Shown here: one piece after another, positions 1 through 64,000 of the stretch
How the letters are laid out: every line of letters starts with the position of its first letter
How positions within the stretch are numbered: position 1 is the first letter of the stretch
DNA from: Octopus sinensis
Taxonomy: Eukaryota
Length of the DNA: 64,000 bases
Reading direction: 5' to 3'
NCBI RefSeq assembly: GCF_006345805.1
Contig: NC_043002.1
Location: 34,410,001-34,474,000 of the forward strand
The notes under the pieces: generated by a model
The model's database searches: none
The model's input: the letters and a program-made list of their open reading frames with translations, nothing else
What the model was told of the DNA's origin: nothing
Translations under genes and position numbers: made by a program

Positions 1-283
1 TCTTTCTGTGTCGCTCTTCGCCTTATCCTCTTTTTCTCTCTCCTTTGTATTTCTCTTCTATTTCCCTTCAACTAATCACGTGAAAGCCTTACTATTGCAT
101 TCCTCCTAACTCACATCATGAACGCTTCTCTCCCCTTTTCTCCCTCTCCCCTTTTCTCCCTCTCCCCTTTTCTCCCTCTCTCTTTTTTCTCTCCTTCTTT
201 CCTTTCTCCCACTTTTTCTCTAATCACGTGAAAGCGTTACGGACGGGCTAAGTAATGCAATGACAAGCTGAATTATTATAAGA
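1..283 (-). mobile_element. Possible 5' portion of a non-autonomous Helitron-like element
   Basis: Ends in ttattataaga (minus strand: TCTTATAATAA), like the other Helitron-like 5' termini in this window. Internal repeat ctaatcacgtgaaagc at ~72 and ~220. The 3' end is outside the window. Confidence 0.3.
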
Positions 284-540
284 TACTTTAACCGTTTGAG
301 TTATTTCTCTAAGTTAATTTTCATTTCTCCTATATACACACGCACATACACACACATACACACGCACTCATACATATATACATTCATACATACATACAAA
401 TATATGTGTGTGTGTGTGTATCTGTGTATATACACATATATATATACATGTTAAACTATATTAATTGAAGGTGAAAATTATATAGTTGTTAATCTCTTAC
501 CAACGGTGGATAATTATGCCTAGGGCCAAAGGCAAATAAA

Positions 541-1000
541 CGGTGACCATCCCACTATTTATTCAAACCAAACATATATTATCTATATTATCTAAAAAAC
601 AATTTTTTTTTTATTAAAAAAAACGGTTGGTCGAGATTTTAATAGAGACTTGGTTGCAATTTCTACCATATATTTCGACCACGTAGAAGCTCCCATGCTG
701 GATCAAAATTGTGTTTTATGTCTCATAAGCTGTGTTGAAAGAGTAGCCAGAGTTCAAAATCTGGGTTGAAGGTACACCAACCGTAACCATCCCGTCGTTT
801 ATTCAGGCCAGACATGGAGAATTTGAGACTACATTAGCCAAGGTGTACTTAAAGAAAATGGCTGGATGCAATTTGATGGAAAGTTGGTTGCTATTTCTAG
901 CTTGCATTTCGACCACATAGAGGTTCCCGTATTAGATCAAAATTATGTTGTATGCTGCATAAGGCGTGTACAAAGACGAGCCAGAGTTCAAAATCTGGGG
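541..1000. repeat. Diverged tandem duplication, 2 units of ~240 bp
   Basis: accatccc..tttattca..ttggttgc(a/t)atttct..tttcgaccac(g/a)taga..gatcaaaatt..agccagagttcaaaatctggg occurs at ~541-770 and again at ~781-1000. Confidence 0.75.
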
Positions 1001-2176
1001 CGGATATAATTGATAGGTTATATTGAAGGAATTGAATAGCAATGAAAAGAGTGGAGACACTTGTATTTACTGCGGGTAAATGTCGACTGTTGACTTTAAT
1101 AACTTCTCAAATAATTTCACTATACGCAGATAAACTCATAATAGAGTTGACTGTTTTTGAAAGAAAATACATCTGTCTGTCACTTTCTCTCTCTCACCTA
1201 CCCTTTCTCCCACCCCCTCTCTCTCTCTAGTATATATGTGTGTCTGTGTGTAAATAGGGAACAGCTTTTCTTTCAAACATGTTATATTTAAAACACGACT
1301 GTGTTCGAGTTACATTTATTTCGTCAATGATTTTCCATACTTCCTTGTTAGTCCTTTTAGATTGGGACAATAACGTTCTTACATTTACTAGTCCATTAAC
1401 GTTTCAAGACTGTTTCGGCCTCTTTATCTGGACGAAGTGATGATGAAACGGACATGTTGTTCAAGCACTTTGCATTTGATCGTGGGAATATTGTTATAAT
1501 TGATTCAATAATCAATGTTATTACTGATATAATAACCAATACCGGATTTAAAAATTATAGACTGCTGAAGACCAAGTATGCATGGTTTATTTTATTTGCG
1601 TCTATTTTCGTTTCTATTTCACTATTATTAATAAAATTTCTATAGTTTTCGTCTGATTTTTATGAAATTATATATATGAAATTGCTACGCTGTCAGCTAG
1701 TATTTTCTTATGATATTTTATTTCGCGTATTGTTTACATATTTAAGTAAGTTCGAGTAAACTTTAAACTGTTTTATTATAATATCTATTCTGAGCTGTTT
1801 AGTATACATTGCTTTATATAATGAGCTGCATTTTATAATGAGTTGTAAATGCGTAGTCAATTGACGATGAAGTGTCGTACTTGTGTGCTTAATGTAAACG
1901 TTTCAGTTATGAACTTTACAATTTTCATGGTTACATGATTACATTGGAATTTATATATTACATAGGTTGTCTGATGTACGCTCTACGGTTTATTAGTTTG
2001 TAGTTTCGAGATGTGGAGTTTTTTTTTTTATTGTGGTGTTATTGTAATATATGTTAACTATTGTCTGTGGTTAGGTTATTGCTTTTTCCTTCCGTTTTGT
2101 TAATATGTTGAGGAAAAATTGGCCCACTTTGTAACCAAGGAGAATTGGGTTATTTTGATATATGATAACGCAATAA

Positions 2177-3117
2177 TTATCAAAGCTTATTACCGCTCAA
2201 CAAGATCCCGCGTATGCGTGTACGATGAAGTGTCGGAACCCTTCGAAATATGGTCTGGCGTTCGGCAAGGATGTGTTCTTTCGCCGACTCTTTTCAATTA
2301 CGCCGTCGACTGAATCACCAAAAATGCATTAAGGGAGTTCCCCGGTGTCACTGTTGGTCACAACTTTTCTGTCAAGGATCTAGACTATGCAGATGACATT
2401 GCGATACTTGGCGAAACATTTGCTGACGTCCAGTTTGTTATCATTGAGCTCCAGCGTGTTGCATCGCAGATTGGTATGAAAGCCAATGCCTCGAAGACCA
2501 AAATCCTCACAGCCGGCTTCGCCCCACCAGACAAAACACCCATTGTCCTCAATGGTGATATTCTTGAAGAGGTTGAGAGTTTCAAATACCTTGACGCCAT
2601 CATTACAGCCACAGGTCAAGGTGAGGCTGACATTAAAACACGAATCGACCTCGCTCGCCAAGCCTTCAACCGACTCAATGCACGACTCTGGTCAAGATCT
2701 GAGATCCAACGCACCACCAAAGTACGGATCTACCAAGCACTAGTGCGAACGATTCTCCTTTACGGCAGCGAGTCATGGCCGATGAGGGTGGAATATATTA
2801 AGCGACTAGAATCCTTCGATCACCTCTGTCTACGCCGCATCCTTCGTGTCCGATGGCATCACCATGTCTCCAACAATTCGGTGCGACACCAGTGCAAAAT
2901 CACCTCCCTCCGACAAATCAAGGCTGATCTGGAACCCAACCTAGGCCCCCATGTCTACGGCGTTCGCCGCTGGAATAGGGAGTGGTTGGAGATCACGCGG
3001 TCATTAGCCTCAAATCGCCAGGCCTGGTCGGTGTTTGTGAGCGATACAGCATTGAGGATGAGTTGAAGCCAGCTCGACCCACCCCGGGTGAATACTGTCT
3101 CAAGACAAGAAGAAGAA
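2177..3117 (+). mobile_element. 5'-truncated RTE-clade LINE (RT C-terminal part, pseudogenised)
   Basis: Translates to GVRQGCVLSPTLFNYAVD*, DLDYADD, KTKIL, FKYL and RIYQALVRTILLYGSESW..CLRRILRVRW. One in-frame stop, an apparent deletion near 2910, and a short (AAG)n tail. GC-rich relative to its flanks. Confidence 0.9.
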
Positions 3118-3905
3118 CGAATGATTTGTATATTTTGACTTGGCGTTCCATCTATTTGTATGGAGCTAGATGAATTCGGTTTTATATGTTTTGCATGGCG
3201 TGGATAATTTATTATAGTATTCGTTATCAACTAATGATTGTTTTATATGCAAGATTTACTAATTTAAAGATTCTTAATTGGACGCAAATGTAAAAACTCA
3301 TCTTAGGAGGGATTTGATTACAAATAATTTGTATCTACCAGGACTCTACTATCACCGTACACGCATAGACATCTTTTAGTTTTGTGTGTATACTGAGTAG
3401 CTGCATGTTTTGTTCCTTATTACTACATCTATATCTAAAACTTGAGTAGTGTTGAGTAGTGACTTTATTCTTGAGCTATATTGGTTAGTGCTATTTTTGA
3501 TATCATCTTTACAGATGCGAAAGCACAGATCTACCAACTTATTTCTGTCATAATATGGGACAATATTTAAATCAGGGTGGAAAACTTAAAACAGCAATAT
3601 CGTATGAAGCACTTAACTGAGAATTATTTACATATGTTGTGTCAGGGGTAATAGTTTTTAGACCTTGATTTTTTTTTTTATCTCTGTAACAACGAGTATA
3701 AATATGGCGTTTTGAAGAATACATTTGTTAATGAATACAGTAATTTACTTATCTATTTATTTATTGGTGAAATTGGATACGAACCAAGTCGGCTGCTACT
3801 CGGGTGTCCATTTTGCAGGACGCAGAAACATACGCACACGCGTGCGCACACCTGCACACGAGCACATATATAATATTTATATAAATAAATATATAATATG
3901 CACAC

Positions 3906-3940
<35 letters not shown>

Positions 3941-3941
<1 letters not shown>

Positions 3942-4234
3942 CTTCTCTGTGAAACTAATAAGCTTTTTTAAAACCTGTGATAAGACTGTGCATCATCATT
4001 AAAGAACTTTGGAAGTCTGTTTACAACCTCAATTTGCTTTTAATGAAATTATCTCCAATACTTCATGAGTGTAGCCTCACCCACTAAGATGTTTGGAGAA
4101 CTCATATGTATTTTAGCTGATGAGTACGGGACACTTTTATCTGCTGCAATATTTGCAACTTTTAATAAAGCCTGTCTTTGTATGAAACAATTGTACTAAA
4201 AACTAATCCATTCTTGTTGCTTCTTTTCTCGTTT
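3941..4234 (+). mobile_element. ~290-bp hammerhead-bearing insert in a (TA)n tract (Penelope-like pseudo-LTR fragment)
   Basis: Unique sequence flanked on both sides by TA microsatellite; contains a complete type I hammerhead motif. Confidence 0.6.
4111..4201 (+). ncRNA. Minimal type I hammerhead ribozyme
   Basis: Stem I ttttag/ctaaaa; core CTGATGA (4117-4123); stem II gtacggg../..tttgtat with a long loop; GAAA (4184-4187); palindromic stem III CAATTG; cleavage triplet GTA (4193-4195). Confidence 0.75.
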
Positions 4235-4294
4235 ATATATATACAGTTATACATATACAAGCATGTAGACATATATGCATATATATACATATAC

Positions 4295-4352
<58 letters not shown>

Positions 4353-4740
4353 TTATATACATAAACACACACTCACATATATATACATTCATACATACGT
4401 ATTCATATACATATATATGTGTGTATGTGTATGTATATGTATGAGTAAATGAACATTACATACATATATATAAACATTGCATAGATATACTTCCATACAC
4501 AGTCGGTAGAAATATCTGTTATACAATACTGCTAACAAAGCTCCAATGTCAATATGTTTGCTTTACACTTAAATACATTTTGAGTTTGAGAATTGTTTAG
4601 CATTTCTTATCGTCATTTCTTTTTGTTCATTTCTCAAGTCACATCGCCTCTTTTTCTTTCTCTATACTTTCCCTACTTTTCTCCTCCCCCACTCCTCATC
4701 TCTCTTTTTCCTTCTTGTGATAATAATAATAATAATAATC

Positions 4741-5208
4741 CTTTCTACTATAGGCACAACGCTTGAAATTTGGGGAACTGGGTAAGTCAATTTCATCGAC
4801 TCCAGTGTTTCACTGGTACTTAAGTTATCAACCCTGAAAGGGTGAAAGGCAAAGTCGACTCCGGCAGCATTTGAACTCAGAAAGTAAAGACAGACAAAAT
4901 ATTGCTAAGTATTTTACCCGGCGTGTAAACGATTCTGCCAGTTCACCGTCTTCCAGTGATAATAATAATAATAATAATGATAACAGCAGCAACAAGAAGA
5001 ATGACAACAAGACATAACAATAATTATGACAATTATTTCTGTTATAGGCACAAGATCTGAAATTTGGTGGGGGGTGAGGCTGCTTGACTATATCGACCTC
5101 AGCACGCAACTGGTACTTCTTTCATTGACTCCGAAAGGATGAAAGGCAAAGTCGACCTCGGCGGAATTTGAAGTTAGAACGTGAAGACGGACGAAATGCT
5201 GCTGAGCA
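4741..5208 (-). mobile_element. Two copies of SINE family B (4741-4950 and 5037-5208)
   Basis: Reverse complement of the recurrent gtcgactttgcctttcatcctttcggggtcgataaa..aagtaccagt domain; the copies sit in AAT tracts. Confidence 0.8.
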
Positions 5209-5216
5209 ATAATCAT

Positions 5217-5724
5217 GCACTGGCTCTCATGGTTTCTGATATTAACTTATTGGAAGTGTACATGTTTTGTCTTAGTATAAAAGATGGGCAAATATTCTGC
5301 TCAGTACCATAGATTTGCTGTTCAGTTGTTTGACCTTAACCAGTTGAGATTAGCCTGTAGTGGCTGACGATATGCGCATCTCTGATCACGAGCAGAAGTA
5401 GCGGGGAAGCATCAAAGCCATGTGTTGAGAGGAAATCTTTGGGGTTTTTGAATAATTCACCTCTGGAAACATCCTTAAAGAACCATTAATTAGGGACATT
5501 TTGAGCGGATGGACTACTCCACATTAAGAAAATTCTAACTGGGCTGCACCTGTAAGATCAAGCGCTATTTATCTTGATATGAGATCACCATGTCGTGCAC
5601 ATATGGTTGTGATGCATGTGCCTGGTGTACACTTATCAGACGGGTAGTCACGTGATAGGTATATGAGGCTTCGTATATTTGTACCCCAATGTCACTTCGA
5701 TGGCATGCGCTGCACTCTCGCTCA
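5217..5724 (+). mobile_element. ~550-bp (AAT)n-associated non-coding element, copy 1
   Basis: Collinear with the copies at 46314, 47882 and 59544; ends gcactctcgctc followed by (AAT)n. Confidence 0.8.
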
Positions 5725-5753
5725 ATAATAATAATAATAACAACAACAACAGC

Positions 5754-5796
<43 letters not shown>

Positions 5797-5800
5797 CAAC

Positions 5801-5870
<70 letters not shown>
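5725..5870. repeat. (AAT)n/(AAC)n compound microsatellite
   Basis: Directly visible in the sequence. Confidence 0.97.
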
Positions 5871-5871
<1 letters not shown>

Positions 5872-5949
5872 TGCAGAAGGAGTTAGAAAGTTCTGGAATG
5901 ATATTTAAGATAAGCCAGTTAATCATAATGAGGATGAAGCATGATTAAA

Positions 5950-7745
5950 GAGAGGAGGAAAAGTAGTTAGTGAGAAGCAACAAGATCTAAAACTAACTAG
6001 TGCATTAAGGAGTAAAGTTTTAGGAAGAATGCCGAATTAGAAGGGCCCAGGACTAGATTTTAGTTCTAGGGTATCGACTGAAGAAATTTAGAAACTTACA
6101 TGGAAGACTGAGAAAACAGCTTCAGGATTGCCTGAATGGAAGAGTCATAGCTAACTGAATGACTGGAAGGAAAACAGCACTCCTTATGAAAGACAAAAGC
6201 AAGGGCGATACAGCTAGTAGTTATAGACTTGCTTACCATTAGTGTGAAAGTTATTAACAGGGATGCTCTCAGAAAGCATTTATAAGCACCTTCACAGCCA
6301 GAATTTATTATTAGAAGAACAGAAAGGTCGCAGGAAGAAAGCTAAAGGAATGCATGGCTTATTATACATAGAAAAATCACTTCTAAAGGAAGTAAAATTT
6401 AGAAAGAAAAATTTAACAATGGCATAGATATATTATAAGAAAACCAATGACATGATTCAACGGTCTTAGACAAAGGAATGTTTGAGTATATAAAGGAATG
6501 TTTGAGTATATATAAGAGATTTAATTAGCTATAGCATGAAGAAATGAAAAGCTGTATTACTCAAGTAATACAGCTTCAGGGAAAGTTAATATCAAAAGAC
6601 AAATTTTCCAGCGAGACTTCGTTATCTCCTTTAATATTCGTGTTATGTTTAATCTCACTCCGTTTACTATTAAGAAAGACGAATGCAAGGTATCAGTTTG
6701 ACATAGCAAAGAAAAAATTAATCATTTGCTTTACATGGATGATTTGAATATTTTTATAAGAATGAAAAAGAGATAAATTCTTTAATACAAACTATAAGAC
6801 TTTTCAGCAAAGATATAAGTATGGACTTTGGCATTGATAACTGTACAATATTAATCATAAAGAAGAGACAGATGGTTAGCAGTATAGGCATTCAGTTGTC
6901 AGATGGCCAAACATTAAAATCATTGAAAGAAGGAGAACGTTATAAGTATCTAGGAGTAATGGAATCAGACAGAGTACTAACTATAGAAATGAAAGAGAAA
7001 GTCGAAAAGGAGTACATTAGAAGGCTAAGTAAGTTAATGAAGTCAAAACTAAATGATTAAAATCTAGTGAAGACTGTAAATTCTTGGGCAGTGTCATTAC
7101 TTAGGTATTCAGCAACTTTTGTAGACTGAGCAAAATCTGAATTAGCAAACCTAGGTAGAAAATCTAGGAAAGAATTCAAAATGAATGGTGGACTTCATCC
7201 TAGAACAGGAGTAGCCAGATTATATTTACCTAGAAAGGTAGGTGGTAGAGATTTAATGTCAGCAGAAGACTATATGGAGTTAGCTAAAGTAGATACAGTC
7301 TCCTATTGAGGTAATAGTGATGAAATTTTATTGAGAGCTGCTAGAGTAACAGTAGGAGATAGAGAAACCAATAGCCAAACCTAGTTAGAAACCAGAAATA
7401 AAAGAAAAAAGAAGAAAATTTCTCTCCCTGACAAGAGAAGGCTTTGCATGTTAGATTTCCAATGATAGAGTTACAGAAAATAGGAATAGAGAGAAATGGT
7501 TATGGTTGCAGAAAGGAAAGCTGAAAAGTAGGCAGAAAATATGTTAGTAACAGCGCAGGATCAAGCATTGAGGACTAACTAGATAAAAGCCAAGATAGAT
7601 AAAAATCAGATAGATGCTCAATGTAGGCTATGTAAATCAAAAGAAGAAAGTGTTACTCATTTAGTTAGTGAAACTAGTATGCTGGCACAGAAAGAATACA
7701 TGAAAACATATGACAACTTGTGGAGAATAATTCACAGGTAGTAAC
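5950..7745 (+). mobile_element. Degraded R4/Dong-like RLE non-LTR retrotransposon
   Basis: Frame-shifted remnants KGPG, SPLIFVLCL, NHLLYMDD, MDFGIDNC, YKYLGV, HPRTGVARLYLPRKVGGR, AQDQALRTN and zinc knuckle CRLCKSKEESVTHLVS; lies directly after (AAT)n. Confidence 0.85.
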
Positions 7746-8006
7746 ACAGAAAGTAGATGAATAGAGGAAATGAAACCTAGAGAGAGAGAGTGGGTGAGAG
7801 AGAGAGTTACTGAAACCAAAACAAAACAAATATTCACAAAAAACTTATCCAGGCATTGAGTGTTTTTAGTGAGGTAAGGAGAAATTCTTGCACACATACG
7901 ACACACACACAGACAGAGAAACACACACATACATATTAACATACACACACACATACATATTCACATACGTACACACACTCACACATACACAGAAACACGC
8001 ACGCAT

Positions 8007-8078
<72 letters not shown>

Positions 8079-8325
8079 TACAAAAGTTCATCTTGTGATT
8101 ATATATATTTAAATTAACAACTTCAATTTTGATCTTAAAATTTACCCAAGCTTCCGAAATTATAAACAATATAATGAAATTATTGATGGTATTTTTCAAT
8201 TTCCGTAAGCGGGAAATCCAAAAACATGGGTTAGCAGTAACTTGGTACTTGCCTGCATTTGTCTCACTCCCTCTTTTTCTCTCCCTCTCTCTCTCCCTCC
8301 TTCTCTTTCTCACTCTCTCTCACTC

Positions 8326-8883
<558 letters not shown>

Positions 8884-8968
8884 TATTAATTTATAAAAAT
8901 ATGGTAAAGTAAAAAATTCACTTTACCACACACCGAACTTATCAGAAATAGCAGCCAAAAATTATATA

Positions 8969-9004
<36 letters not shown>

Positions 9005-9018
9005 TATATGTATGTATG

Positions 9019-9054
<36 letters not shown>

Positions 9055-9248
9055 TGTATGTATGTATGTATGTATGTATGTATGTACGGATATGTTCTTG
9101 TGTAAGTGTATTTTATTCTTTGCTAATATGTGTGTGAGTGTGTGCGTGTATGTATGTAGGTACATAAAGCGCCACCGTGCATGTATCCGTCAGTATGTCA
9201 GTATATATATATATATTATACATATATATATGTAATATAAATATATAT

Positions 9249-9334
<86 letters not shown>

Positions 9335-9668
9335 TATAATACACATGGACTTTACTGTCGCTTTCTGTGCACTTTTTCAAGTATTTTGGACGACTTTGGA
9401 CGAAGTGATTGAGTATTGCAGAAACGTATATCCTCAATATAATTCTCAAGTTGTGTGTACTTCGCACAGCCTCGCAAGGCTTCACACACCCTCACAAGTA
9501 CACCAATGGGTCATTTGTATCGTCTAGCCCCTTTACTCGCATCGCTTGTCTTGTGCCTAAATTAGAAGCAAATATATTTTATATATATACATACACACAC
9601 ACCCATAAACATATATATACACACACATGTATGTATAAGTATATATGTACATATGCGTGTGTGTGTGT

Positions 9669-9717
<49 letters not shown>

Positions 9718-9739
9718 ACCTCTAACCGTCTTGGTATAT

Positions 9740-9795
<56 letters not shown>

Positions 9796-9802
9796 CATAT
9801 AC

Positions 9803-10085
9803 AGTAAATCTCAAAAAGAACAAACACAAAAACACAACAACGCTAGGACGTGTACATATAATGTATTAGCAGACACTCAGGGAAAGAAAGATGGTTTAAC
9901 GTTTTGAGCAGACGCTCTTCTTCGGAAACAGAGGAAAATAGAAGGGAAGACGGAGGAAGAAAATCGCCAACGATTCACTTGTGGTTACATTTTGAAATGA
10001 CCGGAAGTGAATGGGTGAAGAAAAAATTATTTCTACGACAGGAGAGAGTAAGAGAAGGAGGTGTGTGGGTACGTTCGTGCGCGCA
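9803..10085 (-). mobile_element. Penelope-like terminal fragment with a degenerate hammerhead (9894-9930)
   Basis: Minus strand reads gttt CCGAAGA a gagc-gtct-gctc AAAAC GTT aaac; homologous to the terminus of the element at 12238. Confidence 0.6.
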
Positions 10086-10752
10086 AGTCTGTGTGTGTGT
10101 GTGCATGCAAACATATATACATATATACATACATAAACATATTATATACGTATATATGCGTATATATATATATATAAGCACACACACACACATACATATG
10201 TAGTATAAACTTTGGCAAGGGAAAGGTTAACAGTGACTTCGAAATTTCAGTCAACAAGCCGTCGCCTAAATATCTGCTGTCGTATCGTAAACAAAAACTT
10301 TGAAATTACTATCAGCCTTGTAAATATATATACATAATAAATTATATAAATACAGTACTCCGTGGTGTACCTAACAAGGGAACAAGACGAACAAGCCAAG
10401 CAGCCCCTCTCTCTGAGCACATTTTTCAAAATTGGACCCTTTTCAATAATTTTTTAAAACTCTTTAGTTACTTCTATCAATAGTTGTAAGTTTCATTCAT
10501 AATGATATTGTTGCTCAAACATGAAATTAATGAATACAGAATACAATTAATTATATTTTAACTAATGAAATATTTCGCGTAATATAAGACAAATGAGTGA
10601 AAAAATGTTTGGTATGTGTCACGGCGCCATTTGTTTATGTTCGCTCCTACTAACTTTAGAATTTGACGGCGCCTCTGACTGTGCTCTTGTAAAAAGAATG
10701 GAGCCACCGTTTAATTGTATGCTCAACTGTATTAGATAAAATTAAACATTAA

Positions 10753-10847
<95 letters not shown>

Positions 10848-11207
10848 TTCCTACGTGCGGTTGTTAGTATGTCAGCGCGCGCGTGCGTGCGTATGTACAT
10901 GAATTGATAAATGATTCTAAACATTAATGTGTAAGTGAGTGAGTATTCACAAGATATGGGCCCTTAACGTAATTCTCATATTGTACCAGCGTGATAGTGT
11001 GTATGATAAGTCTTGTCTTTTGAATTCCGGGCATAATCCACTCGAAGAGCTTCTATACTGTTAAAGTCTAGCCAAAGTCACTCACAAGGTAACAGGGTCG
11101 AACCGAAGCTATAGAATATGGTATTTGTCGATGATGCAACAAGGTGTGATTGAACGCCGGACATCGTAGCAGCGAAGTGAACATCGCAAGCACAGATTGG
11201 GCCGTGA

Positions 11208-11240
<33 letters not shown>

Positions 11241-11255
11241 CGTCTAACCCTACAC

Positions 11256-11321
<66 letters not shown>

Positions 11322-11558
11322 ATAACAGAGTAATACACAAATGGGAGAAGTCAGGAAGGTAATAAAAGAAGAAGGTGAAATAAAATAATTTAAAATAAAA
11401 TAAAGCAAGATAGTTTGAGGTATGAGGAGGTTTAATTTACGTGAAAGATTTAGGGATATAAAAGGTATATAGATATATAAGTCGATATAAAAGTAAATAG
11501 GTATATAAATAAGTGGACAGACAGAACACATTATATTTATACACATACACACACACAT

Positions 11559-11600
<42 letters not shown>

Positions 11601-11966
11601 GTGAGTGTGTATACACAAAGAAACAAACAAAGATTGTTTTTAACTATTCAGAATAATTATTTTTCAACAAGAAAGCGCTTATACACAACATACACACTAT
11701 ACAAAAACTTTTTCCTCAAGAGGTTGTGATTTTGTTTCTCAAATAATATTTTTTCTTTAATAATTAATAACTTTTACAAAACTATTTCTTTGAATATTGG
11801 ATGGTATTTAGGTATTTTTTGAAAATATTTTTAAATACAAACAGGTGCGCGCGCGAAGAGAGGGACTTGTTAAAAAGAAACCAATAGAATAAGTATCTAT
11901 TAAAAAATTTAAAAGGGCTGGGGCAATGTGCTCGACTAAAATCTTTCACTATACATATGTCAGGGC

Positions 11967-12175
11967 AGTGAGCAGGCAGAATCGTTTGCACGCAGGGCAA
12001 AATACTTTGCGGCATTTCGCCCGTCTTTACGTTTTAAGTTCAAATTTGGCTGAGGCCGACTTTACCTTTTATGCTTTTGGGGTCGATAAAATAAGTAACA
12101 GTTGAGCACCAGGGTCGATGTAATTGATTTAACCAGCTCACCCGATATTACTAGCGTTGCACCAAAATTTAAAAA
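11967..12175 (+). mobile_element. SINE family B
   Basis: ggcagaatcgtt..gactttaccttttatgcttttggggtcgataaaataagta. Confidence 0.75.
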
Positions 12176-12237
12176 CAATACATATGTGTGTGTGTATAGA
12201 TATTTACATATATGTATGTGTGTGCATATATATATAA

Positions 12238-13700
12238 CGGGAAGCTTTATGAAAATAAACAAAAGACGAAGGCAGGTGGAAAACAAACGAACAATTGTAT
12301 TAGTATGGCGCTCAGGAAATATAAATAAAACAAGTCTTTAACGTTTCGAGCCTACGCTCTTCAACAGAAAGATACACAGAGAGAGAAAAACACAGAAAGA
12401 AGGAGAGAAAAAAAATGCGTGCAGTAGCTAACGAATCAACATGGCGATCTGATTTCGGCCAGAGGTCAAAGATCAAACATGAGACGCGAGAGCGAAATAA
12501 GGGGAGATAATAGGGTTGATAAAAGGGTTGAGGGACCAGCTAAAAGTGCGTGGGAGGGGTCTGGATGTGTGTATGTATAGGGTTGGTGTATGTATTAGTA
12601 TGTATAAGGGTGTGTGTGTGTGTGTGTGTGTGTGTATGAGAGAGTATTAGTGCGTAAGATTGGTCTGGACGTGCGTATGTATGGGGTTGGTGTATGTATT
12701 AGTATGTATTAGTATGTATTAGTACGTATTGGTATGTATAGGTGTGTGTGGTGTGTGAGAGAGAGTATAAGTGCGTATGCGGGGTCTGGACGTGTGTATG
12801 TATAGGGTTTGGTGTAAGTATTAGTATGTACTAGTATGTATTAGTACGTATTAGTATGTATTAGTTGGTGTGTGTATTAGTATGGCACATCATATGTGAT
12901 GTGATGTGTAAAGTCATGTGGTGTAGTGAGGAGAAGAGGGGGAGGGGGAGAAGAGAGGAGGGGAAGAAGAGGGGGAGAGAAGGGGAGGGGAAGAAGAGGG
13001 GGGAGGAGAAGGGGGAAGAGGAGAGGATGGGGGAGAAGGAAGGGGATGAGGGGGAGAAGGAGGAAAGAGGGAGAGGGGGAGAGAGAAGGGGAGAGAGGGA
13101 GTGAGGGAGCAGAGGGAAGGGGAAGAGGGAGGGAGGGAAAGAGGAAGAAGGGAAGGGGAGTAGGGGTGAAAGGATGAAGGACTGAAGAAGTAGGGGTCGG
13201 GGGGAGAAAGGATAGGTGAGGAGGGGGTGAGGTTAGATGAGGAGGGGGGAGAGTTGAGACCAAATGGCGTATAAGAGCGAAGAGAGAAGATTAATTCTGT
13301 TCACGCGCAAACGCAACGGGAATGGGATGGCCTCAAACGTGTAAGGACAAACCGTTGCAAGGATAGGTGTTTTGCAAGGAGTGACCGGTGGAGCGGAAAT
13401 GGCGTGAGACCGGTGTGGTCGTTCGCAAGGTGTGGAGATGTCACGAAGGTGTTCCGCGAACCGGTCAGCCAAGCGGCGTCCCGTTTGTCCGATGTACAAG
13501 GAATTGCAGAGAGAGCAAGAGTTGCAATAGATAATATTGCTGGAGGTGCAGGTGAAGGAGTGGATGATGGGATAGGGTCGATGGTGGGTGCTAGTGAGGC
13601 GGGTGGTGTTGGAGAGGTAAGGGCAAGTGCGGCAACGTGGGCGGGAGCAGGGGAACGAGCCGGGTTGGGAGGTAGGGTCAGGGAAAGAGCTATGGACCAC
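12238..13700 (-). mobile_element. 5'-truncated Penelope-like element (Neptune-type): GIY-YIG remnant, low-complexity 3' region and hammerhead-containing terminus
   Basis: Translates to CSRPRCRTC (Cys linker), FTCTSSNIIYCNSCSLCNSLYIGQTGRRLADRFAEHLRDI, then frameshifted PVSRHF..GHS..REQ..LIFSL..PFGLN. The hammerhead lies downstream on the same strand. Confidence 0.9.
12335..12372 (-). ncRNA. Minimal hammerhead-like motif with variant core CUGUUGA
   Basis: tcttt CTGTTGA a gagc-gtag-gctc GAAA CG TT aaaga: 5-bp stem I, 4-bp stem II, stem III reduced to the palindrome ACGT. Confidence 0.7.
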
Positions 13701-13738
13701 ATATACATAAACACATACATGCCTATATGCAAACATAC

Positions 13739-13779
<41 letters not shown>

Positions 13780-13802
13780 TATGTGTGTGTGTGTGTGTGT
13801 GT

Positions 13803-13848
<46 letters not shown>

Positions 13849-13961
13849 TGTGTTGAGGAGAGGTTAGAGAAAGTGCACGCACGCAGGTGGGTGTATAGTT
13901 ACGTATGTGAGTATGAGTGGGTCACTGTGTATCCATGTACGGGTATGTATGTATGTATGTA

Positions 13962-15174
13962 CAGGGGTTGAACAAAATAATGGAAATATAATTTTGTTCT
14001 ATAATGGCATCATAATTTTGAAATATCTATAAAACCGTCAAAAGCTTGTTTTTTTATGTTTTTTTATTTATTATTAGTGTTGCTTAGTATGTTTTGCTAA
14101 AATTGCTGTTTCTTTTCAGATATCATCAGAAAAGGGTAATTAAAATTCATTAAAATGACAAATTTATCGGACTTTCAAAGAGGGCAAATTGTTGGTGCTC
14201 GTATGACAGGCGCTAGCGTAACGAGAACAGCCGAAATGTTTGGTGTATCAAGTACTGTATCGAAAGTAATGACAGCCTTTGAGAAAGAGGGAAAAACCTC
14301 CTCGTCGAAACAAAACTCCGGAAGAAAACCAAAATTTACAGATAGGGACCGTCGGACTCTTACGCGAATTGTTAGAAAGGATCACAAAAGTACAGCTCCC
14401 AAAATTACTGCAGAGCTTAATGATCACCTCAAGAACTCAGTTTCCACAAAAACTTTTCGCCGGGAGCTGCACAAAGCCGGATTTCACGGGAGGGTTGCGA
14501 TCAGAAAACCACTATTTTCAAGAACAAACGTTGCAAAGCGTATAGAGTGGAGTAAAAACCTACAGAATTGGTCCCCAGAGCAGTGGAAGAATGTTATTTT
14601 CTCAGACGAGTCATCCTTTACTTTATTTCCGACCACCGGCTGAGTATACATTTGGAGGCAGCCAAAAGAAACATTTGACCCAGACTGCCTTCTTACAACT
14701 GTTAAACATGGAGGAGGATCTGTGGGGCTATATCTTGGAAATCTTTCGGCCCAATGGTTTCCCTCCATGGCAGAATTAAGAGTCAAGACTATTTAAGCAT
14801 TTTATCTTATCGAATTCATTCTATGGTTGCAGAACTGTTTCCGGAGGGAAACGCAATCTTTCAGGATGATATTGCACCAATTCACACAGCTAATGTTGTT
14901 ACTGAATGGCACGAGGAACATTCTAGTGAAGTTGAACATCTTATCTGGCCACCGTAGTCCCCAGACCTCAAAATTATTGAACATTTATGGTGCATTTTAG
15001 AAAAACAAGTAAGGAGTCGATATCCTACACCATCATCACTACAAGAACTGAAGACAGTTTTAGCTGAAGAATGGACAAAGTCCCTTTGGATTACTGCCAA
15101 AGGCAGTCCTACCCCATTTTAGAATAAATTTGTTTGAAATTTTAAGTTGTTTCCATTAATTTGTCCAATCCCTG
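13962..15174 (+). mobile_element. Tc1-family DNA transposon with DD36E spacing (Incomer-like), 1213 bp
   Basis: 25-bp TIRs caggggttgaacaaaataatggaaa / tttccattaatttgtccaatccctg (3 mismatches); TA at 13960-13961; transposase inside. Confidence 0.92.
14155..15090 (+). pseudogene. Tc1 transposase pseudogene
   Basis: Paired-like HTH N-terminus, GRKPK, IFSDES, TVKHGGGSV, FQDD and WPP*SPDLKIIEHLW; stops at 14641 and 14955 plus a frameshift. Confidence 0.92.
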
Positions 15175-15305
15175 TTTGTATGTTTAGCTAAATAAACAGA
15201 TGAAAGAAAACTCAATACTTGAAACGAATTACAAGTATAGCAGAGAATGCCACAAGATTCTAGAACAAGGCTCTGGAATTTCATAGAAAAGGACTATTCA
15301 TACGC

Positions 15306-15625
15306 AAGGCGAGCTGTCAGAAACGTTAGCACGCCGGGCGAAATGCTTAGCGTTCTGAGTTCAAATTGATGTTTGTGATATTAATGTTTGTGAATATGTA
15401 TGTGTCCGTGTGTGTGAGTATGCGTGTGCACACATGACACATTAGTAACCCTATCCAGGGAAGTAGTGACACGATATCTCTGAGGTCGACTTTGCCTTTC
15501 ATTCTTTCGGGGTCTATTAAATAAGTACCAGTCACGCTCTGAAGTCAATATAATCGACTTAATCCGTTTGTCTGTCCTTGTTTGTCCCCTCTGTGTAGCC
15601 CCTTGTGGGCAGTAAAGAAATAAGA
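15306..15625 (+). mobile_element. SINE family B (alternative 3' tail) interrupted by a ~110-bp insertion
   Basis: Head runs to 15367 and resumes at 15480 with ctgaggtcgactttgcc; tail is tttgtctgtccttgtttgtcccctct. Confidence 0.8.
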
Positions 15626-16063
15626 AAAGGACTTTTCATACTCAAAGCTTCTAGCTCTGAAATATTCCTGAGAATATCACTGGATTTACTCAAGGCAGTG
15701 GTGCTCAGCCATTTATTGCTTATTGACCTCTTTGATTTCTGTTTTATTCGGATGGCCTCTCACACCCATTCAATGCTTAAATAAATTCTTTTGTATTTTT
15801 ATAGTTGAATATTATTAGGAATTGTATGAAAAAAAATTGCTAAAATATTTTGTGTATTGTTTGAAATATAACCAATTTATTGAACCTAAATTTTGACCAC
15901 AAAGGATCGTGTTGAGAATCACTGTTCGAGAATGTCCTGGAAATGGACTTTTGAAACAGAAAAATTTTAGACATTCGATTAATTCCCTTAGTATTTCAGT
16001 GAATACTACAAACATACTTTAGTGGGCACGCGAGCTTCAGCGCGCAAATTTGTATGTGTAAGT

Positions 16064-16338
16064 GGAGGCACATGGCCTAGTGGTTAGAGCAGTGGACTCG
16101 CAGTCGAGGGATCACGGGTTCGAATCTCAGACCAGGAACACCTAAGCTCCACGCGGCTCCGGTAGAAGATAATGGCGAACTTCTGATGACTCTTTCGCCA
16201 CAACTTTCTCTCACTCTTTCCTCCTGTATCTTGCAGTTCACCGGCGACGGACTGGCGTCCCGTCCCGGTGGGGGACCTATACGCCAAGGAAACCAGGAAA
16301 CCGGCCCTATGACCCAGGCATAGCTCGAGAAGGAACAA
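16064..16338 (+). mobile_element. tRNA-derived SINE family C
   Basis: A box tggcctagtgg, B box ggttcgaatct; body contains gcgacggactggcgtcccgtcc. Confidence 0.75.
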
Positions 16339-16888
16339 ATAATATAACGTATAAACATGAACACATAGCTACATCTATAACTTTGCTCTCAAAAGATATT
16401 TAAAGCCTTTATAGTGTGTTATGTAATTGATTGAATGCAAATACTGACTCAAATATAATCACATAGAGTCATTCAGGTTCATATACACAAATGCACAAAG
16501 CTTAAGCAACACTGCATATGAGTACAAATTTTGTTGCACTCACCTAGGACACATACATATATACATAAACATTCGCGCGCACACATACATACACGCATAT
16601 ACATATACACATATGTGTAGGCCTATATATATCACGAGACATTAATGTTTGTGAACATGTATATGTCCGAGTGTGTGAGTATGCGTGCGCACTCATGAAA
16701 CATTAATAACCCTATCTAGGGGAGTGGTGAAACAATATCACAATGTACTCCCTTGTAATATTATCTAACGATTCGGTTAATTATAGTTTAAATGAGTTCA
16801 GGGTTAAACTTGACACTAACATCCCGACATCACACAATACGTAAGGGCTACCATATCTCTCTCTCTCTATCTCTCTCTCTCTCTCCTC

Positions 16889-16927
<39 letters not shown>

Positions 16928-17132
16928 GTCTGTCTATCTTTATACACACACACACACGTACACACACACACATGCACGCACGCGCATCTACTCATTCATC
17001 TATTTATCTATCTTTCCATCTGCATTTAGATGTCTGTCGTTTTGTCAATATATCATGTATATATTATTCATTAAGGCATACAAATACTTATATACGTACA
17101 TGTGCAAAACAGCTTATATATACACACATACA

Positions 17133-17164
<32 letters not shown>

Positions 17165-17178
17165 AATACATATATAAA

Positions 17179-17249
<71 letters not shown>

Positions 17250-17316
17250 TTATGTATGTATGTATGTATACATATAAATACACACACACACATACACACA
17301 CGTATTGGAAAAAATC

Positions 17317-17467
17317 GTCAGAATTTTGGCAAAAAACTATTTTATTTCTTCATTATTACGATCGCTTTCTCTAGAACTTGTCAAATACAAGTTCTAAAGT
17401 TCTAGAGAGGAACGAAAGCGCTAATAATAATGAAGAAATAAAAGGATATTTTTTCCAAAACTCTGAC
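17317..17467. repeat. Imperfect inverted repeat (hairpin)
   Basis: gtcagaattttgg..ttttatttcttcattatta..tctctagaactt pairs with aagttctagaga..taataatgaagaaataaaa..ccaaaactctgac. Confidence 0.75.
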
Positions 17468-17529
17468 AACTTTTATTTCTCAGTATTCAATTCTGTACAT
17501 CACACCTAACACTCTATACATACATACAT

Positions 17530-17638
<109 letters not shown>

Positions 17639-17819
17639 ATCCAAACAAGAAAACACAAAAAAAAAACAGCAACGCGAGGACGTGGAACAAATAAAGTATT
17701 ATTGGACGCTCAGGAAAGAAGGGAGTATGTATATACACATAAATACATATATATATATACCAACATATGTACATATATACAAGCACAAGTAAATACATAC
17801 ATATATAAATATATACATC

Positions 17820-17891
<72 letters not shown>

Positions 17892-18305
17892 GCACACACG
17901 CACACACTCATACACTCATACATAGCTATACATATACATACACAGACATGCATTCATACGTACAGACAGACATACATTCATACATTCATACATGAACATA
18001 CATACATGCAACCACATACGCATGCTTTCATACATACATGAAGAAAAATACACATATACAAATATTATGCGTGCATAATTGTGTCTGTTTGTTGTCTATA
18101 CGTGTAGATATATACATATATCTGTATACGCACGGACAAATGCATAGATATATACAAGTACATTTGTTGCTCTTTCTCTTATCTCTCTCTCGTTCTCACC
18201 CCCCTCTCTCTCTCTCTGTATATATATATATATATATATATATTTTCTCCTTTGTACGTATATATATATACATATATATATGTATATTATGTATATATAT
18301 ATATA

Positions 18306-18497
18306 AATCCTTAAAATCCTTTAAAATGTTTTAGCCCGAAGGCCGCGGCCATGCTGGGGCACCACCACTGAATGAGCTACACTAATATGTGAGTCCACCT
18401 CTGATACGTGGCACTTGGTCAACAAGGGAGTTCGATGCCGCTACCTGCATCTGTGTCTCCTGTCGTGAGGCAGGTTCATCTGGGACCCTCGACAAGA

Positions 18498-18500
<3 letters not shown>
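18306..18500 (-). mobile_element. 3' end of a CR1/L2-group LINE
   Basis: Minus strand translates FLSRVPDEPASRQETQMQVAASNSLVDQVPRIRGGLTY*, followed by a 3' UTR hairpin and a (ttttaagga)-like repeat tail. Clade assignment is from recall of the VPDEP..SNSL motif. Confidence 0.65.
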
Positions 18501-18540
<40 letters not shown>

Positions 18541-18906
18541 GTGTGTGTGTGTGTGTGTGTATATACAAGATTTTTAATGGTGATAAAGCTCCAATATATA
18601 GTACAACTGTTTTTTCGGTCGTATATGAGGTAAAGATTAATAAAATTTAATTTTAAAATTTAACAAAATATGGTATAAGATTAAAATTTCAGATATTTGT
18701 CTTAAACATTTAGACAAGCAAATTCATAATTCAGATGTATGGCATGAGATATTATTCCATTGAAATAACCACATATTTATATTAAGACATACATGATAAG
18801 GATATAGAAGTATAAGAATATAAACATAAAAAATAAAAAAACATATAAAAGGAGTACCATGAAGGTATAAAATATAGTTAAAATACTTTAAAGGAAGTGA
18901 TTGAAA

Positions 18907-19000
<94 letters not shown>

Positions 19001-19001
19001 C

Positions 19002-19046
<45 letters not shown>

Positions 19047-19427
19047 CATACATACATATATATACATGTATGTATACGTGTATACATACATGTATATATA
19101 TATGCATATATATAAGTATATATATATATGTATATATGTATATATATGTGTGTGTGTATACATACATGTATATATATACATATATATATATATATACATA
19201 TATATGATTTATACTATTATTTGGTCGAACGCTACGTATCCATCTCCAAGTTATATATATATATATATATATATAAACATATTCATACATACTTAAATAT
19301 ATATGTATATATGCATATATGTATGTATATGTGTATATGTGTGTATATATATATTATATACACACACATATATATGCATACTTATATATATGTATGTGTA
19401 TATATACATATATGTATATATATGTGC

Positions 19428-19488
<61 letters not shown>

Positions 19489-19829
19489 CGCAGATATATG
19501 TGCATTTATATATATATATATATGCATACATACATACATACGTACGTACCTGCATACAAACATACATACATACATGCATACATACATACATACATACATA
19601 CATACATACATACATACATACATACATACATACATACATACATACATACATGTATGCATGCATAGGCGTGATCTATATTTGTAAGCATACACACAAACAT
19701 ATATATAATTGAGTCTGACAAGTGGCCTATACGGCTAAGCGCTTTTATAGGTGCAAACCGTGCAAAGCGAATGGTCACTCTGCGTGTTCTACACACACAC
19801 ACACACACATAATACACGCACACACATAG

Positions 19830-19878
<49 letters not shown>

Positions 19879-20378
19879 GGGAGGGAGAGAGAAAGAGAGA
19901 GAGATGCATGTATGTATGTATGTATGTATGTATGTATGTATGTATGTATGTATGTATGTATGTATGTATTTATGTATGTGTATATGTATGTTTGAAGCAT
20001 GTTTATTTGTTTTAAGTCACTGAAATAGACATAAAAACCATTACTCTTTTTACATCGCAAACTTGCATTTAATTTCTACAGGAAATGCTTTCGCTTATTC
20101 TTGGCATACGATAATGTACTAATAAATATGCCTAAGTGTCGTATCAGATACGATTCAGATGTCATTTTTGATAGAGCTGACAGATCGCCATTATCCTGGG
20201 GCCAAACAATATGCCACATGCTGCTCTCTTAACCTGACTACAGATATTCCAATATCGCTGTTATCGGCTATTAATGGCGCTAACTTTAAAAAACCTTCGA
20301 AAATGATGATGGAAAAAAGACCATCTTTAAATTAATTTGAAGACTATATTTTCTAGATTATATTTATGAACGAAACGT

Positions 20379-20548
20379 AGGCGTAGGAGCGGCTGTCTGG
20401 TAAGTAGCTTGCTAACGAACCACATGGTTCCGGGTTCAGTTGCACTGCGTGGCACCTTGGGCAAATGTATTCTACTATAGCCTTGGGCCGACCAAAGCCT
20501 TGTGAGTGGATTTGGTAGACGGAAACTGAAAGAAGCCCGTCGTATATG

Positions 20549-20583
<35 letters not shown>

Positions 20584-21173
20584 TTGTGTGTGTGCTTGTG
20601 TTTCTGTGTTTGTCCCCCCATCATCGCTTGACAACCGATGCTGGTGTGTTTACCTCCCTGTAACTTAGCGGTTCGGCAAAAGAGACCGATAGAATAAGTA
20701 CTGGGCTTACAAAGAATAAGTCCTGGGGTCGATTTGGTCGACTAAAGGCGGTGATTCAGCATGGCCGCAGTCAAATGACTGAAACAAGTAAAAGAGTAAA
20801 AGAGAAACACTTGGCTTTGCAGCCACATGATTTCAAGTTCAGTCCTACTGAGTGGTACCTTGGTCAAGTGTCTTCAATCATAGCCCCCAGGCCATCCAAT
20901 TACCTTGTGAATAAATTTGGTTGACAGAAACTACGTGAATTCCATCGTGTGTGTTTGTGTGTGTGTGTATGTGTATGGGTGTGTGTGTGTCTTTGTGTTT
21001 GTGTATATCACCACCTGCTCCCGTTTGACCGGTGCTATTTTGTTAACGAGACCGATAGAATAAGTACTAGACTTTAAAATATATATTGGATTCGATTTGT
21101 TCGACTAAACCCTTCCAAGCGGTGCCACAGATTGGCCGCAGTTCAATGAGAGAACCAGTCAAAAGTTAAAAGA
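20379..21173 (+). mobile_element. Two tandem SINE family A copies (20379-20805 younger; 20806-21173 more diverged)
   Basis: Same head, body and tail as the copy at 8434. Confidence 0.85.
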
Positions 21174-21651
21174 ATGGTGTGAGAAAACACACGACTCTCA
21201 AACAAAAATTATTAATGTGGAGTAATCAAAAATGCGAGTACTGATTGAGAATCGAAACTGCATCCCTCGTTGCCGTTCCTTTGCAATTACCTTTATACTA
21301 TTTATCAATGTCGGATTACAGCTTCCACTTTTTTCTGAACACCAGAATCGAAAACTTAGATTTATTATCTTTTTATCTCCTCCGATATACAGTTAATGCT
21401 TCACCTGCGTATTTTGACTTCGCTTCGCTCAGATGCAAGTCTCTTAATTCGTGACTTAGTCAAGAGAGGTTGAATTCATGACCTTTATTGTGGTCCCGTG
21501 ATGGATGACTGACAGGGAGACAGTTTTTCTTAGAGTAAAGAACTGGCATAAATGCCTACAAAAGAGTGGTCACCGGTAAAGTCAATCAAGGGCCAGCTGC
21601 TTGTTTTATAAGCAAACTTACACACACGAACTCATATACATATACACACGT

Positions 21652-21742
<91 letters not shown>

Positions 21743-21745
<3 letters not shown>

Positions 21746-21921
21746 GAAATTTACAGAAAAACAAAAGACGAAAACAGATGTATAAACAACAAACATGTAT
21801 CAGTTTAACGCTCGTGAAAGTGAGGCAGTCGTTTACGTTTCGAGCCTACGCTCTTCAACAGAAAGGAACACAGAAATAAACAGAGAGAGAATAAAGAAAC
21901 TTTAGGGGTTAGCGGTCAGTC

Positions 21922-21922
<1 letters not shown>
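21743..21922 (-). mobile_element. Penelope-like terminal fragment with hammerhead (21830-21865)
   Basis: Minus strand reads cttt CTGTTGA a gagc-gtag-gctc GAAA CG TA; core identical to that at 12335; flanked by (TA)n on both sides. Confidence 0.75.
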
Positions 21923-21960
<38 letters not shown>

Positions 21961-22488
21961 CACATTAATTGAAATCGGATGAATGAGCAGAAATTCTAAG
22001 CCCCCGGACCAATAACAAAAAGAATTCAACTGTCCATTTCAAGCAATGTACGCGATGGTCATTTAAAATACCGGGCAGTTTCTATGACCCTCGGGTAAGT
22101 AAGACTCACTGATGAGAACTAAGTCGTATTTTCACAAAGATTGAAATCGTGATGATACGGGTATCTTTGGCCTTTCAATTTACTATTGTTTCCGTTATTG
22201 GTACGGAGGCTTATTTTACTTCAAATCAACCCTGATACAGCAAACCTATAATCATAGACATTCCAGCCTGGTAAAAATCTCTGCCATTAATTTGGTGTGG
22301 ATGGGTAATATCAAATAATTCAATCACAACATATATTTAAATTAAACATGAAAAAAATTGAAATGCTATCATCACTTACATGGAAAAATTGAAATATTAT
22401 GTATCAGTATTTTATAAGGTAAAATTTTTAATTATTAATTGACACATTATAAATTATCGTATAACAGCAATGCCTGGAAAAATCATGG

Positions 22489-22982
22489 ATTACATGGGAA
22501 AATGCGAGCATTAAAAGTAATATTCTTAAAATTATAAACCTGGAAAAGTGCAGGACAAGTTATTGCACCTGTCAAAGTATAGGACAAGCTATTACATCTA
22601 GTAAAGTAACGAACAAGAAACTTTTAACTTAAAATATTGCAGCTAAAATTAAAATTTGAATATTAAAAATTATTTTATTATAGTTTACAAATAACACTAT
22701 ACTTATTTAAGTAGAATTTGGCTAATTTACTACAGAAAAATACAGAAAAAAAGTGACTAATTAGACAAACTTATAAATCAGCTGAATAGTTTTGTACAAT
22801 GAATTTAAAAGATGAGAACTGTAAAGAATGATAAATTAGAAGAACTGGCATTCTTTGCCGCAATATTTTAAGTAAAAAGTTTCTTATTCTTTGCTTTACT
22901 AGAAATAATAACTTGTCCTATACTTTTCCAGCTTTGTAATCTTAAGAATATTACTTTTCATGCTCGCGTTTTTCCATGTAAT
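22489..22982. repeat. Diverged inverted repeat, arms 22489-22643 and 22857-22982
   Basis: attacatgggaaaatgcgagcattaaaagtaatattcttaa.. versus ..ttaagaatattacttttcatgctcgcgtttttccatgtaat; the right arm abuts (TA)n. Confidence 0.8.
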
Positions 22983-23019
22983 ATATATATATATATATAT
23001 ATATACATACATACATTCA

Positions 23020-23094
<75 letters not shown>

Positions 23095-24108
23095 GAATTG
23101 AATTGAATTGAACCGGTTTCCTCCCATGAGCTGTGGCCATACATACGTATGTACATCTCTGTATTATGTATATATAATAAATGTACATATATGTAATATA
23201 CTGGTGTGTGTGTGTGTGTGTGTGTGTGTATGAATATAAGTTTATATCATGGAAATCGGCATGGAGCTGTATTTTGACCATTTAAATCCCAGATTTTGCA
23301 ATCCTTTCAAGACTAAAGCACTTCGGAAGATTCTTTCCCGATCTTTGATACGCAGCCTCATTCCCCCACCGAAGTCAATTACTGCAGTTTTCTTGCAAGA
23401 TTAGTAGAGCATTTCTGGCAGAAAATTGGTTTGGAATATAGACAACTGAAGAAAGCCATTAGGGCGATAGCTACAGCCACTGAGAGAAACTCAAGTTGTG
23501 GCTAACAAGAGACTGTAGATGTAACCCTTCTGTAGTTGAAGACCAATTCAATCCTCGTCTCGTTAAGGCGAAGTGTACAAAGTAAGCGACCCTGAGTTAT
23601 TTGCCGCATATACATATACACAGGTGTTTCAAATAATGCGATCAGGAGAAGCGCCTGCAACACCTTTAAGTAACTTCTGCAGTTTCTGGTTAGAGCAAAG
23701 CATCTTTAAAGTCTATTTTATCTATGTTTCTGTATATACATAATACATTAATGCATATGCACATACGCATGTGTACAGATATACAGACATGCACATATTA
23801 TATAGGCAGGGTTAAAATCCAAGCTGTGTCTTCTATACAATTTGATTTGCTCTTCATTCTTTGTCCAAACTATCTATACGATTCTTGATTACTATGTCTG
23901 TATATAAATGTCTAATCCAAATGTAAATTTTGTATTATTTGATTCTCGGTCTGAAGAATTTCTAGTAGGAAATTTCTTATAGGTTTATCCAACATGTACA
24001 TCTCCTATTAGTAAATGAAACATGTGTAACGGTGGAGAAATGATAGCAAAAAATTATTCCAACTACTTGTTTTGATACATGAATGTAGATGAACACAGAT
24101 AGGTAGAC

Positions 24109-24112
<4 letters not shown>

Positions 24113-24161
<49 letters not shown>

Positions 24162-24172
24162 AACAGACAGAC

Positions 24173-24258
<86 letters not shown>

Positions 24259-24268
24259 GTAGGTAGGT

Positions 24269-24350
<82 letters not shown>
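24113..24350. repeat. (AG)n-(AGAC)n-(AGAT)n compound microsatellite (representative of dozens in the window)
   Basis: Directly visible in the sequence. Confidence 0.97.
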
Positions 24351-24351
<1 letters not shown>

Positions 24352-24835
24352 TAAATATATATAAACATACAGACACAGATACATTCGTAGAAGTTCACAC
24401 TAATACATACGCAAAAAGACATGCACACACACACATGCATGCAAGCATACATGCATGCACACACACATGAATACTTATATGCATGCATGCTTACATAGGT
24501 ATATGAATGCATTCATGCTTGCAAACTCACATACATACATTAATGCATTCATGACATCATATAAGTATATGCATTTATTTTTGTTTTTGATGTACACGGA
24601 CAGAAAGATACGTGTTGTTTCTTATCTGGATATTTACGTCTAGAAATGCATATTATATATACGTATGAAACTTTCGCTGGTTCTGTATGAATTCACTACA
24701 AAGGTTCAGTACACGAAACAACTGAAACAAGCAAATCAGATAAGAAAACATTAGTGAACAACGTTTCCATACTCGACAGAAATCACAACAAAAATTAGCG
24801 ATTAATGATGAAAACTTTTTATAAGTTTTATAAGT

Positions 24836-24924
<89 letters not shown>

Positions 24925-26337
24925 TTACTTATGGCAAAGTAAATCTAATGAAACACACACAGACAAGCAGAAAGACAGACAGACCAACAGACAGAGTGGC
25001 AAGCAAGCAGGCAGACAGACTGACAGAGAGACACACCGACAGACAGAGTGGCAAGACAGACAGACAGACAGATAGATAGTTTTGTTCATTTTGTTCTCGA
25101 CCGAAAATTTCCAAATAAGTGTTTGTATTTTTGTTTACTTCTTATAAAAAGTAAGATATTTCTTCATATGTATGTAAATACACATGTATGCATTTATGTA
25201 TGGATACATGTACGCATTTATGTATATACGTACGTACTGTGCATTTATGAAGGTATGAAAATATGTATGCCTGCATATACGTAAATTTTACGGTAGAATA
25301 TTGTCGCTCGAAATGCAAAAAAAAAAAAAAGATAGCAGCCAATTTAAAATAGGCAATAGGATCAGTCGTTAATTTATGTATTGGAAATAAATATAATTCC
25401 CCTTTTTGTACAACTAAAAGTTATGAAATCCTATGTGCAAATCCACACTACTCCTCAACAAACATGCCAAACGAATTCACACTCACCGACACAGAACATT
25501 TAAACACTTAAATATAACAAACTCTGTGATATACTCTAACAGATAGCCCTATTATTTAACTATCTTATACAATCTACAGCTAAATCCTCTTTAATCCGTT
25601 GCCATTATTTGTTACTATTTATAGCTACTAACCTTTTTAGTTGTATACATAAACTATTACACTCATACCTCTATAGCTCTCTATCATTATGTAACCCTGG
25701 TACTTTTAATATTAAGAGCACCAAGCGAAGGTCGAGATCTGCACATACATGTATATACCAAAACAAACACGCTCGCATATACTCATGCATATACGGACAT
25801 ATTCATGCACCTAAATATACATGTACATGCACACATCAATATACACATGTGTATAGATATACAGGTGCATGAAATTATATACCCATGCATACTGGAATGC
25901 AGTTTCAGGATCAAATGTAAGTTCAAGATCCCAAATAGGGAAGGTTCAACGCATGGTGTTTACATAAAGAAAGAACCCATTTGTGTTCTTTCTTTAACTT
26001 ATTCATGTTTTTCTTTGTGCAGGTTGCGCCGGTAACCAGCTGGCGGAGGATTTGCCTGGGGTTAAAAGGGTAGTAACGTCGAACAGCCATATTGATGTGG
26101 CGATAAACATTTACTTTTCCTTATAGTTATTACTTTCGTCTCTTACTGGGATTTTCTAAGTGACTACTTTGCTTGTTACATATGTGTGTATATGTGTGTG
26201 TGTATATATATGTGTGTATGTATGTATGTATGTATGTATGTATGTATGTATGTATGTATATATATATATATAAGGAGAGTTTACGAAAAAAACAAAACAC
26301 GAAGACAGGTGGTGTACAAAACAAACAGATGTATTAG

Positions 26338-26378
<41 letters not shown>

Positions 26379-26530
26379 ATAACACTCGACCCTTAGCACC
26401 AAACCCTGTTTTGAAATTCTCACCTGTCCCATCATACATCCATACATACATACACACATACATACATGCATACATACATACATACATACATGCATACATA
26501 CATACATACATACATACATACATACATACA

Positions 26531-26564
<34 letters not shown>

Positions 26565-27968
26565 CAGGCTTTAGCTTCCCTTTGTAACTTATGTATTATA
26601 CTTATTTTGGGGGTTTTTTTGTTTGTTTTTTATCTATCTTAAACCTACCGATCCATCTCCCACCCCCTTGTTATAACACAACTCTAAAATACTGTGTCTA
26701 CACAAAAATAACTACTTCTGATTTATTAGAACTATTGTATTTATGATAATATACTACTATGTATGTTAATAATGCGCTTTCTGAAGCAATGCTAATTTTA
26801 ACAATCAATACCTGCACTGCTGATAGGTAAACAGTTATATATTAATATTATATACACCCTCTCTAATCCCTTTAATTTCCCCTATTCCTTTCTTAGATTT
26901 TCCAAATCTAACATTGATATATATTCATGTCCCAACAGATTTACTTTTAGTTAAATCTATACGTGGTTACCCAGATTATTTATTTTCATTGACATTGTAC
27001 TCATAATCCTTACACACATTTCGCCTTACTACCTATACTCCTTCCATTATTTTTCATCCCATAATACATTTTATTAGATATATTTCGAGTTTTTCCTTAA
27101 TTTCTTTTTTTACCTTAGTTCCTATAATTTAGGAATTTTATACCCACCATAATTTTAATCATTATTTGCAGGATTTACCCTTATGTACTTAACTACAAGG
27201 AGGCAACTACTGCGAAGCAAATCGTCACAATAAAAAAATAATTATCGCATTACCTGTTTAAATTGCTCCATACCAATTACTGCAAGCCTAGACATTCTTC
27301 TTTTATTGTGAAGTGCATGCCACCTCTGCTTTAAATATTTTTTAATACAGCCATTTTAAACACACTGCCATCATTAGTTGCTCAAGAAAACACGCAAAGA
27401 GCACGTTATAGTTATTATATTTCTGTCAATCTATTATAATATTCAGCTACTGTTTATTATAGCTATGGAACGAAATCGAAGACACCCTGCTGTACATAAA
27501 CATTAGTCGTAAGACGGTTCTCTTGTGGAAAGAAATCAAAAACAATCTGTTATACATACAACTTCGTGAGGTTATAATAATCTATTATAATATATATTAG
27601 TCGTAGGTTGATTGATAAACTCTGGAACGAAACTAGACATTTTTTTGCGTTTAACATCCATATTATTTATACTGACTGATAAATAATAACTTTAGATTAA
27701 GTATATATATGTATATACATACTTTTCAGCTTTCAGTCGATGTAAAGTTATCATTGGTATTAGCGTATATTTTTTTAAGTGTATCGCTCACTTTTTATAG
27801 TATTTTTTTAACGCCACTGTGCAATTTTTTAAAACACATCAAAACTTAATAAGGATTACATAAATTACAACAGCAGCAAATATATTTATATACATATGAA
27901 TTCATATATAAATAAAGTAATTAATGTATATTTTATCGGCTCTCTCTATCACTAAATATATATATATA

Positions 27969-28009
<41 letters not shown>

Positions 28010-28113
28010 ATATATATACATGTATATATATATATATACATATATATTTAGTGTTTGTGTATATACATCTTCATAAATATGCATATATATTTTTGTATAT
28101 ACATACATACATA

Positions 28114-28200
<87 letters not shown>

Positions 28201-28435
28201 ATGTGTACATAGACATGTTTTATATATTTATAAACATATATCGCGTACGTGTGTACATGCATACGTACACACATGAATGAATGTATGCATTCGAAATGAA
28301 TGAATATATAAATACGAAAGATTCCCATAAGATTTCTAGCAACAGAATTTTCCCCACGCTGCATTGATCAAGCAGAGACTATAGTTTCGATAAAGCAAAA
28401 GCGTTCCCTACATTAGTTTTAATAACATCAAGCAG

Positions 28436-28850
28436 GTGTCGATTTTGCCTTTCATCCTTTCGGGGTCGATAAAATAAGTACCAGTTGAGGACTGGGATCG
28501 ATCTAATCGACTAAACTCTTCCTCTGGAGTTGCTGGCTTTGTATTTATGGTAGAAAAGATTTTTGCTATTATTGTTAAGGCGGCGAGCTAAGCATTTTGT
28601 CCCGTGTACTAACAATTCTGCCAGCGAACCGCCTTAATGATAATAATCTTTTCCACTATAGGTACAAGGCCTGAAATTTGGGGGCTGCGGCTGATCGATT
28701 ACATCGACCCCAGTACTTAACTGGTACTTATTTAATCGACCCCGAAATGATGAAAAGCAAAGTCGACCACGGGGAAATTTCAAGTCAGAACGCAAAGACA
28801 GACGAAATGCCGCTAAGCATTTTACCCAGCGTACTAACGATTCTGCCAGA
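28436..28850. mobile_element. Oppositely oriented SINE B copies (+ ~28436-28560; - ~28645-28850)
   Basis: tttgcctttcatcctttcggggtcgat on the plus strand, and its complement atcgaccccgaaatgatgaaaagcaaagtcgac further right. Confidence 0.75.
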
Positions 28851-29099
28851 TCAACAACAACGATATAAACAGCAACAACAATAATACTTTCTTTCGTTAA
28901 CCACTAAGTATTGCTAAACAAATGTGGAGGACGGTCACAACTGTACAGTATGGGATTACATAAACAAGGTAAATCACAAAATCAACAAAAAATAAATCAA
29001 AGAAAACTCTCTCCAAAGCAGAAAGGAGCTTTTCGAGAGCTACACTTTTCGAAGTCCCATAAAAACCACAGCCAGTCTGACTGCTGTCTTCTCCAGTCT

Positions 29100-29410
29100 A
29101 CAGGCGCATACTCAAGGCAAATCCGTTCACTCAAACCTTGTTCACCTCTCTTGTCCACCTATCAACAAATTTGCTTAGTAGTAGTATTTACCTCTCCACT
29201 CTCAGTTTCCTTTTTCAACTGAAACTTGAAAATGTTAATAAAGGTTTGGCCTGAGAGAAGCATCTGTGTCTTTAAGCCCCTTTTGCAGTCTTGTCTACCT
29301 CACATCCGTTTTCACCAAAGCGACCAGCCAAATGAAAGCTGCCTGTTCTTGATCAAAGTAGCGGATAGACCTTTCCATTCGATAGCTGATAGCCGAATTG
29401 GTTTGACACC
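29100..29410 (-). mobile_element. Possible old L1/Tx1-type LINE C-terminal remnant
   Basis: Minus-strand remnant ..GLKTQMLLSGQTFINIFKFQLKKE..FVDRW resembles L1/Tx1 ORF2 C-termini (recall only). Confidence 0.35.
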
Positions 29411-29441
29411 TTGTATATATATATGTGTGTGTGTGTGTGCA

Positions 29442-29484
<43 letters not shown>

Positions 29485-29611
29485 TGCATACATACTCACA
29501 CATATACATGATATATGTGTGCGGTGTGTGTGTGTGTGTGTGTGTGTACATACATATATAAAGTTTTTATGTAGTTAAGAAAAGAAAACGATCAACATTT
29601 TCATCTTTCTA

Positions 29612-29830
29612 AAGCGAAGAGCTGACAGAATCGTTATCGCGTCGTACAAAATACTTAGCAGTATTTCTTTCGATTTTACGTTCTGATTTCAAATACCACC
29701 GAGGTCGAATTTGCCTTTAATTCTTTCGGGGTCGATAAAATAAGTACTAGTTGAGCACTGGGGTCGACGTAATCGACTTACCACCTCCGCAGAAATTGCT
29801 GGCCTTGTGCCAAAATTTATAACCAATATC
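29612..29830 (+). mobile_element. SINE family B
   Basis: gagctgacagaatcgtta..gaggtcgaatttgcctttaattctttcggggtcgataaaataagtac. Confidence 0.8.
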
Positions 29831-30189
29831 CTCATCTTTCGAACCCTCAGAAAAAACGTTCGGAGAATTTGGAAACAGCTTTTTTAAATCTATTCAACGC
29901 AATCTGTTAATTAGTTGACTATTACTGTACTTCCAATATGAATAATTGCTAACCAACATAACCTGTTTGCACACACATATAGACGAGTGTGTGTGTGTGT
30001 GTGTGAGTGTGTGTGTGTGTGTGTGTATGTGTGTGTGTGTGTGTACACATACGTACCTGCAGTTGGTCCATGAAAAGACTTCTCCAAGGCATATGCAAAA
30101 TTGCTAGAAATACTCTGTTAATCATGTTCTATATATAATGCTTATGTGTAATACAGCCATCTAATAAAACAGAAAAAAAATTCTTGTAA

Positions 30190-31600
30190 TGTTTCAGTGT
30201 GCTTTTTTTAATACGTCGTTGAGACCAAAGTGGAAATCGTCATTTTTTTCAATAGATGTCCATGAGCTCTGAGTTCTAATAATTCTATTTAAAATGTCCT
30301 CGTCGAGAATTGCATCCCTGTTTAATATAACTCCGAATTTCGTTATATCAGGAATTATTCGGGGCTTTTCAAGAAAGGGCTGATTAAGGATAACAGCTTT
30401 ATTGAGATTTATTGCAAGGACTAACATGTTACACACAAATGAAAGTTTATCGATAAGACTTTGAAGTTCTTTTTCATTGTATATTACAATATCGCAGTAA
30501 CCTGCATCCAAGAATATAAAACATATGTTAGGATCCAGCCATCTGAGGCTAAATAATTTAGCAGTTGTGCAATAATGCATGTAAATACCCAATGAACAGT
30601 TTTTGAAAGCTATTGGACAAAAGACTATTGCGAAATATATGTTAATATTGTAGGAGCAATTATATCCCCTTATTCCATACCACTAATGATTGAAAATTAA
30701 TCTGATCATTTTTCACCATTTACAATACATGCTCCCGGATCTTCATGAAAGTGCTTGATAATATTTGTAAATATGCCAGAACAATTAACTTTTATGAGAA
30801 TTGTCCATAGCGCATTAGGTATCGCTGAATCGAATACCTCAGTGAGGTTAAAAAATGGTAAAGGTCAAGTCTCTGCTTAATGTATTTCTCTTGTCGATGA
30901 ACGTCATGTCATTGATTATTTTTCTCAGAGCGAAAATGTGATTGAGACTCAGGAAGAATGGATATTCCAACATGTTGAATGAACCTGTCAAGAATAATTT
31001 TGCTCAATATTTTCCCTGACAAAATAGTTAGCACGTCAAGCAAGATGTTTAGCGACATTTCGTCCGTCTTCATGTTCTGAGTTCAAATTCCGCCAAGGTT
31101 GACTTTGTCTTTCATCCTTTTGGGGTCGATAAAATAAGTACCAGTTGGACACTAGGGTCCACTTAATTGACTTTACTCCTCACCAAAATCTGCCAGCCTT
31201 GTACGAAAATTTAAGGAGAGAAATTCTTTGAGAATTACCGTATATGTCTTCATTACCTTTTTTTGTGTACAAACTTTCATCTGCATATCTCTCCTATCGA
31301 GAGAGACTGTAATATTTTCCTACAGATTGTTCATAAGTTTAAGCTGACGGTCCAGAAACCTATTTCTTATTAATTTCAGAATGGCTCCAGAGTATCATCA
31401 GTCCTGAAACTTTTTCCCGATTTTTAAGTTAACACAAATCTTACTTCATAAAAAATGGATGGAAAATCAAGAAAGTATTTAAATGACAATTTCTAAACGA
31501 GTTCTAAAGGATCAGTCAATTCATGATATAGCAGACCAAGAAAATATTTTTGCTACTATTAAGTGAAATTGTTTTAGTCTTAAATAAGGATCTTGTTATC
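30190..31600 (-). mobile_element. Old degraded RTE LINE (RT region), interrupted by a SINE B at ~31020-31215
   Basis: Minus-strand remnants GKILSKIILDR, LPESQSHFR, NLTEVFDS, LWTILIKVNC, IIKHFHE and ELQSLIDK..LAINLNK; many indels. Confidence 0.7.
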
Positions 31601-31685
31601 CTTAAACCTAACAGAAGAAAAGCAATTGAGCGAGTACCATAAACGTAATTATAACAGAATAAAGTTCTGAATAACCTTTGTCATG

Positions 31686-32429
31686 AAGGCAGCGAGCTTT
31701 CAGAATCGTTAGTATGCCTGTCAGAATGCTTCGCAATATTTCGTCCGTCTTTACGTATAAAGTTCTAATTCCACCTTTCATCCCAGTTGTACACTGGGGT
31801 CGGTGTAATTGACTTACGCCCCTTCCTCCTCCAAAATTGCTGGTCTTGTGCCAAAAATTGAAATCATTATCCTTCCTGGCAAAATGCTCAGCGGCATTTC
31901 GGCCGTCGCTACATTCTGAGTTCAAATTCCACCGAGGTCGACTTTGCCTTTCATCCTTTCGAGATCGATGTAATCGACTAACCCTTCCCCCAAAACTGCT
32001 GGCCTTGTATTAAGGTTCGAAACCAATATACTTTCTGTCACATGCTTCTAAAGATTACAGGTACATTCAAGGCACTAATTACTTTCAACGCTTCTCATTT
32101 CAGTCAGTCTTTGAATGAATAATTTTATATTGGGTTCATAGAGTTACATACATACATATATATGTGTGTCAGTGTATGTGCGAGTGTATCTGGGTGTCTC
32201 TGTGTGTCGCTCCGTGTGTGTATGTATCCTTTTTTTCTTTTATTCTTTTACTTGCTTTTGTCATTTGACTGCGACTTTGCTGGGGCACCGCCTTAAAGAG
32301 TTTTAGTCGAAGAAATCCACCCCAGGACTTATTCTTTGTAACTCTTATTTCATCGGTCTTTTTTGCCGAACACACACACACACACATAAGGACACAAATA
32401 AATATATACACATACATACACGCACACAC

Positions 32430-32490
<61 letters not shown>

Positions 32491-32545
32491 GAGCTTCTTT
32501 CAGTTTCTGTCTACCAAATCTACTCACGAGACACTTGCCCAAGGT
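31686..32545. mobile_element. SINE cluster: two SINE B (+, 31686-32030) and a partial SINE A (-, 32230-32545)
   Basis: Family-diagnostic motifs as in the other copies. Confidence 0.7.
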
Positions 32546-32582
32546 GACATACATAATACATATGTGTGTGTGTGTGTGTGTA

Positions 32583-32621
<39 letters not shown>

Positions 32622-32949
32622 TTGATAAACTGAATATGATTTACGATAAAAATATGCTGTTTCATCTGGGGACTATCTCTTATCCAGTGATAATAAAAAG
32701 ACTGAAAGAAGGTCTGCAACCAAATAACTTTATTCAAAATAACACTTTTGCAACTGAGTCAGTGGAGACAAAGATGCCTCTCCTTTGCTTGACAATTTAT
32801 GCACCACATTGCAGAAATCACAATCTAAGTGTATCTTAAAGCAAACTCTTTACACTGTTGTACCATTGAATTACAAATAACGCTCATTTCGTATCCTCGT
32901 GTAAATCTACAGCTTCCAAGAGTACAACTGTATTCGTCTTGGTTTAGGA

Positions 32950-35075
32950 AAAATGATTAAATTGTAGGGGTTAAGCCCCCATTAGGGGGTCTTACTAACT
33001 CCTAAGAAGTTCAAATTTTAGAAATATTACTTCATTTGTGTCTAATATCTATGGTTAAAATTTCATCAACAGCAAAAATCGATGAATTTTCATGCCCCCT
33101 TACTTTCAAATACATGCTGCATTACATCTGTCCTTATGCATACAATATAATTTCCAAATTTCATAAAGATCTATTCAGTACTTTTGACCTAGTTTTGGAT
33201 CATGAAAAATGACTAAAATTTGAGAGTTAAGGCCCCAATTAGGGGGCCTTAGAATCCTCATGAGAAGCGGAAACTTTGGGAATACTTCTTGATGTGTGTC
33301 AATTACCTATGGTTGACATTTCATCAGCATCGGAAATTTATGAATTTTCATGGGGGGTTCTGTCCCCTTTAAGCCACCTCAAATTCAAACGAAACACACT
33401 GCATTATACCCGCCCTTATGCATTGAATCTAAGTTCCAAATATCATAAAGATCCATTCTGTAATTTTGGTCCATAAAAAATGACTAAAATTTGGGGGTTA
33501 AACCCCCATTAAGGGGTCTTAGAATCATCCAAAGAAATGGAAATTCTGGATATATTTTTAAAATTTATTTCTAATACCTATGGTTTAAATTTCATAAAAA
33601 TTCGAAGCATGAATTTTCACAGAAGTTCTGCCCCACTTTATTCCCCCTCAAAATTGTATGAAACATACGGCATACCCTTCTCCCTAGGCTTGGATTTTGT
33701 GTTCCAAATTTCATTAGGATCGACCCAGTAGTTTTCGAGTCTATAAGAAACACACGAACACACGAACACACGAACACACGAACACACAGACATTGACTTT
33801 TATATAATAGACTAGCTTACGGTGACCTGCTCTACGCGCAGGCGAGGTTGTGGGTGTTACTTTCTGTTGCTTCCTTTCTGTTTCTTATCGCCACATTCTC
33901 CCTCTTTGTTTCTCTATCCTTTCTCATTTTCCCACTCTCTTACTCTTCCTCTCTCTTGGACTTTCCCTCACTTTCTCTTACTCTTTATCTTTCTCTATCT
34001 ATCTCTCTGCCATTTATAAAAAAAATTAGATTTCCGCGTTTAAATTACAAATCCGCTGTCACTTTACCATGTTGAAAATTTGATTGAAATCGGGCAAAAG
34101 GTGTCCGATCTAGACCACCAAGTGTCCCCCAAAGTCAATAAAATCCCAGTTTTCACACCAAAGCAACCACTGTAGCGCCACAAAACGTCTCCCAATCAAT
34201 TTCCCCCCTCAAGTTACCCCCTCCTGTAAATTTGAATCCCCTTCCAGCCTCATTTAGACCCCTTTTTACATAAAAACCCAATCTGTATCTACGTTCGCCT
34301 TCTTCATTTTATAGATAGGATTAGTTGCCAATCGCGCCAATCTGGAGGGGCTTAGAGCCCCCTTGAATCTCTCAGCATAGCAACCGCATCTTTCCAGATG
34401 GTGAGTCTTAACATACTCAACTCATTACACCTTCTATGCCTGTGTCAATTTTCAGCTCGATCTGACCACTGGTGTGGCCACCAACATCTGACGTAGCAAA
34501 ACGTGCACACAATTTTGACCCAAAGCCTCTTTTATAATATATAGATAGCAGAGAAACCCGGTCTTGCTCGGGATTAAAAAAGTTTATCATTGTTTTATTT
34601 GTTTCAGTATTATAATTCAATTTCATTCGGGTCTACGTGGGCCACACTTTAAAGATGAGGAATTTTGCCCTAGAGGCCACACCTTTCAATTGAGCAAATT
34701 CAAAGTTGCCATGCAAACTCGCCAGGACTTTTAACATTGGTGTGCAAATTTTCAACTGAATCGTACCATATTTACTAACACTTTTGCCTATATAACTACT
34801 TGTGAGACAACGTCTGCCTTTTTCACGAATATGTAGTAGACCTACAGAGATACCCGACCTTACTTGGGATTAAAATGGCATAGTTTTTCATTGTTTTACT
34901 TGTTTGGTTACTATAAGCCGATTTCATTCGGGTGTAATCGGGCCACATTTTAAAAGATGAGGAATTTTGTCCTAGAGGTCACGCCTTTCATTTGAGGAAA
35001 CAAATAGTTGCCATGCAAACTCGCCAGCACTTTTAAAATAGGTGTGCATATTTTCAGCTCAACCGACCACATAAT
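32950..35075 (-). mobile_element. Head-to-tail array of non-autonomous Helitron-like elements with internal tandem repeats
   Basis: Junction at 33811/33812 reads CTAG|TCTATTATATAAAAG on the minus strand, with subterminal hairpin cctgc-tctacgc-gcagg. A second junction at ~34545 has hairpin cccg..cggg. Three ~265-bp units start at 32950, 33206 and 33477; two ~295-bp units start at 34546 and 34841. Confidence 0.7.
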
Positions 35076-35131
35076 GCACACATAATATATATATATACGC
35101 ATTAAATATATATATGTAAATATATACGCAT

Positions 35132-35193
<62 letters not shown>

Positions 35194-35236
35194 CATTATA
35201 TATACAAATGTATACAAATTATATATATATATATAT

Positions 35237-35354
35237 AACTAAAAATAAGGGTGTCTGAGAGACACCACCATGCCGAAATAGCAGTCCCTGACTCTAAGGG
35301 ATTTGACAGCTATTTCGGCATGGTGGTGTCTCTCAGACACCCTTATTTTTAGTT
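35237..35354. repeat. Perfect 46-bp inverted repeat (26-nt spacer) overlapping a degenerate hammerhead
   Basis: 35237-35282 is the exact reverse complement of 35309-35354. Minus strand reads aagggtgt CTGAGA gacaccaccatgcc GAAA tagctg TC aaatccctt. Confidence 0.9.
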
Positions 35355-35480
35355 GTAAAAAATTATTACCTTTGTATGGTATTTTTTCTCATGGTGCCCA
35401 CTTGATAATATCGATATTTAAATATCGATATTATCCTTATTTATATATATATAAATACAGATATATATACTTTGTATATA

Positions 35481-38400
35481 ATAATAATGTTCGTCCTTCG
35501 GTTCGAAGATGACCAACTGACATCATCTGATGGAACTGCCGCCATGAGACCGGAGGTGGCTGGTGAGGCCAATCCGGGCAAGGAAGCCCCTCCCACAGGT
35601 GGGGCAGAAGTGGGTAGGGGCAGTGCTACTGGTGCAGGCGGCTCTGACTTTACGCATCTGACGTTTCTGCTCCGCTGACCGAATCCGTCCCTCCTCGGCT
35701 GTCCCTGCTCCCACGGTGATTGCGCTGCGCCAGGATGAGCGGTTGGCAGCAAGTGTCTCCCAGGTCTCTGTTCCGATGGAGAAGTCTTTGAGAGAGACCT
35801 TGAGACTATCCTTGTAGCGCTTTTTCTGCCCTCCGACTTTGCGCCTGCCCTGGCCGAGTTCACCGTAGAAGAGCTGTTTTGGGATGCGAGTGTCGGACAT
35901 GCGGGTGACGTGGCCCGCCCATCTCAGCTGGGCCTTGCGCATGATTGTGATGGTGCTAGGGAGATCTGCCTGCTTCAGAACTTCCGTGTCTGGGACTTTG
36001 TCCTGCCAGCGGATGTGAAGGAGATTCCGAAGACACCTGAGATGGAAGTGGTTTATCTGGCGCTCGTGCCTTCGGTAAGCAGTCCACGTCTCGCAGCCGT
36101 ATAGTAGAGTGGTAAGCACGACTGCCCGGTAGACTTTCAGCTTGGTGTTGAGGCTGATTCCTCTCCGCTCCCAGACTTTCTTTCGCAGTCTCCCAAACGC
36201 GCTGCTTGCCTTGGAGATTCTGTTGATGGTTTCAGCATCTATGTTGGCATTGCAGGAGAGAGTGCTGCCCAGGTAGGTGAAGTTTTCCACCACTCGTAAG
36301 ATCCGTCCGTTCACCCTTATCTGAGGCTCATGGTATTGTTTGCCGGGGGCTGGCTGAAACATCACTTCGGTTTTCTTTGCACTGATGGTGAGACCGAAGT
36401 TGTCACAGGCTGATGAGAACCTGTCCATCTCGAGCTGCATCTCCTGCTCATCGATTGCATTAAGGGCGCAGTCGTCAGCAAAGAGAAAGTCTCTGACGAC
36501 TGTCTCCCTCACCTCGTCAGCAAAGAGAAAGTCTCTGACGACTGTCTCCCTCACCTTTGTGACAACCTGCAATCTCCTGGAGTTGAAAAGTTTCCCGTCT
36601 GTCCTGTACTTGATGTTGATACCGGACTTGCAGTCCCTAAAGGCGTCGGACATCATTGCCGAGAACATGATGCTGAACAGTGTTGGGGCCAGGACACAGC
36701 CCTGCCTGACTCCGTTTGTCACCTGGAAGGCTTCAGATGAGTCGCCGTCCTCAAGGATTCTGGCTGTCATTCCGTCGTGGAACTGGCGGACAATTGCAAT
36801 AAATTTGCTGGGGCAACCAAATTTTCCCATGACCTTCCATAGTCCCTCCCGACTGACTGTATCAAAGGCCTTGGTGAGGTCAACAAAGGTCATGCAGAGG
36901 TCAAGGTGCTGCTCCATGCATTTCTCCTGGAGCTGGCGGGCGGCGAATATCATGTCAGTGGTCCCTCGACCCGCACGGAAGCCACACTGGCTCTCAGGGA
37001 GAAGGCCTTGCTCCAAGTGTTCCAGAAGGCGGTCAAGCAGGACCCGGGCCAGGATCTTGCCTGCTATGGACAAGAGGGAAATACCTCGGTGGTTGTCGCA
37101 GGACTGCCGATCTCCTTTCCGCTTATAAATGTGGACGATTGTTGCATCCCGGAAATCTTGAGGGAGTTGTTCCCTGTCCCACATCGACTGGAACAGGCTG
37201 GTGAGCTGACTGATCATGGTGGGGCCGCCCGACTTGAACACCTCTGCAGGGATGGCGTCAGAGCCTGGAGCTTTGCCGGTGGACATTTTTTTGATGGCTC
37301 TGCTCACTTCCCCGACTGCAGGGGGAACAGCCAACTCGTGGTTTGTCGGCACCTGGGTGAGTCGTGCGATGGCTTCCTCGTTGATCTGGGCTGGTCGGTT
37401 GAGCACGATGTTGAAGTGCTCCGCCCATCTCTCCAGGATCAGCCTCTTGTTAGTCAGGAGTGAGGTTCCATCTGAGCTGAGCAGGGGGGTTGATCCAAAG
37501 GAGAACTGCGGTCCATAGACAGCTTTCAGCGCCTCGTAGAATTTCTTGGTGTCGTGTTTGTCTGCGTATCCCTGAATCTCATCCGCCTTGGCGCTTAACC
37601 ATGCGTCTTGCATGAGGCGGAGTTTAGCCTGGACTGTGCTGCGAATGTTGTTGAAAGCGGCCTTCTTTGCCGTGCAGGTGGTGTCATTTTGGTGAGCCCG
37701 CAGCAGACGGCGTTTCTCTTCCAGGAGCTTTTGGATTTCCTGGTCGTTTTCGTCGAACCAGTCCTGGTGGTTCCTCGTAATTTGGCCCAGAGTTTCAAGG
37801 GCGATGGAATGAACCGTGTCCCTGAATGATTCCCACTGCTCATCGATGCTGGACTGGTCACTCCGAATGTCCAACAGCTTACTGTCCATACGTGACTGGA
37901 GATCTTGTGCAGTCAGCTGGTTCCTTAATTTCGTGATGTTAAGCTTCCTCGTCACTTTCTGACCCTGTGGTCTTCTCTTAGGTCGGATGTAGAAATCCAT
38001 CCTGGAGATGATGAGGCGATGGTCCGTCCAGCAGTCAGCTCCGCACATGGCTTTGACCAGTCTCACGTCCCGCCTGTCTTTCGCCCTGACGATGACGTAA
38101 TCTATCAGATGCCAGTGTTTGGAGCGTGGATGCATCCATGATGTCTTGTTGCGTGTTGGCAGACGGAACAAGGTGTTGGCGATGGTAAGATCATGAGAGG
38201 CACACGCACGCAGGAGGAGCTGTCCGTTGCTGTTGCACTTTCCGATTCCTTGCTTTCCCAGTACGCGATGCCAGGCTTGGTGGTCAGTCCCGACACGGGC
38301 GTTAAAATCCCCAAGGAGGATGAGCTTCTCAGGCTGGGCTGACGTGATGAGGGAGTCGAGTTCCTCATAGAACCTGTCCTTAACCTCTTCAGGGTTGGTC

Positions 38401-39497
38401 ATGGTGGGGGCGTAAGCACTGATGATGGTCGCACTAGTCTTGTTTCCAAGTGGGAGCTGCATCTTCATCAGCCGATCGTTGATACCCTCGGGGGGGCTTT
38501 CCAGTTTCCGCACGTGTACTGACTTAATGGCAAAACCAACACCAGCCTCACGACGCTCTTCGCTGCTGCGACCACTCCAAAAGAAAGTGTAGCCGCCGCC
38601 TGTCTCTGTCAGCTGGCCTTTGTCCGCAAGGCGGGTCTCGCTCAGTGCTGCAATATCGACACTGTATCGGCTCAGTTCTCTGGCCACCAGGGCAGTTCGT
38701 CTCTCTGGTCTGTCCGCTTTGGTGTTGTCAAGCAGAGTTCTCACGTTCCAAGTTGCGAAAGTGAGCACCTTTGTTTGTTTTCTTCTTTCTTTGTTTCGAC
38801 CGCTTGGAAAGGATCCCCGCCAGCCGCGGTTTGCTGACCAGGGTGAGGTGAGGCAGGCTATGTTTAGGGCAACCTTTTCTAGCCCCGTCCTCATGCTGGG
38901 GAGGCGAGCAGAGCGATCCTGAAGAGGGCTGCTCGGTCACTCAGGAGGCTGCCGGACTCCACTGCTGCCTCAGTTCAGTGAGGGGCGACCACATGTCCTG
39001 AGCCGCCTGTGTGTGGGTTCACGACTGCAGCTCCCAGTGTATCCTCACCTGCTACTTCGCCGTTTCCCCATCGCCACAGGACTTTGGGATGGTGTCATGG
39101 CGTCATGATGTCGTGACATGCGCGTGACTTGGATTATAGTGAGGGTGACTTGCGCAGGATCAGCCTCACTCTCTCGTCCTGGTGCGCCGGATCCAGTGGC
39201 AAGACAAAGTCAAGACGACTGGGGGTAGACCAAGATGCAGGAGCTGCCGGAAGGTGGCACGCATGGCGCAATCCAACCGCCTTAGGGGCTCCACTCCGGA
39301 TTTTGGATGGCCATTGACTCATGAGAGAGTTCCTCTGCCCTTTGACAAGTTTTGTTTTTAGTCCTGCTGGGTGTCCAAATCACCCTCCTCACCAAGAAAT
39401 CTTGGTGGGGTTGCCAGTTTAGTCGCCAACGACCCGACCATGTAACAGGTTGTACTGGGTTACATGTTACCAGTAGCTCCAAGCGGAGACCTGACAC
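35481..39497 (-). mobile_element. Full-length RTE-clade LINE, 4017 bp, with 13-bp TSD
   Basis: TSD tactttgtatata at 35468-35480 and 39498-39510; ~600-nt 5' UTR; single long ORF; short 3' UTR with hairpin cttcg-aac-cgaag and (ATT)n tail. Confidence 0.97.
35523..38894 (-). CDS. RTE ORF2p: APE endonuclease, reverse transcriptase and C-terminal C2H2 zinc finger (1123 aa)
   Basis: EN motifs TWNVRTL, ALSETRL, SAYAPT, LGDFNARVG, LIDY, TDHRL. RT motifs KAPGSD, RGISLLS, QCGFR, FVDLTKAFD, GVRQGCVLAP, FADD, YLGS. Zinc finger CPTCGRGFLARIGLTSHLRSH. No stops. Confidence 0.97.
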   Translation of the reverse strand: MRTGLEKVALNIACLTSPWSANRGWRGSFPSGRNKERRKQTKVLTFATWNVRTLLDNTKADRPERRTALVARELSRYSVDIAALSETRLADKGQLTETGGGYTFFWSGRSSEERREAGVGFAIKSVHVRKLESPPEGINDRLMKMQLPLGNKTSATIISAYAPTMTNPEEVKDRFYEELDSLITSAQPEKLILLGDFNARVGTDHQAWHRVLGKQGIGKCNSNGQLLLRACASHDLTIANTLFRLPTRNKTSWMHPRSKHWHLIDYVIVRAKDRRDVRLVKAMCGADCWTDHRLIISRMDFYIRPKRRPQGQKVTRKLNITKLRNQLTAQDLQSRMDSKLLDIRSDQSSIDEQWESFRDTVHSIALETLGQITRNHQDWFDENDQEIQKLLEEKRRLLRAHQNDTTCTAKKAAFNNIRSTVQAKLRLMQDAWLSAKADEIQGYADKHDTKKFYEALKAVYGPQFSFGSTPLLSSDGTSLLTNKRLILERWAEHFNIVLNRPAQINEEAIARLTQVPTNHELAVPPAVGEVSRAIKKMSTGKAPGSDAIPAEVFKSGGPTMISQLTSLFQSMWDREQLPQDFRDATIVHIYKRKGDRQSCDNHRGISLLSIAGKILARVLLDRLLEHLEQGLLPESQCGFRAGRGTTDMIFAARQLQEKCMEQHLDLCMTFVDLTKAFDTVSREGLWKVMGKFGCPSKFIAIVRQFHDGMTARILEDGDSSEAFQVTNGVRQGCVLAPTLFSIMFSAMMSDAFRDCKSGINIKYRTDGKLFNSRRLQVVTKVRETVVRDFLFADEVRETVVRDFLFADDCALNAIDEQEMQLEMDRFSSACDNFGLTISAKKTEVMFQPAPGKQYHEPQIRVNGRILRVVENFTYLGSTLSCNANIDAETINRISKASSAFGRLRKKVWERRGISLNTKLKVYRAVVLTTLLYGCETWTAYRRHERQINHFHLRCLRNLLHIRWQDKVPDTEVLKQADLPSTITIMRKAQLRWAGHVTRMSDTRIPKQLFYGELGQGRRKVGGQKKRYKDSLKVSLKDFSIGTETWETLAANRSSWRSAITVGAGTAEEGRIRSAEQKRQMRKVRAACTSSTAPTHFCPTCGRGFLARIGLTSHLRSHGGSSIR

Positions 39498-39564
39498 TAC
39501 TTTGTATATATATACATTATATATACATATTTATATATAGATACAGACACACACATATATAGCT

Positions 39565-39978
39565 TAACCCAATAAATATCTGATTCATAATATTTGTTCA
39601 ATAAAACTCTCTATGAATAGAGATACAGACATAAAGACATACAGAGGGAAAGAGGGAAAGAGTGACAGCGCTGACGAAGGCGTCGGAGAAAGACAGTAGT
39701 ATCTGTCAAACGTTCTTATAGAGAGAATGTGATGGGAAGGGAGGAAACAGAGAGAAACAGAGGAAGAGAATGAGAGGAGACTTTTCAAAGTGTGCGTTTT
39801 TTGCCCTAGTAACCACACCTTTTAAGATAGGGATTTCTAACCTAGCCCACTCATATCCTCACCTCATTTTACATGTCCCTGTAAATTTTGGAGTCAATCC
39901 GACGGGATCTAGTGCCCTTTAACCCGTTCCAATGCCAAAACCAGACAAACAAACTTTTCGCATTTCAGATTTATAGAT
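39565..39978 (-). mobile_element. Degraded non-autonomous Helitron-like element
   Basis: Minus-strand start TCTATAAATCTGAAATGCGAAAAGTTTGTTTGTCTG; shares ccacacctttaagat..ccta blocks with 34546-35075. Confidence 0.45.
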
Positions 39979-40134
39979 ATTGATATCTGTACATATACAT
40001 ATCTCTATATGTTATGTGTATATATATACCCACACTCATTTATATATACATATATATACATAAGCACGCATATATATAAATGTGTGTGTGTATCTTAATG
40101 TAAAGGTTATAAAGCTTATTGAAATATGATAATT

Positions 40135-40617
40135 TCAGATTTTGACACAAGGCTAGCAATTTCAGGGAAGGATATAAGTCGATTACATCGACCTCGATGC
40201 ACGACAGGTACTTATTTTATTGAACCCGAAAGGATAACAGGCAAAGTCGACTTTGGCGTAATTTGAGCTCGGAACGTGAGAACGGGTGAAATGCCGCTAA
40301 GCTTTTAGCCCGACATGTTAACGATTCTGCCTGCTCGCCAACATAGTATATTGAAAGATATTAGAATATAATTTATACAACACAAACATTATCTTAACAG
40401 GTTGAGTAGAATGATGGTGGCGACCAAGCAGAACCGTTAGTACGCTTAGCGGCATTTCGTCTGTCTTCGTACTGAGTTCAAATTCCGCCGAAGCCAACTT
40501 TGTTTTTCATCTTTTCTGGGTCGATAAAACAAATACCAGTTGAGCAATGGGTCCCATGTAATCAACTTACCCCTTCCAACTGAATTTCTGACCTTGTGTC
40601 AAAATTTGAAACCAATA
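40135..40617. mobile_element. Divergently oriented SINE B pair (- 40135-40340; + 40415-40617)
   Basis: Family motif present on both strands. Confidence 0.75.
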
Positions 40618-40734
40618 TGTTGAGTGGAATTGAAGTTGTGTTCATTACATCGAAAAATGACCGTCTACTTTGAGTTTCGTCCTAAGCACATTTTACGACA
40701 TTCGTCAACAGCCAATCCTAACGCAAAACTCAGA

Positions 40735-42265
40735 GTGAACTGTCAAATTTTGCTGTAATAACTACATACAACTAACAAACAATCATACATACTCTCTGCT
40801 CTCAATGTGCTTGCAGTGCCACTACTCATACCAACATTTGGGCTGCTTGATTAGACGCTTGATGAGATCCGAGCCATTAATTTGAAAACCCGAAGCACAC
40901 ATAATGTTCACATAAACAGTGACGTAGACCGCCTCTTCTTAAACTGAAAACAAGGCGGCAGAGGTTTAACATCGATACAAAATACCTTTGAATGTCGTAT
41001 CATATCCCTTGGACAAAATCTTTTAACCACCAAATGTCGAAGTGCATCTCTTGACCAAGTTTGCATACATGATGCTGGTAACCTCATAAGACTTGAAAGA
41101 CAACTCCTTGAGCAACACTTTTTGTCTGGTAACCTAGAATACATGACCAAAGAAGTCGCACAACTCTACCACAACGTATCATCAGATTAAAGGATGTGCC
41201 TATATGAGCAGAAGACTATGCATGGATATGTTAGTAGAAAGCTCCGTGATGATAGAAACATCGATCATCAAAACAGTTTATCATGAACCAATAACCGGAT
41301 TACTACCCTCCACCACCACTTTGAAGGATACCCGTTTGCAATCCAGGAACAGGAAATATCAACTGAGTACCTGATACACAAAAGGGATAGAAATGCAGGA
41401 AAAGCCGGAAAATGACAACCGATGCAGACTTTGTGGAGTACACACTGAAGGTATTACCCACATCATAAGCAGTTGTCCGAAAATGTCAACACAGTATTAT
41501 CTACCGATGAGACATGACGTTGTAGCTAGGACACTCTATAATGAAATCTGTTGGAAGGACAAAGAAATAAGAACCCACTATATGGTAGAAACCATAGCCA
41601 CTCATAATGAAAAAAGGAATACTGGTGGAATGTACCAGTGAAGACCTCAATAAAATGTAAGCACAATAGACCTGATATAATGATTTGGGATAGAGAAGAG
41701 AAACTATGCACAATTGTGGAAATTAGCAGCCCAGCGGATGTTAACATAAAGCTGAAGATCATTGAAAAAGAGAACACCTATGCTGAACTATTGAGAAATC
41801 TGCAGTTACTCTATCCAGATTACAAGTTCAAGTTTACACCTATAATTATTGGGGCCCTGTGATATGTAACGCACTGCCTGAATCTTTAGAAATTTGGCAT
41901 CTCAAAAATCAGAAAGAAGAAAGCTAATTCGAAGACTACAGATCCAGTCCATCACTGGAACTGTAAAAATCTGTAAAACTTTCCAGAAGTTTATCATTTT
42001 TTAGCATGCCTAGATATGCAACTGTATGCATGAGAATACATACATAAAGCATACAAATCTGCACATACTTACATGAATACATACATACATACATACATAC
42101 ATACATACATACATACATACATACATACATACATACATACATACATACATACAATGAAAAATACCGTTAAAGTTGAAATTCCAATGACGGAACCTTGGAT
42201 CTAGGTTAGAAACCGGTTCTTTCTCTATCGGCAAGAAATCTTGAAATACACTGAATAATGACATA
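40735..42265 (+). mobile_element. 5'-truncated R4/Dong-like LINE with RLE domain, 3' end in (TACA)n
   Basis: AVPLLIPTFG, HINSDVDRL, GGRGLTSI, AIQEQEIST, zinc knuckle CRLCGVHTEGITHIISSC, RHD, NRPDIMIWD..IVEISSP..EKENTY and PIIIGAL; several stops and frameshifts. Confidence 0.92.
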
Positions 42266-42751
42266 CATACATACATACATACATACATACATAAATGATG
42301 GTTGTCCACTCGTAGGTGAGGAAAACTATCACTGACCATTGTCCATGCAAAAATGTCAGCAATGTCTGTGCATATGATTATTGCACTCGCAGTTGGTTTC
42401 ACCAGGGCTCGCACCTGTGCCTTACATGCTCGTCGCGGCGCCCTTCTATTCGACCGGGCATCGGAAAGTCGCCTCGCTGACGATCGCGCAAACTACAATT
42501 TTATGTCAAATAAGGCTTGCACAACACCTCACAGACCCTCTCCACTTTGTTGACATGACCCACAGACAATCCAGAGCAAAATATTCAGTGCCAATATGGA
42601 TCTCAGATTCTCGAAAATAGGAGTGCCGTGATCAAGGCTTTTGTCGGCCCGAGGCTATAGTAGAAGACACCTACCCAAAGTGCCACGCAGTGGAACTGAA
42701 ATCGAAACCATGTGGTTGGGAAGCAAGCTTCTTACCACACAACCACTATAT

Positions 42752-42851
<100 letters not shown>

Positions 42852-43424
42852 CTACATACATATATATATAAAGTAATAATTTAAATGAGGAAAGAAGTCA
42901 AATTGACATTACAATTGTTACCGTTAATGAAGAATATTTTTATTTCATATCTCATACAATCTTATGCAATTAATACAATGCCATGTAATATACGCCATAG
43001 TATATGAAAATATGTAATGAGATATCCCAAAACAGGTATTTGGTCGATTGTGTTTTCATGTTACGAACATCTAACGAGGCGAATGGACTATAAGTTTATT
43101 ATTGTATATTTCTATATATTATAGCATGTATTACACAACATTGTGTCTGTTGCATATCGTTGTATGAGATATGGAATGAGATATTGTAATGTCGATTTGA
43201 CCTCCTCCTTCCCTTATTTGAATTATTATATTTATTACTCACTCTACGGGGCTCATTTTAAGCCTACTGGATCTTACGTTGGAGTTGTATACTGCTCCCA
43301 TTTATATCAGTCAAAGTCTTACGGGTTTCCTCTTCATCTAGGCAGGGTCCTGCATCACGTGTTAATAAAATGATTGCCAGGATTATGTGTGTGCGTGTGA
43401 GTGTGTGTTTGTGTATACATATAC

Positions 43425-43473
<49 letters not shown>

Positions 43474-43503
43474 CATACATACATACATACATACATACAT
43501 ACA

Positions 43504-43552
<49 letters not shown>

Positions 43553-43603
43553 GTATACATATGCATACATACATACATAAATACACATGCACATATATAT
43601 TGG

Positions 43604-43667
<64 letters not shown>

Positions 43668-43870
43668 TACATACATACTTGCATACATACATACATACAT
43701 ACATACATACATACATACATACATACATACATACATAGACATAGACATATATAAACACACATATATATATATACAAACATATATATACATAGAAATATAC
43801 ATACACAAATATATATATAAACACATATAGATAATATGCGAACAATGTATTATGTGCCTATGTCTATGTT

Positions 43871-43915
<45 letters not shown>

Positions 43916-43918
<3 letters not shown>

Positions 43919-44115
43919 CGCAGGAGTGGCCATGTATAGGTGCATGAGTGGCTATGTGGTAAGTAGCTTGAAGTGGCTTGCTTACCAACTATATGTTTCT
44001 GGGTTCAGAACCACTGCGCGGCACCTTGGGCAAGTGCCTTCTGCTGTAGCCTCGAGCAGACCAAAGCCTTGTGAGTGGATTTGGTAGACGAAAGCTGAAA
44101 AAAGCCCGTCGTATA
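43916..44115 (+). mobile_element. SINE family A, 5' half (another head fragment lies at 42632-42746, minus)
   Basis: ggcgcaggagtggc..ggcaccttgggcaagtg..ccaaagccttgtgagtggatttggtagacg. Confidence 0.75.
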
Positions 44116-44122
44116 TGTGTGC

Positions 44123-44202
<80 letters not shown>

Positions 44203-44564
44203 GAACTCTTTGCATGTATTTATATGACTAGGAATAAAACAGAATTTATGTTTTTAACTACCATATTATCAAGAAAACACTGAAACTCTTAACCAACATT
44301 ATTAAAACTTCAATTAGAGAATCCATAAATTCAATACAAATTAGGGTACTTGAGGTAAAATTTGTCGGTTTTATCATGCTGTTTGGTGTTGTTTTTTTTC
44401 CTTACATTTTACCACCTTTTTTGCTATTATAATAGAGATTAATTAAAATATGATGAGAATCAACAACGAAATACAATCATAGTTTTTAGATAATAAGTAT
44501 GAAATCTATATAGATAGATAGCAGGTGTTTTAATGTGTGCGCGTGAGTGTGAAAGAGAGAGAGC

Positions 44565-44618
<54 letters not shown>

Positions 44619-44890
44619 ATGTGTGTGTGTGCATGTGTGTGTGTGCGTGTGTGTGTGTGCGTGTGTATGGATGGATAGATGGATGGATGGATATATATAT
44701 ATATATATATATGTATATACATACACAAACATATACATACATATACATATATGTGTATATATATATATTTATATATATGTGCGTATATATATATAAATAT
44801 ATATAATAAATATTAGGGAATAAATCCAAATTTACAGGGAAAAAAATCAGATTTAGGATTAAATCCAATTTTATAGTAAAATATTATAAA

Positions 44891-45071
44891 ATATAAAATA
44901 TTATTAGAGACAAAACCACTATTTTGCAAAACAAACAAGGAAAGACTTAATCAATACATAAAATTTTAATAAATAGTCAAATTGACAATTTATTAAAATT
45001 TTATGTATTGATTAAGTCTTTCCTTGTTTGTTTTGCAAAATAGTGGTTTTGTCTCTAATAATATTTTATAT
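44891..45071. repeat. Near-perfect 181-bp palindrome
   Basis: 90-bp arms around a single A at 44981, with one mismatch near the centre; embedded between TA tracts. Confidence 0.92.
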
Positions 45072-45177
45072 AAATATATATATATATATATAATTTCAAC
45101 AATTGAGGGCAAAATTAATTAATTATTAATCAATTTCACCAAGTGTTCAGTATGCAAAGAGACCATTTTATATAATG

Positions 45178-45211
<34 letters not shown>

Positions 45212-45471
45212 GCGAATATGTTAGTATGTATGAATGTATGTATGAATGTACGAATGGATGTATGTACAAATGTATATATGTATGTATGTAGGTATGTATG
45301 TATGCATGTATGAACGAATGTATATATATGTACGAATGTATATATGTATGCATGTATGTATACTGGAATTGGGAACCTTTCAGTTATAATGTATTAAAGA
45401 ATATTCTACACTTACGTATTGAGTTCTGTAATTTATTGTCTCTGGTGATTCAACAGAGAATATGTGTGTGT

Positions 45472-45518
<47 letters not shown>

Positions 45519-46141
45519 TTTAGAGGAAGGGTAGTTGTAAGATTATGCGATGTTCATGCTTTTCCAATGCATAATTGATGTAAATAATCAATTAAAAAAA
45601 ACTGTGACTGGGAACAGAAACCGTGTCATCGATTGGTTGTTGGGAGTGTTCGGTGAGTTTCGATGGTTATAATTAAATGAAATTAGGATGTATAATCATA
45701 ATATGATAACGTGTGTTTACACTATTTCACGCGAGGTTATATAACAACATATTGAAAAAAATAGTAACAACCGTGTTGTGTGATGTGGTATGCTGTGGTG
45801 AGACACACGGACGAAACAACTAATATAACATCCCAGCTCTCGAACCAATAAAGGAAAAGCTACTAGGTCAATCGACTTACTAAAAATAGCAGCCAAAATA
45901 CACTATGAGCCTTGAGAAGACAAGGGCACGTTGGATAATGCAGTCAGTCGTTGATACTCGAAGCTCTAGACAAGGATGGTGTTGATATGATTAGATCGTC
46001 TTTATTCATTAAGCCCGCTTAAGCAGGGTTGATTTGCGGCTGAAGAACGACATCTCGGTTTTATTAAGACTGCTCAAGATACTTTCAAAAGATAAAGCGT
46101 CCAATGGTAATAACGGTTGGTTCTTTGTTAATAATAATAAC

Positions 46142-46272
<131 letters not shown>

Positions 46273-46313
46273 CATCATCATTATTATTATTATTATCATA
46301 GTAATAATAATAA

Positions 46314-46810
46314 ATACCCAGATGCAATACCAGGTACTGGCTCTCATGGTTTCTGATCTTAACTGATTGTAAGTGTTAGCATTTACATGTTTTGTCTTAG
46401 TATAAAAGATGAGCAACAATAAATATTCTTCTCAATACCAAAGACTTGCTTGTCTCAATACCAAAGAGTTGTTTGACCCTATCCAGTTGAGCATGTCCCT
46501 TAGGTAGGGGAAGCATCATAGCCATGTGTTGAGAGGAATTCTTTTGGGTTTGAATAATTCACCCGGGAAACATTGGTGTTTCGTTCAACATCCTTAAACA
46601 ACCCTATTCAGAGACCTTTTGAGCAGGATGGGCTACTTAACCTGAAGAAAATTCTAACTGGACCCCACCTGCAAGGTCATGCGCTGTTTATCTTCATATG
46701 AGATCACCATGTCACTCACATATGGTTGTGATGCATGTGCCTTGAGCTAACTGCATGTGCCTAGTGCTCACTCTGTGTGTGTGTGTGTGTGTGTGTGTCT
46801 CTCTCTCTCA
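46314..46810 (+). mobile_element. ~550-bp (AAT)n-associated element, copy 2 (internal deletions)
   Basis: Starts atacccagatgcaataccagg after (TAA)n; ends ctctctca(ATA)n. Confidence 0.8.
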
Positions 46811-47144
46811 ATAATAACAATAATAATAATAATAATAATAATTTCTCACAGAAGTAAATGGCAAGATTTTAGGTGAACGTTCAAAGGAACTTCCATACCA
46901 TCAATTAGCTTGCTACAAATAGCAACCAACTAACTGTTCCTAAAAGAAGACCGGACACGGTGGACAATGTAAGCCTAATTGTACACAAAGACGGGATTGT
47001 CATGAATGGAATGTCTTTGATAATAGGTTTGCTCAATCGGTGCTGACCAGCGACTAAGCAACTACATATTTTATCGACATCTGAAGAATTAAAGCAAAAC
47101 AAAACCCCAGAAGGCGTGCTTTGCACCTATGTTAGAAATTATTG

Positions 47145-47532
47145 AACGGGCAAAATTGATAGAGCGTCGGACAAAACGCCTCTGCGATGTGCTCCGGCTC
47201 TTTACTTTTTGAGTTAAAATCACACCGAGGTCAACTTTGCTTTTCATCCTTTCTTTACCATTGACCCCAGTCCATAGCAGCGACATAATCCCCCCCTTTA
47301 AAATGTTGACCTTGTGCCTACATTAGAAATCATTACCATCATTATTATGAGTTCAAATTCCGCCGACGTTGAATTTGCCTTTCATCCTCTCAGGGTCAAT
47401 AAAATAAATGTCTGTTGAACGCTGGTGTCGATGTAAACAACTATCTCGCTCCCTTAACTTGCTGGCCTTGTGCCAAAATTTGAAACCACTACCATCATCG
47501 TGATCATCATCGTGATCATCATCATCATCATT

Positions 47533-47570
<38 letters not shown>

Positions 47571-47855
47571 TATTGTCATCATCATCATCACCATCATCAT
47601 CATCACCATCATCATCATCAGCAGCAGCAGCATCATTATTAATGCTGCGAACAGGTAGTGTCGTTACAATGCAGGATAGAATGCTTAGCGGGATTTCGCC
47701 CATCTTTACGTTCAAAGTTCAAATGCTACTGAGGTCTACTTTGCCTTTCATCCTTTCGGGGTTGATAAAATAAGTTTCAGTTGAACACTGGAGGCCGATG
47801 TAATCGACTTCCCCCTCTGCCGAAACTGCTGACTCTGTGTCAAAATTTGAAACTA
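47145..47855 (+). mobile_element. Three SINE B copies separated by ATT/ATC microsatellites
   Basis: Repeated ctttgc(c/t)tttcatcct motif at ~47235, ~47375 and ~47740. Confidence 0.7.
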
Positions 47856-47881
47856 TTATTAATATTGTTGTTGTTGTTATT

Positions 47882-48639
47882 GAATGAGAGAGCAATGCAT
47901 ACCATCAAAGTGACACTGGGGCACAAATATACGATGCCCAAGATACTCATCATGTCTACCTACCTAAGGTTACACCAGGCACATGCATCACAACCATATG
48001 TGCGTGATATGGTAATCTCATATCAAGAGAAAAGCAGTGCATGACCTTTCAGGTAATGCCCGATAAGAATTTTCTTCGGGCCGAGTATCTCGTCCCGCTC
48101 AAAAAGTCCTTGAATAAGGTTTACTCTTTTACTCTTTTACTTGTTTCAGTCATTTGACTGTGGCCATGCTGGAGCACCGCCTTTTAGTCGAGCAAATCGA
48201 CCCAGGACTTATTCTTTGTAAGCCTAGTACTTATTCTATCGGTCTCTTTTGCCGAACCGCTAAGTTACGGGAACGTAAACACACTAACATCGGTTGTCAA
48301 GCGATGGTGGGGGGACAAACACAGACGTACAAACATATACACATACAAACATGTACACACACATATATGACAGTTTCCGTCTACCAAATCCACTCACAAG
48401 GCTTTGGTCGGCCCGAGGCTATAGTAGAACACACTTGCCCAAGGTGCCACCCAGTGGGACTGAACCCAGAACTATGTGGTTGGTAAGCAAGCTACTTACC
48501 ACACAGCCACTCGTTGAAGGATGATGAACGAAACATCCATATTTTCATGAGTGAATTATTCAAGCCCCACAGAATTCCTCTCAACACATGGCTATGATGC
48601 TCCCCTACTACTCCTGCTCGTGATCAGAAATGCACATAT
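47882..48639 (-). mobile_element. (AAT)n-associated element copy 3, split by a SINE A inserted at 48121-48511 (minus)
   Basis: The consensus gaataagg|gttg..aaggatg is interrupted by a complete SINE A. Confidence 0.8.
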
Positions 48640-49017
48640 AATTCGGGGTTATACTTCTTGTTAATTCTTCTCTACAGAAGGTTCCTCTTACCCATTAGTG
48701 CCTCGTGGTGTTAAAAACAAATATTTTTGTTACTACGTGGGAATGAGTGAGAGGTGTCGATTGTCGCAATCATTTCAAACGAGTTTCTACGCGGTTATTT
48801 GACCTACTATAAATAGCAGTCAAATCTCACTCAGATTACAAGCTTACTATCTTAAAAAAGAATTTAAAAAAACTGACGGGGAACATTGAATAATGTAGTC
48901 CTTGATGCACTGTGACTGAATATAAAGACAGATCGGTCACAGATTGAACGCTTTAGATCGTAGGTCTGATCGATCCCGGTTGGCCAGAGACTAAAAAACA
49001 ACAGCTGCAAATAACAG

Positions 49018-49048
<31 letters not shown>

Positions 49049-49682
49049 GAAACAACGATCCATTCTAAATATACAGAGCAAAACAACTGTATGACTTCAC
49101 GGTTACAGTTGGCTAATAAATCTGGACATTGAAGGGCAACGATGTGATGGGAGGGAGTTGTGTCAAGTGAGATAGTGCTCCAGCATGGTCTTGAACTAAA
49201 GGCCTAAAACGAACTAGAGAATGCCACAACTTTCCGTCGGCAGACTAATGGCCTCGCACCATTTATTTAGATCCCTTTATGTTCCACTTTCAAATCCCAC
49301 CACTTTCTTCTACATCCCTTTGTAGTTCACAAAACAAGGACCAGTAATGTACTGGGGGCCGATTCGGTCGATTAGCTGCGTTACCTACACGTGTGAGATC
49401 TTGTGCCAATATTGGAAATTATTATCCTTATTAGTGACGGAATCTTTAGAGCATCAGATAAAATGCCCTGCAGTATTTTTTTCTGGTTCTTTACGTACTG
49501 GGTTCAAATCCCACTAAGGTCAACTTTGAATTTCATTCCTCGCGGGTCGATATAACGAAGTACCAGTCAAGTACTAAGATCGCTAGAATCAAATAATACA
49601 GCTTCACCTCCAAACTGCTGGCCTCGTGCCAAAATCAGAGAACTGAGAAGAATATATTTTTCTATTTAATGAGAGCTTACGA

Positions 49683-50060
49683 ACTACATGGTTCCGGGTT
49701 CAGTCCCACTTCGTGGCATCTTGGTCAAGTGTGTTCTAATATAGCCTCAGGCCGACCAAAGCCTTGTGAGTAGATTTGGTAGACGAAAACTGAAAGAATC
49801 CCATCGTATATATCTATGTATGTGTGTGGTGTGTGTGTATGTTAGTGTGCCTGTGTTTGTCCCCCCAACATCACTTGACAACCGATGCTGGTGTGTTTAC
49901 GTCCCTGTAACTTAGCGGTTCGGCAAAAGAAATCGATAGGATAAGTACTAGGCTTACAAAGAATAAGTCCTGGGGTCGATTCGCTGGATTGAAAAGGCAG
50001 TGCTCCAGCATGGCCACAGTCAAATGACTGAAACAAGTAAAAGAGAGAGTAAAAAGAGTC
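49683..50060 (+). mobile_element. SINE family A
   Basis: Family motifs and (aaaagagt) tail. Confidence 0.85.
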
Positions 50061-50105
50061 AAATAAAATGGTAAACATAGAATTTTGGAATATGATATAT
50101 CTACA

Positions 50106-50173
<68 letters not shown>

Positions 50174-50279
50174 TAGATACATTGACTGATACTGACACAC
50201 AGACGCACAAACGCGCTCGCACACATACACTCGCTAATATACATACACATACGTACATATACTTATACATGTATACATA

Positions 50280-50311
<32 letters not shown>

Positions 50312-50514
50312 ATCGACGGAAGTTGGAAAGTGACTCAACAGTCGAGAGTTTCGTGCGTTGCCCTGTTTGATACGTGCCAATGTCGATTAATCTTTTCTAC
50401 TCTAGGCACAAGGCCCGAAATTTTGGGAGGAGGAGGCCAGTCGACTAGATAGATCCCAGTACGCAACTGGTACTTAATTTATCGACCTCGGCAGACCTAA
50501 TGCCGATTAATACA

Positions 50515-50568
<54 letters not shown>

Positions 50569-50737
50569 TCGTGTTCTGAGTTCTATTTTCTTCTTTGTAT
50601 TACTGAACACATGCGCGCACACACTCACACACGCACACACACACACACACACACATACACACATACACACACACACACACATAAGTGTGTGCATTTGTAT
50701 GTGTGTATGTTTGTGTGTGTGTATGTTCGTGAGTGTA

Positions 50738-50829
<92 letters not shown>

Positions 50830-51184
50830 CTTCTAGAAAGGGAGTGTTGGAAGGGAAACGGTGCTTTTCCGATATTCCTTTCCTAGGTCCATTGATGGGA
50901 CTTTTGTAATGTTGGAACAATGTTATACAACTGTTTATCTAACCAGATATGTGCGCGTGTGCGTGTGTGTGTGTGCGCGTGCGTGCGTGTGCGTATATCT
51001 GAAACAATATATATATATATTTAAGAATATTCTCTTTTCATGATGTTAGCAATAATATGCAAGTAATATTTTAAATGATTCCGAAACGTATGGCAATACA
51101 CACAACATAAGTTTTAGCCTCGTACACCTATCAGGTTCAACAATCTAGCAGCAAATATACAACAATAACAGGAGCAGTAATAGC

Positions 51185-51595
51185 GATATTGTTTACCTTG
51201 TTCAACTGGCTTTGTTTTTAAACAGATGTACATTGATTAAAAGCTCCCCTTGTTTGATTGCTAAGCCTTTTAGGCCACGTTCCAGAAAGTACTAATCCTT
51301 TTGTTCAACAGGGTGAGGTGAATTGAGAGATATTTGTGCAATTGGCGCTTTGTTTTATAGCTTTGTATATGGTTTTGTTCTGTAGCTATAACTGGCCTGT
51401 GTCCGGAGAGCGTTCCAGTCTGAGAAATGTACAATTACAGACCAAATATACAAATACGTCCGCTCTACGTGAGGAAGGTAAACTGATTTATCAGTTGGAC
51501 GCCTTCTTATCGTCAGCCAATCAGAGCGCGGCTTAGAAAGGCAGACAAGCAATCGAATCGACCATGCTAATCATTTATCTAATTTACGATAACAC
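51185..51595. promoter_or_regulatory. Candidate cis-regulatory element (unique, motif-dense)
   Basis: NF-Y-type agCCAATcag at 51515-51524, Pbx-Hox-type TGATTTAT at 51484-51491, TAATCC at 51293-51298, TTTACGA at 51583-51589, plus Sox-like CTTTGTT and Fox-like TGTTTAC; no TE signature recognised. Confidence 0.35.
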
Positions 51596-52040
51596 ACACA
51601 CACGCTCACACATACACAAGCACATACACATAAGATACCACACACATACACACACACAAGCACACACACACACACACACGCACGTACATATGTGTACATA
51701 ATAGTGATTTGACACAAATCAATGCGCGTACAGTTGCATTAGCGTACATATTCATTTCCTTAAATAAACATAAGCATACACTTGCATGCATACACACATG
51801 CACACACACACACACAAAAGCAAATACTCATATGCACACATACACAGACGCATATTACGCTCATGCACACACACACAACGACATAAATGCACAGCAGGAG
51901 AATGAGAGCAGAACAACGTGCACAGACACACTCACAGGCGCCAACACACATGCATGCGTGCACATAGATGCACATACGCACCTACACACACACACACACA
52001 TACGCACTGGTGCTATAGTGTCGTATAAAAATCATGGCAA

Positions 52041-52104
<64 letters not shown>

Positions 52105-52827
52105 ACTCTTGTTTTGTTTGGTTACCAATTGTAATGAATTGTTGAGGAATTCACCAAACTACAGGACAAACGATAATGACATCCTCTGCTGATTTCATTC
52201 AAATATCATATTTAAAAAAACGCATTTTAAATTTTAGGCACATATTTGTGTTATTTGAAACATATACGTCTGGTATTAATGATATACAACACATACGCAC
52301 ACACATAATACAGACGACATACTCACACACATAGTTGTGCGTGTGTATATTAATAACATGACTTTACACTTTTATTCCAGTTAATATTCGCGATTTTCAT
52401 AATTATATATTTATCAAAAACATCCTTTAAATATCCATGCATGTATGTGTGCGCGTGTATGTTCGTGTATGTGCATGTGCGTGTGTGTGTGTGTGCGTGT
52501 GTGTGTGTGTGTGTGTGCTTGTGATGGACTCTAGCCGTCGATTTCTATCTGTGAGCGTTCAAATTATTTGAACAACTCAATTACCAGCTTAATGAATTAG
52601 CGTATAAGTGGTTGAGTATTCCACAGACATATGTTCTTCAATGCAATTTTTTTAGAAGAATGAGCCTGATTCAGAAAGACTTCTACACAGTTACCGTCTA
52701 ATCAATTTCATTCACAAGATTTGAATCGCCCCAAGCTATGAAACACAAAATTAGCTCAAAATGCCGTGCGGCGGGATCGGACTTCATGTTCACGAAGCGA
52801 ATATCTTAATCACTTGGTCATAACTTT

Positions 52828-53160
<333 letters not shown>

Positions 53161-53229
53161 TAAATACACAATAATTTCGTTCTATTTAGGTTCTACGCTT
53201 TAAACTGTGATCCCTTCCTATACAAAACT

Positions 53230-53725
53230 GAAATTAGGCACATACTGAGGTGTTAGTTACATATTTAACCGGTGCTCTTACTATACAAATGCTGGCCTTT
53301 TTCGAAGTCAGAAAATACTTCCACCCTGATGAACTCAGTAGAAATCTGAAATAGGACTCACATTTGAGTATTGTTAATGTATATGGGAACTTTTTGCAAC
53401 TAGACATTGACATTTTAACCTACTCTCAAAAGAAAGCCATTTTACGTATTAACAAACCTTCAATCACCAACACACAACCGCTGGCGCACCCATATCCACT
53501 CACCTCTTTGTTTTCTATTACTCTGAACAAGACAACGGAAAATTACCCCCTACCAAGATCATATGGCAGCCTTCTGTCTTTTGGTCAATCCTGTTGTGTC
53601 TTATCTTATAAAACTCGTATTTTTTCCCAATCTTCCCGACACGGAACTGATTTCCCATTGACTTTTTTCCTTCAGTCGCTTATTTCTTTAAGACGCTTAC
53701 AGATATCTGAACAAAAAACATCAAC
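53230..53725 (+). mobile_element. Old CR1/Jockey-group LINE 3' remnant
   Basis: QKKAILRINKPSITNTQPLAH..SLF and KTRIFSQS resemble CR1-type ORF2 C-termini (recall). Confidence 0.45.
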
Positions 53726-54162
53726 AGCATGAATGTTACCATCAAAGCATGTATGTATGTATGTATGTATGTATGCATGCATACATGCATAAATATACAT
53801 AGATATATAAATACATGCAAACACATATACTTACATTCTTACATACATGCATATATACATATATATATACACACATGCACGCATACATTCAAGCATGCAT
53901 ACATACACACATGCATACATACAAGCATTCATACATACATACATACATACATACATACATACATACATACATACATACATACATACAACGATGACTCTTA
54001 AGACCTGGTGATGACTTAAAAGATTTAGATTAAGCATAACAGGTTTAAACTAAGCCTAACTTTCGCAATCCACGTTTGGATTTGCATCTTTTGTTACACA
54101 CTGCACCAGTAGTATACTGCGAGCGTGGAGAAGAGGTTAATGTACGTAGATTGTGTGTGTAT

Positions 54163-54194
<32 letters not shown>

Positions 54195-54221
54195 AACAGA
54201 CAGACAGAGACAGAGACAGCC

Positions 54222-54321
<100 letters not shown>

Positions 54322-55230
54322 TCTATATAGGTAGATAGATAGAGACAGAGAAAGAGAGAGAGACAGAGAAAGAGAGAGAGACAGACAGACGGAATACAGA
54401 TTTCATGTCATTAACAAATCTGTTTTCGAAAGAAGCCCATCTCCAAGATAGAACAGAATTGTTTCTGACAATACTCAGTCATAACTCAACATCCTTAGTC
54501 GTATTCGCTTCATAAAACAACGGACACCTGGCGTTTTTCAATCTCAACGTGTTTTTTTTTTCTTTTGACTTCTTTTTATTTTGGTTTCTTTTGTAATACG
54601 TTTTCAGTGGGACTTTTCTAAAAATCAATCAATCAAGAACGTAATTAGTACAAATACAAATCTAAAACAGCAATAACCTCAAGACAAGAGTTATTTTCAT
54701 TGGACGGAAGCTGGAACTTCCGAGTTGAGTTTTTTTGTTTCGTTTTGTTTCGTTTTGTTTGTTTCTTTTATTTCTTTTTAGTGTTTTCCTTTTCCTTTCA
54801 GAAGGAAAATTTTTGCATAAAGAAAATATCCTTCCTGGGCATTTCTAAGTCCTGGCGAAAGTGTAAGTCTACAGGAGACCGACAATATCTTTAAGCAGAA
54901 AAATATTGGCTGTAATTTAAACAATACCAATTGAAGAATTGCAGAAACCTGGAATAGAAAGTTCTATCAGTTCTTAGATGAACTGAATCCTGCACCGATT
55001 AATTCTTAGGAGATTAGGATTAGAAAACCTTGTTCACTTAATTGAAATTTATAGCTGGCCTTAGTTTTATTATTCGCAGTAGATCCAACTTCTGAAACCA
55101 AATCCAGCCTCTTTTGTTTTTGGGGGTTATTTTTCTACTTACACTCGAACAAACCCTCTCGATTTAGATCTAACAAAAAAATTGATAGCAACCCCAGTTC
55201 ATGTATTTTAATATTGAAAATATTTGCATT

Positions 55231-55655
55231 AGTGGCTGTGCGGTAGGTAGCTTGCTTACCAACCACATGGTTCCGGGTTCAGTCCCACTGCGTGGCACCT
55301 TGGGCAAGTGTGTTCTACTATAGCCTCGGACCGACCAAAGCCTTGTGAATGGATTTGGTAGACGGAAACTGAAAGAAGCCCGTCGTATATATGCATGTGT
55401 GTGTGTGCGTGCGTGTGTGTGTGCGTGCGTGTGTGTGTGTGTGTGTGTGTGTGTTTGTGTGTCTGTGTTTGTCCCACCAACATCGCTTGACAACCGATGC
55501 TGATGTGTTTACGTCCCCGTAACCTAGCGGTTCGGCAAAAAAGACCGATAGAATAAGTACTAGGTTTACAAAGAATAAGTCCTGAGGTCGATTTGCTCGA
55601 CTAAAGGCGGTGCTCCGGCATGGCCACAATCAAATGACTGAAACTTGTAAAGAGT
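55231..55655 (+). mobile_element. SINE family A
   Basis: Complete head, body and tail. Confidence 0.88.
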
Positions 55656-55893
55656 ATTAAGATGAGCCAACGATCACTCCAAATGTCAGAAGTAACAACA
55701 ACCCCTCCTTGGAATCTTTCTGAGCCATTTAGATTCACACATAAAAAGAGCAGGATGGTCGAGGCTAGGATACTTTTGATCATAGTTCTGCTAGATCAAG
55801 GTTAACCAGAAGTTAAACAACAACAACAACCACAACAAGAGCGGCAACTTACCTTTTGACAGTTTTCATTTTCTTTTAAAATTGTTTCACTCC

Positions 55894-55983
<90 letters not shown>

Positions 55984-56719
55984 ACGTTCGTTTCTAACCG
56001 TAAAACTAGAAGTAGATAAAGCAGTAAATAATAGCATGGAAATATTTGGTCAAAAATCTTTTGGGGATACAAAATGCTGAAGACTGTCCATTATACTTAC
56101 AGAAGTTGTGTGTTCGGGTTTGCAGGCATCCTTCGACTTTTTTACCCAGTATTTGCATGCTATTATCTATAGTTTTATTTCCTCCGAATTCTACATTAAA
56201 AAAAAATTTTTCACGTTCTCTCGAAGTTTTTTAATTCTTGCGACTTAAAAAATATATATACAAGTCTCACCGGTCAGAACAATGCTTCAAAATGGGTAGA
56301 GGATTTTGAAGAATTACTTGGTAGAACGTCCGGTAGTGAATTTGAGCCACACGGACAGCGTTCGACTTTTGCTGTTCAAGTAGGGTTTTAATCAATGCTT
56401 ATTTATAACTTTATCTATTTCGAGTTCTACAGTTTAAAACGAATAATGCGTGCGCGTGTGTGTATGCCTATTTCAGTATGCTAGCATCGTTTTTACGGTT
56501 TAATTTTCATACAAAGCGTGTCCCTGGGTATCATTCCCTAAACTTTGAGTGTCAATATGCTTGGGGTACTCAAAAGAGCTGTCAATATATGAAGTTTATT
56601 AAAAGTAACTAATTACTCCGTCACTGCTTAGAGTTTGTTGTTCTTGCATGTTCATACACAACACATACACATGCACAAATACATAGAAATATATATATCG
56701 TTGCTATTATGTTAAACTG

Positions 56720-57109
56720 TCATATGTCCAAATTTGGCCAAATGCTGTTTTTTCAATATTGATTCTTGCTTGCGGTAGCCGGTTCTTTTGCTCAAACTAT
56801 CTCCAGTTGTCGATGTTCGTGATCTTTCGGAACGCTTCTCATGAACATTCTGAACAGTTCCATCAGCTTCAACATCTCTAATTTGGATGTTGGTAAGTCA
56901 CATTGGTGGATCTGTTTGAAACTCTCCTAAACTGTGTTTGTACTTCAACTGCGTTTTCACACTTTTAGTAGCATTTTAGAATGAATTTCCTTAGTTCAAA
57001 TTTTGTCTATCTGCCATCATTAATTCCACTGGGTTTCATCAGGAAAGAAGAAAACATCAATTGAGTTATCAGCTGCTAAAGTGTGTATACATTTTTGAGG
57101 GACACCCAG
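56720..57109 (-). mobile_element. 5' fragment of a Tc1/mariner-superfamily transposon (DUF4817-like HTH)
   Basis: Terminus TA-CTGGGTGTCCCTCAAAAATGTATACAC, then remnant FELRKFILKCY*KCENAVEVQTQFRR..TDPP..EADGTVQNVHEKRSERSRT. Confidence 0.65.
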
Positions 57110-57190
57110 TATATACATACATATTATATTACAGAGAAGCATACCTATGTGTGTGCGTACGTGCGTGTTTGTGTGTGTGTATGTTTGTAT

Positions 57191-57233
<43 letters not shown>

Positions 57234-57658
57234 TGTGTGCGTGCGTGCATGTGTGTGAGTACCTATATTGTACTCGGAAATATTTGCATGCTCACGCATT
57301 TAAAGAAGGACGGACGAACACACACATACACACGCACACACACAATCACAATAAACCATCAGAAAATCTGTCTTCAATATCAAGCACATTCCCACGCACC
57401 CACTTAAAACCACTTGCTAAGGGGTTACTATCATTATTAGTACCTGTGCCAAAACAAAAGCATGTGACATTTACAAACAGGAAACAGTCAAGAGATCTCC
57501 TTTATCCAAATGACATTCGAAAATCTAACAAGTAAATCAGTTAAGGGAGCACGAGACGTTAGTCTTGTAAATAGTTTCCCTACTCGACGGGCAGATAGCA
57601 TTCCGACCCACATAGACCAAACAAGTGATTAGCTTGAGACAGAAAGATAAGCTGCTTT

Positions 57659-57709
57659 CCCTCGACGAAGGTCAAAGGCTTTTGGTTTTAGAGACCTCCT
57701 CAGGAGAAG
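57659..57709 (-). ncRNA. Hammerhead remnant (GAAA segment lost)
   Basis: ttctc CTGAGGA ggtc..gacc ttc GTC gaggg: stems I and II and the GUC triplet are present; GAAA is absent. Confidence 0.4.
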
Positions 57710-58264
57710 TCAAACAGTGGAGTCTGTTAAGTAGCTGCCATACAAAAAACAGTAGCATTTTAGCTTAGGGATAAATTAAGCAAATATATAGATTTAGATT
57801 GGGTTTTGAATCAATTTTGGTTAGAAGATTGACTAAAGATATGCTCACTCAAGCCTCTTCTGCGTGTTTAACTGCTATACATTATTTATACTGCAGCTTA
57901 AGATTTTGTTTTTAGTGATGTAATGGAAACAGAAACAACCCAGTAGAAATGTAACCCCTTTAATAAAGACTATTGAGAATCATATCAAGTCGTCTTGGAA
58001 GAAGCAAGTTGAAGACAAATTCCGCCAATGAATTCTGTAGAAGATAGTTCTATGATGAATCAGGATCATAGAGAATGGTTTTGAGTCTTTTCTTTAATTT
58101 ATTTTTGAACCAGTAAACAGTAAATAACTCATTAGAATAAATTTCATGGCGGACAGAACCAATCGTCGGTGAATTGAAATTTCATTTCTCCCTGACAAAA
58201 GTTTTCTGTCCAAAACATTCCTCTTCACAGCATAGAATGTATTTTACTTCTTGAACTATTGTTT

Positions 58265-58500
58265 TATTCTTTTTCTTTTACTTGTTTCAGTCATTTGACT
58301 GTGGACATGCTGGAGCACTGCCTTGAAGGACTTAAGTCGACCAAGTATACCCCGGGACCTATTTTTTAAGCCTAGTACTTATTCTATCCGTCTCTTTTGC
58401 TGAGCCGCTAAAAGTCATGGGGACGTAAACAAACTAACACCAGTTGTCAAGCGGTGATGGGGTAGGGGGAAAAACAGACACAAAGACACACACACATAGA

Positions 58501-58534
<34 letters not shown>

Positions 58535-58812
58535 AACACACATACACAAACACACACACACACACATGCACACACAAACGCGCGCGCGCGCACACACACA
58601 AACACACACACACGCACACACACAGACGCATGCACACACACATACGCACACAAGTTTCTTTCAGTCTCCGTCTACCAAATCCACTCACAAGGCTTTGGTC
58701 GGCCCGAAGCTATAATAGAAGACGCTTGCCCAAGGTGCCATGCAGTGGGAGTGAACCCGGAACCATGTGTTTGGGAAGCTAGCTTCTTACCACACAGCCA
58801 TGCCTGCGCCTA
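58265..58812 (-). mobile_element. SINE family A with an expanded internal microsatellite
   Basis: Complete head, body and tail. Confidence 0.88.
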
Positions 58813-59249
58813 TGTGTATTATATTTGCTGGCGCAAGTTATTACGAGTTTCTAGATAGTGAGTCAGATACCAAAATCAATATGTTTAGGATTTCAGTTAC
58901 CTTTGATTTCTGTACTTCTACAGCTCAATGAGAATTCTGAAAATTCCAGTTCCTTCATCTCATGCTCTTTCAGAGAAATGGAAATGATGTCTTGAAATGA
59001 AACAATTCTGTACATTCGATGACTCTTCCCAGTCAGCTACAAAATGTCTTTGCGTGTTATATTCTTTCAATATTTACCAAATCTGTCACTGAATTGCATT
59101 GTTACTTTCAACACTGCCGCTAAGCATTTAATCTGGCGAGCTAACTATGCCGCCAGCTCGCTCCCCTAACAACAACAACAACTACAACAACAACAATAAT
59201 AGTATCATCATCACCAATCATCATCATTATCATTGTTATTATTTTTTTT

Positions 59250-59525
59250 CCTTCTTTTTTCAAATTTTCTTCCATTTCTCGCCGAGTATTTTCCGTACAC
59301 CTAGGGCAGAGAAGCTCGTTGTATGCATTCCCAGATTACACAGGCAAATTCACAGGTAAAATATGTATTTTAAAAATTGATAAATAAATAAATTCATGAA
59401 TGGATGTTGTTTTCACAGCAATAATGCTCTTCTCAGTACATGAGTCGTTCCAATTAACACGATTTTTTGCACTTCCTGTAGGGGTGGTAAGCCTGGTATC
59501 ATCTTCAAATAGGTTTCAGTACTTT
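59250..59525 (-). mobile_element. R4/Dong-like LINE 3' fragment
   Basis: STETYLKMIPGLPPLQEVQKIVLIGTTHVLRRALLL* (stop at 59413-59415), then a 3' UTR running into an AAT-type tract. Confidence 0.75.
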
Positions 59526-59543
59526 ATCATTATTATTATTATT

Positions 59544-60089
59544 GAGTGAGAGAGCAGTCAAAGTGACACTGGGCTAAAATATACGTAGCCCAGTATACCC
59601 ATCATGACTACCCGTCTGATAAGGGTACACTAGACACATGCGTCACAACCATATGTGCGCAACATGGTGATCTCATATCAAGATAAACAGCACATAACCT
59701 TGCAGGTGAGGCCCATTTAGAATTTTCTTCTGGTCGAGTAGCCCATCCCACTCAAAAGGTCCCTGAATAAGGGTTGGTTAAAGATGTTGAACGAAACACC
59801 CATGTTTTCAGAGGTGAATTATTCAAACCACAAAGAATCCTTCTCAACACATGGCTATGATGCTCCCCCACTGCTTCTGCTCGTGATCAGAGATGCACAT
59901 ATCGCCAACCACTAACGGACATGCTCAACTGGTTAAGGTCAAACAACTGACAAGCAAATCTGTGGTATTGAGCAGAATATTTGCTGTAGCCCATCTTTTA
60001 TAACAAGACAAAACAATGTACATGATAACACTTCCAATCAGTTAAGATCAGAAGCCATGAGAGCCACTGCCTGGTACTACATCAGGGCA

Positions 60090-60090
<1 letters not shown>
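59544..60090 (-). mobile_element. ~550-bp (AAT)n-associated element, copy 4 (most complete)
   Basis: 5' atgccctgatgtagtaccaggcagtggc to 3' ctgctctctcactc; (AAT)n on both sides. Confidence 0.85.
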
Positions 60091-60177
<87 letters not shown>

Positions 60178-60247
60178 ATTGTTATTATTATTATTGTTGT
60201 TGTTGTTGTTGTTGTTATTGTTATTATTATCATCATCATCATCATCA

Positions 60248-60282
<35 letters not shown>

Positions 60283-60406
60283 GTGGTTGTTGTTGTTGTT
60301 GTTATTGTTATTATTATTATTATTGTTGTTGTTGTTGTTGTTGTTGTTATTGTTATTATTATTATCATCATCATCATCATCATCGTCATCATCATCATCA
60401 TCATCA

Positions 60407-60453
<47 letters not shown>
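60091..60453. repeat. (ATT)/(GTT)/(ATC) compound microsatellite with higher-order periodicity
   Basis: Directly visible; the block order repeats about twice. Confidence 0.95.
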
Positions 60454-60454
60454 G

Positions 60455-60697
60455 CTTTTTTTTCTCTTTATCACAAGTTTTGCTGAAGCTCCTGGAATCT
60501 TGCATGCATAGCAGGTATACTACCTTCATCCTGTGGTACCATGCTATCTGTTCTTTTCAGCTATCTAATACTTTCCTGATTATTCTGGCCGTGCCAAGGA
60601 GGCAAACCTTTTGTAACAGTTCTACTGGGCACTCAATTCCAATTTCCTTTATATTCTTCTTGATGCCTTCTGATACTGTTCCTAAGGACCCAACAAT
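60455..60697 (-). mobile_element. R4/Dong-like LINE 3' fragment (another family)
   Basis: IVGSLGTVSEGIKKNIKEIGIECPVELLQKVCLLGTARIIRKVLDS* (stop at 60557-60559), then a 3' UTR and (AAT)n. Confidence 0.8.
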
Positions 60698-60754
60698 CAA
60701 ATATTGTTTGCAAGGACCCAACAATAATCTTCATAATAAGCTTTGTGAGAAGAT

Positions 60755-60796
60755 TTGCTAGATGGAAACTGAAAGAAGCCCGTCGTGTGTGCGTGT

Positions 60797-60842
<46 letters not shown>

Positions 60843-61030
60843 CCAATACCACCGCTTAACAACTGGTATTGGTTTGTTTTGGTCCCTGTGACTTTGCGAT
60901 TCGGCAAAAAGATACCGATAGAGTAAATACCGGACTTTAAAAACATAACTACTGAGGTCGAATCTTCCGACTAAAACTCTTTAAGGCGGTGCACCAATAT
61001 GGCTGCAGTGAAATGACTAAAACAAGTAAA
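60755..61030 (+). mobile_element. SINE family A, 5'-truncated
   Basis: ggaaactgaaagaagcccgtcg..aaggcggtgcacc..aaatgactaaaacaagtaaaa. Confidence 0.75.
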
Positions 61031-61359
61031 AAAAAATGCATGTAATATAGTACTTATATAGAGGTGTTGCATAAAAATAATAATATAGATTTGTTGCGTA
61101 AAATTTGTAATATATAGATCTGTTTTATAAAGCGTAATATTGTATGAGATCCATCAAGGCGATAGCTTGGCGAAACTGTTAAAATGTCGGACAGATTGCG
61201 TGGTAGCATCTGTTCCCCGTCTTTCTGTTCTGGCGACAACACTTGTGACGTCACTGATGCCAAGCTGTGTCAGCCCTTGACTTGCTCTTGGATATCATCA
61301 TCGTTGGAGCGGATACGGCATAAAATTGCATGCATATACATACATACATATATACATAC

Positions 61360-61849
<490 letters not shown>

Positions 61850-61865
61850 TGTATATATATAAATA

Positions 61866-61905
<40 letters not shown>

Positions 61906-62332
61906 CTAGGATGGAATTTATAAATATTTAATACATCGCAACGCGCGTTTCCACAAATCACATGCTTTTGACATCAGAGTCGGTATCCTTGGGATTAGTA
62001 CTTTATATTCCATATTATCACAGAGGGGTGCTTATCCTTTCTTGCCAGTATGAAGGCCAATTTAGCTATGTGGGTATTTCTGTATGTGCTTGGTATGTAC
62101 ATTGCTAGATTGGCCTTCATACAGGCAAAAAAGGATAAGCACTCCTCTATGATTCATCCAATAATACTGTATCGCCTGATGAAATGAATCAATGGTGATG
62201 ATCAACCGGATTCCCGCGGATAATGCGGAATATAATGTACTAATCCCAAGGATACCGACTCTGATGTCAAAAGCATGGGATTTGTGGAAACGCGCGTTGC
62301 GATGTATTAAATATTTGTAAATTCCGTCCTAG
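61906..62332. mobile_element. Inverted-repeat Penelope-like pseudo-LTR structure
   Basis: Left arm 61906-~62070 is the reverse complement of ~62100-62332, except for a ~65-bp block (~62155-62220) present only in the right arm; abuts (TA)n. Confidence 0.8.
62168..62306 (+). ncRNA. Type I hammerhead ribozyme with a large stem II insertion
   Basis: Stem I tgtatcgc/gcgatgta; CTGATGA at 62176-62182; stem II atgaatc/gatttgt (A.G closing mismatch); GAAA at 62287-62290; palindromic CGCGCG; triplet GTT. Confidence 0.7.
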
Positions 62333-62665
62333 CATTCTTGTTTTTACTATATTTATCCTACATTATATCGGTATGACCAGGATGGAACCTTGAAAAACTG
62401 ACTTACTAGTCAGTATCATTAGACGGTAGCCGGCATAATGAAACGCGGACTAGAAGAAACAGGGATAACTGATGAAGAGGGATATTCTTTATATTGCATG
62501 TCTCGTTTCTGTTTGTTTCTTCGTTGTTCGAAAAAAAGTTCGTTTTCTATGTTTTTGTTTTTATATTTTCGTTTCTCAATGTGTTCAACGTATTTTTGTC
62601 TTGAACCCATATATGCATGTATATATACATATATATGTAGGTATATACATATATGTATGTATATA

Positions 62666-62828
<163 letters not shown>

Positions 62829-62834
62829 GTCAAT

Positions 62835-63132
62835 GTGCATGGCTCAGTGGTTAAAGCGTCGAGCTTACGATCGTGTGGTTGTGTGTTCGATTCCCGGACC
62901 GGGCTGCTTTATTTCACGTTGCTCCAGTTAACTCAGCTGTAGAAATGAGTTGCGACATCACTGGGGCCAAGCTGTATCGGCCCCTTTGCCATTCCCTTGG
63001 ATAACATCAGTGGTGTGGAGAGGGGAGGCTGGTATGCATGGCCTTCTATAAACAACCTTACCTGGACTTGTGCCTCGGAGGATAACTTTCTAGGTGCAAT
63101 CCCATGGTCATTCATGACCGAAGGGGGTTTCC
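62835..63132 (+). mobile_element. tRNA-derived SINE family D
   Basis: A box tggctcagtgg, B box gttcgattcc; central tttcacgttgctccagttaactcagctgtagaaatgagt. Confidence 0.75.
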
Positions 63133-63580
63133 TCATAAATGGATGGATAAACTAGAAATTAAACATTAAATTATTTTCTTTCTTTTGTTTAAAAGTGTTT
63201 TTCGAAAATGACTAGCAATGAGTTTTGCTTGTGATTGATTGTCATATATAAAAGCCAGTCAGGAAAGTAAAAGCTATATCGTATTCATGGGTATGTTTCT
63301 GTGTGGGCGTATGTACATGTAACTGAGTGTGTGTGTACGTAAGTGTATTCTGTATAGGTATATTCGAAATTCGTTATTTCCGTTTATTTAATTCACATAG
63401 ACGTTATTTTTAACCTCAATTAATTCCTAATTAGTCGATGAGAACTCTCGATAATTAAATATTTCTATTGGACAAAATTAAGGTTCGCTTTGTGAAATTC
63501 ATTTGCACCTAATTACCATATAAAAGCTTCTAGGTATCTCAATATTCTAAATAAATATATAAATATATATGTGTGTGTGT

Positions 63581-63639
<59 letters not shown>

Positions 63640-63651
63640 AATGTACTCGTA

Positions 63652-63698
<47 letters not shown>

Positions 63699-64000
63699 GA
63701 GAGGGAGTGAGAGAGAGACAGAGAGAGAGCACTCTGTTGTTATTTTCACCACTTTAGTAAGGCAGAAATAGTTTCTGTTGTATAAACGCGTTCCATTCGT
63801 TTCTTTTGTATGTTCAGGTCGATATATATTCAACTCCTTGTAACTGACTACTAGTTAAAGAAAATCTTTACAAGAAATTGTCTCTTTTAACACTGGCCAA
63901 AGAAGCTAAATGATACATAAACATCTTGATGTCCCGGAAGGTTTATAGTAGAGTAATAAATACATATATTTATATGGATGTGTTCGAGAGTCATTATTTT

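What the first reader, a model, noticed from the sequence alone, without database searches (positions are those of the whole stretch)
4111..4201. Unannotated minimal hammerhead ribozyme inside a 290-bp insert in a TA microsatellite
Seen: all canonical core nucleotides (CUGAUGA, GAAA, GUA), a 6-bp stem I, palindromic CAAUUG in place of stem III, and a long stem II loop. The insert has no evident coding remnant and is bounded by (TA)n. Known: minimal type I hammerheads with a palindromic stem III are the hallmark of Penelope-like element pseudo-LTRs and cleave as dimers. Inference: this is a non-autonomous ribozyme-carrying retroelement (solo pLTR or retrozyme-like), unrelated in sequence to the other hammerhead inserts here.
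Basis: partly seen in the sequence, partly recalled or inferred. Interest (0 to 1): 0.7.

Follow-up and report, generated by a model that had tools for sequence, protein, structure and literature searches.

The report
Long-armed hammerhead in Penelope-like retrotransposon tail
This is the cut-off tail end of an abundant protein-coding jumping gene (a Hydra-type Penelope-like retrotransposon) that carries a conserved hammerhead RNA motif with an unusually long folded arm, predicted to cut itself weakly and only as a pair: an odd variant of a known pairing, not a new kind of element.

Summary
The hammerhead at 4111-4201 is real. Its core is complete, none of 200 shuffles matches it, and stems I, II and the palindromic stem III covary across subfamilies. 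The 295-bp insert is not a retrozyme or a separate non-coding family. It is the 5'-truncated 3' end of a ~4.6-kb Hydra-clade Penelope-like retrotransposon (RT plus GIY-YIG ORF) that inserts into (TA)n. Copies 98% identical to it run on into the endonuclease ORF. The ribozyme pattern matches 3,744 places in the genome (control 0). Copies end at two fixed sites, about 37 and 150 nt past the predicted cut. 32 of 33 head-to-head pairs use one site on each arm, which points to coupled priming at two internal start sites. Not shown: cleavage, expression, or an intact master ORF (0 of 17 starts). Hydra elements with hammerheads are published, one from Octopus; the long arm is the variant part. This scan has already noted long-armed Hydra hammerheads and the two-site rule on other DNA of this genome.

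The parts
3910..3939 (.). left (TA)n target flank; 5' truncation junction
   Evidence: sequence; TRF AT array 3866-3940; other copies carry further element sequence here
3940..4234 (+). 5'-truncated 3' end (3' UTR / pseudo-LTR) of a Hydra-clade Penelope-like retrotransposon
   Evidence: 43 near-full matches at 96-100%, the window included, among 40 scored of 1,627 candidates; continuous with the ORF in other copies
4111..4116 (+). hammerhead stem I, 5' strand
   Evidence: pairs with 4196-4201; 4 of 6 pairs change on both sides across subfamilies
4117..4123 (+). catalytic core CUGAUGA (C3-A9)
   Evidence: invariant in alignment A1, but part of the pattern used to pick those copies
4124..4183 (+). 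60-nt extended helix II: basal stem 4124-4133/4173-4183 closed by G10.1-U11.1, apical hairpin 4145-4157
   Evidence: 5 of 10 basal and 2 of 8 apical pairs change on both sides
4184..4187 (+). catalytic core GAAA (G12-A15.1)
4187..4194 (+). 8-nt palindrome ACAAUUGU standing in for stem III (predicted intermolecular helix)
   Evidence: variants ACGAUUGU and ACGAUCGU keep self-complementarity; duplex -6.4 kcal/mol
4195..4195 (+). A17 of the GUA triplet; predicted cleavage after this base
   Evidence: position from hammerhead consensus (established knowledge); cleavage not tested
4196..4201 (+). hammerhead stem I, 3' strand
4202..4234 (+). conserved terminal segment up to 3' end site A (about +35 to +39 from the cut), the inferred reverse-transcription start site used by this copy
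   Evidence: same end in many copies; loose (TA)n ends at the matching place in public contigs (L064 3919)
4235..4243 (.). right TA flank (first three bases also fit the element), running into TA-rich repeats to about 4418

Best explanation
The insert is the 5'-truncated 3' end of a ~4.6-kb Hydra-clade Penelope-like retrotransposon, and its conserved long-armed hammerhead likely cuts the element's tandem transcript weakly, only when two copies pair through the palindrome and probably with help from the element's own protein. Shown: the full element is pLTR with hammerhead, about 113-nt tail and 5' leader (209 nt from cut site to ATG), then one RT + Asn-rich linker + GIY-YIG ORF, a 3' UTR of about 1.35 kb, and the hammerhead again. 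Copies sit in (TA)n and end at two fixed sites (A about +37, B about +150), and head-to-head pairs carry one of each. Inferred: the endonuclease cuts both strands of a TA repeat. The RT, likely as a dimer, primes cDNA on each strand from two internal start sites on RNA that still spans the hammerhead and tail. The window copy would be one site-A product that stopped after about 295 nt and was joined straight to the TA target. A lone copy like this would be largely inactive as a ribozyme unless paired with another copy in trans.
For: Linkage to the ORF. Hydra motifs RWK, DKT, YRDD, CxCX5C, CxxC, CxH and no CCHH: against the clade definition in PMC8557442 section 11. Hammerhead at both ends of full-length copies, unit 4,598-4,652 nt in 5 copies. 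Covariation on 23 picked copies: 90.2% of cells paired and score 0.376, against shuffles 81.2% and 0.204 and slid controls of at most 48.3% and 0.110. Between two subfamilies 6 of 91 majority differences fall inside the ribozyme and 37 of 199 outside (p=0.007). End rule: 32 of 33 pairs, p=4e-9; the two arms of a pair differ by a median of 1 substitution against 6.5 to other loci. Precedent: two internal RT start sites, both strands extended, and a protein-assisted hammerhead in an Anolis PLE (PMC11167929); low, dimer-dependent activity of metazoan PLE hammerheads (PMC4209133).
Against: No intact ORF: 0 of 17 ORF starts read through to the endonuclease end, the longest being 633 aa, and two more starts in a sister subfamily were also broken. 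No full-length copy of the window's own subfamily was found (2 matches, both sister subfamily). The hammerhead fold is not the minimum-energy fold of the monomer (-9.1 or -10.1 against -12.8 kcal/mol; z -0.29). The number of pairs with two-sided change (12) was reached by 149 of 500 shuffles, and the 23 rows belong to a few related subfamilies, so they are not independent. The 'outside' count is inflated by one poorly aligned AT-rich stretch. In the Anolis PLE, hammerhead mutants did not affect insertion in vitro and no reads ended at the cut site. Copies end downstream of the cut, so uncut RNA is at least as likely a template as cut RNA. One pair (L129) is A+A, and L060 has a partial tail on its second arm. 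Pfam found no RT or GIY-YIG match in this element's frames.
Confidence: 0.85

Rival explanations
1. Non-autonomous retrozyme-like or solo-pLTR family that amplifies as its own short (circular) RNA and borrows a Penelope-like RT.
For: The window copy holds no coding sequence. Several close copies also have TA on both sides (L002, L010, L012, L022). One 746-bp tandem was seen (L022/L023). No intact ORF or full-length copy of this subfamily was found.
Against: 5' ends are scattered, not fixed, and 5 of 30 nearest loci run into the ORF. Copies 98% identical are continuous with the GIY-YIG domain. The 746-bp tandem unit includes flanking microsatellite. Retrozymes are defined as tandem arrays without coding sequence (bioRxiv 10.64898/2026.07.22.740005).
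Confidence: 0.06
2. The motif is kept as a folded RNA signal (RT binding or packaging, or RNA-RNA pairing through the palindrome), and cleavage is negligible or irrelevant to transposition.
For: G10.1-U11.1 closing pair in this subfamily and no evident loop I-loop II contact (weakening effect recalled, not from a call). The monomer misfolds in prediction. Hammerhead mutants do not change insertion in the Anolis system. Copy ends lie 37 or 150 nt past the cut site.
Against: Core and cleavage triplet are kept with the stems across diverged subfamilies, although those copies were selected by a core pattern. 14 of 23 aligned copies have the canonical G-C, and published Hydra hammerheads also have G-U there.
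Confidence: 0.25
3. Rolling-circle route: the two hammerheads of a tandem transcript cut out a 4.6-kb unit that is circularised, and RT starts 37 or 150 nt past the ligation junction.
For: Both end sites lie in what would be the 5' part of the cut-to-cut unit, and 3' tails equal the 5' leader sequence. Proposed for PLEs in PMC4209133.
Against: An uncut tandem or read-through transcript explains the same ends, and was the dominant substrate in vitro for the Anolis PLE. No RNA evidence here.
Confidence: 0.2
4. Chance match to the hammerhead consensus in an AT-rich repeat.
For: No Rfam hit; folding z-score -0.29.
Against: 0 strict hits in 200 shuffles; 3,744 genomic matches against 0 for the control; compensatory changes in all four helices; the position in the element fits known PLE hammerheads.
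Confidence: 0.01

Closest known systems
Hydra-clade Penelope-like elements and their hammerheads, including Hydra-1_Obim of Octopus bimaculoides (Craig et al. 2021, PMC8557442; read: passages, section 11, supplement parts 1-2 of 59 and search passages)
   Same: C-terminal GIY-YIG without CCHH; RWK, DKT, CxCX5C, CxxC and CxH motifs; no IFD; (TA)n target; type I hammerhead near the 3' end with a self-complementary 3-4 bp stem III; G-U closing pair also in Penelope-13_HM and -17_HM.
   Different: Unit about 4.6 kb against 'generally <3 kb', owing to two Asn-rich inserts and a 1.35-kb 3' UTR. Helix II is 58-60 nt against about 26 nt or less in the 26 Hydra rows of File S2. A different family from Hydra-1_Obim (different hammerhead and protein, compared by eye). 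The same table holds a non-Hydra spike-moss PLE with a helix II region of about 53 nt, so long arms have a precedent.
Metazoan PLE minimal hammerheads (Cervera and de la Pena 2014, PMC4209133; read parts 1-2 of 4)
   Same: Type I, in pLTRs, palindromic stem III, mostly dispersed single motifs from truncated PLEs, also close pairs on opposite strands; dimer-dependent low activity reported.
   Different: No unpaired base between A9 and 10.1 in the covarying register; G10.1-U11.1 in this subfamily; helix II far longer than 7-8 bp; 8-nt palindrome.
PAc, Poseidon PLE of Anolis carolinensis (Frangieh et al. 2024, PMC11167929; read parts 1-2 of 4 and passages)
   Same: Two 3' end sites downstream of the hammerhead that bound a 'tail'; AT-rich targets.
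   Different: Tail about 113 nt and non-coding against 30-40 nt inside the ORF; hammerhead 209 nt before the ATG rather than overlapping it. In vitro PAc showed no strand difference in start site, whereas here paired arms take different sites in 32 of 33 cases.
Penelope elements of Adineta vaga (Arkhipova et al. 2013, PMC3846280; passages only)
   Same: Head-to-head inverted pLTRs with the tail optionally on one of them; Asn-rich inserts in the ORF.
   Different: Other clade; the tail rule is given qualitatively there, not counted, in the passages seen.
Metazoan non-LTR retrozymes (bioRxiv 10.64898/2026.07.22.740005, read parts 1-2 of 5; PMC7229834, search listing only)
   Same: Type I hammerhead; relation to PLE pLTRs; solo monomers occur.
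   Different: This family encodes a protein, has variable 5' ends and does not form head-to-tail monomer arrays in the loci examined.

Membership tests
Type I hammerhead ribozyme | Core C3-U4-G5-A6-N7-G8-A9, G12-A13-A14, A15.1-U16.1, H17 | tested here: met
Type I hammerhead ribozyme | Helices I, II, III around the core, helix I open | tested here: met
   covariation in all helices; helix III stable only as an intermolecular palindrome
Type I hammerhead ribozyme | G10.1-C11.1 closing pair (highly conserved, not absolute) | tested here: not met
   G-U in the window's subfamily; G-C in 14 and G-U in 9 of 23 aligned relatives; G-U also in two published Hydra hammerheads
Type I hammerhead ribozyme | Self-cleavage 3' of H17 | not testable with these tools
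   needs an in vitro assay or raw RNA reads; only contigs were served
PLE minimal hammerhead (min-HHR) | Little or no helix III/loop 3, palindromic when present | tested here: met
   ACAAUUGU / ACGAUUGU / ACGAUCGU
PLE minimal hammerhead (min-HHR) | Short helix II (7-8 bp) with an unpaired base between 9 and 10.1 | tested here: not met
   60-nt arm, register without the extra base
Hydra-clade Penelope-like element | Single ORF, RT followed by C-terminal GIY-YIG | tested here: met
   714-aa frame in L043 from RT to EN; alignment to about 700-aa homologues; no fully intact copy
Hydra-clade Penelope-like element | RWK motif; DKG changed to DKT | tested here: met
   RWK at 37 and DKT at 124 of the L064 frame
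Hydra-clade Penelope-like element | CxCX5C linker, CxxC and CxH around conserved E/N, no CCHH | tested here: met
   CKCRIKSRC, CQLC, CVH; only one Cys inside VIY..YIG
Hydra-clade Penelope-like element | No IFD insertion in the RT fingers | tested here: met
   no gap against homologues between FD and MGS; same spacing as Hydra-1_Obim by eye
Hydra-clade Penelope-like element | (TA)n targets; hammerhead in the pLTR; tandem and inverted copies | tested here: met
Hydra-clade Penelope-like element | Generally under 3 kb (descriptive, not strict) | tested here: not met
   unit 4,598-4,652 nt
Hydra-clade Penelope-like element | Placement in the clade on an RT tree with the published members | not tested
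   the published sequences could be read but not entered into the tools; assignment rests on motifs
Non-LTR retrozyme | Non-coding element | tested here: not met
   family continuous with an RT-EN ORF
Non-LTR retrozyme | Head-to-tail arrays of fixed monomers, each with a hammerhead | tested here: not met
   variable 5' ends; one 746-bp tandem that includes flanking microsatellite among 30 nearest loci
Non-LTR retrozyme | Circular RNA | not testable with these tools
   no raw RNA reads served
Neptune / Naiad PLEs | CCHH in the EN, CX2-5CxxC linker; N-terminal EN in Naiads | tested here: not met

The most novel reading that the evidence does not exclude
Insertion is a concerted two-site reaction. 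One RT-endonuclease dimer, held on the conserved 113-nt tail and possibly on an RNA dimer formed through the hammerhead palindrome, primes one target strand at site A and the other at site B. The 60-nt helix II is then a selected binding or folding domain through which the protein switches cleavage on. This would give the PLE hammerhead a structural role in building head-to-head insertions.
Probability: 0.2. Interest if true: 0.7.

Novelty: new variant of a known kind. Interest (0 to 1): 0.33.

Why it matters
What the hammerhead does for Penelope-like elements, and how their head-to-head, one-tailed insertions form, are open questions (PMC8557442, PMC11167929). This family offers thousands of young copies, natural compensatory variants and two end sites 113 nt apart that are easy to score, so both questions become testable. 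It also shows a class of hammerheads that Rfam models miss. As a single locus it is ordinary: one truncated copy of a known kind of retrotransposon.

Tried and rejected
Rfam at gathering score and at E<=10: no hammerhead family; only simple-repeat hits.
Neptune clade: my first guess, dropped after the motif check.
MITE or DNA transposon with long terminal inverted repeats: the arms differ in length and end site, and the family holds an RT.
G10.1-U11.1 as CpG decay of this one copy: rejected, the U is fixed in the subfamily.
TTTTAG|CTGATGA as a 3' splice site, as in Drosophila Penelope: rejected, sister subfamilies have GG there. No GT..AG joint appeared in the contigs laid, which cannot show absence.
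Expression: no RNA holder listed. Contigs of runs only guessed to be RNA cover the pLTR and ORF start; this is not used as evidence.
Structure of the tail: conserved in sequence but covariation term only -0.04 in 12 copies, inconclusive.
Search for a full-length copy of the window's own subfamily: 2 matches, both sister subfamily, both frames broken.
Pfam gave no useful hit on this element's frames.
A target-site duplication cannot be read in the TA repeat.
In one search the 5' ends of L017, L024 and L025 are underestimated because the reference copy has a short deletion (one search gives slightly longer matches), and four pairs of the 30 loci are duplicates or tandem neighbours.
Literature searches found no paper on this family or on 60-nt helix II Hydra hammerheads. 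The library lacks most subscription papers; Repbase, Dfam, and the supplements of the other papers and of the preprint were not seen.

Full report
Observation. Stem I TTTTAG (4111-4116) pairs with CTAAAA (4196-4201), CTGATGA lies at 4117, GAAA at 4184, and the GUA triplet ends at 4195. The palindrome is 8 nt (ACAATTGT, 4187-4194). In 200 dinucleotide shuffles of the 64-kb window a strict descriptor gave 0 hits and a relaxed one 5. Rfam misses it at any threshold tried. The 91-nt monomer does not fold into the hammerhead by energy alone: -9.1 or -10.1 kcal/mol for the hammerhead fold against -12.8 for the best fold, and z = -0.29 for 4105-4210.

Copy number and conservation. The window is G000:C6:34410001-34474000 in a 2.7-Gb genome. 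It is likely an octopus: the nearest named protein hits are Octopus sinensis at about 70%. The insert had 1,627 candidates; 40 were scored and gave 48 matches, 43 near full length at 96-100%, the window included. A core pattern with a 45-70 nt gap matches 3,744 places, control 0. Of 85 near-full copies in the loci then held, 22 carry a ribozyme identical to the window's. Between two subfamilies about 84% alike, majority differences are 6 of 91 inside the ribozyme and 37 of 199 outside (p=0.007); the outside count includes one badly aligned stretch. I aligned 23 copies picked to span the subfamilies. For the named structure, 90.2% of cells pair and the covariation score is 0.376; shuffles give 81.2% and 0.204, and slid controls at most 48.3% and 0.110. 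Two-sided changes occur in 4 of 6 stem I pairs, 5 of 10 basal helix II pairs, 2 of 8 apical pairs and 1 of 4 palindrome pairs. The count of such pairs alone (12) is not above shuffles (149 of 500), and the rows are related. RNAalifold independently recovers stem I, basal helix II and the apical hairpin, but pairs the core with the palindrome in place of stem III. So the 'long loop' is a folded arm of 58-60 nt.

What the insert belongs to. Other copies continue upstream where the window has (TA)n. Among the 30 nearest loci the 5' ends scatter from 255 to over 1,700 nt before the cut site, and 5 run into an ORF. Copies 97.6-98.0% identical to the insert lie 1.1-1.2 kb downstream of a GIY-YIG domain on the same strand. 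Longer copies give the whole layout: hammerhead-bearing pLTR, tail and leader (209 nt from cut site to ATG), one ORF with RT, Asn-rich linker (29% Asn in the stretch measured) and endonuclease, a 3' UTR (1,356 nt from stop to cut in L043) and the hammerhead again. The unit is 4,598-4,652 nt in 5 copies. The protein has RWK, DKT, YRDD, CxCX5C, CxxC and CxH and lacks CCHH. These are the features by which Craig et al. 2021 define the Hydra clade, together with (TA)n targets and hammerheads (PMC8557442 section 11). That paper lists one octopus family, Hydra-1_Obim (2,507 bp, short helix II), and 26 Hydra hammerhead rows with helix II regions of about 26 nt or less; a spike-moss PLE in the same table has about 53 nt. 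Against an active autonomous source: none of 17 ORF starts reads through intact (longest 633 aa), two further starts are broken, and I found no full-length copy of the window's own subfamily. Decay or assembly indels could each explain this; I did not separate them.

Two end sites. Copies end at site A, 35-37 nt past the cut, or at site B, about 150 nt past it; both abut TA-like letters of the element. I took every minus-then-plus pair within 8 kb among the first 100 listed of 2,491 matches, all on contig C1: 33 pairs. 32 have one A and one B end (p=4e-9). The exception, L129, shows the same flank on both sides and may be a later duplication. Of 11 further stretches, 4 held an opposite arm, all A+B; L060, from another set, has a partial tail on its second arm. 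The arms of a pair differ by a median of 1 substitution in 142 nt against 6.5 to other loci (36 pairs, two outliers kept). The window copy is a lone A-type product. A tail on only one inverted end is known qualitatively (PMC8557442 fig. 2 legend; PMC3846280 passages). Frangieh et al. 2024 traced the tail to two internal RT start sites, with both target strands extended and no strand bias seen (PMC11167929).

Mechanism. Shown: layout, target, end sites, covariation. Inferred: the endonuclease cuts both strands of a TA repeat, and the RT, probably dimeric, primes each strand at a different internal site on RNA that spans the ribozyme and tail. Two cDNAs joined at their truncation points give head-to-head pairs; one cDNA joined to the target gives a solo such as this one. 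The ribozyme is predicted to need a partner, because stem III exists only as a palindrome (duplex -6.4 kcal/mol). In a full transcript the partner would be the second pLTR. Activity is likely low: metazoan PLE hammerheads cut poorly even as dimers (PMC4209133), and the Anolis one cuts only with protein and is dispensable for insertion in vitro. Since all ends lie past the cut site, uncut RNA or a religated circle must be the template; my data do not separate these. No expression evidence was obtained.

Earlier notes of this scan (unchecked AI notes, consulted after my own analysis) describe long-armed Hydra hammerheads and the two-site rule in other pieces of this genome; the sequence look-up found nothing. 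They agree with my reading but are not independent support.

Verdict. A real, conserved hammerhead in a truncated copy of a Hydra-clade Penelope-like element: a new family and a long-armed variant of a published pairing. Interest 0.33; the coupled two-site priming is the part most worth testing.

Noticed in passing
window 62171-62303 (+): A second, unrelated type I hammerhead: stem I ATCGC/GCGAT, CTGATGA at 62176, helix II region of about 104 nt, GAAA, 8-nt palindrome ACGCGCGT, GUU triplet.
   Followed up: no
L003:265-708 (-), also L004 and L013: GIY-YIG frame of a different Penelope-like family that looks Hydra-type, next to the inverted arm of this element (Pfam GIY-YIG E=0.0027, below cut-off).
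   Followed up: partly
L043:4639-6780, L057:3046-4776: Two in-frame Asn-rich inserts (roughly 75 and 160 aa against homologues) between RT thumb and endonuclease; similar inserts are described in Adineta Penelope elements.
   Followed up: partly
L043:8178-8290 and equivalents: The 113-nt tail keeps ATAATCACCC and GGTGCATC..GTACC motifs across all subfamilies aligned; candidate RT-binding site, covariation weak.
   Followed up: partly
L059:8098-8255, L008: A tandem duplication of about 100 nt just upstream of the insert-equivalent region in some copies; the same 'goes back 103' joint appears in public contigs.
   Followed up: no
L093, L094, L084/L085, L005/L006, L050, L003/L004: Whole insertions repeated in tandem or at a distance with their flanks: local duplications or assembly artefacts; they inflate copy counts.
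   Followed up: no
window about 2443-3063 (L001:3-623, +): 207-aa frame resembling the C-terminal part of an RTE-type LINE protein (label recalled, not from a call), about 0.9 kb upstream of the insert.
   Followed up: no
window about 4745-4940: Repeat that looks like a common octopus SINE-type element (recalled, not tested).
   Followed up: no

Follow-up and report, generated by a model that had tools for sequence, protein, structure and literature searches.

The window analysed here is a 64,000-nucleotide stretch of Octopus sinensis DNA (contig NC_043002.1, positions 34,410,001 to 34,474,000), and its minus strand carries a minimal hammerhead-type motif in which core position 6 is U (U6) in place of A (A6). 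The motif stands near the 3′ end of a truncated Penelope-like element (PLE) and downstream of an endonuclease remnant, ∼1.1 kb away on the same strand, as the first-pass annotation had proposed (Table 1). Broken transposase frames resembling Tc1/mariner lie just upstream of the element at 14140–15122 (+).

Table 1. Features of the window connected with the U6 motif and its host element (window coordinates).
Feature	Position	Strand	Remarks
Minimal type I hammerhead-type motif	12335..12372	-	Exactly from helix I to helix I
U instead of A at core position 6	12364..12364	-	
Penelope-like element copy, 5′-truncated, fitting Neptune type, youngest subfamily	12236..13700	-	Both ends adjoin microsatellite
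Zinc-finger-like linker and GIY-YIG endonuclease remnant	13233..13700	-	Three frame pieces
Tail downstream of the predicted cut, ∼105 nt	12236..12339	-	Copies end here in (TA)n
Short stub, older U6 subfamily	21700..21960	-	Hammerhead 21829-21866; H17 = A; one helix I mismatch
Stub of the sister A6 clade	9790..10050 (extent approximate)	-	Hammerhead ∼9893-9928
Fourth U6-clade stub	26245..26340	-	Truncated downstream of the hammerhead and therefore without the motif

Read on the minus strand from 12372, the motif comprises the 5′ strand of helix I (12372–12368), the core residues C3 U4 G5 U6 U7 G8 A9 starting with C3 at 12367, an additional A, a 4-bp helix II with a 4-nt loop, G12 A13 A14 A15.1, the residues C15.2 G16.2 U16.1 U17, and the 3′ strand of helix I (12339–12335). 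In this copy helix I measures 5 bp, the helix III half is palindromic, position 17 (H17) is U, and the cut is predicted to fall at 12340/12339; helix I, the pairing of helix II and the G10.1–C11.1 pair all form in its predicted fold. The additional A had at first been considered unusual, which it is not: the published consensus for minimal Penelope hammerheads is CUGANGAH, and an A inserted between 9 and 10.1 is their ordinary state (PMC4209133).

Three hammerhead-type relatives, all on the minus strand, are present in the window (the copy with C3 at 12367, the 21835 copy and one with C3 at 9924). A search of the window found the same 27-mer exactly at 12341–12367 and 21835–21861, both on the minus strand and in flanks that are only ∼75 per cent identical, and two such matches in the window compare with none in 100 shuffles. 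The annotation had described the motif as conserved between copies on these grounds; the sequence identity is real, but its cause is membership of a family of thousands of copies and not conservation of the locus. The third relative indeed has the core CCGAAGA that had been noted for it (C4 and A6), together with a GTCT loop and a G12-to-A change, and is placed in the sister clade described below. As was also anticipated, standard searches miss the motif: Rfam gave no hammerhead match up to E 10 in 12290–12420, and in a scan of the whole window there was no hammerhead among the 150 listed of 417 matches, which were microsatellite noise.

The host element is abundant and young. The 1.46-kb piece in the window is 94 per cent identical to a long copy, and its GIY-YIG remnant (E 0.005, under the Pfam cut-off) is preceded by a C-x4-C-x2-C linker that is found in the long ORFs as well. 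A search of this genome (2.72 Gb) with the endonuclease piece returned 13,406 candidates, 150 of which were scored, and the 50 loci examined represent 48 distinct places including this window; the motif lay 0.5–1.1 kb downstream of the endonuclease in 49 of the 50, always with U6. Twenty long loci picked for long open frames contain frames of up to 1009 aa, and their ORF DNA has a mean identity of 98.8 per cent over 190 pairs, which indicates a young subfamily. One 963-aa frame matches RVT_1 (E 1.6e-7, above the cut-off) and GIY-YIG (E 0.003, under the cut-off), so that a single ORF holds the reverse transcriptase together with a C-terminal GIY-YIG domain as in endonuclease-positive Penelope-like elements. 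Six of the 20 carry the motif at both ends, ∼4.5 kb apart, within partial-tandem end repeats of 310–1386 nt and 91–99 per cent identity, and one upstream copy among these six has C6. The succession of reverse transcriptase, CX2-5CxxC linker and GIY-YIG, the partial tandem end repeats and the insertion into (TA)n resemble what is described for Neptune and Nematis elements in the pertinent part of Craig et al. (2021, PMC8557442). By its linker the element fits the Neptune type, although the linker is common to Nematis and the two stay unseparated on this sequence feature.

Two further observations concern the element and its relatives. At the tandem junctions of five loci (L166, L168, L169, L172 and L173) the tail is followed by a short fixed TA tract and then by the following unit's 5′ leader, such that the upstream hammerhead precedes the start of that unit by ∼110 nt. 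The searches also recovered, as by-catch, another GIY-YIG Penelope-like family, which is distant (29–45 per cent identity) (L021:1968-2102, L072:310-555 and L008:2692-2988).

The U at position 6 is a property of the lineage. The exact U6 27-mer occurs 5,575 times in the genome, as against 140 copies with A6 and any N7 and 184 in which position 6 is a letter other than U (A, C or G) and is followed by U7; a hand count of the first 100 of those 184 gave 75 C, 19 A and 6 G, from which A6 with U7 is estimated at ∼35 copies genome-wide. With the loop left free, 6,346 cores are U6–U7 and another 10,080 combine U6 with A, C or G as the next letter (16,426 together). These counts bear out the earlier proposal that the substitution is a family-level variant rather than decay, and so does the comparison of CTGTTGA with CTGATGA when young full-length elements are included, since near-intact young elements carry U6, not a CUGANGA consensus, and the stems persist from one subfamily to another.

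The A6 copies that do occur inside the lineage are scattered among U6 copies of the same N7 on a tree built from the flanks without the core (among the copies listed), and their frequency is like that of the comparable T-to-A change at position 4 (26/66, hand count). For both reasons they look like point mutants; as judged by sequence they behave as such and not as the source lineage, and these A6 revertants show no amplification. The C6 copies (∼138) are far commoner than C at position 4 (31/66); loss of CpG may explain part of this excess, and a small C6 subfamily is possible.

The nearest relatives with A6 form a sister clade with the same helix II, for which 15,344 pattern matches were counted, some of them from unrelated families. 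On an unrooted tree of the flanks the clade, which accounts for 38 of the 167 sequences, splits off cleanly with a support of 0.97; one of its ORF pieces shows 55–64 per cent identity, and the fourth pair of helix I is C-G in 9/9 U6 groups versus G-C in 5/6 sister groups. It contains groups with canonical CUGACGA and CUGAAGA cores as well as abundant C4 groups, while the extra A and helix II are common to both clades. Because A6 is found both in the sister clade and in the published consensus, U6 can be read as a single derived change, and from these sequences it likely arose once from A6. Within the sister clade, the abundant U4C subfamilies (L189, L191-L193, L198 and others) represent a second core change that spread, and the canonical U4 copies there have different flank letters and look older.

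Given that fetching copies by a core pattern biases any sample toward conserved cores, a sample was drawn by the downstream block (the first 100 of 18,692 matches). The core region is kept in 82 of these copies; the 18 that were dropped are mostly truncated in or beside the motif. U6 is present in 82/82, and the extra A at 9/10.1 in 81/82. N7 takes all four letters (U42 C15 A15 G10), H17 is A54 U27 C1 G0 and thus satisfies the NUH triplet, and every remaining position of the core, helix II, the loop and helix I has one letter in at least 72 of the 82 copies. C3-G8, U4, G5, A9, G12-A13-A14 and A15.1-U16.1 each reach at least 75/82, the ACGU palindrome is present, and the first positions beyond helix I are variable, such that the conserved island stops at the helix I edge. 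Decay of a single copy as the origin of U6 is ruled out by the genome counts together with this sample, and a core register shifted by the extra A is ruled out since the freely varying N7 fixes G8.

Clustering by flank sequence, which yields five groups holding 45 of the 82 copies, allows the motif to be compared with its surroundings. Varying columns number 2/36 in the motif, namely N7 and H17, versus 36/97 in the flank (Fisher p 0.0002, and 0.00005–0.003 at three other cut-offs). In nine hand-made subfamilies up to 35 per cent apart, a core-fetched and therefore biased sample, variation is again restricted to N7 and H17. The chance that a random pair of changes among 28 positions lands on these two is 0.003, or 0.04 when the four loop letters are also counted free. 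As N7 and H17 are the positions that hammerhead chemistry leaves free, this pattern suggests that the catalytic layout has been kept by selection. Loop II and helix II are invariant in the U6 clade as well and show no compensatory change; catalysis alone does not require this, and the constraint may therefore lie on sequence. No U6 family with a different helix II was seen among the first 100 of 436 matches, which had the look of point mutants left unpaired. Since chance alone would leave one column unchanged, the constancy of U6 is by itself no sign that U6 is favored.

Structure prediction gives a mixed picture. In a rod-like monomer fold U6 pairs with A15.1 at a probability of 0.98 in three U7 copies and 0.12–0.73 in three other copies. 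The hammerhead dimer is estimated at −14.9 kcal/mol versus −28.0 kcal/mol for the best dimer fold, by a folding model that ignores tertiary contacts; the dimer topology is possible, yet is not the lowest-energy fold, in U6 and A6 copies alike, and A6 copies misfold too. Within the tail that follows the predicted cut lies a conserved block with complementarity to the helix II 3′ strand, and the predicted alternative pairing between this GAGCG block and that strand ranges from 0.0 to 0.9 among copies. A specific off-switch fold was rejected on account of this spread and of the occurrence of the alternative pairings in A6 copies as well. The GAGCG-containing block (window ∼12297–12318, minus strand) is kept in both the U6 and sister clades.

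The ends of the copies bear on whether the RNA is cut. Among 36 distinct loci (first 100 rows, hand count) no excess of copy 5′ ends was found at the cut beyond TA microhomology: six ends lie at the cut, five at the other TA site, four at −11 and seven at +6. The copies come to an end ∼105 nt beyond the cut site, which most of them cross, and this implies that the copied RNA was uncut there or had been re-joined.

Several natural and engineered hammerheads may inform these observations. The motif shares with the minimal hammerheads described in the corresponding sections of Cervera and De la Pena (2014, PMC4209133) its site in end repeats, the short helix I, the extra nucleotide at 9/10.1, G10.1-C11.1, the missing helix III loop, the palindromic 15.2–16.2 and the NUH triplet, as well as thousands of truncated single copies and two copies flanking full elements. 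It differs in having U6, whereas the alignment of representatives in their supplement appears to have A6 throughout, although the descriptor demanded it. Those sections report weak cleavage, as dimers, for minimal PLE hammerheads, and a U3-A8 swap as the sole family-level core variant. A natural substitution at position 6 is described for the A6C hammerhead of phage Bcep176, which cleaves at a low yet still detectable rate of <0.1 per min (Perreault et al. 2011, PMC3088659), although this is one phage motif with C compared with U in >16,000 retroelement copies here. For one type III hammerhead, mutating the CUGA region at one or two positions gave low activity in every case but the C3/G8 swap (PMC9901934).

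The PAc hammerhead of the anole Poseidon PLE is protein-assisted, and its mutants still insert in vitro, according to the portions of Frangieh et al. (2024, PMC11167929) that treat it. Like the motif here it is a hammerhead of a PLE and lies upstream of the point where reverse transcription begins, and those portions report no reads ending at the cut; in contrast, it belongs to the Poseidon clade, its protein-assisted cleavage has been demonstrated, and it overlaps the ORF start, whereas the octopus motif is non-coding. Naiad PLEs thrive without canonical hammerheads, whose function is called unclear in the relevant passage of Craig et al. (2021, PMC8557442). The variants of Lunse, Weinberg and Breaker (RNA Biol 14:1499) appear similar in their short helix III, their association with PLEs and their dimers, as far as the title and a review passage describe them. 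In the literature searched, to which neither Lünse et al. (2017) nor supplement file 1 of PMC4209133 belongs, no U6 hammerhead family was found, and A6U is absent from the hammerhead-related parts of PMC6765202, PMC11014351, PMC12192606, PMC6962438, PMC6155905 and bioRxiv 10.64898/2026.07.22.740005.

Metagenome contigs were examined for A6U motifs of independent origin at 80 loci out of at least 119, and one locus with both helices, L376, was obtained, which was rejected: its U6 motif sits beside a canonical inverted partner and is thus not family-level evidence. At this locus (L376:245-335) two minimal hammerheads, one with A6 and the other with U6, stand in inverted orientation and resemble the published Acropora Neptune motif.

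Taken together, we favor, at a probability of roughly 55 per cent, the reading that the motif is a hammerhead-type, attenuated ribozyme of an abundant Neptune-type Penelope-like lineage, slow, acting as a dimer and perhaps helped by protein. U6 would have been fixed once from A6, and selection would afterwards have retained the catalytic layout. Slow cutting may have been tolerated or even favored, as a fast ribozyme in the 3′ repeat would split the start of reverse transcription from the element; new copies begin ∼105 nt downstream of the cut and cross it, and the template should thus be uncut or re-joined. Dimer formation via the ACGU palindrome, assistance by protein and the lowered activity of A6 mutants are taken from the literature and would hold here by analogy. 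A bolder and tentative extension is that A6U makes a working, deliberately damped hammerhead, and that Penelope lineages have repeatedly fixed core changes (A6U, and U4C in the sister clade) which hold the RNA uncut until a protein or a partner copy licenses cleavage.

A quite different explanation, which we consider possible but would not wager on, is that the motif does not cut and is kept as a signal of sequence or structure, for binding of the element's protein or as part of the promoter in the end repeat, with uncut RNA being copied. The invariance of loop II and helix II without covariation, the second conserved block downstream, the lack of excess copy ends at the cut and the failure of A6 revertants to spread all agree with such a signal, as do the abundant C4 subfamilies of the sister clade, which carry another impairing change, the in vitro insertion of the anole PLE without cleavage in the cited portions of PMC11167929, and the low activity of CUGA mutants (PMC9901934). 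Against such a signal stand the facts that only N7 and H17 change, both of them free in hammerhead chemistry, that H17 is never G in 82 copies, and that the conserved island ends at the helix I edge; the chance of this particular pair is 0.003 or 0.04 as calculated above. The annotation had left the choice between an active non-canonical ribozyme and a fold retained for recognition; between these the evidence is divided, and it leans to an attenuated over a fully active ribozyme.

It might instead be expected that a lineage as successful as its A6 sister (16,426 versus 15,344 matches, counted with different patterns), and one in which U6 has persisted over many successive subfamilies, owes this to compensation of U6 by the extra A, by dimers or by protein, with activity close to that of canonical minimal hammerheads. 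This is improbable, as the A6 changes in print lower activity, nothing that would compensate can be seen in the sequence, the A6 clade has the extra A and helix II as well, and the register fixed by the free N7 leaves no shifted reading that restores A6. Least probable is a neutral relic whose apparent conservation reflects kinship among subfamilies: some blocks of the flank are conserved too and the unbiased comparison involves just five groups, but the excess of varying columns in the flank over the motif, and flanks up to 35 per cent different between subfamilies, argue against it.

What cutting does for Penelope hammerheads has been explained in print by ideas that span RNA processing or circularizing to mere hitch-hiking. 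The lineage described here amounts to a natural experiment on this point, in that it has amplified over a long time despite a core change that cripples model hammerheads and has kept the other catalytic positions, and since the genome holds natural copies of both kinds, U6 and A6, with no other difference than that one base, a direct test is possible. If U6 copies cut, both the core consensus in current use and the descriptors employed in searches are too narrow; if the tentative idea of a damped hammerhead were true, functional ribozymes would escape CUGANGA descriptors by the tens of thousands in each genome. If U6 copies do not cut, the hammerhead fold has a second job in these elements.

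What the first reader, a model, noticed from the sequence alone, without database searches (positions are those of the whole stretch)
35468..39510. Full-length, apparently very young RTE LINE with foreign-looking composition
Seen: identical 13-bp TSDs, a complete 5' UTR, an uninterrupted 1123-aa ORF, and GC/CpG content visibly far above the surroundings and above the old RTE at 30.2-31.6 kb. Known: RTE-clade LINEs are the LINEs most often horizontally transferred, and a potentially active RTE has been reported as expressed in octopus brain (recall; identity with this copy not established). Inference: recent, possibly polymorphic, and possibly horizontally acquired.
Basis: partly seen in the sequence, partly recalled or inferred. 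Interest (0 to 1): 0.7.

Follow-up and report, generated by a model that had tools for sequence, protein, structure and literature searches.

The report
Octopus brain LINE, likely recent immigrant
This is a young full-length copy of RTE-2_OV, the jumping gene reported as expressed in octopus brain, carrying its own 42-base duplication at the polymerase's active site, and its family likely entered the octopus lineage from another animal only a few million years ago, which would argue against an ancient role in building the octopus brain.

Summary
Observation confirmed: 4,017-bp minus-strand RTE LINE, identical 13-bp TSDs, 1123-codon ORF, 55% GC. It is RTE-2_OV (5 of 5 tested published primers match exactly; siblings encode the published 1109 aa). 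The copy is young (6 own substitutions). CpG is not enriched beyond GC content. Horizontal origin gains real support: no copy examined lies more than 5.2% from this one over its length; the next resident RTEs are at most 61% identical in the endonuclease, outside relatives 85-90%; the family nests in a clade with dog-whelk RTEs; GC3 is 0.66, like outside relatives, against 0.38-0.41 in six near-intact resident RTEs. Its first 193 bases are a cassette shared with unrelated resident families, while five outside relatives carry a different one. Known element, new case of a known process. The scan's earlier notes had no look-alike of this 5' end.

The parts
35468..35480 (.). Target-site duplication, copy at the element's 3' end
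   Evidence: identical to 39498-39510; 13-mer found twice in window
35481..35522 (-). 3' UTR (42 nt) ending in a short (ATT)n tail
   Evidence: same end in sibling copies
35523..38894 (-). Single ORF, 1123 aa: APE endonuclease (aa 47-295), RT (aa 594-878), C-terminal CPTC...H...H finger
   Evidence: model matches L1 ORF2p best, E 3.5e-37
36472..36555 (-). Private exact 42-bp in-frame tandem duplication over the RT catalytic motif (aa 781-808; first copy reads FADE, second FADD)
   Evidence: absent from 44 of 44 other copies and from 3 of 3 long contigs of other runs
38895..39304 (-). Inner 5' UTR (element nt 194-603), 80-91% identical to four outside RTEs, more than the ORF is (70-76%)
39305..39497 (-). 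5' cassette (element nt 1-193) shared at 87-88% with resident RTE families whose ORFs are only 29-49% identical; replaced by another ~190-nt sequence in five outside relatives
39498..39510 (.). Target-site duplication, copy at the element's 5' end

Best explanation
This is a full-length genomic copy of the octopus LINE RTE-2_OV, likely inserted by target-primed reverse transcription within roughly the last half million years, and its family likely arrived by horizontal transfer from another aquatic animal some 3-9 million years ago and has kept transposing since. Shown: family identity, anatomy, a ladder of subfamilies under purifying selection, the private duplication, the mosaic 5' UTR, closer relatives outside the genome than inside. 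Inferred: dates (one borrowed rate), the transfer and its direction, and that the 5' cassette drives expression. The duplication most likely arose in or after this single insertion and was not propagated; the model keeps the catalytic hairpin and loops out 12 residues, so the copy is probably impaired, not certainly dead.
For: Identity: 5 of 5 tested primers match with 0 mismatches; paper gives 3327 nt/1109 aa and an amplicon of 3651 nt; 4 siblings encode 1109 aa; primer span here minus 42 is 3650. Youth and activity: 22 of 45 copies within 0.7% of this one; pN/pS 0.19 for changes shared by 4 or more copies vs 0.70 for singletons, Fisher p 5e-9. Shallow history: endonuclease search of the own genome gave 93 of 150 hits at 79-99%, 0 at 66-78%, 57 at 52-65% (counted by hand); 12 of 12 fetched suspected family hits, chosen mostly from the low end and including the 65% one, were family copies at most 5.2% diverged in their main alignment; 30 truncated 3' ends went no deeper than old full-length copies over the same stretch. 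Outside relatives: P0001 90%, P0003 86%, P0002 85%, a frog RTE 68% in that region; P0002 is 91-92% identical to two Nucella lapillus proteins. Tree: nested with P0001 (SH-aLRT 99) in a 13-row clade with Nucella (99); octopus RTEs as one clade rejected, p-AU 2e-5. dS to four metagenome relatives 1.0-1.5, unsaturated. GC/GC3 0.55/0.66 vs 0.54-0.55/0.64-0.66 in the two closest metagenome loci and 0.43-0.45/0.38-0.41 in six near-intact resident copies; lineage-fixed synonymous changes 26 GC-to-AT vs 12 back, p 0.03.
Against: The closest relative (P0001, 84%) has no named host and could be a cephalopod. No near-identical donor was found (best DNA 73-77%). Genome searches score only the best candidates. 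Non-monophyly of one host's RTEs is expected from ancient lineages anyway. Over all sites the fixed-change bias is not significant (38 vs 27, p 0.21) and the equilibrium GC3 interval reaches 0.64. Two resident RTE loci have GC 0.48-0.51, and 36 metagenome relatives have median GC 0.50, so high GC is partly a clade trait. The 5' cassette is 10-12% from sampled resident cassettes yet changed little within the family, so that exchange looks older than the visible amplification, which fits longer residence.
Confidence: 0.65

Rival explanations
1. Vertical persistence: the lineage has been in octopods for tens of millions of years at low copy number, older copies are too few or decayed to be found, and only the burst is recent; any horizontal step lies deeper.
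For: Unnamed closest relative at a distance (0.2 changes per site) compatible with a split among octopods; old-looking split of the 5' cassette; capped searches.
Against: Empty 66-78% band; the genome does retain other repeat families at 84-88% DNA and 80-92% protein identity; GC3 still at the level of outside relatives; 21 letters of the O. bimaculoides RTE consensus match this family no better than shuffles, 13 vs 12-13 (gapless test, weak).
Confidence: 0.27
2. Copy level: the 42-bp duplication is an assembly or polishing error and this locus is an intact 1109-aa copy.
For: Arms are identical; many young copies show indel errors; another copy has a 210-bp duplication with 0 substitutions between arms though it is older; no run showed the duplicated joint.
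Against: This copy itself has no small frameshifting indels; with 0.15% divergence identical arms are expected; contigs drop single-copy variants and none of this copy's six own substitutions appeared either.
Confidence: 0.4
3. The 5' cassette came in with the invader (or an earlier relative) and spread to resident families, instead of being captured from them.
For: One outside element, L111, carries the cassette at 79-81% ahead of a related body; the RTE-2 variant is nearly private: 103 exact motif matches, 27 of 30 fetched continue into RTE-2, 2 are RTE-2 fragments, 1 is another element; no immediate donor family found.
Against: Five closer or comparable outside relatives carry another 5' sequence; resident cassettes are far more numerous (about 1,070 candidates) and head at least four other downstream sequences.
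Confidence: 0.35

Closest known systems
RTE-2_OV of Octopus vulgaris (Petrosino et al. 2022, PMC9115989; passages, section 8, first part of section 9, one supplement part seen)
   Same: 5 of 5 tested primers exact; 1109-aa ORF in siblings; ~600-nt 5' UTR; EN, RT and zinc finger; amplicon length within 1 nt once the duplication is subtracted.
   Different: This copy has 14 extra residues at the RT motif; genomic 3' UTR is 42 nt, not ~600 (the transcript likely reads into flanking microsatellite; inference). The paper's passages seen give no origin, age or 5' mosaic. The published transcript itself could not be read.
Horizontally transferred RTE LINEs of aquatic animals: RTE-Snek in sea snakes (PMC7846101, passages), Perere-3/Sr3 (bioRxiv 2024.11.24.625053, passages), BovB (PMC6036668, passages)
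   Same: Shallow family, best outside matches at about 75% DNA identity, no donor identified, tree discordant with hosts.
   Different: Absence from sister species, shown for sea snakes, is untested here; host is a cephalopod.
5' UTR recruitment by mouse L1 (Sookdeo et al. 2013, PMC3600994, abstract only)
   Same: Sharp exchange of the 5' end between LINE families.
   Different: Here in the RTE clade, one cassette heads several families with 29-49% identical ORFs, and function (promoter, ribozyme or other) is untested.

Membership tests
RTE-clade non-LTR retrotransposon | Single ORF with APE endonuclease and RT, no ORF1 | tested here: met
   no long ORF in the 603-nt UTR
RTE-clade non-LTR retrotransposon | Short 3' UTR with short-repeat tail, TSD, no LTRs | tested here: met
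   42-nt UTR, (ATT)n tail, 13-bp TSD
RTE-clade non-LTR retrotransposon | Placement among named RTE references in an RT tree | not tested
   no reference set in the tools; rests on identity with RTE-2_OV, placed in RTE by the paper
RTE-2_OV | Published primer sites and 1109-aa ORF | tested here: met
   5 of the paper's primers tested, all exact; 4 of 45 copies 1109 aa
RTE-2_OV | Whole-sequence identity to the published transcript | not testable with these tools
   transcriptome supplement gave no text
Retrotransposition-competent copy | Unaltered RT core | tested here: inconclusive
   14-aa duplication; QG-to-ADD span 78 vs 63-66 in 119 of 120 homologs; model keeps the hairpin but follows the alignment given
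Horizontal transposon transfer | Higher identity than host divergence allows | tested here: met
   78-79% aa over 96% of the ORF to P0002, itself 91-92% to dog-whelk proteins; 72-75% to a named Nucella protein; gastropod-cephalopod split over 500 My is recalled knowledge
Horizontal transposon transfer | Element tree discordant with host tree | tested here: met
   (40 of 58 rows; near-duplicates and one very long row dropped before the test); most rows have unnamed hosts
Horizontal transposon transfer | Patchy distribution among sister species | not testable with these tools
   no cephalopod genomes held; run organisms are coded
5' self-cleaving ribozyme of RTE elements (as Perere-3, PMC8501958) | Match to a known ribozyme fold | tested here: not met
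   no Rfam ribozyme hit in this UTR or six related loci; folding z -0.45; 6 of 55 predicted pairs with double changes; divergent variants could be missed

The most novel reading that the evidence does not exclude
The LINE cited as evidence for transposon involvement in octopus cognition is a horizontal immigrant younger than the vulgaris-bimaculoides split, which took over a promiscuous ~193-nt 5' cassette used by several unrelated resident RTE families; that cassette, not co-option by the host, explains its neural expression, and the element may still be moving between species.
Probability: 0.3. Interest if true: 0.72.

Novelty: new member of a known kind. Interest (0 to 1): 0.5.

Why it matters
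RTE-2_OV is the main molecular exhibit in the debate on whether transposons shaped octopus brains (PMC9115989; PMC12988792, passages). If the family is a few million years old in this lineage and came from outside, it cannot have contributed to the origin of those brain structures, and the question becomes a simple presence/absence test across Octopus species. The shared 5' cassette gives a concrete sequence to test as the cause of expression and suggests how a transferred LINE adapts to a new host. The single copy is otherwise ordinary; its duplication warns that a stop-free ORF is not proof of competence. I found no statement of a horizontal origin in the held library; most subscription papers and repeat databases were not searchable.

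Tried and rejected
CpG enrichment as a sign of foreign origin: rejected (o/e 0.67). Identical TSD as a clock: too short. Empty allele: no second haplotype of the right flank among 43 matches in the own genome; junction reads across the 5' end were not obtained; polymorphism stays open. Expression: no RNA holder listed on record, no evidence either way. Duplication in source-like data: run X18 shows no joint for or against. Deeper subfamilies: two walks from older copies and a probe with the most diverged 3' end found none. An allelic twin among siblings: none shares flanks or the six own changes as a set. A first de-duplication of loci wrongly merged some copies; counts come, and the variant check covers 41 copies only. 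A first arm comparison for L151 had a wrong offset; one search is right. Ribozyme in either 5' module: no hit. Outside 5' module in the own genome: only a 63-nt tail in 5 loci of another RTE family. Reading the published transcript from supplements failed; four supplement files were not searched and two are too large, and they may bear on identity and on the O. bimaculoides element. A paper on HDV-like ribozymes in RTEs is recalled only, not held. Horizontal transfer out of octopus into the coded organisms C, F, G: not accepted; those runs also hold other octopus-type repeats, so congeners or contamination explain them as well.
Full report
1. Observation. The element spans 35481-39497 on the minus strand (4,017 bp) between identical 13-bp duplications; the 13-mer occurs only at these two places in the window. 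It has a 603-nt 5' UTR, one ORF of 1123 codons with APE endonuclease and RT domains and a 42-nt 3' UTR with an (ATT)n tail. GC is 0.550 against 0.35-0.37 around it; 0 of 104 four-kb windows outside pass 0.427. CpG observed/expected is 0.67, below the flanks, so only GC is unusual.

2. Identity. Five primers published for RTE-2_OV of Octopus vulgaris match once each with no mismatch (chance 0.00 in shuffles). The paper reports a 3327-nt, 1109-aa ORF and an amplicon from 253 to 3903. Four of 45 distinct copies in this genome encode 1109 aa, and the outer primers here span 3692 nt, 3650 without the duplication below. The family is therefore RTE-2_OV; the host species was not determined, and the published transcript could not be read.

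3. Bases 36472-36555 are an exact tandem of 42 bp that doubles VRETVVRDFLFAD at the catalytic motif. It is absent from 44 of 44 other copies and skipped by the long contigs of 3 of the 4 runs laid; the fourth shows no joint either way. In 119 of 120 homologs the QG-to-ADD span is 63-66 residues, here 78 (one row was a mis-hit of the pattern). AlphaFold puts the second copy into the catalytic hairpin (pLDDT about 86) and loops out 780-791 (under 50), but it follows the alignment, so this shows only that an intact site is possible. The copy also has P513T and A777V at residues kept in 118 and 117 of 120 homologs. Whether the duplication is biological or an assembly error is open (about 60:40).

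4. Age and activity. This copy has six substitutions of its own (three recur in single old copies) and differs from its nearest siblings at 11-12 of about 3,970 sites. With the rate implied by PMC13282606 (JC 0.09 = 25 My; part 1 of 3 read) 0.15% is about 0.4 My (inference). Copies form a ladder of subfamilies; changes shared by four or more copies have pN/pS 0.19, singletons 0.70 (p 5e-9): continued transposition under selection, then neutral decay. A 23-base 5' motif has 103 exact matches, in line with about 94 endonuclease-bearing copies; DNA searches list about 3,100-3,500 candidates, mostly unscored. The copies studied are best hits, not a random sample.

5. Origin. An endonuclease query returned 93 of 150 hits at 79-99%, none at 66-78%, 57 at 52-65%. 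Twelve fetched suspected members, mostly from the low end and including the 65% hit, were frameshifted or old copies, at most 5.2% diverged in their main alignment; the remaining resident hits are at most 61%. The last 305 nt diverge faster (7.6-11.6% in old full-length copies), and truncated ends go no deeper. Outside proteins reach 85-90% in the same region, and even a frog RTE (68%) is closer than any resident. P0002, 78-79% identical overall, is 91-92% identical to two dog-whelk proteins. In a 40-row tree the family is sister to P0001 and nested in a clade with Nucella; holding octopus RTEs together is rejected. dS to four metagenome loci is 1.0-1.5 (two more saturated); at the family's own rate (about 5% dS between old and young groups, roughly 2-3 My) that is tens of millions of years, far short of a mollusc-class split (rough inference). 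Six near-intact resident RTE copies, 95-97% alike within their families, have GC 0.43-0.45 and GC3 0.38-0.41, two others 0.48-0.51; this family has GC3 0.66 like its two closest metagenome loci, with a net synonymous drift to AT (26 vs 12, p 0.03; all sites p 0.21). Singleton mutations point to 26% GC, so contrast with an old relic alone proves nothing.

6. Mosaic 5' UTR. From nt 194 the UTR is 78-86% identical to L095, L125, L126, L133/134 and L124, all alignments starting at that base; upstream these share another ~190-nt sequence. Nt 1-193 are instead 87-88% identical to the 5' ends of resident families with 45-48% identical ORFs, and the same cassette precedes at least four other downstream sequences, one of a family under 33% identical. 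Cassette tree and ORF tree disagree, so exchange occurred. Direction and time are not fixed: outside element L111 carries the cassette (79-81%), no immediate donor was found, and the split from resident cassettes looks older than the family's amplification. It has hairpins with some compensatory changes but no Rfam match; promoter or processing signal is a guess.

7. Other runs. Twenty of 24 listed runs, under 8 coded organisms, hold at least two thirds of the sampled words. X3, X8 and X9 each give one 3.8-3.9-kb contig with 19-20 other letters, sharing changes at 37447 and 38142 not seen in 41 copies here; the published primer has this genome's base at 37447. They also hold resident-type cassettes and, in two, the neighbouring foldback repeat at low depth. 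Congeners, contamination or transfer cannot be told apart.

8. Mechanism. Shown: anatomy of a target-primed insertion and an active lineage. Inferred: RNA from a source copy was reverse-transcribed at an AT-rich nick giving the 13-bp duplication; a slip with one base of microhomology, or an assembly join, doubled 42 bp; the lineage entered from another aquatic animal and runs on a 5' cassette common to resident RTEs.

9. Verdict. Known element, ordinary copy with one private lesion; a new, fairly well supported case of RTE horizontal transfer and 5' exchange that bears on a current debate. Interest 0.5.

Noticed in passing
window 35233-35357: Foldback repeat with near-perfect ~50-bp arms just beyond the 3' TSD, MITE-like, high-copy in run X18.
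   Followed up: partly
window 38895-39097 and 38778-38894: Element nt 401-603 are 85-91% identical to three outside relatives, more than the ORF; the first 40 codons are absent from most homologs and unstructured in the model, so the true start may lie further in.
   Followed up: no
window 2176-3063: Fragment of a second RTE-like family, 30% identical in protein, with many copies at 80-92%; its full-length members appear to begin with the same 5' cassette.
   Followed up: partly
window 14155-14643: Tc1/mariner transposase fragment (Pfam HTH_Tnp_Tc3_2).
   Followed up: no
window 13133-13740: GC-rich (0.536) fragment that I took for Penelope-like from memory; no Pfam match.
   Followed up: no
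window 40803-41500: Dispersed repeat with many copies at 84-88%.
   Followed up: no
L020, L024, L025, L030, L051, L145: Sibling copies with inverted or displaced pieces, some resembling twin priming.
   Followed up: no
L151 (G000:C17:12812700-12817200): 210-bp internal tandem duplication with 0 substitutions between arms.
   Followed up: partly
G000:C29 1315852, 1367239, 1807530, 16579275: Four old copies with identical scores, probably segmental duplicates.
   Followed up: no
last 305 nt of the element: Diverges about twice as fast between old and young subfamilies as the rest.
   Followed up: no
L095:242-432: The outside 5' module begins sharply and has several complementary segments by eye, possibly pseudoknotted; no Rfam match.
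   Followed up: partly
flanks of 45 copies: Many insertions sit in TA-rich microsatellites; preference not tested against a genome background.
   Followed up: no

What the first reader, a model, noticed from the sequence alone, without database searches (positions are those of the whole stretch)
61906..62332. Inverted pseudo-LTR in which only one arm keeps the complete hammerhead
Seen: the right arm has an 8-bp stem I, CUGAUGA, a ~90-nt stem II insertion, GAAA, palindromic CGCGCG and GUU. The left, inverted arm lacks the block holding CUGAUGA but retains the GAAACGCGCGTT half. Inference: in a read-through RNA, the left arm would pair with and silence the ribozyme while looping out the CUGAUGA strand. 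Together with 4111, 12335, 21830, 35309 and 57659, this suggests a diverse, probably under-annotated set of hammerhead-bearing, microsatellite-targeted mini-retroelements.
Basis: partly seen in the sequence, partly recalled or inferred. Interest (0 to 1): 0.7.

Follow-up and report, generated by a model that had tools for sequence, protein, structure and literature searches.

The report
Penelope stub with long-armed hammerhead
This is a worn, mirror-image stub of a known kind of animal jumping gene: one arm lost 68 bases in what is likely a one-off deletion rather than an on/off switch, and the only unusual trait is family-wide, a self-cutting-RNA motif whose middle arm is about four times longer than in listed relatives and whose cutting is untested.

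Summary
The inverted repeat and the hammerhead motif are real. Arms 61902-62095 (-) and 62099-62336 (+) are 94% alike; the left lacks a 68-bp block (62151-62218) holding CUGAUGA. The locus is a 5'-truncated, head-to-head-plus-tail insertion of an old, protein-coding Hydra-clade Penelope-like element (at least 150 full motif copies in the genome), not a mini-element. The regulatory reading fails: the deletion junction occurs only here (1 match versus 40 for the intact junction), sits on a 3-nt microhomology, and 154 of 156 arms spanning the block keep it; one-armed loss also arises routinely by truncation, and fold-back masks the ribozyme just as well when both arms are whole. What is unusual is family-wide: 104 nt (not 90) between the core halves, against 26 nt or less in the 26 published Hydra rows. 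Majority sequences fold it as one rod, but covariation is not significant and this copy's rod is damaged. The scan noted long-helix-II Hydra hammerheads before on other DNA. New variant of a known kind; modest interest.

The parts
61852..61901 (.). (TA)n tract against which the left arm's 3' end abuts (likely target)
   Evidence: sequence
61902..62095 (-). Left, inverted arm: last ~30 nt of element body + pseudo-LTR without the 68-nt block and without tail
62017..62020 (-). Deletion junction (between 62020 and 62019) on a 3-nt GAT microhomology; unique in the genome search
62095..62102 (.). Head-to-head junction of the arms with an 8-bp palindrome
   Evidence: sequence
62099..62336 (+). Right arm: whole pseudo-LTR, starting at the family's preferred 5' end; 26 differences in 255 columns from its subfamily majority
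62151..62218 (+). 68-nt block absent from the left arm (5' strand of helix I, CUGAUGA, 5' side of helix II)
62162..62309 (+). Type I hammerhead motif: helix I 62162-62167/62304-62309 and 62171-62175/62299-62303 with a 3-nt bulge; core 62176-62182 and 62287-62290; palindromic helix III 62290-62297; predicted cut after 62298
62183..62286 (+). 104-nt helix II domain; one irregular rod in family majorities, damaged in this copy
62337..62443 (+). Tail of the right arm, cut short about 45-55 nt before the usual tail end and joined at GAAAC to another repeat family

Best explanation
The stretch is a head-to-head pair of pseudo-LTR copies with a tail, belonging to a Hydra-clade Penelope-like retrotransposon family, likely laid down in a (TA)n tract as one short 5'-truncated insertion, whose left arm likely lost 68 bp in a one-off microhomology-mediated deletion with no regulatory role. 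Shown: the arms, the gap, the family, its coding body, the private junction. Inferred: the element's GIY-YIG nuclease nicked the AT-rich target and its reverse transcriptase copied the element's RNA twice, once from the pseudo-LTR end and once from the tail, each copy stopping near a preferred 5' end about 72 nt upstream of the core; the arms then decayed, and a second short-homology join clipped the tail. The hammerhead is the family's ordinary 3' type I motif with a palindromic helix III that would cleave only as a dimer (as for other Penelope hammerheads), but with helix II stretched to about 104 nt; in the active ancestor this most likely folded as one rod that keeps the two core halves together. 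This copy is most likely dead: its rod is damaged and any read-through RNA would fold back on itself.
For: Family: 54 matches at 71-100% from 40 of 923 candidates scored; 150 of 150 scored model hits full length; 211 and 176 exact matches to the two core-half patterns, controls 0. Coding body upstream with CxCX5C linker, no Cys pair inside the GIY-YIG, CxxC/CxH around E and N, and RT motifs like Hydra (against PMC8557442 section 11 and Fig. S7). Layout: 39 of 134 distinct loci are inverted pairs with varied junctions; layout, tail, junction palindromes and microhomology deletions are described for Penelope. Deletion private: 1 match versus 40; 2 of 156 arms lack CUGANGA, this one and L039 with a different lesion. 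Ribozyme constraint: across five subfamily clusters the core varies only at the free position 7, helix III not at all, helix I only by pair-keeping changes (2 of 22 columns), bulge and flanks freely (flanks 23 of 74); spacer 95-115 nt in 110 of 118 arms; the hammerhead topology is the lowest-energy fold of 3 of 5 majorities; the 8-nt helix III palindrome does not fold alone but pairs with itself at -13.3 kcal/mol.
Against: The rod is not proven: on 18 copies the covariation score was reached by 43 of 500 shuffles and two-sided changes by 52 of 500; RNAalifold of that alignment returned a different, partial fold; all 9 helix II pairs that vary between subfamilies are broken in at least one subfamily; folding z-scores are only -1.1 to -2.3 and -0.88 for this copy. 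Many loci were fetched with core patterns, which inflates core conservation; the protein-fetched check covered only 20 arms of three clusters. Pfam recognised none of 4 protein fragments, so clade placement is by motif, with no tree. Both arms share 7 variants rare in the family and found in no sister copy, so later arm-to-arm conversion or a rare source element is needed and the timing of the deletion is unknown.
Confidence: 0.85

Rival explanations
1. One reading: the left arm was shaped to silence the ribozyme in cis while leaving the CUGAUGA strand free.
For: In the + strand fold the GAAA half is fully paired (unpaired 0.00) and CUGAUGA is half open (0.48).
Against: The deletion is found once; whole-arm loci mask both halves (unpaired 0.00-0.20); the freed strand has no free 3' half to pair with; the family is old, about 10-15% from its own majorities; the right arm's helix II base is damaged.
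Confidence: 0.03
2. The stub is a copy of a separate non-coding mini-element (retrozyme-like) mobilised by the Hydra protein.
For: Many copies are pseudo-LTR-only, and 5' ends pile up at one point: 22 of the listed starts fall at model positions +1 to +6.
Against: The same pseudo-LTR follows coding sequence in protein-fetched copies (25 of 29 alignments extend more than 100 nt upstream); inversion points are scattered; I saw no head-to-tail arrays of the unit in the hit table. Internal initiation on a pseudo-LTR-started RNA (PMC11167929) gives such stubs without a second element.
Confidence: 0.08
3. The 104-nt stretch is an insertion that crippled the ribozyme; the motif was kept for a non-catalytic reason (promoter, protein-binding site) and never cut in this family.
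For: No compensatory change in helix II; A.G instead of G-C at the base of helix II; helix II sequence is itself fairly conserved (17 of 105 columns vary versus 21 of 74 in flanks); a competing hairpin covers the 3' strand. Ribozyme mutants did not block insertion in vitro for the anole element.
Against: Core varies only at position 7 and helix I keeps pairing across subfamilies; non-G-C pairs at that position are common in published Hydra hammerheads. This rival concerns only the ribozyme step, not the origin of the locus.
Confidence: 0.3
4. The 68-bp gap is an assembly error in a hairpin-forming region.
For: No contig of 4 of 4 runs covers 62005-62024.
Against: The tool warns that a hole proves nothing; left-arm-specific bases on the other side of the junction are equally uncovered; the arms carry their own scattered substitutions; the inter-arm junction is covered without differences by contigs 62032-62211 (X1) and 62032-62203 (X5).
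Confidence: 0.05

Closest known systems
Hydra clade of C-terminal-endonuclease Penelope-like elements (Craig et al. 2021, PMC8557442; seen: passages, sections 6 and 11, supplement parts 1-2 and passages)
   Same: CxCX5C linker, no CCHH, CxxC and CxH around E and N, RT motifs, (TA)n targets, type I hammerhead near the 3' end with palindromic helix III; Penelope-13_HM is listed with a 5'-truncated inverted copy and a hammerhead on both strands.
   Different: The 26 Hydra rows of File S2 have loop 2 of 3-10 nt (about 26 nt or less between the core halves); here 104 nt. The motif differs from that of Hydra-1_Obim, and two core strings of this family were not found in the supplement's Hydra sequences. 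Helix I has a 3-nt bulge. Tail about 150-160 nt rather than 30-40.
Inverted pseudo-LTR + tail insertions of EN+ Penelope elements (Arkhipova et al. 2013, PMC3846280, passages; Frangieh et al. 2024, PMC11167929, parts 1-2 of 4)
   Same: Head-to-head arms, tail on one arm, palindrome at the junction, copies disabled by microhomology-mediated deletions.
   Different: No target-site duplication can be read here (microsatellite on the left, clipped tail on the right).
Minimal, dimer-acting hammerheads of metazoan Penelope pseudo-LTRs (Cervera and de la Pena 2014, PMC4209133, parts 1-2 of 4)
   Same: Type I, palindromic helix III region, opposite-strand pairs 100-700 bp apart already noted.
   Different: Their helix II is 7-8 bp with a conserved G10.1-C11.1 pair; here about 33 predicted pairs in a rod and an A.G at the base.
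Discontinuous hammerhead of mammalian Clec2 mRNA (via review PMC6155905, passages)
   Same: A long insertion separates the two core halves.
   Different: Type III, insertion in helix I, host-domesticated; here type I, helix II, in a transposon.
Metazoan non-LTR retrozymes (PMC7229834, passages; bioRxiv 10.64898/2026.07.22.740005, part 1 of 5)
   Same: Short hammerhead-bearing units related to Penelope pseudo-LTRs.
   Different: Those are head-to-tail tandem units; this is an inverted stub of a coding element.

Membership tests
EN+ Penelope-like element | RT followed by C-terminal GIY-YIG endonuclease upstream of the pseudo-LTR | tested here: met
   In other copies of the family, by motif; absent from the window copy by truncation; Pfam gave no hit
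EN+ Penelope-like element | Inverted 5'-truncated pseudo-LTR and optional tail | tested here: met
   Window; 39 of 134 loci inverted, 78 of 147 arms run into the tail
Hydra clade | CxCX5C linker | tested here: met
   L076, L200, L203
Hydra clade | No CCHH (no Cys pair between GIY and YIG); CxxC and CxH around conserved E and N | tested here: met
Hydra clade | RWK and DKT motifs in the N-terminal part | not tested
   The six copies translated were not seen to reach that part
Hydra clade | Placement in the RT tree | not tested
   Compared by eye with Fig. S7 rows only
Hydra clade | Insertion into (TA)n | tested here: met
   42 of 69 tail-less 3' ends meet (TA)n/(TAA)n/(TTG)n within 45 nt versus 8.7% of control windows; the element's own ATT-rich end may inflate this
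Type I hammerhead ribozyme | Core CUGANGA, GAAA, UH in order, with helix I | tested here: met
   only N7 varies between subfamilies
Type I hammerhead ribozyme | Helix II closing the core | tested here: inconclusive
   Predicted in majorities and 40 of 73 intact-core copies, not in the window copy; covariation not significant
Type I hammerhead ribozyme | Self-cleavage at the predicted site | not testable with these tools
   Only contigs were available; no bench test
Canonical Hydra/Penelope hammerhead | Short helix II (loop 3-10 nt) | tested here: not met
   Median 104 nt, range 88-129 in 118 arms versus File S2
Non-LTR retrozyme | Non-coding unit in head-to-tail tandem repeats with a hammerhead in each unit | tested here: not met
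   Coding body present; hit table shows single and inverted arms

The most novel reading that the evidence does not exclude
This Hydra lineage used a working hammerhead whose helix II grew into a roughly 104-nt rod, a separate RNA domain placed just behind the RNA's 5' start that docks the element's own protein or contacts the helix I bulge and so gates dimer cleavage; such long-armed hammerheads would be a hidden, search-evading class in animal genomes.
Probability: 0.3. Interest if true: 0.55.

Novelty: new variant of a known kind. Interest (0 to 1): 0.3.

Why it matters
The headline idea (one arm silencing the other by design) would have been a new way to regulate a ribozyme, but it is an accident of one dead copy. 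What remains useful: published descriptors for these elements used a 7-17 nt spacer between the core halves and flagged 35-50 nt as 'half core' (PMC8557442), so a family with 104 nt is invisible to them, and Penelope families scored as lacking a hammerhead may need rechecking. If the rod is functional, it offers a handle on the open question of what Penelope hammerheads do, since the anole ribozyme cut only with the element's protein present (PMC11167929).

Tried and rejected
Rfam scan: microsatellite-driven miRNA hits only in the 150 rows shown. A second CUGAUG-like word 82 nt downstream as the true core: rejected, it has no helix I and is not kept in other subfamilies. The missing block as a spliced intron: rejected, no GT..AG at any of the shifted ends on either strand (read). 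Pfam on 4 fragments: no relevant hit. More distant Hydra-like families for covariation: 40 lower-scoring protein hits fetched; 9 were the same family, the rest too decayed to show a hammerhead. Covariance-model search returned only close relatives because just 150 candidates were scored. Reads: no RNA holder listed; no contig covers the deletion junction in 4 of 4 runs, which decides nothing. Host gene: no exon identified among 77 frames of 110 aa or more; not searched further. A U4C change in one cluster after CpG correction was an artefact: 10 TG versus 4 CG of 16. Papers not held: PMC5785218 (Lunse et al.) and PMC5850863 (Arkhipova et al. 2017); PMC10085705 not read. These, Repbase/Dfam entries and bioRxiv supplements that I could not see may already show long helix II variants.

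Full report
Observation. The window is G000:C6:34410001-34474000 in a 2.72-Gb animal genome; from its microsatellite and SINE style I took it for a cephalopod, from recall, and no call establishes that. The reverse complement of 61902-62071 aligns to 62099-62336 with one 68-nt gap (62151-62218) and 94% identity over the longer piece. The left arm continues to 62095, matching the element body upstream of the pseudo-LTR, and the right arm continues into a tail to 62443. The right arm holds CUGAUGA at 62176, 104 nt, GAAA, CGCGCG and GUU with the cut predicted after 62298. A strict descriptor finds 2 such sites in the window and none in 200 of 200 local shuffles.

What it belongs to. The right arm has 54 genome matches from 40 of 923 candidates scored; the two core-half patterns have 211 and 176 exact matches with controls at 0; a covariance model hit 150 of 150 scored candidates over full length. 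Longer copies carry decayed coding sequence upstream: a GIY-YIG region with a CxCX5C linker, no cysteine pair between GIY and YIG, and CxxC and CxH motifs, preceded by RT motifs. These are the features given for the Hydra clade (PMC8557442 section 11) and match its Fig. S7 rows by eye. Pfam recognised none of 4 fragments and I built no tree. The family splits into five clusters whose copies lie 10-15% from their own majority (101 arms), so it is old; 65 of 118 near-full arms still have an intact core and 13 also keep helix I and a perfect palindrome.

Is the asymmetry special? No. The junction pattern matches only this locus while the intact junction pattern matches 40 places. Of 156 arms with sequence on both sides of the block, 2 lack CUGANGA: this one and L039, whose lesion differs (158 distinct loci of 235 fetched). 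The gap has GAT at both ends, and microhomology deletions are a described way in which Penelope copies die (PMC3846280 passages). Inverted pairs are common: 39 of 134 distinct loci, of which 20 have both core halves in both arms, 13 in one arm (this locus included) and 6 in neither; in the 30 loci fetched by the 3' core half, 11 are inverted, split 1, 5 and 5. Most other one-armed cases come from 5' truncation at the inversion point. Folding the + strand read-through RNA confirms that the GAAA half is masked and CUGAUGA partly open, but three loci with two whole arms mask both halves, so the deletion lessens masking rather than creating it. The inverted layout with a one-sided tail is the standard Penelope pattern, and opposite-strand hammerhead pairs were noted in 2014. 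The arms share 7 variants that are rare in the subfamily (1-5 of about 50 arms each) and a pattern over two of them occurs nowhere else, pointing to a rare source copy or later conversion between arms; I cannot date the deletion. Contigs from four runs cover the junction between the arms without differences in X1 and X5 but none covers the deletion point, so the gap is not verified in reads.

The hammerhead. Across the five clusters the core differs only at position 7 (U versus A), helix III and the cleavage triplet do not vary, helix I varies at 2 of 22 paired columns and keeps pairing, while its 3-nt bulge and 23 of 74 flanking columns vary. Because many loci were fetched by core patterns I repeated this on 20 protein-fetched arms of three clusters: core 0 of 11 variable, flanks 21 of 74, helix II 17 of 105. 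The spacer is 95-115 nt in 110 of 118 arms. All five majorities fold it as one unbranched, irregular rod, and the hammerhead topology is the lowest-energy fold in 3 of 5. Against this: z-scores are only -1.1 to -2.3; paired columns vary less than unpaired ones (10 of 66 versus 14 of 39, p = 0.018, but the structure was derived from the same sequences) and all 9 varying pairs are broken in some cluster; on 18 hand-picked copies covariation did not exceed shuffles (43 and 52 of 500) and RNAalifold gave another fold. In the window copy the base of helix II has pairing probability 0.0, against over 0.5 in 40 of 73 intact-core copies, and the fold z-score is -0.88. The 8-nt palindrome of helix III cannot fold alone but pairs with a second copy, as in dimer-acting Penelope hammerheads (PMC4209133; review PMC6765202 passages).

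Mechanism. Shown: anatomy, family, coding body, private gap. Inferred from the anole element (PMC11167929): nicking at AT-rich DNA and reverse transcription started inside the RNA, at the pseudo-LTR end or at the tail end, give arms with and without tail. Here 78 of 147 arms reaching the 3' end run into the tail, and 42 of the other 69 meet a microsatellite versus 8.7% of controls. 5' ends pile up about 72 nt upstream of the core (partly shaped by the query), where the right arm also starts; this may be the RNA's start, an idea that earlier scan notes prompted me to test. The copy is most likely inert.

Comparison and novelty. The 26 Hydra rows of File S2 have loop 2 of 3-10 nt, and the longest helix II in that file is about 55 nt in a spike-moss element; several have U.U rather than G-C at the base of helix II, so the A.G here is not disqualifying. 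'Long' helix II in viral type I hammerheads means 6-8 bp (PMC13725137 passages). Four searches found no paper describing a 100-nt helix II in a Penelope hammerhead, but two key papers were not held. A recent octopus repeat annotation does not use the word ribozyme in its main text (PMC13282606). The scan's own unchecked notes report long-helix-II Hydra hammerheads in this and other genomes and many fold-back stubs; none matched this family by sequence. My reading was set before those look-ups.

4111: canonical core with a 60-nt helix II; 12335: short helix II with a variant core, about 870 nt downstream of a GIY-YIG remnant of Neptune/Naiad type; 21830: same family as 12335 by eye; 35309: a fold-back at 35234-35357 with no descriptor hit; 57659: no descriptor hit. 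They are unrelated in sequence to this family, and at least one is a coding element's end, so they do not form one class of mini-elements.

Verdict. Observation confirmed; Penelope pseudo-LTR reading supported; regulatory and mini-element readings not supported. New variant of a known kind on account of the 104-nt helix II; interest 0.3.

Noticed in passing
window 62439-62607 (+): The tail is joined at a shared GAAAC to another high-copy family whose copies (L125, L030, L146, L175) show GAAA, then a UA, then CUGANGA: a permuted hammerhead order. The window copy lost the strand before GAAA at the join. It may be the Naiad motif of note e1-8807213; not tested.
   Followed up: partly
family tail, e.g. 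L006, L014, L015, L020, L042, L071: The tail runs about 150-160 nt past the short 3' end and stops at a fixed point before (TA)n, much longer than the 30-40 bp described for other Penelope elements.
   Followed up: partly
window 4111-4201 (+): Second canonical-core hammerhead with a 60-nt helix II and an 8-nt palindromic helix III, unrelated in sequence.
   Followed up: partly
window 13233-13898 (-) and 12367 (-), 21830 (-): GIY-YIG remnant with both zinc-finger motifs (Neptune/Naiad type) upstream of a short hammerhead whose core reads either as an A6U or a U3 variant; the family is frequent in fetched loci.
   Followed up: no
   Followed up: no
inverted loci L006, L008, L018, L049, L058 and others: The two arms of one insertion usually differ as much as random subfamily pairs (median about 0.16 versus 0.17 in 15 loci), whereas the window's arms are much closer and share rare variants.
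   Followed up: partly
window 35523-38936 (-): 1137-aa open frame of an endonuclease-RT LINE (RTE-like by recall), with a 42-bp tandem duplication inside the RT.
   Followed up: no
window 44891-45071: 181-bp fold-back at 98% identity, not examined.
   Followed up: no
L126:1484-1646 (-): A markedly diverged family member that keeps both core halves and the spacer length; a useful seed for covariation.
   Followed up: no
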